A DNA stretch of 64,000 nucleotides, taken from positions 175,956,001 to 176,020,000 of the forward strand of contig OZ038378.1 of the NCBI GenBank assembly GCA_964036045.1. The letters are read 5' to 3'. The translations under genes were made by a program, and so were the position numbers. Below are positions 1 to 64,000 of the stretch, in pieces. How positions within the stretch are numbered: the stretch's first letter is position 1; each line of letters starts with the position of its first letter. A model generated the notes under the pieces. The model saw only the letters and a program-made list of their open reading frames with translations, was not told the origin of the DNA and searched no databases. Origin of the DNA: Eutreptiella sp. 'Long Island Sound 2002' (Eukaryota; Protista; Euglenida).

Positions 1-153
1 TAAGGAGCCTTAATGGTCTGTTTATCACGATTATCAAGGTTGTTGTGGTTGGCAGCTGTGGATGCATTGGGTGTGTTGCCTTGCAGAACTTGGCAGAGGT
101 TGACGCCCCCCAATGGGCCACTAGCGGTGAGTGTGGGCAGGTGGAGGTGCACA

Positions 154-197
154 CAAGCTGCGACAACACCAAGCTGCGACAACACCAAGCTGCGACA
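154..197. repeat. 16-bp tandem repeat CAAGCTGCGACAACAC, about 2.7 copies
   Basis: Read directly from the sequence. Confidence 0.9.
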
Positions 198-979
198 GTG
201 CCACATGGTGTTGCACTTGCTGCGCTTTTGTGCCCCCTTGCCCAATGGGGATCGGGGGCAACTGTCTCCTTTTTTATGTAGATAGTTTAGACACGCACAG
301 AAGGCCCATACCAGTTTCAGCTCAACGATGTGTTCCTGGACAAGCCGGCCATTGAACAAGTTGGAGGCCAAAAAGCCAAAAACAATACTCTTTCGCTATT
401 GTTTGGAAACAGTGGTAAAAAGCGCAAAAAATGCCGAAACAGCACCTTGAGCTGCTTGGGCAAGTGGTTGTCCAAGTATGTCTCGGGGGTAGAGGAGGTC
501 ACAATAAGTAGGGGAGGGGGGAGGGAATTCGGCACCAAGCAAATTAAGCGAATTTTTGCATGCAAAGGAAATACACATGACATGAAGATGACACTTTAAA
601 GGTGAACCATAAAGGTGGAGTGGTTTGCCTGCTGATACTTCCGTTTACTTCACTTGTTTGCGTTTTGTGGAGGCATGCCTCTTGGTTGTAGATGCCGAAT
701 GCTCTTGGTGGTGTTTCTGCTGCTTGTACATGGGGGCTTGCCTCGGAGTGCGCTTCCGTGTATGTCTTGCGTTCTCCTTGGGGAGCGCTTCTGTGACACT
801 GTGGAGCGGGCTTATGTGCATGTCTCAGTGTGCGGCTAGTTTACATTTTTGGATTATTTCGACGGGTTTCGTGGTTCATAGTGGTATACTTCCACTAAGC
901 AGTGGGATCACCCCACCTCAGCCCACAAGGCTGAGGCGTCATTGCTCGGCGGGAGTGACCCCCCACTCCCCGGAAAGCC

Positions 980-1610
980 CTCTAGGCCCCACGATAGGTG
1001 TAAACTAGTCCCACACTTGGTGACCCACTTCACATACACAGCAAGCTCCCCGTCGGACCCTGTTCGTGGAAGGTTGCAGGGTGCGGACCGATGGGGCAGG
1101 CTTCGAGGGGTACAATGTGGGGGTACGTGCGAGGGCCTAGGTGTCAATTTCAGTTTAGCGAGTGGTGGCGTGGCTCCTGCATGTCGTGCCTGGTGCCACG
1201 CTACCCTGGGTCACGGATCTGTCCGTGCCGCCTTGGGCACTGGGGCAGGGTGGCCCGTACACGCTACAAGTACTGTATTGTGATGTCTTGCGGTGCCAGG
1301 CGGCTGAGGCAGGACCGGGGTACAAGAATGCATGTGTCGTGTGTCCGTGTGAGCGAGGACACGCTCTGCACTGGGACTTCTATGCTCTGTACGATACATT
1401 GGCTCTTTATGTGTCCCGAGATTTCACGGTTCCGGAGTTGCAACTGTTTTGATGAGTGTAGTGTGATGTGGGGTGCAGTGCCTTGGGACAGATAGGGATC
1501 ACGGTTACGCTGGAGTTCGGAGATCGCCCGAGCACTTTACCTTTACCTTTACCTCCAGGCCCTACGATAGGTGTAAACTAGTCCCACACTTGGTGACCCA
1601 CTTCACATAC
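980..1610. repeat. Pair of 58-bp direct repeats (980-1037 and 1553-1610), 573 bp apart
   Basis: AGGCCC(C/T)ACGATAGGTGTAAACTAGTCCCACACTTGGTGACCCACTTCACATAC occurs twice. Confidence 0.9.
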
Positions 1611-2339
1611 TCAATGCCCATTAGCTCTATCGGTGCCTGATGCCGTGATATGGTCCGTATGGAGGTACAGTGGTATGTCTGTGGGGATGCCTTGGGGTGG
1701 GAGTGGCAAGGGGGCAGAGGTTGCTAGGTCTGGTATGGAGTTCTTTACCATGTTTGGGGGATGCACTACTTTATGGACGCACAAGAATGTTCACGAAATC
1801 TCTGGATTTTCCGAAGCATCAAAAAGTGCACGCTGTGTGCCCGCTGTGCAGATTCTTCCCCAATCGTCAGCAGTCTATGTTACTGTTTATCTGGTTTTGT
1901 TGTTGTGCTCATAGCAGGTGGTGCTGGGCTGAAGTTTGGGTTATTCTTGGAGGTTGCTGTCTGCCCTCTGTGCACATGCAGTGCACGTGCCGTGCAGCCG
2001 TTTGCTGGGTACAGCCTCGGATCAGTGATCAACATGCAGGTCACACAATAAGCATGGTACTGGACGCCTACGTGGGGCCCAACTTGCCTTTATGAAAGAC
2101 CCCTCTGTTGCCGCACACCCTGAACCAATCTCCATCCCCTTCCTTTGCTTTCAGTCCTTGGTGAGAAGCATGGCAACACTGCAAATCGCACCTGCCCTGT
2201 CCATCGCACCACGATCTACTGTGTGGTGTCACTGGGTTTCGTACTTTCTCTCTTCTTCACAGCTGTCTCGGCGCACTGTCCCTTGTAATGGGTTTGCAGG
2301 GCCTGGCGTTCACTCTGTGCTATTGATGACGCTCGTCTT

Positions 2340-4916
2340 ATGCTGCAGCACCTCGTCTTCGTGACATGGGTGGTGCTGTTGGTGAGCAGCCCTTCGGTAG
2401 CAGTGAACCGTCAGGTCAAGCAGGCCAAAAAGCGGCTGAATGCTAAGCACCAGTTGTTTGTTGACTCTGCTATGAAGAGCATCCGGGCCATTTCAAAGAC
2501 CGGGGGCACTCCTGCAATTATTCAGATTGGGGCCCACTTCGGGTTTGAGAACAATGATGCGATGTGGACGGAGCTGTACCAGGTACAAAATCTCAAGGCA
2601 AATCCTGTTCCGATCCCCAACCGATGCTATATGTGCCCTGCCTCTGGAAAATGTTTGTGCTGCTGTCCTTTGATGAATTTGGGCACGTCATGCATCGTTG
2701 CGTTCGAGTCACGCTGTGTCATGTTTTGGGCGGCGAACCGCCATGCCAAAGGAGCTCCTTAGAATCGCCACACAAATGCCATTACCCATCCTGTGTAGAT
2801 ACATAGACCCCAACCACGCATGAGCCCCACACATGTGCATACGGAATGTACAGATTTTCAAGATGTGCCGCAAAGAAAACAAGCACTGGTCATGGATCAT
2901 GGTGGAACCTGTACCAACCAATCTGAAGGTCCTGAAGCGAAACGTGGAAGGGATGAAGAGATTGCACAGCGATAAGTTCCAGCAAGGCTCCGTCATCGTG
3001 GAGGGTTGTGCAATTTCTGTGACCAATACAACGGAACACAGCAATAAAACGTTCTATTCTTTGTCATCCACTGTTGATCCCAAGACAGGGTACGACTCCA
3101 AGACTGGTGTCGTGATCCCTACGTGGCTGACGCAGGTGGGGTCTTTCCAGCGAGGGCATCTGGCGCACCACCTCAGCGGACCCCTTGCAGATTTGAATGC
3201 CAACAGGAACGTTTCTTTGGTATGCATGCGTCGGACCGCCGTTGCTGCGCAAATCCAACCACTTTTGACCACTCTACAAGGTTGTGGCGGCACCCCCCCC
3301 CTACCCTATTGAGAGTGGGACATGCTCTGTTTGGCTGTTTGTGCCTGCATGCATGCATGGGGAACATCCTGCACCTCCAGTATTTGCCACGCCCCTATGG
3401 CCCGCCACCACGTCTGTCGCCATGCCCCTGCGCCTCAGCGCACTGGGCCCCACACCCACAAGCCCCCACCCACTGACAACCACTGGCTACCAGGCCCGGC
3501 CCGGACCCCTTGCAAGCCCCGATCCATGAACCACTGACAAGGCCTCGTCCAATTCAACACCCCTATCCACTTACAACTCTTACCTCGGGGGGGGGGGGGG
3601 ATACTTGCTACGCGCTCGTTTGTTCAGTAGATGTCACCGGGGCACAACCTGGGGCGCGGCCGCTACAAGCCCCCATACAAACTCCATCCAAATACAAGCC
3701 CCCATCCACCAATCTCAATGCTGGAGGTCGGTGTCGTGCCCTGCTGGAAACAGGTGCTTGCCTGTGGCCGGCTCCTTCGGCTGCCCTAGCTGCAGCGCTG
3801 CCCACGGCAGCCGTTGGGACCCGAGAGTACGGGGGTGGCCCACCCATGCTAGAGCGGGCACTGCACCCATGCACGCACGCATGTTCCACTCACGGCGCTG
3901 GAGGCTGAGTATCTGGCTGTCAAAGGTGCAGTGCGGACAGTCCCGCAGGAGCTAGGAGCTGGCATTGAGGGTCACATGTTTTACGGCCAAGGGTCATATT
4001 GATTTGTCATTTAAATTGGAAACGTGGAGACGTCAGGGATGGGTGTACCCTGCTGGGTCAGCCATCCCGGGGAAGGCAACCCTGAATGACATATGTGATA
4101 TCCTAGACACAAGAGAGGGGCCTATCCACTAGGCAGCCATGGGAACGGGTCCGATGAATCACGGACAGTTGCAACTGTGGAAAACACTGTGGGTAGGGGT
4201 AGAAGCAGCCCCCCCCCCCCCCTGATGAGAGAATCGCCCAGGGCCGAAGTGCAGCAAGAACAAGTGGCCGTAGAAGCCGTCGCCAAGAGCGAAGGCTAGC
4301 CGCGATCCGGGAGCGGGTCTTCGGTGTATACAGTCCAAACTTATGAGAGAGGACCCGATCAGGGCTCAGGGTTCGCCGTTATATTTAGGGGTTCGCTCAC
4401 TCATGCCTCCACATTATACTTAGGCGTACACACCCTTACCCCCTCCTCGCTATATTCAGGTGTGAGAACATTGACACCTAGCTTAGGAGAGGTAGTAGAG
4501 CCCATTCCTCGTCACTGCCGCAGAGTTGCGATGCCGGATGGAGTGGTGCCAATCAACTTACAGCTAGAGCCGCCGCGAAAACACGCCCCCGTGCCCTAGC
4601 ACAGGGGGGGGCGGGGGGCGAAGCCAGGGGTACAAGCAGGGATGGCCACAGGAGCACGCAGGCAGGTAAAGCTCTGAACGGAGGTGTCATGTCGGTCACT
4701 CCACTGTTGCGCACCAACAAGCTCGTCCGTGGGGACCCTTACAGCGGGAGCGAGCATGCATATGGGGCTGCAGGGTGCTGTACATAGTCTTGCCGTCGCG
4801 CCGAGAGGGAGGAAAGGCCGCTCGGCGCGGGGATGAGAACATTGCTGCAGTGCGAACAGAGCTGTAGAAGTGGTGTATCACAGTGAACGCTATCGAGTTG
4901 TTTCAATGGTTGGGCG

Positions 4917-5009
<93 letters not shown>

Positions 5010-6494
5010 ATCTAAACATTGTCCCTTAGGATGTGGGGCTGCATGTAGCCTGTTCGTCAATCAATATTGCGAATGTTTTGCATTTTTTTCTATCCTTTGG
5101 GAGACCCAGGGATGGGCTACAATGCCTCGGTTGACTGACATTCGAATGCCAACGATGCATTGTATCCACCACCGGTTGGTAGAGCCGTATAAAAGTGTCG
5201 TGGCCGTCCTATGTGCCAGGGGAGTCCCCGGAACTGACAGGACTGATTGCCCAGTCTGTTATTGTTGAGTGTTTTGTTTAGTCATCCCAATCGCCGGGCC
5301 ACGGCCCATGATAGTAAACAGCCTTGAGAGGGCACGCCCTTCACCCCCAGTGCACACCCCGGCATCCTCAATATACTCCAGGGCAGCCAGGTCTTTGACA
5401 CCGAGCCCCACTTCTTCCATTTGCTTGCGTGTGGCTCGATCACTTACACTGAGTCCGGTTTCCTCAATCTATTCGCAAATAGCCAAGTCACTCAGACCGA
5501 GCCCCCATATGCCGCCCTCACCAGTGTACTCACCGGCCGCGTGGCCTTGGTACGCACAACCGGACTGGGAGTCACTGGGACGCGACAATGACACTTCGCA
5601 AAGGGCGCTGGACAGCCTAACGGGATCTACCTCACTGGCACGGCCATCAAACCAAAAGAGAGCACGGCGACTTTTCGACTACTCTGCAGCAAGTGTGGCC
5701 CGGTGTTTCGGCTTGTTGCGGCCTTTCCGCGAATAACCTGGTTGAGCACACAGTTTGCTGCGGGAGGCGGATGAGTTGTGCTGGGGCCTGCTTGTGTTGC
5801 TGCTCCTTAATTCGCTTCCATGACCCGGAGTTGTCAATCAGTGTACTAGTGGATGGCCTGCCAGCAAGGTTGGACGAACACTGGACTCATGGTTTCGCTG
5901 ATGTCTTGTAGGGTACATAGGAATGTTGAACCTTGCAGTTTGAGCTTTGATTGAAATATCTGGCGCCACACGCACACAATCATTCACCCGACTCTAGGCA
6001 CACAGCCCTAAAACAGTTTTTATGATGCCCAAGGTGTTCAGCAGGCATCCCTGCCAAAGAAATGGGATCCCGTTGCACAACACTCCCTGGCGCATTATCA
6101 AAGGAACTTCTGCACAGCCACAGCGTCCTGCATGCACACACTCCATCCGCATATCAGACCCGCGCATCGCACGCACACATTGGCCCCTGCATCGCAGGTG
6201 GCCGAGGATTTCATCGAGGAGATTCAAGTGGAATCGACCTCCCTGGCGGGGCTGCTGACGCGACATGGCATCACCGGTGATCAGGTCGCCGTCCTGTTGG
6301 TGGATGCGGAGGGCTGGGACTGCAAGATCTGTCTGGCAACGGACTTTGCCGAGATTACGCCGGCGGTGGTGATCTTTGAACGCAAGCACTGCCTTGCGAC
6401 GGACCGCGAGCAGTTGCAGAAGCACCTCGCAAAATACTACGTATTGCGGTGGCTCAACCGTGAAAACACTTTGGGTATCCGCAAAGGCTTTTGA
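2340..6494 (+). CDS. FkbM-family SAM-dependent methyltransferase with N-terminal signal peptide/anchor; exons 2340-2582, 2854-3219, 6198-6494 (301 aa)
   Basis: Three exons join in frame through GT-AG introns (CAG|gtacaa, TTG|gtatgc; acceptors tacag, cgcag). FkbM-type motifs in order: IIQIGAHFG..ND, MVEPVP.NL..L..N, W..QVGSF.R.HL.HH, LLVDAEGWD, PAVVIFE. Hydrophobic N-terminus (LVFVTWVVLLV). Confidence 0.88.
4921..5004. repeat. (AC)n microsatellite, about 42 units
   Basis: Read directly from the sequence. Confidence 0.98.
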
Positions 6495-9400
6495 TACGGC
6501 TGAGAGGCGGTTGTCGACAGCACCAGTCCCCACTGGACTAGGGGCGGGGGGTGCATATGGGACAATTTCCTTTTTCAGTTTGGTGTTGGAAATTTCCCTA
6601 CGCTCAATTTGGGGCACTCTCTGCTCTCTGTGCATCCTGAGTAGAGCTAGTGCCTTCAGTATGGAGAGTCAACCTGGGCTTTGCTCCTGTTTTTTTTTTT
6701 AAATCTTATGAGTTGGTGTTGTTCAAAATTTGGGTCTACCAAAGTTGCACACAACTGATTGTCCACAAGGAACCAAGGGTTGGGGGTGTTGAAGTTTCCC
6801 GTGTCTGATGGCCCCGCACCAAAATTGAAGGTGTGTCGAAATTTTCTCTGCCGAAACTGTCCCCAGACGAAAATTTCCCCCGCCCTGTAGTTGCAAAGCG
6901 TCGGCCGACCATCAACCGCCACCCGCCACGAATGCGCTGCCTGTGTCGAGCGGTGCGGCAGCTTTGTTGACCATTGCCTCTTTCGCATCGGAGATGGACT
7001 AGGCGCCTTTCATCCCCAACGCCTCGTGTCACTGACCAAATGGGCCCCAAAGAATGACCCATATCTTTTCCATTTGCCGGAGCGCGTCAGACGGATGGGG
7101 ATGGGTATGGGTGTGGGTATGGGTATGGATGGAGTCCTTGTACCGAGTACCCGGCGAGCACCACCACGTGTCTCACTGTACTGCGGTTGCCTTTTCGGAC
7201 TCGTGAGACATCCGGAGACCGCCACTGCCGTCGCCGAAGCACCGGTGAAACTGTTGCGCGGTGCAGTGTGCTGTGTACTCTCACAGTGGCTGTTACCGGG
7301 GGGAGGACTCCGCTTGTGACCACTGGGATGGATGGGTTGCATGGAGGATGCTGACAGGGCGGCCCATGTGTCGGGCTGGTCACACCGTAGATCCCCACAC
7401 GGTGAGGCATGGACACTGCCTGGTCCATGCTCCCCCGAGTCAATGGCTGAGAGTCACAAGCCCCCTCTGGTAAGGGTCCCTTGCTACCCTCTTGGAGGAC
7501 TGAACTGTCAGGGCGAGCCGCGGCCACACATTCCTCTTGAGCATCCACGGGCTCCAGGCCACTCAGGACACTCCGAGGGTTAAGCCCTGCTGGTCCACAA
7601 GACCTCTTGTGACGGTGATTGCAATGGGCAATCCCGTTGGGTTGTCCCACTCATACACGGCCACAGTTCAGTGAGCTGGGACACCGGGCTCCTGGCTACT
7701 CATACGCAGGGGACACCGAACTGAGCGTGCATGAGACCCCCACCTGGCCGTGCGGAAGTCAGGCTCTCTTGGGGACCGTGACTGGCAACCCCTATTTCTA
7801 TCACTTGGTCTGGCAGTGGTGGGGCTGCCCCATCCAGATAGCACCTTCCCCAGGGGGTGGCGGTCCCGTGTGGTGGAGGCCCCTTGTCCAGGCCCATCTA
7901 ACTCAGGAGGGGGGGAGGGACTTACCTCCTCCTTCAACCAAATGTCTATGGTAAAGCAGTATTAATACACCCTGTCTCCCATCGACCTCTTCCTCAGGAA
8001 TCATGCTGAAGCCCCAGTGGAATGGTCATGCAGCACATAATACTGCACCACTGCAGCGTTCAATGCATGAACTGCCATCCAAGTGTTGTATCTGCTGCAC
8101 CTCAGTCAAGCCCCCCCCCCCCCCCCCTCAGTGTATTAGCGGTTGATGAGAGCAGAGGGAGACGATGGTCCCGGCGGCCAACCGGTATGAAGTGTGATAG
8201 AACCGGTCAGTAAGACCAGTACAAGACACATAAGGTGTCTTGTACTGTGTCACAGCAGAGATGTTGCCAGTGCATTGTGGATGGCTGCCACTTTCCCCTC
8301 GTGTCTTAAGTACAAACAATCAGGTTCTGACCTTGTTCCGGGCTACGGTCTGATTTTGACAACCACATTCTACATTTTTGCCAATTCCATCCGCTTTTTC
8401 ACCTTGGCTACCGGCACCTGTCACTTGTCCACGGCACTCAGCCCGTTTGTCTTGAGATGCCATTGTAACTTCCACGGGACCACATGTATTGGTGCTCATG
8501 CACATGCATTTTGTGCATCCTGGTCTCCTCTCGATGGGTTAACCAAGAAAAGGATTCGGTAAGGTATGTAAAGTGGGCCCTCTTCCCCGCGATTTCATTT
8601 CTGACCCTGCCAGCAGTTCGACCACGCACCAGACAGAACCAGGGCTAGGCCTTACGGGTCCAGCCTTCTCAGTTAGGTGGACACATTCATGTGAAACCAC
8701 TTCCCGGACACAAAATGGTTCTGCAAAAACGCCAATATGCGTATGGGGGCTGATTCGCAAAGGTTCCTGCATTTACCCTCGTTTCCCCCGGCCTTCTTTG
8801 GCCTGTGTATCCTTTGATAATTGTCATTCGTTTAAGAATGCTGTTCACCGAATGCGCATACAATGCTACATAGTGTACGTGCACTGTGGACTTTGGTACT
8901 CCCCGCCCCAAGGAGGTTGTCGGCACCCTCAACTCTGGAGTTGAAATCCGATGTGGCTCCAGGGCTATTTGATTGTGCAGTTGGGAAGGAGAAGACACGC
9001 CGCCGAATTGCCCAGACCTCTCAGACGCAAAGGGGGCCTGAGACTGTAGCCCAGTTCTGTTTGTTGTACGATTTTCAGCCAAATTTACTGCAATGAGGCC
9101 CACATGCCCCGACCAACCTTTGTCCTCTATGTTCCTGCATCACTGGCAACCAATGGAAACCCCCCCCTCCGACGTAACATGGCGGCACAGTCGCACAAGG
9201 TGATTGGGCTTCAATAGGTACAGATGGTACCGAATTTGAGTGGGCTCCGGCCACCTTGTACACCCATGAGAACCATAATTTCCGGAGGGCCAAACAAAAA
9301 GATGCACCAAAACACAATTCATCATCGTCATCGTGTTCTTTGGAGGCATCCTCATCGATCCATAACCCACTATACTAGTTTAATCCAAGAGCAGAGTGAG

Positions 9401-10683
9401 GCATAACAATAGACATACCAGGGCGGATGCAAGGAGTCTATTCTAATGTGACCATGTTTTGTTGTTGCATGTTGTTTTGTGCTGCAGGAGGGTGGAAATG
9501 AAGCAGAATTGCTTCTTGTGGCATTTGGGGAGGCAGCCAGTGGGGCCTGATGGGGTAGACCGATTTGGTGGGGGTGTTGCAGTGGGGCTGGAAGTTAGGT
9601 GTGGTAGCAAAATGAAGAGGTCTCGTGTATCAAAGCATATTTGACAAAATCCATTGACAAAATCCATTGCAATATCAGGTTCAACAACCCAGGAAAATAG
9701 CTCATGGCATTGCTCATCGTTCCAACCAAAGATAGTGCATTGATGTTGTGCAAAGGTGTGGGCATGGTGTTGGGGACGATAAGGTTGCGGTGTGGCTACA
9801 TGAGGCATTCTAATGGGGGAGAAGCATGCGGCACAATATTTGCCTATTTGCTCCAGCATTTTCGCGTTGTGTTGAAACTGCTTGAAATAGCGACCCAGTA
9901 CTTCTGGTCGAAAGAACAATTGGGTTGCGTGGTCACTGCGTGCAAAGGTTTTGCCACGGTTTTTCCGCATAGCACAGAGCACAGCGCAAGCACAGTGGGC
10001 TTGTAGCCAAACATCGCAAAATAATACAGCATTCCGGCCCCGTCCAAATGTCATGCACAACCTTCCACGACCACACGTATGGAAATAGGGACCCATTTCT
10101 GCGCTGTAGTGTCCATGACTAGCATTATGTTGTGGCGCACATGCTGCATGGTACTTTACGCACTAGCATAGCAACTTCCTCCTTCATATTACGTGTTGAA
10201 GATCGACACACACAATGTGTGACACATGCATTGACGGGGAGTATAGATTCAAAAGCAAGAAAAGCTGTCTCGTGGTGATTGGGAAACGTGTTAGTTATGG
10301 CCTCGGGGCAGGACATGAGTCCAAGATCCTTTGGGGCTGTACCTACGGTCTGGCAAAGGAACGAAACGGTTTTCACGAATCTTTCTGTGACTTTTAATCT
10401 TCGTCCCACTGTTGTGTACTTTTTGGTATGTTTTGTGTGGGACATTCTTGGTGTCTGGCGATCATGCCACTCCGTGCCGTGCGAGCACTGAGCAGGGCCT
10501 CCCATTGTTCATCTACAGAAATATCACCAGAATGCGTCACCCTTCTGCCACCTGCCGATCTGGCCACATCGGCCAGCTCATGACGATATGATCCCCGTGG
10601 CCGTGCAGGTTGCGACGCCTTTGGACCCACCATTCACGCTTTTGGACGTCCACGTTCCGGATCTGCCGGACCAGCAGACCACA

Positions 10684-13600
10684 ATGCGCCTGCGGTACAT
10701 CATCGGCCTCGTGCTTTTGCTGCTGCTGCCCCTGTACTGGGTGCGCAACCGCTCGGGCAGTGTGCCCACGGGCCATGGGTTGGCGCGCACCCCCGAGCCC
10801 CCGGCCATCGGGTCCTTCTACGCGGATCCCTGGCTCGATAGGCTGCAGGACCCCGTGTTCGGGATGATTGTGACTGTCCTAGTGCCACCGCCTGAGGCTC
10901 CTTTTCGGGAGAGGTATGTCGAGCAGGTGAGACAGAGACGACGGTAGGTTTGTGGGTGGCACACTGGAGGCGGAGGGCGGGACGCATCAAGGGGCGAACA
11001 AGACAAAGATCGAGGCAACACTCGTCAGGCTGCACCAAGGCAGACATGCAGTGTCATACAGGAAGGGGGGGTTGGGGCTCCCGGCGCAAAGCGGGTTACT
11101 CCAATTCGGGTGTCAGGTGCATGACGTTTCAACCGCACGACTGTGTAATGTAGTGGCTGTTGTTGATGCACATCTCATTTATCCCAACTGTAGGGTCTCC
11201 TTGGTCTGGGGTTATGACGTCATATTGATCTCTCCCCACTTTGGAGACCCCTTGGCCTGATTCAGTTGTGCATCTGCCAGAATACTCCACGATTGTTCAT
11301 TTATGGTGACTGGTAAAACAAGATGTCACCCCGCTTGTGTATTTCAAAATGCTCAGAATGAAATGGGGGTTTCAAAAGTGCCCCCACCACGTAAAAAGGG
11401 TTTTGATCCCGCCCACATCCATCCCCGCTCCCGTCCATCATCCCTCCATCCGTCCATCCATCCAGCCTCATATGCATTGGCATTCCGTGGCATGCACTTG
11501 CCAGTGCCATCCCTGGTGCACAACTCCCTTTGCCCACCGTATGTGTGCAAGGACCACAGCCTCGTAATCCGGCTGGCAGTAAGCTTCCCGACAACATCCC
11601 CAACGAAAATGGGGAAAAAGGGAAAGTGCTGGGACATGTGGGAGAAATGGGGAACATGAGGGAAACCAGCCAGGAAAAAGGTGTTGCAAGTCTGCCCTGG
11701 TGCCCATATCGAACCTCGTCTTCCCTGCTCCTCGACCGAACCATCCAACCCATACCCCCTCCTCAGCGAATGCCTTTGCGCACCGCGATGCGCCCCGTCC
11801 AACTCCAGCCTCGATTCCCCCCCCCCTTCTTCTCCCTATCCCTATCCCTGCCCCCCCTTTTCTCTACCTGCTACTCCCGGTCCCTGCCTTCTTCCTCCTC
11901 CCCCTCTACCTTTACCTCTACCTCGCCACTCCATACTCCCGTATCGTCCCTCCTCCCCCTCCTCCTGACTCCTCCCCTGTACCTCTCTTTAGGACCCACC
12001 CTGTCCCAGGTGATTCCCTTGCCCACACTTGCCTTGTCCCTCTCCCCCGCCCCTGCCTTTGTCTCCTCCGTGTACCGCCCCATTCACCGCAGGCTGGCGC
12101 AATTGACGCAGGAAATCAATGCCATTGAGCCCGGTGTTGTGTACGTGTACCCGTACTCCGCCTTTCACAGCACCGTCGCCTGCATTGTCAACTTCATGCA
12201 CAATCAGCAGCGCTTCACCGCTGCGGTGCGGGAGCGGTACCTGCGCGTCTGGACACAGGTCATGCGGGGGTGTTTAGGCGACCGCCAGCAGGCGGCCGGC
12301 GCGCTCCGCACGCCGCGGCGGCCGTTCCGTCTCCGGATCGGGAGCCCGGACCTGTCATCAAAGGCCGGCTTCTTCCCGCTGCTGAACCCCTCGGGGGAGG
12401 TCACGGCGGTGCGGCACTGCGTGCGGCACGTCATGGTGACGCACTCTGAACTGTTGGCGCAGGTGCCCCCGCTGCCCAATGCCCATCCCCAGGCCCCTTC
12501 CCGCAGGCCCCCTTCGTGCCTCCCCTCCCCAAGGCTCCGCCCGCAAGACCCCCTGTCGACTTGAGCAAAGTGCCGGGTCCACACCTGACCTTCTGAGGCC
12601 CGAGCTTCGCCCCAAAGGGGGAGGCTCCCCAAAAACCTCCGCACCAAAGGGGGCGCCTGCACGGCGCGTGTGCGACAGTCGCAGTGCCGACTCCTCATTT
12701 GCAATGGCAAACTGATCCAGAATCGCCAATTTCGGGTCCAAAAGTTGAAAGGCTGAGCCGCGAAAGCCCGGAACCATGACCGCGCTCAAAGGCGTCAGTG
12801 ACTGCCCAGCGCTTTGCCCGTGGCCTCTCGTCTCAGTCCATTCCGTCTGCTCTAGAATACAACAGCAGCGGAGGGTGGCAAATTACAAGGAGCAGATGCC
12901 AGGCGGCATTTAGCGATGCCTGATGTCGTCATACTGGCCCTTGCGGCAGTTGTTAATGGAACACATAAAGTGGCTGGGCATGAGCTGTTGACAGGTGGCC
13001 TTTGGCGGTTACTGGCAGTTCGTGTTGAAAAACAGCGGGGGAAATGGAGATGAAGGACAGCTCCACAGGAGGATGCAGATCATCAGGAAGTTTGGGGTAT
13101 GATCCGTAGGTGCGGGAGCATTGCGGTCAGGGGTGCGGTTCTTGCAATGAGGCACTTGCTGGCGGTTGAAAACTCGGGTGCGTACGCATTTGTGGTGACC
13201 AAACCAACCGGGGCGCTCTTTACGGCACACCTGAAAGGAGTTTGGGTGCAGCCTGCCAGGATGGAGCGGAATGAGGCCCCCCCGGGAAGTACCGGAATGG
13301 CCGTACGCCACAGGAGGAGGGGGGTACCCTCCCCCCCCCCCCCCCGACCAAGGGGACCGTAGTGGGAAAAATCTTGTCGGGCCATTTTTGGTACACAAAC
13401 TGTTGGGTCCCACACACACACACCTCCTCTCCTCAAATACATCCCTGAGAACCCCTGCTCTTGATAACTTGACAGCTGATGGGCCTGGGGGGGCACATGG
13501 GGTGGAAAGGGTCGTACGCAAGGGGCCTTGGAGGAAAATCTGCATGGGACACACGGAGAGCACGCGAAAGCCCTCGCGCTTCCACTGCAATCCAGTAAGT

Positions 13601-15143
13601 GGCCCGTCGTACCAGGGCAAAGTGTAGTGCGGGCAGTGCGAAACAAGTGGGGAGGCAGGGGGCGTCTGTGGCGTGTGGCTGTTTCATGAATGCGACGCTA
13701 CATCGATCGCTGCGTTTGACGCTGAAGTTGGTTGTGGAACCGTTTGCAATCCGTGAACGTCCTGGTCCGCATGGACGCCCGACTGGACCAGTCACGGCAC
13801 CTCATGCACCCCCTTCCGGTGCACTCCAACACCGGGCACTCCCCCAGACATGGGCCCTCGGTGGTCAATAAGAGTCAATAAGAGCAGAGATTCTCATTCC
13901 GCTCCATCGTAGCCGGTCGCACCCCCGCACAACACTGCGCGTGTTGGGCCCCACCTTTCCGTCCCCCTCACACTCCTCGTCCCACCTTTCCGTCACACCC
14001 CTCGTCCCCACGCTCACACACACACCGCCTCCCACCTTCTCCTGCGGGGTGTGCGGATGGTCAGGTCGTAATCCAGCCGCCGTGGATGGCCTGCGGTGAG
14101 CGCTGTGCTGTATGGCTCTGGACAAGGGGTGTTTCGGGACAGGTTTGAGGGAGGCAAGGGCAGAGTGCAGACCCGCGTCTGCAGACTGACTGTCAGTAAG
14201 CCGCACGTACCACCCACCATTCACCCATTCACTCACTCACTCACTCAAGGGGGAACCAGGATGGGCATTGTCTACAAGCCGGCAACAAACACACACTATG
14301 TCTGCGTGTTTGTGGGGCACTTGGCATTCTACCGGACCGGTTTCTCAGACTGGTTGTTAATGGGGGCGGGGCCCACGTTCTGTGTCCCCGCGACGTCGAC
14401 AGTCGTCAATAGCGCACTATGGGGGGGTTGGGGTGGGGGGGGGGGGTCACGGCCTCCTCCGGGCGTCATGTGCACGGTCACGGCGTCCTTCCCTGCCGGA
14501 CACGACTGGACACCAGTCACCAGAATGTCCGGTCACAAGGCCGGGGGCCAAACGCACTTTACGCTGGAAATTGCGTAAATTTTTGTAAACTGCGCGGAAA
14601 TTGGCGTAAATTTTTGTAATTTTTTGTAAATCCGGCGTAAATTGGGGGATTCACGTGCTGTGCATTTTATTGGATGTAGATGTAGATGCCCAGGAAATCT
14701 AGAATTGCGCGTATTCTTGCTCGTAAATTAGGAGGAAATTTACGCCGTTTTGGGGGGAAATTTGCACCAGGTTACGCAATTTGGGGGCCGGGGGCCAAAA
14801 ACCATGTAAACCCCCATAAATAACCGGCGTGCGGTTTCTGTGCCCTGTGCCCCCTTGTTCGGAGCACACCCGTTTGCGACATGTGCTCCACACCAATTTG
14901 TCTCAGGGCTATAACATGACTGACGATGTGCGAGTGCCCGGCATAATGCACATGACGCTGCTGCGGTTCAAGAGGCAGCCGACAGACCCGCTGAAGTGGC
15001 AGCAGGAGTACCGCCGGATCGTGAGCCGCTGGGAGCCACTGGACGTGACCGTGGATCGTGTGTACGTGGCCGTTGAGGACCGGCCATACATGCACATGCC
15101 TAAAGATGCCGAACACCTGAGACCCGTATTGGAATTGCATTGA
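10684..15143 (+). CDS. Membrane-anchored 2H phosphoesterase-family protein; exons 10684-10913, 12093-12462, 14907-15143 (278 aa)
   Basis: Phase-consistent joins: AG|gtatgt to cag|G gives FRER-LAQL; CAG|gtgccc to cag|GGC gives ELLAQ-GYNM. Two HxT motifs (FHSTV, MHMTL) define the 2H superfamily. N-terminal TM segment YIIGLVLLLLLPLYW. Confidence 0.82.
10980..11260 (+). pseudogene. Short non-LTR RT thumb-region relic in intron 1 of the 2H gene
   Basis: Only a single motif context, RKGGLGLP. Confidence 0.3.
14572..14790. repeat. MITE-like cluster of GCGTAAATT motifs in direct and inverted orientation
   Basis: GCGTAAATT at about 14574, 14604 and 14635; inverted AATTTACGC at about 14737; related TTACGCAATT at about 14772. 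Confidence 0.6.
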
Positions 15144-17789
15144 TGGTGCCTGTGCAACTGTGCTCCAAGCAGCATGTTGTCGCCTGCTGCAGGACTGCGT
15201 GCGAGACGAGAGGGGGCCACCCAGACCCGTGGCGAGATGCATGAGCTGCTCCCGTCGATGCTGCACCCTGTCCTGCATTGTGTCAAGACGATCCTGTGCT
15301 ACATCTCTTTCAAACTCTATTGGCCACCAGGGAGAGTGCATGGCTCGGCCCGCAGGTTGCTGCTGGTTCATGGCACTTTTTTTTTTTTGCACTGTGGCAC
15401 CCAGCCATTTTCACGGCATTTTGGACCAACCTTGGAAACCCTTTGCTTCGTCCCTTTCGACTCCCGAAATCTGATTCCCAGGAGGGCACGAATCAGCGGT
15501 CGAAATAATAGACTGGCGCCTTGCTCGGCAGAAAGAATGACTTCGGATCTTGCAGCATTTTAATTTCAAAATCCTGAACGAACACATTGTTGTGCACCTA
15601 TTTGGACATCAATAAGCAGAGCAATAAATCGCAGCTCCTGCAGGCAATGCCTTGCAAACGGTTTGTGGACGACAAATGTCTGAGTCACAGGAAGGCCATG
15701 AAATGCGTCTTCATGTCGGTTTCCACGTCGTGTAAAATGCATTCGTTATGCCTCTCAGCTGTGCATTTACACCCATTAACTGGGGACTCAGGAAGGAAGT
15801 TTATTGAACAAGTGTTTCCTGACGGAAATGCTCTGAAAGAGTGGGATGGCTGTTATCTACAGCAGTCGTCACCGGTCACGTCTGAGTTTTTGATGATCGT
15901 GGTGGCTGTGGTCAGTTTTTTTATTCACACGACAGGAGGACCCGGGCGCTGGACGCTGGCAGCCATTTGGTGGACACGGACTGCAGAAATCAGGGGTGAT
16001 GGATGATTCTGCATTCCGTGAGTTTCCTCTCCCACTGAAAATGACATTTTTGAACGGGCCGAGGTATGGTTCCTGTGACCATATTTTCCATATTGTTGCT
16101 TTATCACACATGGCCTGCATGTGCTACTTGGGTGTACCCTTGGTGCGGTCAGCACCAATGTCACCACTGGCGCAACCCAGGTTTGTGGGGAGTGGGAATC
16201 CATGTTTAGCCTCCTGAAACCCCCTCCATCCATACATTGTTAATAAGCAGCCAGTGCTGTGGCGTGGCACGGTTATGTTCCCAGTTTAGTCTAAAATGCT
16301 TACGGGTCCATCTCTGCAGAGTTATTGGATATTTGTGTCTTCAGTATCCCAACTAAACCCCCTTTCCTGACAAACCAGCCACAGAAAGTCTTGAGCCATA
16401 TGTTGACATGATTACTGAACAACAAATGCTGCACGTTCACGTGGCGCCCGATCTCCAATTTTAGCTCTTTGTTCACTCACAAGTCCTGTGCAACATGAAA
16501 CCCCAATTTCTACCTGTGACTCTATATGGGACGCCACAACGTGTTGCTTATTAGGCACTGAATGTGCATTGTTTGCAAAAGTGAAATTTTGGTTTTTCAC
16601 CCCAAGTGGTTTTCACTTTCATGCCTTTTTTACTCTTGCTTTGGCCCCCCTCAATTATAATTGTACACCACTTTGGCCAAATTATGCCAAGATTCGATTT
16701 TGCTCACATGCAGAGTGCAGCACTCAATCCTACCTGACAGTGGGGCTCACTGACTAGCATCCACTCATGAAGTAAGCAAATAGTACCTTGATCTCGTTTG
16801 CATGGAGATGTAGTGCACACATTTAGCAAGAATGCAGATGTGTCATACAGTAATGTTCCAGCAGCAGTCGAAGTACAGCAATTCTTTTTTGCAGCACCCT
16901 TTAGTTTTACAGAAGCAATTTTTTGTAGTACGTTTTGGTTGTAGTTTTCAGAATGAACTGAAATTGTGTTTTCCACACAGGCTTGCCTTTTGTTGCAACA
17001 ACACACTTTTTTGAGCAGAGGCATCGTATTTCCCACAATTCTTCTTCTGGGGTGTGCTTTGTTAGTTAGCATGCAATGAACAATTTTCATGACTGCAATA
17101 GCTACTCACTGTCATCACGGGTTGGTAGTTTATTTATTCATGGCTGTATTTTCGTCAATTGTTTTCGTCAAGTAAGGTTGTGCCTGTTTGTTAGCGTGTA
17201 GGTTTGCTGTTCTGCATTTGGGTTTGTACTCTTCACAGTTTTTGCTGGTAAGGGCCACAATGAATGATTTGTTTTGTTTGCGTATAATGTTGTACTACGA
17301 AAGCCAACTGGATGAAAGAAGGCATAAAGCCGAAATTATTTCAGGTTTGTAACCTCTTAATTTTCAGAACAACCGATTTTGTTGGATTATTTGTCTTAAT
17401 ATAACCGATTTTGGTGATTAGTATTTTTCAAAACAACTGATTTTTCTAGTTCTCCAAAGCATCAATGATACAAGCTGGAGAAGAAGGGTTCGTACTACCC
17501 TAAAGGCTTTGTTTTGCAATCCACAGGCGTGCGTTGAAAAAATACTTGCTTTTTCACAGCACAAAAGACACATAGTGTATCACCAACCAAAAGAAATGTT
17601 GACCATTCAAAATCGCTCCGATTAATTATTTTGCATTAGTGTGCAAAATAACTGGTTGTGCCGATTGTTTTGGAAACAATCTCCGATGTTTGCTGATGGC
17701 CGGCTTTTCCGATTAATTGGTAAGACCGGCTACGAACCCGGTCCATATTAGGCAAGGACCCTGAGTGGTTCACCGTTTTCTTGTTTCGC

Positions 17790-19288
17790 TCTCCATAGTC
17801 CACTACTTGCCAACGTGTGCCAGCACAGCCACACCCGTTTAAACCTAGAAAAGTGTGAATTGATGCAGTACCTAGGGTTCGACATTGGCTATGGTTGGTG
17901 GATTCTTGCAACGGCTAAGACCAAACCGCCGATGGATGCTCAAATATGCCACGACAGCGCCAAAAAAGGCTTCCATGACGTCCGGAGTCTGCAATGTCTA
18001 TCGACCTCACGTCATGAACTTCACCTATACGAGCGCCATCTTCACAGATTTGGTCAAGAAAAGTACAATTTGGCGCTACGGTCTCCGAAAGCAAGCCTTT
18101 GACAAACAAGAGCAAGGCGGCGAACGCTAAGTGTATCAGGGCTCCCAGAGCACACGGAGAAATTATATTGGTGATAAATGCGAGTGACGTTGGTAGCGGA
18201 GGTTCCCTATTCCAACAACAAGCACTACAAAGAGGGAAGTAGACACAACAACACCCCATTACGGCATTGAAGGATTAGTCTGAGATGGGACCGTAAAGCA
18301 CACGTACCCCGATAACAAGTAGATGTTGGTACCGTTAGGCAACTAGAGTTGGAAATGGAACGAAGCCCGCTCCAACTACTGTATGTACGAGCATGAACTG
18401 CTTGTTGGGATATTGGTGCTATCTTCTAAGTCCCGATTACTACGGAGCAACCTTGTTGTTTGGCTGTGTAACCAAGAAACGGTCCAAATCTTCCAAAGAG
18501 ATCCCCAACTTGAGAAGGTCAAGCTGTGGCAATGGTGGACGTACTTGAGCCAACTAAGACTCACTGAACAGCACATCGGGGGTGAAAAATGAATAGAGTG
18601 CCCACATCGGTGGCAACAACTTCGATACTCTAACAAGAGGAGAGTCTAAAGAGTTAGCGAGATAGCCGTTTGCCCTTATGGGCGTCCACTTGGATTGGAA
18701 CATGACCATGATCCACCCTTTAGAGAGGCTCCAGTAGAATAAGTACCTGAAAGGGTTTTGGTTTATCTACAAGCAACTAGAAAAGCATCTCGAACCCCTC
18801 CTGCTCAACAAGGAGGAGATAAACATGGAAGACGTGGAAAACATGGAGCTCTTCAACAGAGTAACTCCGATGAGAATGTACGAGTTCTACAAGAATTCGT
18901 TATATGGGAGGCAGGTAAGGTGATGACTGCAGAAGTGAATTGGGACCTACAGGGTTTCGTCTTCCCGATGGAACCAACAGAAGCCATGAGTCTGTACCAA
19001 TGAAAAGAACCAGAAATGCGTATGTTGCTCACCCTTGTAACAATGCAGTCTTTGAAACAAAAGATCCGTGACAAATTGGATATTTAGTCTCCAAAGAGGT
19101 CCAATATGGAGCAAGAGAATATTCACCATGTCATGGCCGCAGCTGCCGGACAACGAAAATGAAGATTACCCCGCAATTGTGGGTTAACGGGTAGTGGGAG
19201 ACGTTATTTACTGCCTTTCGCTGTTGCGATCCCACTATGCAGTAGAAGGACGATAAACGGCATGCTTTCGTTATCATTCTCATATCCC
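17790..19288 (+). pseudogene. Degenerate Ty3/gypsy retrotransposon pol (RT C-terminus, RNase H and downstream region)
   Basis: Frameshifted fragments: KCE.MQYLGFDIGYGWW; KKG.HDVRS..GVCNVYR.H..NFTYTSA..TDLVKKS.IW; IILVINASDVGSGGSLFQ; ELLVGILVLSS..RLL..N.VVWLC; WWTYLSQ.RL...HI.G.KN. Confidence 0.8.
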
Positions 19289-19512
19289 TGTAGCAGGCCA
19301 GAGCACAACACCAATCCTTCAAATCAGGGACGCAGTTCTGATTTTGTCCTAAGACCTTTCATAGTCCCTGAATAACATGATAATAAAGCAATCATGATAT
19401 CTCAATAATTGTAACATACAAACACACACAATCTGGGCATCTTTCATTTATCTACATTACGTAATGCGCAGCACTATGCGACAATCTGAAGTGCGCGCGT
19501 GTGACTGCCGCA
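19289..19512 (-). repeat. 3' LTR (224 bp)
   Basis: 219/224 identical to 21504-21727; TG...CA ends; preceded on the minus strand by the PPT. Confidence 0.92.
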
Positions 19513-21491
19513 CTCCCCTCCCAAGCTCAATGATACCCTTGTACCATTGGGCTGAGCCACAGTTTGTTTGTCATATAAAAGAGTGGCAGTCACACCCAAA
19601 AGCTTTGATACCCAAAACAAAACTGATATTGTCTTTTCATGCAAAATATTTTTTTCCCATGTTGCATGTTTGTATACCACCAGTTCCACTATTTTTTTGT
19701 AATGGGTGTCTTTGGTGACGGGGATCCGATGCTGAAAAATCTCAGAAGTCTATTTTACAAAATTCAGTGGGGCTCCAGGCAAGTGCTTGCACATACAAAT
19801 GCAAATCTCTGTGCATCACAACGCAATGTTTTCAAACAAACAGACATGAAGGCTAATATACAAAGCCCATTCACTGAAGTCATATATGAGTTAGATTGCT
19901 TCTGAGATTCGTTCTCTGGATCCTTCATTTGTCTTTGTTGATGCTGATTGGACTCCTAAGCAGAAGTCACAATGGTTGGCCTCAAATGCAAAAAAGCGTG
20001 GAACCCAAAGAAAATGGTGGCATACCATGGCAACGTCATTTTGACTTTGTTCACTTGTTGAACTCTTGTGATTCTTGGATGAACCTGAAAAATAGGCAAG
20101 GAGGAGGAAGCAAGCTGGTGTAACCTTTATTAGGGCCCTGCCCATTATTGGGTGGCCCACCCTCTTTATTTGGTCACCGATACATTACATAATGCAGTGC
20201 TGGTGTGCCATGCCGAACACAAACACACACCCTGACGCAACCCTTGCGCTGTGTGTGCCGTTCACTACTGTTTCAGTGAGACCCACACACCTGATCTAAT
20301 GGATCAGTCACAACTCCACTTCCAAGATCCTCAATACACTGGTACACACACACACAGCAGAGCGCACGCACTCAAACACTGTGGATGTGCATACACACGT
20401 GTGAGCGCAAGCACTGGAACGCTAGGAGCGCACTCCCGTGCATATATGCCAGAAATTCAAATTTCAGTCAGACTCATCAAAAGCGCCAAAAACAAGGCAA
20501 AGGTGCATGCTCCTGCAACCTTTAGAGCACAAAACATTGCTTGTCTGACCAAAACTGGTCGCTGAGACAAAAGTCACTTTTACATTCAGCTCATTTCAGC
20601 GAGATTCAGGCCCAAAACTAGCCAAACTTGCAAAAAGCGCGAACCAACACACGCCACAACGGAGAACCTTTAGAAAAAAAAAATTTTATATCATCTTCAA
20701 GTCGATGCCTTTTCCTTTCGTCGTCGTCCTCGGATTCGAAGTCCTCGTGTCCGCGGTGGTGTTGTCCCACTGGCACTCGTGGACTCTCGCGTCGGCCTCT
20801 CTTCCGTGGCGCCACTCGTGGACCCCAGCGGCGTCGCTTCGTGCGTGCCGGCTTGCGTTTGCGCAAACTCAAAACCTTTGGGACGACTTGGGCACTCTCT
20901 CGTGGACGCCGCCTTGTTTTTGCCGTCATCTTCGTGCTGACGCTGAACTCTTTCGTCAGCGCTGCACCCAGCGTCGTTCGTCAGCGTCGTTTTTTGAGCG
21001 CAACCCAGCGCTCGTAACACACGAAGTCCTCGAACGCTGCAGCTCTTTTCTTCCCAAGGCCTTGACGTTCTTGGCCCACCCAACACTGGCGGCAAACCCA
21101 AATCCAGCGCTGGATCATGCGTCGCTTAGCGCTACAGCTTGACACATCCTCAGAAAGGCCCCTTCATGATGTTCACGTTCACGAACGGAAGTTGCATACC
21201 AAGACTCTTCTGTCCCCGACTCCTGCAGCACGTTGCGAAGCTTTCGCTGGTGATCACCGTCGAGCATTCTGCCGCGTCTGCTGCTTCTGTAACGTTAACC
21301 CTCAACTTGTCCTCTTCGGCGGGTTGTAGCACTGCCCTGTGCATATATTCGGTGAAAGGGGGAAAATTTTTGTTCCCGAACTTCGGACGTAAATGCAGAT
21401 GTCAGCGTCCTGCTCTGCTGCTTTAAACTTCTCCACAGCGGCCACAATTCTTCGCAACCTCAATCTTAACGATGTCCGAAAATTTTCCCAG

Positions 21492-21503
21492 TTAGGACAA
21501 AAT
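21492..21503 (-). promoter_or_regulatory. Self-priming-type primer-binding site ATTTTGTCCTAA
   Basis: Directly abuts the 5' LTR and is the exact reverse complement of TTAGGACAAAAT inside the LTR (21556-21567). No TGG-initiated tRNA PBS is present. Confidence 0.7.
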
Positions 21504-21727
21504 TGTAGCAGGCCAGAGCACAACACCAATCCTTCAAATCAGGGACGCAGTTCTGATTTTGTCCTAAGACCTTTCATCGTCCCTGAATAACATGATAATA
21601 AAACAATCATGATATCTCGATAATTGTAACATACAAACACACACAATCTGAGCGTCTTTCATTTATCTACATTACGTAATGCGCAGCACTATGCGACAAT
21701 CTGAAGTGCGCGCGTGTGACTGCCGCA
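21504..21727 (-). repeat. 5' LTR (224 bp)
   Basis: 219/224 identical to 19289-19512; followed on the minus strand by a self-complementary PBS-like 12-mer. Confidence 0.92.
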
Positions 21728-24309
21728 ATACCCCTTTATTGCAGACCTTTGGTGTATGTGTAAGAAGTCACGCACCACAAAAGATGGGCTAGAGATGAAG
21801 GAAGATGGCGGGAACCAGGCACATCTTTGAAGAAAGTCGGGAAAAAGACAATGGCCACCAGTCTGGCAGCGAAGAAAAGAGCACGAAAGGGAAAAGTAGA
21901 CCCTGTTGTGACCCAGATTGCCGAGGACTCTGAAATAGCCCAAGGTGAAGGTGGATTATTGATGAGCACAAGCAGTTGGGACAAATCATGCACTCCGTTG
22001 TAGCAGAGGCTGATGTGAAATATGACTTGTTAATGACCAATCCTCCAAAGCATTTGCTGCACCTGATCACGTCGGAACAAGCGGGTATGCTTCATGAATT
22101 CGCCACGTGTAACGCGCCTTTGCGCGTTGCCCTTTTAAGTCTTAGTTAACCTCAGACGAAAAACAAGTGGTTTTAGATGGCCAAGATGGAACGAAGGCAC
22201 CACCGCGCCTATGGAAAAAGAATATGGACTCTGGGCTTGATTCGGAACCATAGATAGAGGATTGTTTCATCGACATTGTCAAGACACACACACCATGGTT
22301 GGTGAGGATCTACATTGTTCGCCACGAGCGAGGCGGTGCAGACTAGGCAAAATTTGAAGCCCACCTTTTATAGATGGTAGCAGAACACCGTCGCTTTGGT
22401 CCACAGGATAAAAAAAATTGTTGACAATGCATGTGCCATTTCATCAGCTGTGTGGCATTTGCACCGGCCATTCTCAGTTCAAAAGCCAAAAGCGGTATGT
22501 GTCAATCAACATGTGCACCGCATGTTTCTTTTCTTACATACTCGCTCTTCATCTTGGTGCGGCAATGACCATTAAGGACTGCGGAGCATTCTGTAAAAAG
22601 GTGAAGGTGACAGAAAAGGCAGCTGGCTTTCGCAATGGTAACCATGTCCGTTGGCCGGTACAATGTAGATTCTCTTGGTTAAACTGGATCCCATGGATCC
22701 CATTGAAACGCATGCCATGGAGGAGGCGAAGGCAACTCGCGCGACACTCTAAGCATACAGCCGGGTTCTTATCTTCGATACTTTGGTTGACTAGCATTGG
22801 GAGTTGAGTTGCAATGTATGCAATGCTGTGGGTGCTGCTCAAGGGTCGGATTTTGAGTTTTCAACGTGCAACTGCGCGTTAACCAACTTTGTGAATAATT
22901 GGTTTTCTAAAAAAAGTTGGAACACTATTTTCAGGACCGTCCATTACTCAAGAAGCATTGCTCAAAGCAACAGATTTCTACATTTTGTGAAAATTCGGTT
23001 TTGTAAATTGGAGTTTTGCATCGGTTTGTTTTATTTTATTGTGCCATACGTGCCTCTCCACAAACGCATTTCTGCTGCTTAGTGCATAGGTTCGTAGATC
23101 GTGCTTTTCCCATGCCGCCAAGAACAAGCGCCAACCCGTGGTTTGTGCAAAATCAAAAATTTGTCATTTTCTAGACTTTTGGTGCGGAATGGGGATCTCA
23201 AGGCCACCTAAGACCTGCCCCCCTCCCCCCCTTAGTTGAGACGGACGATTTTGGTTACTTCAAGCGCGCCAAGAGAGTCATTTTTGTTCAGTTTGAAGGC
23301 GCCGAGACGGCCAATTCTAGTGAATTTGGGGCCTCCTAAATGGCCAATTTGGTTAATTTCGGGCTGCCGACGGCTGCAACTTTGAACGAATGGCAATGAA
23401 TAGACAAATATTTCATAACGAAACAACAGTAAGGAATATTTTAAAAAAATTTCTACCTTTTGGTATAAATAGTGAAATGCCCTTTTCATGGCCACCCTTT
23501 TGGTGAAAATGGGACTAGTTAGGAATATGGGACACACTCTACTTCGAGTGCAAATTGGAATGCCACGATATTGATGTAGAACTTCACAGTAGCAAAGTTT
23601 TCAGGAACAAGAGACGGCTCGGCTTGCCTGGATAGTGAACATCCGTTTCATCTCAGTACCTTTTGGATGAATGGCAACATCTCTTCTGACATGCATGGTA
23701 ATAGTGAACTTCATGTAGGGTTGGTGGATTGCCTCCATGTCCATAGTCGCTTTCCGTTACGTGCCATGTACACCTATTGCTTTAAGAAAATGTGCATGAG
23801 TGTTACAAAAAAACAAGATATGGATATCATATCTTGCACCACTGTAGATGGCCTTATCAATGGCATGTGTACAACTATCAAAAGCTGCGCCCTTCATCAC
23901 CCGTGCGTCATCCACAGACCCATTCTTGGCTTCTTTATTCCTATGTTGAGCCGGACCCTCGGTTGTCCCTTACTGTATCATAGAACAGTCTACCCACGTA
24001 ATGCCAACAGCCTCCTTCTCCAAAAACAAATCCTTGTGCAGCAGCCGAGGTGCCACCACTACATTAAAGAGCTGCATCGGTTGCCACTAAACATTGGGTG
24101 GTTCAACACAAATTTGCGTTGTGATCACCATGCACGATATTGGTTGTTGGATAGATCCAAGATTTGTTTTCTCTATGCTAGCTCTAGGCTGCTCTCTTTT
24201 TTTTTTGGCGCTGTGCCTTCCAACTATTTTGGTGGGCCGTTTCACTTGTGTAGCAATTTGTCAGTAGGTCTGCTTGAATGGTTTGTGGTGGGCACAGTGT
24301 TGTGGTGCC

Positions 24310-25415
24310 TACCAAAAAAAAACCCCGGAGATGTACGAGAAAACCACCCGTTTTGTACCAAAAAACTTCCCGGCAGATATCAAAAAAAACCTCCAAAATG
24401 TACCAAACACCCCCCTCCCAAATGTACCAAAAATCCCCCGTTTGTACCAAAAAACCTATTGACGTTGCTGGACTACACTCCCACGAATCCTATATGCATC
24501 ACCAAAAACACCCTTTCTACCTTGTTGTGGACCCCAGTGGCAGCCATGCGTGCACTTGGACACAAACCCACACCCCCATCCCCCCTCACACCCTCCTCCT
24601 GCACCCCATTGCTGAAGCTTATCCATCCCAAACCCCGTCCCAACTTTGCATCCACGCGCACCCTAAACATGTCCCAAGCTTCATCCCAGACCCCATGCCC
24701 CAACAACAGCAATAAACCAGCAGCCAGCCGTGTCAAACATCCCGACCCCAGATGGCAATTCACCCCCTGTACCAGTCGCCTATAAACAACGTTCCCCTGC
24801 AACACACATTCAAAGAGCAACGTGAAGCAAATCACTGAGTGTACACTCACATTTTGTTTCATGACCTTCCATTCCCTCTCCTACCTCCATGACTGAAATC
24901 TGCCTGAATGGACTAGCAACGTGCACTACAAGCAGACCTAGACCTGGGCATATGATTTGGGGGTGGGGGGGGCGGGGCTGACAGTTCTGAGGATGCACCT
25001 AACACCCTGCCTGGGCTCCCACACCCCACTCACTCCCAGATGGCATTAAAAAAAACCCCAGAAAGTGACCCGACAAAATGTACTGAAAATACCAGATGTG
25101 TACTTGAAACCCCCTGAATTGTAACATAAACCCCCTAGTTGCACCGCAAAACAACCCCCCTAATTGTACCATAACCCCCCCCCGAAATATACCAAACCCC
25201 CCCCCCCCGAAATGTACCAAAAACCCCCCGGAATGTACCAATAAAACCCCCGAAATGTACCAAAAAAAACCCAAAAATGTACCAAAAACCCCCTGCAGGG
25301 GGTTTTTTTGGTACATTTCGGGGGGTATTCTGGTACATTTCAGCCGGGGGATCTTTAGGTACATTGTGCGCCAGAATGGGGGGGGTTTTGGTACAAAGTG
25401 GGATTTTTTTTGGTA
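24310..25415. repeat. Foldback-like arrays of an approximately 17-bp AAATGTACCAAAAACCCC motif, with an inversion centre near 25295
   Basis: Direct copies at 24310-24460 and 25050-25290, inverted copies at 25297-25415, and a central near-palindrome TGTACCAAAAACCCCCTGCAGGGGGTTTTTTTGGTACA. Confidence 0.8.
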
Positions 25416-25520
25416 TTCACCACACAGTGTTGTGTGTGTTGTGTAACGGCATACTATTCATTTGTCCTGTTTTGCAACATGGAACCCATACACCATGATA
25501 CCCCCCCCTTGGCGCATGTG

Positions 25521-25875
25521 CCCCCCTTGTATAAGCTACGGCAATGTACACAACTGTTACGGTCCCTAAACCTACTGTGGCTTGGACAAGGGCGTGGCTT
25601 GCGCGCAACACATATAACTGCCGCCACACACGTGCGCAGGCCACATGTGCTGAAATTGGCCATTCAGGAGCTATGCAATGCATTAGACTAAAAAAACAAA
25701 TTCCTGGTGCACCAGCATGGGGCCACATGCGCTGAAATTGGCAAATGTGACGACAAACCCATGTCTTATGCGGCCACACCACATTTCGTACAAAATTAAA
25801 TTACGTACACAATTATTACGCTCCCTACGCCTACTGTAGCTTGGACATGGGCGTAGCTTATACAAGAGGGGGGGG
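25521..25875. mobile_element. MITE-like element with TTGTATAAGCTACG terminal inverted repeats
   Basis: TTGTATAAGCTACG (25527-25540) and CGTAGCTTATACAA (25852-25865), bordered by C and G runs. No TSD was established. Confidence 0.5.
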
Positions 25876-26299
25876 GGGGTAATTGGAGTTTGATGCCTGC
25901 CAGCAAAACAATAGAATGGACTGCTTTTTTGTTTGTTGCTATGGTTTTCACTCCATTGATGCAAAATCAGGGCACAGTATGTAACCCCCCCCCTTGTCCA
26001 AGCAACGGCAAATGACCAGAAATTGACGGAACCAGCGCCTAGTGTTGCTGGGACAGGGGTGTTGCTTATGCGCCGCAACTTACGTGATACACGTGTAGAC
26101 TGTCAGGGGGTTTGAAGCGGAGATGGTGGTGCACAAGCAAGGGCATATGCAACAAAGCACTCATGAGCAGCGATCATTGGAGCCCAAAAACTGGCACAGT
26201 GCTGTTTGAAAACATTGAACATTTTGGGTAATGAAGCCCCTCTTCGTCAAGCTTTACTGCATCGTGAACTGTTGAACGTGCTTATTTTTCTTGCCCTGT

Positions 26300-27080
26300 G
26301 CATCACGCTTTGCTGGAGGTTTGGGTGCAGGGTTTGGGGGTTGCTTTGGGAAGAAGTTTGGGCGCAAACTGCAGCCACCATGTTTGCAAACTCCTGATGG
26401 TCTGGGCAAGGGATGGGACTCTTATCGGACAGTTTCCGCTCATCAACTTTGTCACTAATCCATTCACAATATTGTTGCGACATCCACCTGTCGAAGTTAC
26501 CACTTATCTCAACCTGGTCACATGCGGCAGTCCTCTTGGCCAACAGAGCTGCCTTGACACAAAATATGAACAACGTGCATCTCAAAACCAAGGTATTTAC
26601 GAAGCACACATGGCACACAGTAGAACAAATTGAAAAACACACCGCCAAAATCAACAGTGCAAAAATTGACGGACCCCCAACGCCTAGTGTTGCTTGGACA
26701 TGGGTGTTGCTTGGAGAAAGCAGGGGGGGGGTACCAATACAACATGGCACACTGTCGCCACACCAATGATGCATGCAGATGGGCGGACAATGGATAGAAT
26801 GTCGGAAGATGAGTGCCAACACCAAGCATACAGGTGGGGGGGGGGGGGGGGGATGGACATTGTCAATTGAAATTGCACCTCCCAGCCTGCACAGTGTTGT
26901 AGTTTACTTCAACGTGCACACATATGCAGATCCATCCTCCCCCTGTTGCATGTCTCATGTATGGAATAAAAAGCATCTTCAAATGGCTATATCCAGGAGC
27001 AAAACAACCTGCTCAACTACAATCGCATTGGCTGCCATATTCCAGCTGAGGGCAAAAAAATATGCTAAAAAACGTGCAGT
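26300..27080 (-). pseudogene. pogo/Tc5-like (DDE_1) transposase relic
   Basis: VVLLLD motif near 26990, then AACDQVEISGNFDRWMSQQYCEW...P.P...F..MV, resembling QPxD..i...fK..m...y..W. Stops and an inserted repeat are present. Confidence 0.5.
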
Positions 27081-28389
27081 ACCGTAGTGATCTCTGCATT
27101 GAATGGTCAACATTTGGCAAGCCTAGTTCAGGGCCATGGATGCACAAGCGGGCTCCCTACATTTGGGCCACCAGAATATAAACAACCATGATGTCAAGCG
27201 ATATTGCTGCTTGTGCCAATTACGGATCCAATGGCACGCGCGAGGTTTGGCATGTCCAAGCAGATTGGGTGAGTCAGGGAATAGCATACCTTGAAGGACA
27301 ACGAAGGATCTTCAGGGCTAGCAGAACAAAAGAAACCACTCAGCAGCACAGGACTGCGGATTGTGGACACACAGCTCAAGACCACATACTGCACTTGCAT
27401 ATGTACAAGAACACGCAGGTAAGTGCTGCACGTTGATCCCGCAAACCATGGTATTCGTAAGATGCATGTACTCCTAAAGGTGACATGGCACAGAGCAAAA
27501 GAAGTCCAAGACACGCTCCGCAACCTATTCCAAAAACAGCTTTCGTGATCAGATGCGAAAATAGATACTTGCATGTAATCGCCCACCGACCTCAGAAGAG
27601 GGCCTGTGTTTGGATTCCTCTTGGGAGATTCGCGTGGAATTCAAGAAATTGGCAACACTCACCAAAAATTTGGAAACCCACAGGGAACCAGTGTTGGGAG
27701 GCAAGGGGGCGGGGGATACAGGGCCCCAGCCAACTTATCAGACACACCCACCCACCCAATGAACCGTCCTCAAGGGAAAGGTGGGATGGGGGTTCAGGAG
27801 GCCGACAAAGTAGGTAGCTGTGTACAGACCCTAAGCCCCGCAAGAAGTCAGAGGGGTGGAGGTGGGAGGAACGGAGGCGCACAAAGAGGGGATATTTGTT
27901 TGGCGTGAGCCCAATGCACTTCTTTTGTGCCAAGCATCCCAACTTTAGCGCAAGCTTTACCTTCCCTGGGAGAGGCCCCCCAAGCAGACCAGAATCAACC
28001 CCAAACCCTTCCCACACAGCAGACAACAGTGTGAATGCGGTGCGTAAACCGTAACACCATTGTAGCCACCCCTGTGCCACCTCTTTGCTCATTCTTCTTA
28101 GCGCTTTGCATGACATCTCCCAGGGCCTTTTTCAACGCCCCCAAATGGTTCGAATGACGCAGCTAGTACCCAGGCAATACGGATGGGGTACAGACCCAGT
28201 GTAGCAGTGGTGCCAGCCCAAATGTTGTTGGAACAAATGGCACCAGCGGTGGTGACAGCAATAGTGGTGCATCAATTTCCCCAGCCACGCTAGGCCGCCG
28301 GCACCCCACACATTGGGCACCAGAGGCTTTGACAGTATTTCATTACGTCCCATGGTCACTGCTGGATTCAGTCACAGTCCGAGTTTTGA

Positions 28390-30191
28390 CTACAAGGCAG
28401 GTGCTAGCGCCAGTCTCCTTGCGTTCCGGCTTCCTGCAGCTCGAGTCCATGTGCATGCGATCAGGGCCGGATCCGGTTGGGTACTGGTTGTCAAAAACGC
28501 ATGCAGTGTGACGGAAGCAGGCCACTCTACAGTGAGGCTCTGCCCGAACCTTGCGGGGGGCGTCTGCAGCAGATCGCGGAGCTCACGGGCGTGCCGTAGC
28601 CGGACAGTGGCCAGACAACAGCAGTACACTTGGGATGGAAGGAGGTGGAGATAGTCTCTCATGACACTGGGCTGTGAACCTCTGTATCCACCGCAGTCAT
28701 AGAACCATCACGAATCCTTTATTGGTGTCATCTGTGCACTTGTTGTGTCCATCATTCCCCCAAGCAGCGCAGTCTGGATGTGGGATTGTAGACGTGTCCT
28801 GATGCCGACAAGTGCCGCCGTGCTTACAATGCATCCTGCGCTTCACCACTGTTGCCGTGCACCAAAGTGGCCGCCGGATCTAGCCGACCAATCGTCATCG
28901 GACCGCACCTTCAACTGTAAGCGTCACTGGCGTTGGGGTGAGCAACGAGCGGCCCACAAATTTGCCTGGGCACCAGCCCCCCTGCTCCTCCCATTTTCGC
29001 CCCTGCCCAGGCCATAAGATTGCAACGTTCTGTGACCAAAATACCGGCATCCTGAACTGCAACACACCGTGACCCCCTGTTGCCACGCCTGGTGCCTGAT
29101 TGAGTTGCGACTGCCCAAATGTGCAGCCCACACATCAACATTGGGCACCGATTCCGATTCCCCATTCATGCAAACGCTTGTGTAGGACGATCTGGGGCGA
29201 TAACGATCTGACTGTCCTAACCTTCGCGTCGCAAAAAGAATGAAGATCTCAGTGGGTGTTTTTCACACGCGTTCTTTGTGGAAGGGAAAGATATCATCTG
29301 CTGCTTGCACACGTCAAAAGTGCTGCCGTACATAGAGCGCCATGCTGGGCATCAACCCCCCCATTTTAGGAGGTGGTCCGGCTTCATGGGCTCACCAATA
29401 CGTGCGCACGGTCTTGTCACTGGATCCAGTGATAAGGAGCTGGTGCGTGACGTACAAGGCCCGTATCCCCTTGGCATGATCCTTGATCTCACGCATGACC
29501 TCGCCCGTACCCAAATCCCAGAGTCGGAGGCTGTCATCCCCGGCGCTCCACAGCCCCACATCCGTCATTTGAAGCATGTAGGTCTTCTGGGTGTGCCCCA
29601 CGATCTTGCTCACCCGGACCAGCGGGTCCTTACTCCAGATAGTGATGGATCTCGCAGCTGTGAACACGTACGCATCGTTGACAATGACGCTGGTCAGGTC
29701 ACCCGAGTGGGCCTTGACCATCTTGTGCAACTGCAATGAAGACGAGATGTCAGTGGAATCCAGAGTTATGCAGCTAGGATCGTGCCATGTCACCCCCCCC
29801 CCCCCGGTTCGTGCACACCGGCCAGTTACAGGCGGGACGAAAGCAGTTGGGGTGGAGCTCACCGTAATCTCCAAAGGGGGAGGGGTTGCAACCCCACCCA
29901 CCCACTTTAGGGTTGCATGTGGGTGCTGGCAACCCATAACAATAAACTCGAGGGGAAATATGATCCGACACTGATCGAGAATTGCGATATGCTTTTGCTG
30001 GTTGGTGTTTGTTGTCCAATGCCAGACACCTTTCTCTTTGATAAAGTCACGACCCAACTCTGGGACTACGTTCGGCTGCATTGAGGTGGACACCCAACGC
30101 TCCTTGCTTGATGCCCGTGTATTGGAGAAAAACTGATGTTCTACGACAAACCGGCACTTGCAAATTGAGAGGCATGTGTGCATCGACTGGA

Positions 30192-30276
<85 letters not shown>

Positions 30277-33200
30277 TGCACGTCGCCGTCAAGGGGTGGG
30301 CGGCTGTGAATTGGTGGTTCTCAGCTGGTTCCTGCACCAGTCGCACCACCCTTGGGGCAAGAAGGCGTCGACGCTGGCAGAACACCGATGGACTCAGCGG
30401 AGGTACACTGGTGTGACATCAAGTCCATGGAGCTCTGGATTGACCCCTCTGGGTACTGTTGGATAGTAGAGGAGTGGCGGTTGTTGGCCTCTGACACCTC
30501 TGCCTGTAAAGTGGGCAGCGTGCACATCGCCATCTCTACCTCCCCTGGGTCCCATTGCACGGATACCATCGTCAGCATCCAGAGGCTGGAGGCCTAGACG
30601 CCTCCTTGGTTGTTGCTGCCACCGTAGCAGGGAATCTGGGCCCACATGGTCGACACCAAGATCATTGACCGCATCGCCTCCATGGTCTTGGCCTCAGACT
30701 ACAAGGGGCACATAGGACCCACTCCAGGACTTGTCAACCAGCATGCTCCAGACAGCTGGACCCGGGCCCTCCACAACCACAAACAAAGCCAGCCCATGGC
30801 CTACCTCCAGCTCATCCACCAGACATTCACACAAACACTCCACCTCCTCGAACTGGCTGGACATAGGGGTACTGGAGGGGCACTGCAGTCCAATGACAGG
30901 GTGACCCCGGTGGACAACCCGGAGAAACATGCCAAGCCCAGGAGGTCCGGGGGCTCACTCACCATAGCAATGTCCACCCTCACCGCTCTCACCCACTTGC
31001 ACTAGGAGGCTACGCCTGCCCCAGGGTGTCACATGCCCAGGAAAACCCCCGATGTACAGAGCTGCAGCTAGCAGGGTCCCGGTTAGGACGATCAGCATGT
31101 TCTTCACTCACCACTAAGCGGGAATGGAGTGTGATGCCAAGGTCTCCACCATGAAGGTCCTGCATGTCCATAGAGATCAAAGACCCTGTGCACCTGTTTT
31201 GTCTGAGCCGAGACCTTTGCGCGCAGCTATACGTGTCCTAGCCACACACCTCCACCTAAGAGACAGGGCTAGGTGGCACTGTGGGCGCAAAAAGGGGTAT
31301 CTTGTTTTAGACTCACCCCATGTAGCACTAATGTAGGCCACCTCTCGGGTGTTAGACGCGGCCAAATTTGAATGTGCTACATTCAAACATCGCAACAGTA
31401 AGGTGAGTGACGGCCTCTACCCATGGTCACAATTTTATGCTAGGTGACAACCTCTGCTAGCCGGAGCGCTGTCGGGTGGAGTCCCTCCGATAGCGCCTTG
31501 AGTCCGATCGTGGCTGGTAGGTGTATAAGTACCTCACTGGCACGTCTCAGGGGTGGCCAGAAACACCCCCCACATACACCAACCACCCCTATGACCCCTT
31601 CCTCGGGTTGGACGGACTCTACCGTGTTGACAATACCCACTACCCAGTTTTATACAATCACATCACGCAAGCATCAAGCAATGATCAAGTTCCAACCACT
31701 GCCAAACTCTTCACCAAATTATGAGGACTTTTTGATCATCCACCATGAAGTGGATGGGAAAGCAGTTGCCCATGAAGCCACTGCACTCCAGCATATCGAG
31801 TTCCAAATAAAGAGCCCCTCATTATTTGGTGGCCACAAGCCCATACAAATCTGTGGAAAGCCACGCAGCATGCATTAACCCCACTAAAAGGGCTATTTTG
31901 GGGTGTTTTGCACCATGAGAGGCACCAGTTGGTTAGCTTGGTGCTGCCACTAAGACAGCCTAAGCATTGATCCATACCGAAATCCTGTCCCGCTTTTTTC
32001 TCATATTTGGACCTTTGGACTTGTGACAAGTAGTAGGGGTCTATGGTCATAGCTCTAGGGACCCCGTCCTAGACACAAGACCTTGACATAGGCAAGATTG
32101 TACTTGAGGGTGTCCAACTCCATGGCTCAAGCATGCAGGGGAGTGCAAACAGCTTCCATCCTGATTTGCATCAACCACCTTGTTCCATCGTGGTCGTACA
32201 TGCGGAATGCTTGGCAGAGAAGGTGCCAAGCGCAATTTTTGTAGTGTATGTGTCTGCATATGGAACATGTAGCCATGTGCCTTGTAGCCATGTGCCTTGG
32301 GAGGTGTGGGGGTAGGATTGCAATCTTGATCCCCCAATGAGGCCCTTGAAAGGGCCTAGAGTCGCGCTATTTTACCTCAAGTGTAGGGCCCTATGTATAG
32401 CATGGTAGATGGACGCTTGGGCCACGGGCTTCATCCAAGGGGTTGCGCCGAGCTGCAAGTTCTTGAGGATTGAGGGGAGAGCCTCCTCCATGGGAGACTA
32501 GGAGGGTGCACAGTTGACAGTTTATGGCACCATCCACCCCATGCCACAGAAGAGGGGGAGAAGCAACTCACTATACAACAGGGTGGAAATGCGCCCATTG
32601 ACGAAGTGCAAGGTCCATGTGCCTTTGGTGAATGCTATAGGCCAACTCAGTCTCACCCACCGCCAACTCGGGTCACCAAAGCCAGGTTTGGGGTGTCAAG
32701 ACCAGCCAGCAGGACGATGGCCTTGGCATCCACAAGGGTGAGGATAAGGCGGGTGCCCTCACTAGTATCTTGACGCCACGACACGTGGTAGTGTTGCCAT
32801 ACCTTGTGATGGTGTTGTACCCAACTACTTGAGCGAGGAAGAGCACAAATGAGCCTTAAGGGGTGGGGTGAGGACAACATCTCGGTCTCTAGCATAGATA
32901 TAGGGGTTGCTAGGGCTGCATTGGGCCACAAAATGCTACAACTATGGGGTAGGTGGCGCTCTGGGATCAGCGGACCTTGCTCAGGTGGTGCACTTGGCTA
33001 GTCCACGGTTGTGATCTTGGCTCCTAGGGTTGGTGTGTCACCTGCCCAATGCTCCACCTAGGTAGGGCACCAAGACTAGTGCCACCACGCTAAGATCAAA
33101 GACTAGTGGGGGAGCAAGAGATTGGCCTCGGGGTGGAGATGGTGTTCTTGTGAGACAATGTTGCCCGGAGGATGCTCGTCAACCCAGCCTACCCAATGCC

Positions 33201-36200
33201 CCAAAGCGGCTGTTGAGGGCCATGCCAGATCACATTTTCCATCCAACCCATGCTTTCCGGAACACAACTAAGTCTGACTGATGGGCACAAAGGGATGCCG
33301 ATTGGGGGTAAGCCCCACAAGTGGGTAGCTAGCTCATTGCGCACATGGAATCTTCTTGCCCAACCACTACCACCCTCGCTAGGTTGGGTCACTCCACGCT
33401 GGCAACCCCCCGAGCATCCCCCCGTGCACAACGCCCCCGCCCCCTTTCTTCCCTATGGTGCCCCCCTTCAGCAAACTCCTACTTGAATGAACTATCCTAG
33501 TGCACTATCCCAGGTGCAAAGGCTAAGCAATGGGAGGGTTAGAGACCATTGGGGGGGGGGGGGCTAGGGGCGGGAAGCAGGATCACCTGCCACTACCTCT
33601 CCCTGTCCGCAAGCCCCTTCTGTCAAGAGCCCACAGGGGGACCTAACTATGTGCCCACGGCAGATAGGTACAGCCTTAGGCTTAAGAACCAGGGCCAACC
33701 CCCGGACCCACTCCTAGAATCGGACCAGAATGGCAACACCAACAAAAAAGCGCTTGACCCCTTACTACAGTCTCTAAAAGTCCCCTAAAAGTCACGTACA
33801 TTGACCTCCGATTGAATAATAGCGGGCAGGGAGGTCAACCACGAATGTACTCGAAGACGGGTAGGGGGTTTCCCTCCCTTCGAATGACATTTTACCCCCA
33901 GCCAGGATGTCCACCCCCAATGCCCCCATGGCCCACCAACTGTTTTGTAACCACACCTTCAACCTCCGCATCCCCCCTTCGCACCCACCGAAAACTAACA
34001 AAAGGAAAAGTAAAGGTGCTATCCGTGATCAAGGTCAGCTTTGCAAGAAGAAACATGGCCCTTCAGGGGAAATGATCACGCAATCATACCAAATGGATAC
34101 ACATTCCATTAGCAGTCTTACCCACAAATGTTGGTGTGGGGCGCCATTGTTGTCCCCTTTCCCCTCGCGGCTAGTTTGCCCCTATTGGGCTCCGTCCCGT
34201 GTCATGCAAACAGCCCATCTAGGCTGCTGGAGACACCCCCCGGAGACAACCCCCACCTGATGCCGGTTGAGCACGGGTTGCCCTAGCACCCGGTGGCAAC
34301 AAGACTGGCTGGCTCGACCGTCCCCTGTGCAGTCACTGCCTCCCATTTGCATGCTCCTTCCCGGTCCATTGATGTCCCTCCTATCTCTCCTCATGTGGCT
34401 CCCATGTCCTGCCTTGATGTGTTGCCACTTCCCTTGTGTGTCAGTGCCCCATGATTTAGCCCACTAGCCCCTACCCCTGTCCCATGCTCCCATCCCCCGT
34501 GCAAGGGTTCCGCGCTTCCGCACCATGGTGCCTGCCCCGCATGCAGTGGGCTAGTCACGGCCTTGTTGGCGCCCTTCTAGCGGGCACCACCTTCGGGTCC
34601 CGGGCGCAACCCCCGACCGTGCAGAGTTTGCAGGCTCCCCACGGGGAGGCCCCTAAGCGGGGATGCCACAGCTACTGATGGCATGTTCGGTGTGTGTGCG
34701 CTTGGTGCCCGTGTCGGTGTCTACACTGTGCGATCCCACTGTTGTCCGGGTGGTGTCAGCAGCATGTGGCGCTCCTGCACAAGTTCCTGCAAGTTCCTGC
34801 AGCGTGGCTGTTTGCTGGTGTCTGATGGAGTTGCGATGTCACCCCTCCTTGGGGGGTGACAGGCTTGGATGGCCTTCCCCCTACCCCTTTGCCTTGCTCC
34901 ATGACTGAAGGAAGTGAAGGCAGGTGATGGAAAAACAACGACAATAAGGGGAGCCTCCCCCCCCCCAAGGTGGCAGGCACAGAAGGTCTTGCACTCCCTC
35001 CCCTTTTCCTTGCAACAAGACTGAGGGTTGGCGATAAGTCATGTAGAAGGAGCTGCCCAGCAGATGGCAGGCGGTGCACGGACAAGAGTCGCCCAAGTAG
35101 ATGGCTAGCGGCAAATTGATTGCAACTGCCCGGCACACGGCTGGCAGCAGCGGGATCTCGGCACCAAGTGGTCAGCGAGCAGCCGAGGACAATAACTAGT
35201 GGAACCTGCCCCATGAGATGGCAGATCAGGGTGGTCCCTCTGGCACCGCACCAGTATAACAACACTGAGGATGGTGGCTTCCCCGTGTGCCTGCTCACTT
35301 GCACTGCGGGAACAGGCAGGCCGCTGCTTTGAGCCGCATAAGAGCACCGGCCTATGGGAGGCTCCATGGGGCCCCTGTCGGCTACGACAGGAGCCCCATC
35401 CTCGTAGCCAACTGTCGGCTACGAGGAGGCACAGCCATCAGTGTGACGCAGGACAAAGCGGCAGGGCTTGTGCTCTTGTGGGCACAACAATGACAGGGGG
35501 TGTCGCTGGCTGAATCGTTGGTCTTGCTACTGTGAGAGACACCGTAGATGGCTGAAGGGGGCCCAGTGCAGGCTGAAGCCAGTGTCAGTAGACGCCAGTG
35601 CAGACATTGCTGGCTCCACGTGGGTACTACTGCGCGCGGATACTGCTGTTGGTCCTGAGCCCACGCCATCAGGTACTACTGCAGGGAGAGACCAGAGCTT
35701 GGAGACCCCGAATATCCGCATAGGGAGACGGCTGCAGGGAGGCACGATGGCGAGCACAAACACTTGGGGGTGGGGGGTGGGTGTCAGGTCTGAGCCTAAG
35801 GACCCCCCATATTCAAATACTTCTGAGTCTCTCTGGGCGATATGCCCCTGGCATCAACGTGACAATGCAGGGCCACAGCTCTGGCGCTTTTTCGAACCAG
35901 AACCAGAACCCGACGAAGGGCCGCAATGTTCATCAACAGGGGCTATGCCGCCGCCGCTGGAATCGTATCCTGTGCCGTTGCCGCCCCCATTCAGGCCATG
36001 CTTCCGGGGCTGCGCTTGAGGGGGACGGAATGGGATTTCAAGGGCGGAACAATGCGCTTGGGTAGCAACTTCCGGCAGGTACAAAAAAAAACACGGTTGC
36101 ATGGCTTCACCGTCACCTCCACAAGGGCCCCTCCCGCTCAAGAACAACCCTCCACGTTTCCCAGGAGTAGCGCCGGCTTTGCATGAGGTGAAGGCAGAGG

Positions 36201-39200
36201 TGACAAACACAGAAACCTTCCCTGATGCCCGGTGCACGACACTGAGGTTCTTGTCGGTAGATGCCGCGTAGAAGAACTGTGCATCCGCCGCCAGAGCTGT
36301 GACCGCTCCTTTGTGGTGCTTAGCGTTGCCCAGCAGCCGCACCTTCCCGTCCTCCCCCACACGCCACCACACAATGCACCCGGGCACGGTTCCGCTTTGG
36401 AGGGTGCCAACCGCGACGACCCCGGCGTGCGTCCGTGGGTCACGGAGGTCGACTACGCAGCGTATGGGCCCGGGGCTTTCGATGTCCAGAAGGGGCTGAG
36501 TGCTGGACGTCAGTGCATAGGTCTTGAGGCGGCCATCCAAGGCGCCACTTGTGACCACCCCATCCGCAGTGATGCCGACGTAGTAGACAGTGCGCAAGTG
36601 CACCTGCACAAGGAGCCAGGGCTGGATGGCAAGGCTGCCGCGCGGTGCGTGAGTACCTGTGACGGGGCATCGGGAGCCCATTTTAGACACCCCCGCCGTC
36701 GTGCATGCAGTCCTGTCCTGGGATACCACCATTGGTGATGACGTCACTAGCTCCACCGCTCGCATTGTTGCTTGCATCATGCAATTAGGCGGGCTATCTC
36801 CTTCGCAAGAGCGACGTGGCGAGATAAGCAATGTTGATGTATAGGTATAGGAGGCCGAAATTGTAGAAAGGGCAGTGTGGGGCGGCGAGAAAGAAATGTA
36901 AGTCAGTCAGAAATACCCTTTTCAGGGGCACTGGGGGACTGCGATCGTAGTCGCCAACTCGACCAACAGTACATCTTTCGGGGTGAAAGGTGACCACCAC
37001 TAGCTCACTGAATGAAATGGTTGTACGGCGCCGCAGTGCAAGATGGAGTGCAAATGCAGGACGAGTGACCATTGTTGCCGAATCATTACATGGTCTACAA
37101 CTGCTGCTTTCACAAAAGTGTTGCTTGCTAGCACTGTGCCGTTATTTTTTGCACCCTTGCATACCCCGTCACGGCGTGCGTGACCCCTGGTTCTGAAATC
37201 CAGCATCACAGCAGATACGCCCTCTGCAGCAAGACACACCTCCGTCAAATTGTGCAGCAGCTGCCCCGACACGCGATCCCAGACCTTCACGGCATGATCA
37301 GTGCCGCTGCTGATAACGTACGGCCCTGCGGAGGCCACACAGTAGACCTCCAGCTGGTGGCCCTTCAGAACGTGCCGGCACCGCAGCGTATCCCGCTGCC
37401 CCACCGGGGCACAAGCGGACACAGTGTTCAGCTGGGGCACAGAGGACTTGAGTCCCTGAAGAGCCACGGCGGCGTCCTCTCCGAAGCTGCAGCCGTCCAA
37501 CGCCAAAAGCGTCAACGCCGGGTGTGCTTCCAGAGCCTCTGCCAGCGCCACAACCCCCGGGGATCCAACCTTGCTGTTGTTGTCGAGGCGCACCTCCTGC
37601 AGCCCCGCGGTGTCTCGCATGGCCACTGCAAGGCAAGCCTGAGAAGGGATGGGGTGGGAGCAGTGTGACGTGTGACGGGAGCCGACATCGCACAGCCGAC
37701 AAGGCAACTGACGGTTGCTGTGCACCTTTGCTATTTTTGAGATGTTGATGCTGCAGGTGGTGGTGGGGGACCAGGGGGGTTCTGTCGTTCGTGTTGTTTG
37801 TAGTGTCGTGCTATCATTATCGCGGATGGTGGCTGTGGTGATGGCGGAAAGCTTGGTGTTGTTTGTCGTGCTGATATTGGTGGTGTTGACAGTAGGTGTC
37901 AGTGGCATTGGTACTGGTGTCGGTGCTGGTGGTAATGTGCGTGTCCCCGGTGGTAATCTGCTATTGCTGTCGGTGATGTGTGGTGCTTGTGTTTTGGTGG
38001 TGGGTTTTGTGGTGATGGCAGTGGTATTGTTGGTGTTGGTGTGTGGTCATGAATGGCGTTATTGGTGTTCTTGGTGGTGACATTGTCGTTGCGGTTCATA
38101 GCCTTGGTGGCCCAGTCAAGTGACCCACTAGCGGATATGAGCGGAACACAGGATTATAAGGGGCCCCGGCAATCCTTAGGCCACCAGTGCATGAGCTGCG
38201 GCAGGCACTCTGCCCGCATTTCCTGCTTTTGTTCGTTGGTGCGCATTACGTGCGTTGAGGACTGCGAGACTCGGGTCGCCTCCGACTAGAAGGACCGTTC
38301 TGCGCGATGCCGCTCATTCGGCGTCGAAGAGGGCCTGTCATGGACTGCCGTGACTGGCCGCTGGATTCCGCAGACGGCAGTCGGCGGTTGAACACACACG
38401 GCGCGGACGTGCCCGTTTGCTCCGACGCCGCACGGCGGGGCGGGGGCAGTCGCGTCGTGCCCGCTGTGGTATCCCCAGCGTTGTCGTCACCATCAGCTGC
38501 GGTTTTCGAGCATTTTGGTCGTAGTCAGAGCTGCCCTGTCTTTCACTGCCAACCACCTCCACCCACCACCAGCCAAACATCAGCACCACCATTACCACCA
38601 ACACGGGGGGCAGTCGGTGTAGGAAGTACGACTGAGCGCCCCCCGTGGACGATCCCGAGCAGCAGGCACGCGAGGCACGGGGCGGCGCACGCAGAACCAG
38701 ATGCGAATCGGTGAGGCTGCAGTTCTGGAGGCAGAGCCGCACGGCGCCGCTCTGAGGCAGGGCCAGGGCAAGGGCCTGCACGGAGCTGTCCCCCATGGCC
38801 TCGTCCGCCATGACCCAGTGCAGCTGCCGCGCGCCGGCCTGCAGGAGCGCCCCAACAATGGACAGGGAGCCCTGCCGCACGGCCCAGCTCAGAAGGCTCT
38901 GCCCCTCCACGAGCGCGTTCACGTCCAAACCCTGGTCCAGCAGGTCCACGAGATCGCTGAGGCTGTCGCCGCGAATGGCCACAAGCATGGCAGCGTACGT
39001 ACGATGCGACTCGCGGGTGAGGCCCTGCTCCCCCGAGAGCCGATCTATGTACGGAAGGCAGGAACACGACGGACCAGGACACAACATGACGATACAACAC
39101 AACAAAACATGAGGTGACACGAAAAAACACAACACAACACAACAGAACCAGCACAACACAACACCCCTCAACTCAACTCAACTCAACTCAACTCAACTCA

Positions 39201-42200
39201 ACTCAACTCAACTCAACTCAACTCAACTCAACTCAACTCAACTCAACTCAACTCAACTCAACTCAACTCAACTCAACTCAACATAACACAACACAACACA
39301 ACACAATAGAAGCAGCACAACACAGCACAACATAACACAACGCAACACAACGCAACACAAGACAACACAACACATCACAACACAACACAACACAACACGA
39401 CACAACACAACACAACACAACACAACACAACACAACACAACACAACACAACACAACACAACACAACACATCACATCACAACACAACACAACACAAGCAGC
39501 ACAACACATCACAACATAACGCAGCGCAACACAACACAACACAACACAACACAACACAACACAACACAACACAACACAACACAACACATCACAACACAAC
39601 ACAACACAACACAACACAAGCAGCACAACAGAACATAACACAACACAACACAACACAACACAACACAACACAACACAACACAACACAACACAACACAACA
39701 CAACACAACACAACACAACACAACACAACACAACACAACACAACACAACACAACACAACACAACACAACACCAACACGACACAACCCCAACCCCAACCCC
39801 AACGCCAACGCCAATGCCAACGACGACGCACCACACCACAACGCATGGCATCACAGCACAGCACGGCACTCCGCGCGACAGCACAAACACGAGCCCGCAC
39901 GTATGTGAAGCCCCAGATCCTACGTGCAAAGAAGAGCAGTGTGACAACGTGATTTCACCAGCTGCACACAGTACCTGAGTGGCTGTGTACTCTCGTCACT
40001 ACCACACACCACCAGAGGGCCATGTGGCATAGGCGCCATTCCACAACAATAGACAACCAGAAAATGCACACATACACACACACTCTCTCTCTCTTGTAGT
40101 ATACAATACAGTACAATATAAACAGTGGGTGCACACTTGGAGTATTTGCCAGAGCTATCTTCAGATCCTGCAGCGCAAACTGCAGCGCAGACCAGGACCA
40201 GACACTAACACACGCAACACACAGCAACACAGACAGGATACATTCAGCGACTGGTGCTCGGGGCTCACTGCAACCTGGGTTCAACCAAGTCATCCCTCTC
40301 CATCAGCGAGCACCTTGGTGTGACGTCTCACTGACATTGCTAACTTCATGGAGGGGTAAGTCGCTGCACCAAGGGTCCAGTCGCTCAGTACACGCAGCAC
40401 AGAGGTACAGGCAGTACTATGCAGCAGTACACAGCACACCTGTAACACACCGTAACCGGTATGTTGCCCTCCAAAGTGGCCTCCAAACACACACACACAC
40501 ACACACGGCATGAGGAGACCAAGAGAACCAACCCACTGCAGACAATGGGGGGCAATTGCTTTCTGGGTAAACTCAAAAACCTCTCGGAAAATCAAGGTTT
40601 TTGTGACTTGTCCCACCAAGGAACAGTGTACCCTCAAAAATGGCAGAAAACCCTCATATTGGAACCAGCACACCTTGCCCTGCCACGAGACAGCTCTGCA
40701 ATACCCTGCTACATTGCGAAAGAAACATGGACAGCATGAGCTGTGTGACTACTAGAGCTGTGTACATAAACCAGCACCAAGCAGGGGTGGGAGGGCAAAA
40801 TCCAAATGGAAAGGTATGCAAGCCGAAGCAATAGCGCCACACGAGGAGGATGGCATGAGGTTCCACGAATCTGATTTTGGGTTGTAAGATGGGCCTTTCT
40901 GATGCTAAAAATCCAGATGTGCAGCCATTGCGTCTTTTATTACACGTGTAGCTACCTGGAAGTAGAGCGGAGTTGAAGAGCATCAGTTGTCAGAAACCAA
41001 AAGAATGGGATGATCAAGACACGGATTGGGATAGGAAGTAAAGCACACAACCAAACGGGTGCGTCCCAGTCGCCACCATGGTACCAAAATGCATGTACGG
41101 CCTTCTCTGCACAGCACGTCAGCTGCCGAAATTAGGACGACCGGGCCAAAACGCTTCGATTATGGTCATTGGTTGATGGATAATAGCCTGCACACAAGGG
41201 AAGACAGCTAACACAAAACGGTGAACAATCCTGTGAAGATCCAAAACTACGCCTACAATATATTTCATTGCTCCGCTTGGGTGGGTCCCTGTGCAGGCTG
41301 CCCACACAGCGCGTGCACAGTGCACAGTTCACCCCCTACGCCTCGGAACCCAAACCGCATGTGCAGTCTCACAAACCTGCCTCTGTGACCTCCTGCAACT
41401 CATAAACGTCAATGCAACTTAGATCCAGCTTCAGATGGTGCCCCAGCAGCGCTTTGGCCCCGACCCCAAGCACTTGGACCACGTGGAAATTCGTGTTGAA
41501 CGGCAGGAGGACCTCATCTTCATCCGCAAACTCGCTGACGAAGAGGGACGATGGGATGTACACAAAAGGAGGGCTGCACAAGGGACATCCGCCTCAGCCG
41601 CTCCGTTTCCAAAACGTGTTGCACAAGATCGAACGACGGCTACAAACACAGACAACACCAATGCCCCCGCCGCGCCGTGCGGTGTCGGAGCAGACGGGCC
41701 GATCACATACGCTCGTGGGTCAGTCGACTGGGCACAAGAGAGGAACAGGCACACCCCACACCCAATCCCGACGAGGAATCCATGATCGAGGTGCATGAAA
41801 TGGTGAAGGGGCGGGGAGGAGGCTTCTTCTCCCTTCCTTCTTCTCTGGTTTGGCGTGTGAACTGGCGCACCCTGTGTCCGAGTGCGCTCTGGAGACAAGC
41901 CTGGATCAGGTATCTGTCCGCATATGACAAGCGTGTCCCTCCGAGAGGGCGAGATTGATCTGCATGCACTCATCAGAGTGCCACGTCTCGCGGCCCAATG
42001 GCACACAAGAACCCGTTGACGGCTGGAACCGGTGTTACTGACAGCGGTCCTGCCCATAGGATCTGCAGTTGGCCGCGCAACAATGACCCAGAAACTACCA
42101 GCATCATCCAAAGCCCTGTGCTGACTAATACCCCCACGCCTCTGTTACCAATTCATTCAGATACTTGCACCCAGACGTGATACATCAGTATGTCCGTGGC

Positions 42201-45200
42201 TGGGAGCTACACTGTACGCAAGACCTTTGGTGCGACTGATCAACTTAGAATCCAGCGGCCAGTCACGGCAGTCCATCACAGGCCCTCTCCGACGCCGAAT
42301 GAGCGGCATCGCGCAGAACGGTCCTTCTAGTCGGAGGCGACCCGAGTCTCGCAGTCCTCAACGCACGTAATGCGCACCAACGAACAAAAGCAGGAAATGC
42401 GGGCAGAGTGCCTGCCGCAGCTCATGCACTGGTGGCCTAAGGATTGCCGGGGCCCCTTATAATCCTGTGTTGCGGGTTGGGAACACAAACAATGACACTC
42501 CGCGGATTAATTCTCCTCTGTCTTTGTGTCTACAGAAATTCTTGTGATTCCCAGACGTACAATGACGACCATTTGCCACCAACTGACATCCTTCACCTTC
42601 GAGAAGGCTTTGTATTCTGTGAAGAGTGAAAATCAGGCTGCTGCAGTCCGCTGCCGAAGACAGCCGTGACAGGCAACTAACGCGACCAAAAGGAGACTGG
42701 TACCGACAGTCAGAACCAACGTCCCAAAAATAATGGGGCTGTAATGGGAGGAATGGGAGTAATGGGGAGGGGGGTTGCATGTTTACAATGTGACGCAGCC
42801 TGATGCTGCCGGGCCCGAGTCGGGCTCAGCATTGCAGGGCTGACAGGATACCGGAGGGGGGAGTAGATGCATAAAGAGGGCAAGGCAACCCCCTGGGTTC
42901 CCTGTACACGCCATGGCAGGTACACCTGAAGTCACGGATACTGCGGCCGCTGGTGCAGCGCAGCATGAAGACCGACCCTTCGCTGGCGCCCACGAAGCGT
43001 CTAACGATTTCGGCGCTGGCAGTCGTGGAGCTGAACGCCGTCCACGTCAGGTAGCGGCCCCGGGCGTAGGCCTGGCTGGGTACCCTACAGGGCAGGCCGC
43101 GGTACACCTGTGTCATTGTGTACGACGGGAGGTGTTGGAGCGCGCGGCTGAGGTGGATGATCAGGAAGCGGTAGCGCTCCAGAATGGGCCTGTGCAGAAC
43201 GACATGTGGCAATGATGCGGGCAGGCCAGACACAGCAACCTCGATAGGGTCGTCGAAGCCTGCTGGACTGATAATGGGGGCCGATAATACGGCCTGTCGT
43301 ACGCGCATCGAGGCTGGTGCATGAGCTGCGGGTGTGCTGTGCTGTATTGCAGTGTGTTGTGTCGCAACACAATACAACAACGCAACACAACGCAACTCAA
43401 GGCAACGCAACGCGACACGACAGGACACGATACAACACAACACAGCACAACACAGCACAACACAGCACAACACAGCACAACGAAGGCAGAGCTAAACGGT
43501 TGTCAACACCTCCGTGGACACCCGGACACCCAGATTCGTCTTTTTTTGTAAAAAAAAAATGCCGGTTTTTTTTATTGGAAATGTTTTTTCATCACAATAT
43601 GAGCTGCAATGCACTTGTAAAAGGAATTCTGTGGTTTTTGGATGGTTTCACTCAACAGCTCAACCAATCCCAACAACACAAAACAGAAAAGAGGTACTAT
43701 TTTGTAGATTGGTGGCACAACACAACGCAACGTTACGGAACACAACGCAACGCTACACAAGCAACACAACACGAAACGACAAAACACGACACGACACAGT
43801 GCAACACAATGCTACGCAATGCAACGCAACACAACGCAACACGACACCGCGCACGCAACACAATACGGCACACAACACAATGCATGCCTGTCCTGCAGCC
43901 GCATAGCAGCATTCATGTCGCTATAGATCTCAGTCTCGAGGGTGTACAGGTACACAGCCGCCACACGATCGTCGGTCATGCTCTGGTAGCTTTCGTTTAG
44001 GGCGTGCACCGCTGACGCACGGAAGCTTTCGAGGAAAGTCTCGGCCTTGACCACGAGGTCCAACGCCGTTGGGGCGCGCGATTCAGTCGCCACCACGAGC
44101 TCGTCTTCGCACGCGCCCGCGATGCATAGGTCCGGATGGCGGTCCTACATGTGCAGAAGACGCGAACCAGACACAGTTTTCGCCGGGAATTGGGTGGATT
44201 CGGCTTGCGTAAAAATGGGGGGAAAGGTGGATTTGAAATTATGGGTCAAGCTGGGGTATTGTCCGTGCTATACCCAAATGGTGCCAAAATGGCTGGCCAA
44301 CTGGCCGGAACTAATTTTGGACCGTGCACAGGGTTGCCCTTCATGGACAAAACAAAGTGAGAGATTGCCGCCTTCAGTTACGCCCGGACCTCTAGGATGC
44401 CACGGGCAGCCAGCGTCGATTACCCACAAACTGCCGCCCGTGACCATCAAGCACTATCACCGCCATCGCCGTCGCTTATCTGCCAAACGCCTTCGGTGAT
44501 GCACCAAAATAATTGCGGTTGGTAATGTGTGAACTGCCCTCGGTTGACTGCTGCTTTGCCACTCAGCACCTTCAGCATCCTTAGTCAAGAAAGAAAGGAG
44601 GTCCTCAAAGATGTCCTCCATGTCAATTGAGCACTTGAATATCCCCTAATTCAACACCTGGAGGCTTAGCAGTGGCGTGTAGCAGCTGGCAGGCTGAAAG
44701 CAGAGGCTCAGAGCGACAGTGGTGCTGTTCGGCAGTGGAAAAAGGGTAAGCCGGGGCGGGGGGCTCAAATTTTGATTCGGCAAGACCTCTGTTCGCAGTA
44801 CATTGGTTGGACATTCAGGCACACCAGGTGTCCAGCTGAGCACTCTCTCTCAAACTAGAGTTGAATCTCGACCGAATGGCTGGCCCTTCAATGCAACAAA
44901 TTGCTTATCATGGGCCTTGCCCGCTTTCCGGGGCATTTGTACGCACCCCTCTACCCAATCCTCCCTGGTCCCTGAGAATAGACAGCTATCCGGTGGAATA
45001 CGGAAGAAGGCGTCAGCACAACAGACAGGGAAAAGAGTCGGGAGCATTCGGATCGTTCTGGCAGCGCAGGGGAATGTTCCGGATGTCGCCACATGTATCC
45101 CAGAAGCAGCGGACAAATCCCGGGACGTCCAGCATGTCTCGGCGTTTTTCCCGAAAGCACTGGGATGTACTCGGCGCGTCCCAGGCCAGACCAGAGGTGC

Positions 45201-46559
45201 CATTGCGTCACACACGAGGACAGACCAGTGCATAGCAGTCCAGCGACGAGGGCCAGCATCCCGCTGTGACTATTATCCCCAGCATCCTCCAGGAAGCAGG
45301 CGCCCTCCCGCCTCGACAATGTGCAGTCGGTCCGTAAAGGCCAACTGAGTCGGCCGTACCCCCCCCCCCACCCCCTTGCGCAAGCACGGCCGCAGTCCCA
45401 GAAAACGAAGCAAAACAGCGGTTCGACGCCCACCTCGTGCTTAGACAAGGCCGTGCTCGCGTGTGACACGCACAACAGCAAAGCGCGCGCACCAATGTTC
45501 TCGCCAAGCCTTACCCAAAGCATGGTACACTGCGTAAGTAACATCCCGGGTATTCTGACTGTCCTCATTGGCTGCTGGGGCTATTAGGTGCTGTGGAATA
45601 GAAGGCCTTTCCAGCCTTCCCACTCATCTTAATCAATTGGACATGCTTGCCCTTTGGGGTAGGCTTTGGGGCAGGTTTCGCGGCAGGGTTTGGGCTTCCT
45701 ATTCTTTGGCATAAAGCCATCATCCACAAAGTCCTGCAGGAAGTACAGCTCGCGCTCAAAAATGTTTGGTAGAATGATGTCATGAACAGAATGAACAATC
45801 ACAGTCCTGAATGAGCCCCTCTTTCCTTGCACGACCACCTCACAAACACCCAATCTTACATTCGGCACCACAAAAATAGCGGTCTCAAAAAATCCTGAAA
45901 ACAGCGGATCAACGCCCACCCGGTGCTTAGACAAAGCCGGGGGGGGGGGGGGGTATATGTCAATGGTTGGCGCCCTGGGTGTCCTGCTGCGTTTTTGATC
46001 CGATATTTCTGGGCACGGGCATAGGCATGGGCACTCCGTGAGCGGGTCACTGTCGGCCAATTTGCCCACCGCCGGTTGATGCTTAGCACGTGAAACTTCC
46101 AGGCCTTGATCATAAGTACACGCATACCTGCACGTGCGCCGCAAAATCGGAGGTGATGGCCCCGCAACCGCCGCAGCCACACAGAACGAAGTCATCGGGG
46201 CGCCGGAGGGTCATCTCCCTGAGAGTCTCCAGCACCGCCCCGGGCGGGGGCCCGTCGTCCGCGAAGAATTCCGTCGCCTGCGCTTGTGCGGCGCGGTCCG
46301 CATCGTCCAGGCCGCTGCCGAACTTGCCGCCGCCCGGCCGCTCTGCGGCCGTGCGGCGGTCGCAATGGCGAGACGGGGACTGCGACGTCAGCCACTCCGT
46401 GAGCAATGGCACAGGCTGCACTACAACGCCGGCCTCGGCTTGCACGCAGGCGCGTCCGAGCACGTCGTGAAACGCGCGGAGAAACCCGCCTTTCTCGAGG
46501 TTCTGCAGCTGCTGGCCCGTGAGGCCGGACAATAAAGCGATGGAGCATTCAACGCTCAT
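28390..46559 (-). CDS. Multidomain ADP-ribosyltransferase: Dpy-30/RIIa-like, C2H2-like finger, ART (R-S-E), ankyrin, RNI-like LRR, WD40. Exons 46559-46128, 44144-43888, 43189-42926, 41534-41377, 39044-38698, 37638-37240, 36603-36217, 29730-29396; probable terminal exons starting at 29051 and 28628-28390 (>900 aa)
   Basis: Eight exons join with consistent phases (0,2,2,1,0,0,0,2). ART motifs: AVYLYTLE..Y..MN..MR, VYRG, W..FSSTT, FADEDEVL. Ankyrin: GLDVNA...SLLSWAVRQG...IVGALLQAGA. LRR: L.LQNCSLTD, VRLDNNSKVG..GVVALAEAL. WD40: LKGH..EVYCV...SSGTDHAVKVWD and several more. The 3' end is uncertain. Confidence 0.85.
30193..30272. repeat. (TG)n microsatellite, about 40 units
   Basis: Read directly from the sequence. 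Confidence 0.98.
30600..34450 (-). mobile_element. Heavily decayed retroelement mosaic in intron 7 of the ART gene, including a non-LTR (CRE/R2-like) RT remnant at about 32600-33200
   Basis: Minus-strand remnants in RT order: RGQSLAPPLVF (cf. QGDPLxPxLF), VPYLGG (cf. AYLDD), GLAKC (cf. GLxLNxxKC), LALVTRVGGG (cf. LPxRxGGLG). Strong CpG loss. Boundaries are approximate. Confidence 0.4.
38145..38368 (-). repeat. 224-bp interspersed element, copy B (inverted relative to 42248-42471)
   Basis: Reverse complement of 42248-42471 with 2 mismatches. Confidence 0.95.
39120..39780. repeat. Compound pentanucleotide satellite: (CTCAA)n at about 39167-39281, followed by (CACAA)n with variants
   Basis: Read directly from the sequence; lies in intron 4 of the ART gene. 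Confidence 0.97.
42248..42471 (+). repeat. 224-bp interspersed element, copy A
   Basis: Reverse complement of 38145-38368 with 2 mismatches. Confidence 0.95.
43365..43880. repeat. Degenerate (CACAA/CGCAA)n tracts at about 43365-43480 and 43715-43880
   Basis: Read directly from the sequence; lies in intron 2 of the ART gene. Confidence 0.9.
45412..45939. repeat. Pair of about 42-bp direct repeats (45412-45453 and 45898-45939)
   Basis: AAAACAGCGG.TC.ACGCCCACC..GTGCTTAGACAA.GCCG occurs twice. Confidence 0.75.
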
Positions 46560-47389
46560 ACGCAAGACCTTGCCGCAAGAACTGGAGGAGAAAAGGACAG
46601 ATGCCATCCCATCGCTTTGTGGTGGTACTCTCTTTCAGTGGGCCGCACGGCATCCGAAAGAAAACTTATTTTGCAAAGCAGTAGGTACAAAAAAATTTTT
46701 CATTACACAATACCCTCAGGCAGCTGCCAACAGCCGTCAACTGGTCATCGGTTGACCATCAGGTGTCAGCAGTTAACGGCTACCCATTAGTGGGCAGCTT
46801 TGGGCGGTTGGGGGCTATCGACCAGCTGGCATGCTACACAGGGTTGCAACTCGTTTGCAAAATGTACGTCCTGGTCAAGCGCAGCGTGCAGCTTTCAGCA
46901 TTCCGACATGTGTCATTTTTGCCACAGAAAATGGGCAATGCGCCCACTTTCGGTGTGGGCAAAGAATGTACGCGCCCTCCCTTTGACAAATACCTGCCCG
47001 CGTGTGACAGTATCCCCACACCCCCGGGGGAACATACCCATGTCATGTCATGTCATGGAGCGTTAGAGCCATCTTTCGCTGGTCCGCCCAGTGGGTCTAG
47101 CCGTCACACACACACGCACTCCGATGGAATGAGCCAAAGCACAGGCAACAATCCGCTGTGGCGTGATCCGTAGAGCCGTAGAGTGGTGGAATGTGCGCCC
47201 ATGGTGCCCCGTGACCCCACCAGTGTACCAAGGTGCCACTATGCATGACACATTGGGGGAATGTTTGCCCGGCGCGCTACTTTTAGACTATGTTCCCCCC
47301 GAAGAGCCCCCAAGCACACCCCTTGGAAACGCCCTTAGAATTAGGTGACCCAAACTGCCCCAGCTCAAGAAAGTTGCAAGCTGGGGTAC

Positions 47390-47900
47390 ACAGTACCACT
47401 CTCGCTCCTTTAAGGGCGGTCTTGGTCAACACCTTAGCAAGTTGGGAGAATGGGGGGTTAGGATAGCACAACCGCATCGATCTCCAGTAGAAGCGATAGG
47501 CGTCATTGAGGTATCGCGAACAGTAGAGCTGCATCATAACATTGGTCCCACAAGTGTGGGTGTCAATACATTCAGTACAATAGTGCTCCTTACACTCATC
47601 ACAAACTACAACGGTGGGGCGCTTCTGGCAACACAACACACACACTTCTGCCTCATCCGCTGCCTCATCTTGCGTGCCACAACCGAGCAAACAGCTGCTC
47701 AATGCGTGCCCTATACCACCCGGGCACGTCATTGTAACATTGTTGGCGGGCTGTCAAAGTGCCATTCTTTCTTCCAATTAACGGCACAATGACATGAATC
47801 CGGCCCTTATAAGCACCATCATGGCCCCCAACTTTGAAATCAAAGAAATCACCTCGGGTACGAGAAGGTCCATACCCATCCCAAATCTGCTGATGTCCCG
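47390..47900 (-). pseudogene. Retroelement-type relic with Dam-like N6-adenine methyltransferase domain, preceded by a B-box-like Cys/His cluster and a chromodomain-like fragment
   Basis: LYCSRYLNDAYRFYW..M.LCYPNPPFSQLAKVLTK.AL.GARVVLCTP matches the Dam-like (NPPF) domain known from DIRS-type retroelements. Upstream are CxxC...CxxCxxxxCxxCxxxH and WDGYGPS. Confidence 0.7.
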
Positions 47901-48013
47901 GGGGCCAAGGGGCAAATCCATATAATGTTGCCCAACATATCAACGGCAACAGTCCACCGGTAGGGCACAGGTCAAAAAAGATGCCCGGCGCGCGCCTGGC
48001 GCGCTAACGTTCC

Positions 48014-48342
48014 CCCCAAGGTGAGGGGGAGCCGAGAGCACCATGCATGGCGCGAAGGAGAGAGGTGCCCGGACCAAGCTAGGCCCACCACGGGCATGCG
48101 AGCAGACGCTCAGAGACACCAGTCCCGCCGACAGGCCCCGGCTTTCTGGGAACTGGTGGGTTTCACCTTAGATGGAATGGGCCCCAGGTGAGGGGGGGCC
48201 GAGAGCACCATGCATGGCGCGAAGGAGAGAGGCGCCCGGACCAAGCTAGGCCCACCACGGGCATGCGAGCAGACGCTCAGAAACACCAGTCCCGCCGACA
48301 GGGCCCGGCTTTCTGGGAACTGGTGGGTCTCATCTTAGACGG
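48014..48342. repeat. Tandem dimer of a 167-bp unit
   Basis: GTGAGGGGG.GCCGAGAGCACCATGCATGG...CTTAGA starts at 48021 and again at 48188, with few mismatches. Confidence 0.92.
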
Positions 48343-50808
48343 TCGACGCGCGCACTCGAGGCACACTTGGTGAGGCAGTGGTGCGTCTGCCCCTCACAGG
48401 CTGCACTGCTGACCCCGGGGGGCACCCAGGGTGGGTGGCGGCGGCGTCGGCCGGCCTGACTTGGATGGGGGAACATACCCAAAGTGACGGTATCCCCGCC
48501 CCCTCCGCCCCCCTGTGTGACGTTCCGTCTTGTTGTTGTTTCTTTACGGGGCCCTGGACAGTCACCCGTTCTTCCCTCCGCATGTTGCGTCAGGTTGCTG
48601 CTTTCTGCCGGCCGCTGCGGCCGGTGCTCCTGCTGGTGTTGTGTCCGCATTCGCGGAGCCCAGTGGTTGGTGTGTTGGGGCTGTGCTGGATGTGGCATGG
48701 TGTGCTCTTTGCGCGTCAGCGGCGCCTAGTAGTTGGCATATTGAGGTTGTGTTGGTTGTTGTGGGGTTCGTTTGACTGTTTTTGCTGTCCACACACCTCC
48801 GTCCTCAGGCCGTCCACAACCTGCCTCTCTGTGTTTCCGTGTGCGTGAGCCCCAGGTGCCCTGCTCCGCACAGGCCCCAGCGGTGGCCCACTGGGCGCGG
48901 GATCCCCTGGGCGCAAACGAACAACGGTGCTGTGCCGCAGGGCCCCAGGGTTGGTTCCCTGGGTGCCTGATCCCTTCCCCCCCCCCCCCCGGGGGGAAAC
49001 ACAAGGGGCGTGGGACAGGAAACAAGACATGCAAACATGAGGGCATGTGATCCACAAGATGACCAGGAAATTGTTTGTTGGGGTGTGTGTTCACGTCTGC
49101 TGAGAGACAAGCACTGTGCGCCACTTTTTCTGGCATGAGCGCTTGACTTCGAAATGCTGCACATGCTCGACACGGGGGGGCACTGAAATGGGCTCTCCAG
49201 CCGCAGACTTGGCTGCAAGCTTGGCTGCTACCTTGGTTGGCTGCACTCTTGGCTGAAGGTTCGGCACGAGGTTTTGCAGATTTGGGAGCAGACTTGGCAG
49301 CAAGCTCAGGAACATCACGCGTGAAGTACAACTTCTCATTGGCAAAAACAATTTGCCAACCCCCATAGTCCAGGCGCACTCGTTGCCCACACAATCTCAG
49401 TGTCTGATGCACTGTCATTGTCTGCTTCCACACCAGTGCATTGTCCAATGCTACATTGTCCAACCAGTAGAGACACAGGAGAACCTCAATATCCAGCCTT
49501 GTAATCAAAATTGGAAAAACTCAAAGCCCCCCCCCCGCCAGGGAGGGGGTGGGAATACACAGGTGGGTATTTCTCAAGGGAGGTAGGCTTGGCAGGCCTA
49601 GACACGCTTGGAGACGTTGTTGATGGTTCGAATCCATGAGACCATGTGGCAAATCTTGAGAATTCATGGTCTCTTTGCATTGCAAGATGGTTGAAAGGGT
49701 GTGTTGTGCAACATCTTCCTCATTCCACGGATTGGTGGTTTGTGGATGCTGTTGTTCTGGTGGTGGGATACTACACAGGGTTGCAACTTGTATGCAAAAT
49801 GCTCGCGTGGGGTAGACCTCATTCGATATTCTTTTGCTTCTATCTTGGTCGGGCTTCAGAAAAACCAGTGAGCAGTCGACCGCCAGTGGTTGACGATTAA
49901 TCACCCGGGGCTTACCGGACTTTCCATCACAACAAATGAAACCAAACACGTCCCTTGCAGACCGCCGTGCTCACGGGCCCTGGTGGTATTTGTCTGGTAG
50001 AAAGGCCATGCCAAAAACAAAAGTGAGGGCACACCAGAATTGGGGGCTGGAGAGGGTCTGGGACTCAAAATGGCGTATGCCAAATGGGGCCCGCGACAAT
50101 GTTTAAACTGAAATTTTAACACACACACACACACACACACAACCCAAAAGAATGTGGCGGGGTGACATGGAGAAGGTTCCGGAGGGGAGGATGAACGAAG
50201 CAGCAATACTTACCAAAAAGCCTAAGCCCCACGACACAATCCTGTCATCAAACAGAACCAGTACCAACTGTTTCCCTGTGGTCGCCTAACTCATGGGGTA
50301 TCCAACGTCTGGTAGGCTGGCTCAGGCATGGGCAGACAACGCTCGGTCCTACTGCTGAAGAGGGCCCAATTCATTGCCTGCGGTGTTTGTCACGGTCACT
50401 GTCACTGTCAGTGTTACTCTGTGAAAACCCAACTCAGGTCCAGAGTCCTTCCAGTGTCCAACTCGAGAATGCTAGTTCACCTTGAAGGGATCTGAGCCGG
50501 CCTGTGACTGAGGAACATTCGGTAGCCTGCAGAATTAACTCAACACGACACTTGGTATGGGTGCATGGGCTTAGCAGTCGAGCATGAGCAATGTGCAATT
50601 GCAATTCAGCCAGACATCGCAGTTTGAGAAGTGACTGACTGGATTTTTGGCCGGACCAGTTCGGCTCCACAGCTAGCCTCCCATCCCCAGGCCTCACATA
50701 ATCTGTGTGGACCAGACCATCGTCTGCGCGACCATTCGACAACTGTGCAGCAACAGGACGTGCCGTACAAACAACACTTTGGGGGCAGCAGTACCACACG
50801 CCAATAAC

Positions 50809-50932
50809 ATATGTTGCAACATATTGAAACATGCCTCGCAACATGTTGCAACATGTCCAGCGAGATGTTGTAACAATTTGAGCGGCATGTTTCAACATGT
50901 TGCAACTTGTTGCCGCGCATGTTGCAACATGC
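50809..50932. repeat. Array of ATGTTGCAACAT palindromes
   Basis: 16-bp perfect palindromes at 50809-50824, 50841-50856 and 50917-50932, plus degenerate copies between them. Confidence 0.9.
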
Positions 50933-51255
50933 AGCCCACAAGCGCAGTGAATCAAACCAACCCCATTTCCAGCCAGCAAGCCAATCTTTGTGAGAATTCT
51001 GTCAGAGGGGGCCCAGGCACTCGCAGCACTGAAGGAGGCCGCCTCACGGCATCTGACCCTTGGCTTTGGCCCAGTTTTCTGAGGGTCAGAAGAGTTCACG
51101 ATGTGCCTGACACCCGTTGGGAAAGCAACGGCGGGAGTGTTCAGTGTTGGACCTGCTCCCTATGCCCGTTGAACTCCTCACGGGCTGCAAACATCTAAAA
51201 CGGGTCTCCTTGTACAGATTGAGATGAGTGTTGGACTTGGAAATTTGCACCCTTA

Positions 51256-51415
51256 CCAATCTGGGGTGATCACCAAGGTGACGGTGCCCTCCGCGATGGG
51301 GGACGACATGCGAGTTGTCATCCCATCGGAAGGCAGTCCAGGAAGCTGACAGGGAGCGGTGCAATATTCCGTCAGTTTGTGAACTCCTCAGATTCACCTG
51401 AACTTTGAGGCCTAA
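51256..51415 (-). pseudogene. Second, more decayed Dam-like methyltransferase relic
   Basis: GLKVQVNL..., AFRWDD..HVVP and IAEGTVTLVITPDW in two frames follow the same motif order as the 47.4-kb copy; the NPPF motif is degenerate. Confidence 0.45.
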
Positions 51416-51753
51416 ATGCCCCAAAGCCAGCGCTATCCTAGGTGCTATCTAAGTCTTTCGCACCTTGGGGATCCCATACAGCAGGCATCACGTGGGCCCA
51501 CCCCACTTTAAGAACTCTCTCTCAATGCCCTTATGGACTATGGAACACGTTATGGAACTTCTGGAACACGTTCCCCCTCATGTCCCTCATGTGTAGTCCA
51601 CTTCTGATGCAACAATCATGGCCGCCATGCAACATGCTGGTGCGGGTGAGGTTGATGTTTCTGCTTTCTGTTGTCAACAACCCACCTCCACACTTTGTGG
51701 TGAACGCAGGGGAAACTGTTGTGCTGAGCGCATTGACCGACACACTTGTGAGA

Positions 51754-51892
51754 ACAAAATTGTGCATGGGGCACAGCAAATGTCCCACTTTTTTGTTTGG
51801 TGCAATGTGAAATGGCAGCTTTGTACGGACAAAATTGTGTATAAGACACAACAAATGTCACATTTTTTGGTGTAACTTGAATTGGCAGATTT
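51754..51892. repeat. Degenerate tandem dimer, about 75 bp
   Basis: ACAAAATTGTG...CAAATGTC.CA.TTTTT...GGTG.AA..TGAA.TGGCAG at 51754 and 51829. Confidence 0.75.
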
Positions 51893-54169
51893 AATGTTGC
51901 CTGCTCTGCAGGGATAACTTCAGGGGTAATGTGGTCGGGTGGCACTTTCCTGGTCTTTGGGGCTTCTCACGGGGATTGCAAATCTGGGACTAGAGCTTAA
52001 GACACCTGCCCAAGAAGACAAACGTACCCTCATCAACAATGTGCATCAACACTTCAGCAGCACATCCACAGGGGACAGGATTATCGCAGGCTGAAGTTCA
52101 TGCCGTTGGGCTGTCGAATGACGGTGAGCCATCATCTGTCGATGTGGGACTACCGCTGCATAGGCCAGCGATCGATGGCTTGTTCCAAACTTCGCCGTTC
52201 GTTGCGATAGTCAGGTGCTGTAAGACTCGCGAGACCATTTCGCCGTGCCGTCTTGTCAATGTCAGTAGAGGCTGTTCAATTGTACAATGTACGTGATTCG
52301 CTGATTTATAGTTTTGCATGACCTTGAATATCGACGTGGTGAAGAAAGACAAGGTTACAGAAACAGAGAGGAGTCCTGGTGTGGACGACGATGTGTAAGG
52401 TCAGAGACACTCATAGCCCTTCCAAAAGCGCTTCATGACTCCAATGAGTGCAACCAGAAAAGTGTGTCAGTCGGCTCGAGAAGGCAACCAGAAAACGTAA
52501 GGCCAACGATGACCAAGGCGCCAGACCTTCATCCCCAGGGCATCCCAAGCTCCAGCTATAACCTTCCCTGGCCCTATAGACACGCCCGAATTGGGACTAT
52601 GTACCATGTCCTTCAAAGCCAGTTGCCCATTACACAAGGCGCATCTTAAGTGAAGTGATAATTGGCCTTGGGGCTCGGGTTCGAATTGGAATACATAGTC
52701 TGTATGGATTCTGCATGTGGGTGCACTTCCTCCTCTGTAGGCACCCGCACTAGCCATCTCGGTAACATGACACTGTAAACTGAGCAAATACCGCCACACC
52801 CCATTTTGTCCAGCCCCCTCCCCCCCCCCAGGGATGACGGTTTGCACCACCCCACCCGGGGGGGGGGGGGGGGCGGGGGTTGCGACGAAGTGACGCCCTG
52901 CCCCCTGTGGGAGAGGGGGGGGGGGGCTGGACACCACAGTCGACAAAGGTACTATCGGCCCGTACCGTGCACAGTACACGGCAACATGTTGGTACTTTTG
53001 TTGTTTCCTGGACTCTTCTCTGTCCCTGTTATCTCCTGGAAGCCTCTGGATGTAGGAATGCAAAGGGTCAGGAAGAAAGATGTGTACATGAGCCCTGAGA
53101 ACAACGTCTCACAGCTCTGGGCCTGAGAAAGATGAACCTTGCGACATAGCACGCGAAAGGTGCAGGAAAACCACCACGTGGAACTGCTTTTTTTGAACCA
53201 GCAAGTGACGCCCCCGCCCCCCCAAGGGGGGACGGGAATCTGACCGTTCCCCAACCAAAAACTGATGGGGGCGACTTCTGTCAAACAAATGAAGGATGGT
53301 GAACAGGATTGATGAATAGGCATTGCAAAGAAACAAGGACATTTAACACTGCCTACCCACCGACCCAGGCAGGTCAGCTAGAGTGCCCATTGATCTTGCT
53401 TATGAGGCGTTTGCCCTTGGTGTCATCGAATCGAACCGCATTAGGGCCACACATGCCTTGTGCCCCTGGTGCCGCCTGTCCGCCTTGTCAGATATCACCA
53501 TTTGGAGCCCTCCTGCTGGACTGCCAAATATCTCGCCTGGGGAGCGATCACCTCGAGGCAGTTGTTAGATCAAGGGCACGCATGAGCGACATATAACCCC
53601 ATTTCAGGGGGCATTTGGATAGCATATCTCGAGGGGTTCAGGGGCTTGTGAAGTCATTATATTTGATGACAAGAAGGTTCCGGCTGCAACACCCTGGCAC
53701 AAGGTTTGGATTGACCACATGTGCACAATTCATGAAAGTACTGGTGTGGCCTTACGCCTAGAGATGCCCAAATCTGCCCGATCCATGCCAATGAGCCATG
53801 TATGGAGGGCTGAGATGGACAGATCAATACATCCAAAAGCCAGGTCTGAATAGACGAATCCATGCACCCGACGCCAGAACTCTGCGTGTCAAGTTTGGCT
53901 TCGCGTTGACAGGGAACATACATGATACATACGGACCAGTGCTGCGTGCCTGGGTGGGCTAATGCCACCCGTGCGATGCGGACTTATGCAACCCGCAAAC
54001 CTCAACCTTCGGGTCGGGAGGCAACATGAGCCACTTAAAAGTCTGGGTGAAGCCTCGCGAAAGCTGTGTCGGCCGTTTGCGGCATCACATATAAGCATGC
54101 AAGAGACGTACGTGAATGCACAACCGGTGTTCAGGGCACTCGCTATGTTTGGACTGTGGTGCCAGACGA

Positions 54170-57100
54170 TTACATTGGCGTCTGATTCTTCAGAAACCTC
54201 GGAGACTTTGCATCATCAGAATCGGACAGGGCTGCGGCAGGCACCGCTTCCGTATTTTTGTTTTTGTAATACGAATATGCAACCACAGACCAGAATGCCA
54301 CTCCGATCCCCAGCAGATGACGGTATTCCGGTGCTGCATCAAAGAATACGAACCCCGCCGCGAAGATGAGGACCGCCTTCACATGGCCCAGCACCTGCAG
54401 AAACGATCATAAATCCCCGGAGATGGGACGCCGTCCGAGCAGCTGTTTATACCTGCCACTTGCATCCTGCTGCTTGCTACTGGCTTCCTGGACTGCCGCG
54501 CTTATCCTCAAGCCTTGTCAACCCAACTGGGAATCCGCTTTGCAGTTTGTATAGAACGGTGTAATGGTTCCCTGACCAGAGCCCCTGACAGGCAGTAAGC
54601 CGCCAGCAAGGTAAAAGCACCCGAGTTCACTGAGGATACACACTTAAACGTCCATTTGGCTGCTGGGTTACATACACACTGCGCAGTGGAGGTCTGGCAC
54701 AAGAGCCATTGTGCTGTTTGGGGCCTGAAATTCGGAGACAGGACATACGACAGCACCACTGCAGTTGAGAGCTCCCCCAGTGTGAGACGGAGGCAAGGTA
54801 TTTTGTCAGTAATAATGGCTTCATGGGTACCCTCTGGTGCCCATGAAGCAACCAAACCCAACAGCAGCACAGCAAGAACGACGGCTGTGCAAAATACAGC
54901 AAATTGCGATTCTTGAGACACACGCTATCTTCCACGCTACTTTCACTATTGCCTGGCGTTACTGCTATTTTCTGGTACAATGCTGTAGACAGCTGTGTTG
55001 ACACTGACGATTTTACGATTTTGCTCCCCTACCGTGACAATCCTGCCATCCGGTTACTTATGCCTTGCTGAAAATCTACCCCCTGACAGGGCCCCCGATG
55101 GGCAGTTTTTGCCTTCGGCTGCTGGTGGGTGGCGGCTGCCTATTCGGCCGCTATCTTGTCGTCCCAAAAGGGAAAGGCATGACTCTCCAAGATGCGTTGA
55201 GATCAGGAGTAGAATCGGCGTTCCAGCAGGGGCTAGATACACAAACCAATGAGGCTATTGATCAAAACCTATGTACATGGATGGAGGCTGGGCACGACCT
55301 GCAAAGTCAAGGCTGATGTGTAGTGCACAACAGACACATGGCTCCACTCCAACCCCCACGCGATACAGCACGTGACGAAGATCAGCACCATCCCAGGTAT
55401 GCACAGCGACTCCTGCATCCATGGCCTGAACTGACTCAAGTCATCGGTGAAGGCAATCATCGGCAGCTGTTTCAAAAGCCAGGTATGAAGCTCATAACTC
55501 ACGCATTGACTCGGTGCAGCGGGCGTGTCCTTCACTTGGCCGCCGCCACCACCACCACCACAACAACAACAACAACAACACAGCAGCAGTAGCAGAACAA
55601 AAACATCCACCAATGCCTCACAACATCTTGCGCTCATCACCCAAGCGTCACCGCAGTTTTACGAGCTCAGCACACTGGTACACGTCAGTGCTCAGCCCCA
55701 TGCCTTGTGGACAGCTAAGGCAACAGCACCACGCTTGGCAAGTGTAGCGATGCTGCTACTATGGGTTCAATTTCCGTTGCTTTACTTGCTCTGTCTGCAT
55801 GCTTTATCTCTTGGCTGTCACGACCTGCCGCTGTGGAGAAACAGCCGGTGGAGCTAAAACAGCGCTTGAGAGACGGTTTGATGAACAACAGGTGGCCGCT
55901 GTGAGCCTCGTAACACGTTTGCCTCGAGACGTGCAGGGTTTCTTGCCCCTGCCCGAATTCTGATTGTGAAGGATTCGTGGCACACCCAGAGTGTGTTCCA
56001 CAGCGGCTGGCAGCGCTTTAGCCAGGCGAAAGCCTCCCAAGGGGTGCTCCATTAGACAGACTATAATGCTCTCTCAGGGCATCCACAGCACACCGGCTGG
56101 GGCCGATGTAGGGGTGGTCAGGCTGCCGGGTTGGAATCCACCTCTACAGGGAGGACAGGGGGAAGGGGCAGGGCGCTGTTGTCGGCCCCAGAATAAGTTT
56201 GCATTGAGACGTGCAAAGGCACCGCCCCACCCACCCGACATGCGACGTTAATCAAGGGGTCCAGGCGGAGAGGGTCGAAGAGTAGGCAGGGGAGTGGGCC
56301 TAGGTGAGGCCTGGTGGAACTATCATGAGAGGGTACATGGACAAGAGCAAAATGGACTGGGGGATAAAAGTTCTGGGGCCCATGATATGACTCAGTGTTA
56401 CATGAGGAGGCAACAGCGAGTAGCCGGGATTCCTACCCTACCCTACCCTTGTCTAAGCAGCAGATAATGGCCAAAAACTGACGGAACCAACACCCAGTGT
56501 TGCTTTGAAAGCTTGCATGCCGCAATGTGCATGGTCTACGTGTAATGGATGTGTAGGGGGCTTGAAGCTGAGAAATGTGGTATGCAACAAGAGGATTGGC
56601 AGATGCAACAAAACATTATAAGAAACAATGTTTGGAAACACAGAATTTGACACATGCACAGTTCAAATGTGATGGACATTCGGAGTCCACACGCTCTGAA
56701 ATGTACCCCATCTGTGTTAGGCTGTATTGCATCTTGAATGTTTGGACATCCAACAGATCCCTAGTCAAACACAACTGACCTCCAGAAGCATGACAAAACA
56801 GCCAACCAAGCTTCATCCAAAACATGGTGTGTTATTCTGAAAAGCAAAATGCAGGTGCCCTGCAGCCCACATAGCACACATTCACACCAACTCAAAAACA
56901 CAACAGTATGTGGGGCTGACCACCCATCTGGATTTAAAACATCTCCCCATCAGCCCTTGCCGACCCTCTGATAACTCACTGCCCCACAGGAGTGGGGACT
57001 GAAATCGCCACCTCCCAATTACAAGTGTGACGCTATGTCGGATCCCTACAGATCCGCCAAACCTCAGCGTTCTCAACCGCACGCTGCGTCACAACCCACA

Positions 57101-60100
57101 CCACGTGCACCACGACTGAGTACAATTCTTGGGTAGTCATCCGTCCTGGCTGTCCGTGCATGTTGACAATATTGAAACGGGCATGAGTGGCTTGGAGCCG
57201 ACAGCACAAATGTATTTTTTTTGGGGGGGGGGGGGGCTCATCAGCATGCAACCTGCTTGGAATGGATGGAGGTGGTATTGTCGTTGAAAAGTACTGTTTA
57301 CCGGGGCCCTTTCCCAGTTACTCTTCAAAGTAGCACCCCATCCAAAACAATCTTGCACATATGTACTTTAAAAAATGTCATATAGGCACGTGTGTACTTT
57401 AAATGAAATCACAAAATAAATGCTTGTAGATGAGGTGCGCCTTTGTATCTCTAGAGTGGGGGATGGGGTTGTGCAGCCTTTGGATTGGCCTTGCACAACG
57501 AAGAACACGTGAACATGTTGCCGTAGTGCTCAACCATCTTTTTGTTGTACTCCAATATCCAAAAATGACGCTTTTGGAGAAGAAAATTCGCTCCCACAAA
57601 TCAATATTTCTGCTCGGACCTCATCCGTTGGAGGGACATGGCAACTGTTGTAGCCATTGCCAATGCCCTTGCCAATGCAAATGGTGCAAACATTTGTTGC
57701 ACACATTAGCGCAATCTTGCACACACCTCCCATGGACACAAATCGGAAGCATGCAAAACATGATAAAGAGAAAAACATTTAAAGCACAATATGTGGAGCA
57801 TGCCATCACAAAAGTCGAAAGACTCAAGGGGAGTTGTACAATGAGGTTGAGGTACAGCCGAGCCATAACCCAGTGCACTCGTGTGGTCTAGATAGGTGAG
57901 GGACACTTGGAACAACTATAGCGCAAAGTAGCTAGGGCCATCTCATGCAACAACCACAATCTGTCCTGTGGTAGTGGCATGTTGCCATTGCATGGCAATG
58001 CGTTTGGACAAGGCACAATGCAATGTCAAACAACATGCTGAATGGCAACTCACCCAACTCTCTTGCTTTATGAAGTTGAAATAGGCAAAAATTTTTCAGC
58101 CACTTCTTCCATTGCTTTGGTTGATTGCTTTCTTGCTCAGCAATCAACTCCACAACGGCCAACTACTCAATGTTTGCACTAACCAAGTGTGGCTTATCAC
58201 ATAGGGGGTCAAACTTGAGGCACAAAAATTTGTGTGTTGGGGCAACGAACAACAAACGGAGCACCCAATATGCATTCAGCATATTAGAAACTTGTGCCAC
58301 AATCAAAAGTGGTGCAAAACCATTCCAATGGACGTTGCTCACAATGTGCGTTGCCCCCATCATTCAGCCAACTCTTGAATGTGATCCCTCCTCCCATATG
58401 ACACATTTCACAATGAACCACGCACAACCCATGCTACACCCAATATGTCCCGATCTACGCTCATGTCCTAGCTTGCCATCAATACCCCAAGACCTTAGCG
58501 TACTCCGTCACACAACAATCTGACAAGAGGTCCTTGAAACGGTGTGCCACCAACTCATATTGTTGAGACACATGGTAGTGTCACATGTAGTGGATCCTCC
58601 CAATTGTCAGAGAGCAGTGCCTCCACATGCTGCAATGGGTCCATAATAGTGGCATTGCCCTCATCAATTGCATGGGGATCTTTTTTGTGCAAGTGTTGCT
58701 CAGAAAATAGGCAAAAAGAGTACACCTAGCGGGATCCCCACAACAACAAGGCGTTGTGAGGACGGAATACTAGAATGGTCATCCAATGTTTCCAAGGCCA
58801 AAGAAGAGGCGAGGACTTTGGTGGGGACAATCAATCTCTCCGTATGAGACGGCACAAGAACATTGCTTTCACACCATTGTAGGTGGAGTTGGGTGCACGA
58901 TGTTCTCTAGTTGCACCCTTCCCCCACTTTGATGGCAACCATTGTGCCTCATCCCGGTCTGCGGTGCATTCTTTGCGACATAAACACTGTTGTCTCTGGG
59001 TTCCTCGAGGGGGGCACAAATCAAAAAAGGTACATAACCCCGGCCGTTTGGCGGTCCCCCAAAACAGGGGACGTATAGGGGGGGGGGGGGGATTGTTACT
59101 CAGTACATACCTAAGTAAAAAATTTTTAACTCGAGTAAAAAAAAAGTTATATTTGGCACTTTTGACACTAAGTAAAAAAAATAGCATTTTATCATAGTGT
59201 TTGTCGACCTTTGCGCCATGGATATTAAGGCCAAATCAAGAACATATTTGCCACATTTTACTTCCACGGAGGAGAATCACCCGGCCGGGGGGGGACGTAA
59301 TGCACGCGGTAATGCACCCAAAGAAAAATGGGAAAACAGGAAAATGGGGGGAAATGGGGGGAAATGGGGAGAAATGGGGGGAAATGGGGGAAAATGGGGG
59401 GAACGGGTTTAAACACGGGGCCAGAAACAAGGAGGAGCGCATGCGGCAACACCATGTTACATTTATAACCTTCGATCTACAAGTTGGTGCAAAATAAACT
59501 ATTGCAGACTGCCATTGTAATGCAGCATCACTGCTGCACCGTGAGTCTCACACTTCATCTGGCGCTGCCGCTCATCCCTGACCCACTTCAAGGACGAGAA
59601 GCAATGCTCCACGTCGCATGAAGTGGCAGGCACTGCCAATGCACGGCGTGCCACGGCATACAATAGGGGGAGGGTCTCTGACATACCCTCCCACCAATCC
59701 AGAATACGGAAATTTGCTGTGGACGCAATTGCGGGGAGCTTCCAGTACACGTCCCATTCAGCCCGCAAGGCATCACTACACTCCCCTTTGCGGAAGAGGC
59801 AGTCACATGTCTCAATCTGACTGCCCATCTCCACCTCAGACCCTAGGACAACACGCTGCCTAGGATCCAAGACTCTGGCACTCTTTGCAAAGGGCAGAAG
59901 TTGCAGGTATTTGCTCACCTTGTTTGCAGCTGCAGTGAGTGCAACATTAAAACCTTGGCGGTACGGGGCGCGTTGTTTCTCACTCAGAGCTTCAAGCACC
60001 TGGTCCACCAAATTCCCGTGTTGTGTGATCCTCTAGTGCATCACGTAATTTCAGCACTTGGTTGTACACTCTATGCATTTGTGGTCGCAGTGGTGCACCA

Positions 60101-63100
60101 AAAGTTCGCCATGTGGGAGCCACGGCAACTTGGACATCATGGATCAGGTCAAAAATGGGCTGCCCACGATTGACCAAAAAAGCGAGTTTCAAACTGAGCG
60201 TGGAGAAATCTTTCTGTGACATCTGTTGTGTCTCAATCATTTGGGCATTTGTGGCACCATTCTTTTATCTCAGCATCAACAAAGCTCTTCAGTGCACCCA
60301 AAATTTCATTCATCCATTGGGCATTTTTGTACCAGCTGTTCCACCGTGTTTGGCAGGGATCTGGTGGGGAGGTCTTTGCAATTCTGGTCAGGCGGCGGCG
60401 GCGTGACACATTTTTCTTCCCTTTGATGAAACTTCTCACCAAAGATTTGAGATGGTTGAGGTTGAGGATGTGTGCCACACACCTCTGGTGGTGGGCGTTG
60501 GGGAGGAGGGGCTTCAGAATCTCCTCCATTTTGCAGCCAAATATGAAGAAATTCTCCCATTTTCCCCCATTTTCCCCCATTTCCCCCCATTTTCCCTCTA
60601 CTCCATTGCTCATTGGATGACCCTACCCCCCCGGTGACCAGCCAAAAAGTGCATTTTTAGGGCTTTCACGTGCAGGTTTCCCCCATTTTTCCACGAAGAA
60701 CAAAGAAATTTGCCCATTCACCCCCATTTTCCCCCACTTTTCCTATGTTGCCCATTTTTCTAGATAGTGCACCGGTAATGCACCGGAAACGGGTGATTCT
60801 TGCCCTTGTACTTCTGGGTGGGGGCCCCAAGCATTCAGGGTAGTAATATCCTTGGCCACTAGGTAATAATATCCTTGGCCACTGGGGTAAAAATACCCCG
60901 CTTGGGGGCCTCGGATGCAAAATGGCGAAGCTGAAGAAACATGGCTGCGTGAATAACACAGCACACACACTCCCATACAACCAGGTGCTCAGGGCTGCCA
61001 GCCATAGCCCCCACAAGGCCACACCTGCGGGCGAGAAGGGGCGGCTAAACTGAGATTGTACATGTGCACCTTGACTATAAATCTACAGTCGACTGCGGGT
61101 GGATTGCTGACCAGATGTCTCTCTTGTATCAATGACCAAGCACTTCAAATAGCAAACCAGGACCGTCCGCAATAAAGGGGTGGAAAAAGAAAAGAATATT
61201 ACGGCACACCTCACAAACAATCGCACACGTTCCCGCGGAAATCAACAAACGAAATAGGCCGTAACAATTGCCACTCATGACTACATAGCATTCAGCTGAT
61301 AGCATTTGGTACCAGTCGGTGCTTAAAAAACCATTAATTGCTGGCAGTTGGTGGTTAACGCCGGCGGTTCGTGGTGTACCGTTGGCCCAGGCGGGCATCC
61401 TTAAAGACCTTCCTTAGTAGGGGAGAAAAGGCTCGTTAAGGACACCACTGTATCATGATATCCCCCAAAAGGCGATCTCTCATCTCCATTGTATGGGTGC
61501 ATCAATGGGTTTAAGGAAATGCCCCATGCTGTTGACAAGCATATGCCATGCCCTGTTGCCCCACCCTTGATTGTTTTCTTCGACATCGCCTCCCCAGGAA
61601 GACTGTCCACGTACCTGTGTGGCCACAACCCACGGCGCAATATACAGCAGCAACTGGTTTCCAGTGCAGCCATAGGTGCTTTGCACATGTTTTAGGCTCA
61701 AAGCATTGATCGTCCCACACAAGGGGCCCAAACATCCGAAGCACAGACCCACAAAGGTCAAGCGCACATCAGTTACGGTTGCCAGACAAATGCCCCCAAT
61801 CAAGAATGCGATGGCGATCATGGTCCCTGGACATCACAATGACAGTTTTTTCATGGAAATGGAAATGCGTGCAACTTCGACCATGCAACGGGCGTTCAAT
61901 CGGCCAGATATTGTCAACAGCACGCACATCCGACTGTTCTTGTGGGTTTGTAATACTTTTCATTCGTGGGCGGACTTTTCACGGAAGTAAAGATCACCAA
62001 TGGCCAAAATTAGCCAGCGGACCAAAATCATTGTTGCAAAAACTTGGGTTCATTTTTGTGGTCGTCGCAATGGTGGCAGCACCCCACCCTGCCCAAATGC
62101 ATCCCAACTCAAAGCGACAGAAGATTTGGTATTGGACCATTGATACTTCCTGTAGTTATAGCGCAGGGCATCTACATTAACTTTTGGAACAACATGACTA
62201 TCCATAACATGTGAACGAACAAACAGGGGTCTACAATGGGAGCAAAGGCAAAATATCAAGGCACTTTGATATTTGATTGCCCAATCGCATTGTTCGCTGA
62301 AAACCCACAGCGATGACATCCTCGCCCCATCACTATCCACATGACCAGCAAGATGGCACGTCTTCGTCACTGACGGTCACCCACATCTTCGACTGTGATC
62401 ATGGTGTAGGCCTTTCAGCCGCCAAGTTTTGACTGCCATCCCCTAAGGGATCTTTTTGCTTCAGCTCCTGTCCGTTCCACCAACGTGGACTTTTTTTTTT
62501 TGGCTTTTGGCACAAATGCCACCATGACCCATCCCGCTGCTTCGTTTTGAGGCAACTCATTGAAATAAAGCCTCGGCCATGAGATTTGTGCGTGACGGAG
62601 AAATCAAATCATGCGAATAAATTTTCTCAATTGCGGCTTGAAAACCTCGTGGCGCTGTTTTTGAAATAAATTGGCCAAGGGCTTTTTAACCCTCCGTGGA
62701 TTTTCCGGAAACCAAGGCGATCTCAACAGATAAGCACGGGCAAGCACGAGCAATGCTTCAATGTGTCCTCTGGATATGGTGTCCCGAAAGTTGAACTACA
62801 CACTTTGGCGGAAAATCACGCCCTCATCAGGTCTAAAGGAAATGAATGCACACATGTCAAAAAAAATAGAGAAAGTAGAGTCCCAACCACAAAACTGCCC
62901 TCAAAGACACACAAAGTTAATTCCCATCGCTGGACACAGGCGCTTTGTACAAAAATTATGCGGCTACACAGCAGCACTTCTTGAGTTGGCCCCAGGGGTT
63001 GGGGGGGGGGGGGGTGGGGAAGGGAGCACTCCGATGGTACAACACGCGATTTAGCTCTCGCACTTTCAATTGGTTTCTGTTCATCTGGCCGCTCTAACCG

Positions 63101-63554
63101 CTCTCACCGCTCTCCACAACCCTCAACAACCCTCAACAACCCTCCAACCCGAGATGACAGCTTGCAAAACGGAACCTAAATTGTACCGCGTCTTGAAAAA
63201 TATAAATTCTCCGACACAAGTAATTGGCACGTTTAGCATCTTCAGCAATTGATATGTCCCCACGGTATTGAACTTGAGGCTGAGATTGACGAACACGTTG
63301 GAGAGGGCCCCCGACAGGATGATTAGGGCGCGGACCTTACGAGGGGGCGGCTCCACATCCGGAGCTCGGCATTGGACGCTCACAAACGCGAACACCGTGC
63401 AAGTAATTTGGTGCAGCGTCAGCAGCAACGTAGGACCAAACCCGAAGTGGTACGAAATGTACAATTTTTTGTTGATAGTGATAATGCTGGTGGTGCAGGC
63501 CACATTGAGAATGATAACCAACAACGCTACAGCGTTGCCCGCCAATGCAGCCAT
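54170..63554 (-). CDS. Nucleotide-sugar transporter, TPT/SLC35E-like (UXT/URGT-like); exons 63554-63176, 61826-61615, 55466-55299, 54394-54170 (327 aa)
   Basis: Phase-consistent GT-AG joins. Motifs: SIITINKKL...F.F...L..LH; NLSLKFNTVGTYQLLKML..P; G..LATVTDV; QLLLY.AP; TSALTLQVLGHVK.VLI; multiple TM segments. The substrate cannot be inferred. Confidence 0.9.
59499..60560 (-). pseudogene. hAT-family transposase relic (frameshifted, N-terminus missing) in intron 2 of the transporter gene
   Basis: HQRCVAHILNL (CxxH), CQTRWNSWY, and the C-terminal dimerization domain ILDWW...LPLLYAVARRALAVPATSCDVEHCFS, spread over three reading frames. Confidence 0.88.
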
Positions 63555-64000
63555 GGCAACTAGAAAAAGGTTAATGCAAAAAAGCACACAACAGAAGGAA
63601 AACATATTACAGACCTTAGACATGGTCACATCAGGCTTAAGGATTGGTCCTGCTCCAGGCTGCATGCTCCGGGGGCCCACACATTTGGGTGAGAGTCCTC
63701 TTAGGCTTGGCCCAGCACCCTCGTACTGCCAGCACAGAGATAGGGTAAGTGAGGGATTTCCGGCCTTCCTGGGGACCCAATGGGACTGTGGGTGCAGCAG
63801 GTAGTTTTGCCAGTTGTTTGCAAACTTCTTGCTTGTTCTTTCTCTCTGGTCAGCGATGGAGTCTATGTTGGGGAAGCGCATGACATACCATTTTTTGACA
63901 TTTCCCGGGGGCCGCGGGGGGGGGGGGGGGGCTGAGCGCAGTCATTCAGAAACGGACTAAATGTACGGTTCTGCCTGAGCCAGAGACTGCAATGTTCACA

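Follow-up and report, generated by a model that had tools for sequence, protein, structure and literature searches.

In the Ty3/gypsy LTR retrotransposons Tf1 and Tf2 of Schizosaccharomyces pombe and Tj1 of S. japonicus, the primer-binding site (PBS) adjoins the 5' LTR and can pair with a short segment of that LTR, and a cut by RNase H after the duplex releases the primer (PMC7175516, PMC4600332). Self-priming of Tj1 was predicted from the geometry of its PBS and LTR (PMC4600332), and in Tf1 much of the cDNA keeps a single-stranded PBS tail and the reverse transcriptase (RT) adds untemplated bases (PMC11042837). Beyond fission yeast, self-priming is predicted for fungal and vertebrate Tf1/sushi elements as well as for Tcn1 and TAR of plants, lineages that account for 12% of the surveyed plant elements and span both superfamilies (PMC6317226). 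The first-pass annotation of the locus described here, which presented self-priming as possibly new, therefore overrated its novelty; since the mechanism is already predicted for such a share of plant LTR elements, the new part is the host group and a gene-less carrier. LTR elements account for between a fifth and a third of the Euglena gracilis genome (PMC11252322), and in the searchable literature we found no description of the primer-binding site of an LTR element from Euglena or the euglenids.

The window, a 64,000-nucleotide stretch of the genome of the euglenid Eutreptiella sp. 'Long Island Sound 2002', contains a complete LTR retrotransposon of 2,439 bp on the minus strand (19289-21727), which was delimited by minus-strand reading and a repeat search. 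The 5' LTR (224 nt, 21504-21727, minus strand) is 97.8% identical to the 3' LTR (224 nt, 19289-19512, minus strand), from which it differs at five positions, and 96-100% identical to the LTRs of 29 other copies; both LTRs have TG...CA ends. The polypurine tract (PPT) GGGAGGGGAG (19513-19522, minus strand) adjoins the 3' LTR on its upstream side. The intact PPT, the TG...CA ends and the LTR identity had all been reported in the first-pass annotation, and sequence reading together with the repeat search confirmed them with every coordinate right. The putative PBS ATTTTGTCCTAA (21492-21503, minus strand) follows the 5' LTR without a gap and leads into a non-coding interior (19523-21491, minus strand). 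This interior is shared by 26 of the 29 other sampled copies, most of which are without about 196 bp of the long form seen here; of the other three, two carry nested insertions and the third is a variant whose interior is likewise non-coding. The element is flanked by target site duplications of 5 bp, GGTAT upstream (21728-21732, minus strand) and GGGAT beyond the 3' LTR (19284-19288, minus strand), which match at four of five positions. The duplication is perfect in another copy (GGTTG/GGTTG, L032/L035) and again matches at four of five positions in a third (L029/L033), so the LTR edges, and with them the position of the PBS, are well defined.

As had been claimed, the 5' LTR is followed at offset 0 by 12 nt (21503-21492) that match 21567-21556 within the LTR as a perfect reverse complement; the match was confirmed at every coordinate. 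This intra-LTR 12-mer, TTAGGACAAAAT (21556-21567, minus strand), is the proposed self-primer and recurs in the 3' LTR at 19352-19341. It lies 52 nt from the PBS, and the complementarity is exactly 12 nt long, with no extension on either side. Among 1,000,000 random 21-mers of matched composition, a complement of at least 12 nt starting 0-2 nt past the LTR arose 34 times, a chance of 3.4e-5 (analytic value 3.8e-5). No TGG is found at offsets 0-5 after the LTR. The nearest one starts 14 nt past the LTR end, a position that does not fit the LTR edge and so cannot be that of the PBS, and the reported absence of a TGG-type tRNA PBS is borne out.

Reverse transcription begins minus-strand strong-stop DNA with a copy of the base directly 5' of the primer, so that the end of the LTR is the start of the PBS, give or take one or two bases trimmed by integrase. 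Since the LTR edge is fixed by the target duplications, the primer must end in ...CAAAAU-3' on A 21503, an end that the 3' CCA of a tRNA is unable to provide. The sole complementary partner found for the PBS is the element's own LTR. Because a primer annealing exactly at the LTR edge is needed and the CCA end of a tRNA cannot pair there, self-priming is the best explanation, and we consider it probable, from this arrangement of the sequence, that minus-strand DNA synthesis is primed by the element's own RNA. In such a model, the transcript would start at or just before the 10-12-mer (TT)AGGACAAAAT of the LTR, at about 21567-21565, and the 5' end of the RNA would fold back over 52 nt to pair with the PBS adjoining the LTR. 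RNase H of a helper would cut after the last paired base, the freed 3' OH would be extended through the 52 nt of U5/R, and the short strong-stop DNA would jump to the 3' LTR, as in fission yeast Tf1. If transcription starts at the 12-mer, the preceding 160 nt (21568-21727, minus strand) would constitute U3; an AT-rich TTTTATTAT can be read about 30 nt ahead of the 12-mer. A Ty3/gypsy-type (or copia-type) helper that does not share the LTR would supply Gag, protease, RT/RNase H and integrase in trans.

Complementarity between PBS and LTR could also serve a purpose other than priming. It is conceivable, though unlikely, that the pairing acts as a structural or regulatory RNA, for example as a leader stem that masks the PBS, as a packaging or dimerisation signal, or in a 5'-3' cyclisation that engages the copy of the 12-mer displayed by the 3' LTR hairpin. 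The 12-mer does sit in the loop of a hairpin (21539-21586, minus strand; arms 21586-21578 and 21547-21539), which has 9 bp here and 8 bp in the family and can form only in RNA that includes the 5' arm, such as that of the 3' LTR; in addition, U5-leader and U5-IR stems surround the PBS of retroviruses (title of Lin and Levin 1998, cited in PMC7175516). Those stems, however, lie on either side of the PBS rather than covering it, and a hairpin of this kind is by itself within chance for a 224-nt LTR. The hairpin had been described in the first-pass annotation as an AGGGACG/CGTCCCT stem with the 12-mer in its loop. It is indeed present, but the G at 21578 that contributes its ninth pair is private to the 5' LTR of the window copy, with T in the copy's own 3' LTR and in 29 of 29 other sampled copies. 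The stem of the family is therefore TCAGGGAC/GTCCCTGA, of 8 bp, and forms a weaker hairpin than that of the window copy, whose 9-bp form has a minimum free energy of -17.7 kcal/mol and a fold z-score of -1.9. When the RNA is folded from 21567, the centroid fold is predicted to retain an 11-bp duplex. Overall fold energies are no better than those of shuffled sequences (z -0.3 and -0.9). Were transcription to start upstream, the hairpin would be predicted to compete with the fold-back. A U5-IR-type stem such as Tf1 requires was not demonstrable in the element. A structural role would still call for a primer at exactly the position of the PBS, and no other is in sight.

That primer might be a fragment of a host RNA, either an internal tRNA half or another small RNA with ...AGGACAAAAU at its natural 3' end or at a cleavage site, in which case the 12-mer in the LTR would be a coincidence or a decoy. 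Half-tRNA priming exists, as in copia and in the plant Bianca and Osser lineages (PMC6317226). Moreover, there is a resemblance to a D-arm in GGTTAGGAC, and six genomic places (GGTTAGGACAAAAT) have GG before the 12-mer. A match to a host tRNA had been named in the first-pass annotation as an outcome that would speak against self-priming. Our screen covered five of the eight flanking-base contexts of the 12-mer, together with 20 places that were read, which leaves this alternative some room, and it returned no tRNA match: in the contexts covered, the 12-mer occurs outside the element at or below the level of the reversed control (25 versus 22 and 28 versus 46), none of the 20 genomic places holds a tRNA, and a tRNA-Leu(UAG)-like anticodon arm containing the 12-mer gave 0 matches. 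ARAGORN likewise predicted no tRNA, either in the window or across 55 loci. The AT-rich AAAAT tail is poorly suited to the stems of cytosolic tRNAs, and a host primer would leave the identical 12 nt inside the LTR unexplained, at the chance given above. The tRNA alternative is thus weakened, and we regard a host-RNA primer as very unlikely.

A search of the 2.28-Gb genome for the LTR and PBS revealed family copies that are 96-100% identical and spread over many chromosomes. A census anchored on bases outside both 12-mers counted 96 LTR-PBS junctions (reversed control, 0), and a 46-nt LTR pattern about 203 LTRs. With about two LTRs per junction, few of them can be solo LTRs, which marks the family as young; about 100 nearly full-length young copies exist in this euglenid genome. 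One tandem array, at C1:95.415-95.428 Mb, contains at least six family units with single LTRs between them. The affiliation of the host is in keeping with 7,483 matches, at up to two mismatches, to the 24-nt spliced leader of Euglena, against 0 for the reversed control.

Across the 96 junctions, all 24 positions of the 12-mer and PBS are perfect at 61. The LTR 12-mer is unchanged at 85 junctions and has 11 changed sites, the PBS is changed at 26 junctions with nine changes in positions 2-10, and the 40-nt spacer carries about 38 changes. Each of these three stretches (12-mer, PBS positions 2-10 and spacer) has changed at about 1% per site, and this equality points to neutral decay of dead copies; conservation across the copies is, judged by these changes, a matter of descent and not of selection. 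The first-pass annotation had proposed co-variation between PBS and 12-mer across genome-wide copies as a test. The 96 junctions could be compared in this way and include no compensatory change, but in a family so young and homogeneous, with about 1% neutral change, the comparison has no power. At the two doubly changed junctions the altered positions are not partners, and four changes retain a G.U pair.

Some of the changes bear on the length of the primer. In nine copies on eight chromosomes, which include 2.24-kb and 2.04-kb forms, positions 11-12 of the PBS read TT instead of AA (...CCTTT). The LTR 12-mer is unchanged in all of these copies, and 10 bp of pairing are left between its 10-nt core AGGACAAAAT (21565-21556, minus strand), which this subfamily defines, and ATTTTGTCCT. 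As such 10-bp lineages have transposed repeatedly, a 10-bp duplex is sufficient, close to the 11 bp of Tf1 (PMC7175516), and the ...CCTTT copies suggest that the 5' end of the primer is likely A 21565 rather than T 21567. Positions 11-12 show five variants in 15 copies, and position 1 is changed in five copies where about one would be expected. These hot spots coincide with the two ends of the segment for which a 10-nt RNA primer would serve as template in plus-strand synthesis, a footprint for which the counts are suggestive only, since the numbers are small and the copies related.

The scenario of a historical accident, in which an inverted duplication in the founder (for example, through fold-back in aberrant reverse transcription) hitch-hiked through a recent burst with no role of its own, draws on the homogeneity of the family, its change of about 1% per site with no selection signal and the many LTR elements tested in a large scan, but it is no more probable than a host-RNA primer, because about 100 transpositions with the present PBS (96 junctions), intact ends and a 5-bp target duplication where checked (three copies) argue that the PBS works, and because the PBS must occupy these very bases, with a complement that ends exactly at the LTR edge.

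The interior contains no conserved open frame. Its longest frames have no Pfam match and are either devoid of a start codon or interrupted by a stop in the majority of copies. A stop-free antisense frame of 296 codons was dismissed as spurious (no start-like Met, no Pfam match, broken in the window copy), and a short basic sense ORF was rejected for its stop in the majority of copies. A tblastn search with gypsy gag and pol found no match inside the element, and neither did sensitive blastn and tblastx comparisons of the element with 206 kb of other sampled genome. Lacking coding capacity, the family must be mobilised in trans, and the earlier description of a young, non-autonomous element is supported; the copy number is high. 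The helper, which had also been sought under that description, did not emerge: no autonomous relative sharing the LTR or leader was found among 30 copies, in the pair spacings or in the PBS-leader census, and no element of autonomous size carries the LTR. Among 100 listed LTR places, same-strand pairs are spaced 1.9-2.7 kb apart, with further spacings of 13.0, 13.7 and 19.5 kb, of which the 13.7-kb pair, the one that was read, is due to a nested insertion. All 94 of 94 sites with the PBS and following leader belong to the family, and the genome holds no second family with an identical 10-mer pair at a spacing of 53-83 nt. The proposal of a self-priming family is supported in part: the PBS position, the mobilisation in trans and the inability of a CCA end to pair hold, the transcription start near 21567 and the RNase H cut are predictions of the model, and no helper was found.

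Two of the 30 copies harbour a nested Ty3/gypsy element of 11.4 kb, in opposite orientations relative to the host copy, with LTRs of 800-817 nt that are 99.6-99.75% identical and a 5-bp duplication. Its pol of 1,642 aa comprises a protease and a stretch of about 560 aa that Pfam does not match; RT, RNase H and integrase follow, together with a weak chromodomain match. We rejected this element as the helper on account of its different LTR ends, its different PPT and its TGG-type PBS, TGGTAGCAAGAGG. Its leader has no complement of 8 nt or more in its own 800-nt LTR, a contrast within the genome that speaks for self-priming of the window family. The PBS-leader motif of the nested element occurs at about 2,800 genomic sites, and TGG-type sites are therefore common in the genome. 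A search with its TGG pattern matched these roughly 2,800 gypsy leader copies and no tRNA T-arm. A first look at the genome, which is packed with retroelements, gave 61,141 RT candidates. A scan of the sampled loci for other LTR ends with self-complementary geometry proved too noisy, its candidate repeat L045 being without clear LTR ends.

The single autonomous element read in this genome, the nested Ty3/gypsy element, has a TGG-type site, and this counts against self-priming. All of the support for self-priming is the geometry of sequences within one homogeneous family, and a coincidence of 3e-5 can arise once when many LTR elements are read genome-wide. A wider version of the self-priming model is rather doubtful, yet merits mention. 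Self-priming may be common here among many unrelated helper-dependent LTR families, whose helper would have an unrelated LTR and PBS, and the hot spots in the PBS may be the footprint of a 10-nt RNA primer, left by miscopying at the RNA-DNA junction and where plus-strand strong-stop DNA ends. With such a helper, RNase H would recognise the geometry of the fold-back and not its sequence, and the primer would be mappable from genome sequence alone. As for the family itself, confirmation that it primes its own reverse transcription would extend tRNA-independent self-priming to the Euglenozoa. It would also mean that a gene-less element can self-prime with RT/RNase H borrowed from a helper of a different LTR, which bears on what the RNase H cut recognises. 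The known mechanism of self-priming itself would be unchanged.

In its overall build, the element is akin to TRIMs and LARDs, which likewise consist of LTRs, a PBS and a PPT around a non-coding interior, are mobilised in trans and often have no identifiable partner (PMC6934838). With 2.4 kb it falls between TRIMs (under 1 kb) and typical LARD sizes and, unlike classical TRIMs, it does not have a tRNA-complementary PBS. The Tf1/sushi chromovirus clade is defined by the phylogeny of RT, RNase H and integrase and by a chromodomain integrase, and an element that encodes no protein is not filed there. The same distinction separates it from the plant elements predicted to self-prime, which are autonomous and have been placed by RT/RNase H/integrase phylogeny. 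Tf1 and Tj1, both autonomous, have been proven or tested by experiment, whereas the element described here is gene-less, resides in a euglenid and is known from its sequence geometry, the sole ground on which self-priming was assigned to the plant elements as well (PMC6317226). With Tf1 and Tj1, on the other hand, the element has in common a PBS next to the 5' LTR that can pair with part of it, over 10-12 nt here and 11 nt in Tf1, as well as the absence of a tRNA-type PBS; release of the primer by an RNase H cut after the duplex, which is described there, is proposed for the element (PMC7175516, PMC4600332). Moreover, the tandem array of the family, with its single LTRs, resembles the PBS-mediated tandem insertions of Tf1/Tf2 (PMC11042837).

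In a genome-wide census of 96 LTR-PBS junctions of the window family, changes were concentrated at the ends of the PBS. Position 1 was changed in 5 copies and positions 11-12 in 15 copies, which carry five variants, both above the 1% background; an AA to TT replacement at positions 11-12 accounts for 9 of these 15 copies. No excess over the 1% background was seen in PBS positions 2-10 or in the 12-mer inside the LTR. The sequence ATTAGGACAAAATG also occurs by happenstance in a repeat family unrelated to the window family (loci L037, L040, L045, L046, L050, and L055), whose members are at least 3 kb long and 88-93% identical. One of them, L045, contains a direct repeat of 270-310 nt, 1,483 nt apart, in which no clear LTR ends were found.

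At least 11 of the 30 sampled insertions of the window family are located within gag or pol of Ty3/gypsy elements, as read from the flanks of the 5' LTR (L002, L005, L014, L015, L017, L020, L025-L028, and L030), and the targets belong to several lineages, with 25-99% identity to an 11.4-kb Ty3/gypsy element that is itself nested in the window family. These insertions reflect either a target preference or heavy nesting in a retroelement-rich genome. The 11.4-kb element interrupts two of the 30 sampled copies, once across L031:544-10000, L034, and L006:1-1479 (C3:55827543-55838937 of the assembly) and once across L032:768-10000 and L035 on chromosome C21. It has LTRs of 800-817 nt with 99.6-99.75% identity, a 5-bp TSD, the PBS TGGTAGCAAGAGG, and a PBS-leader motif common to about 2,800 sites in the genome. 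Its pol of 1,642 aa includes a weak chromodomain match, and about 560 aa between the protease and RT have no Pfam match. In the window itself, a decayed Ty3/gypsy pol fragment spanning RT to RNase H (17741-18818, plus strand), about 50% identical to pol of the nested element, lies 470 bp from the window-family copy, within a region at 16-24 kb that is rich in TEs and lower in GC.

The window-family interior also holds an antisense stop-free frame of 253-303 codons (L011:1903-2790, minus strand, and the equivalent place in about 20 other copies), which is disrupted in the window copy. The frame has neither a start-like Met nor a Pfam match and probably results from the GC-rich composition of the sequence.

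Elsewhere in the window are a 224-nt inverted repeat with 99% identical arms (38145-38368 and 42248-42471, 4.1 kb apart) and a segment of about 159 nt duplicated directly in tandem, with 95.6% identity between the copies (48014-48339). Genome-wide, the 24-nt euglenid spliced-leader sequence gave 7,483 matches with at most two mismatches (control, 0), and these are scattered along chromosome 1 rather than lying solely in arrays.

Chromosome C1 of the assembly carries a tandem array of the window family (95415318-95428276, minus strand), in which at least six units of LTR plus interior follow one another about 2.15 kb apart, with the PBS after each LTR. This arrangement resembles the tandem arrays of Tf1/Tf2, which arise by PBS-mediated, integrase-independent insertion (PMC11042837).
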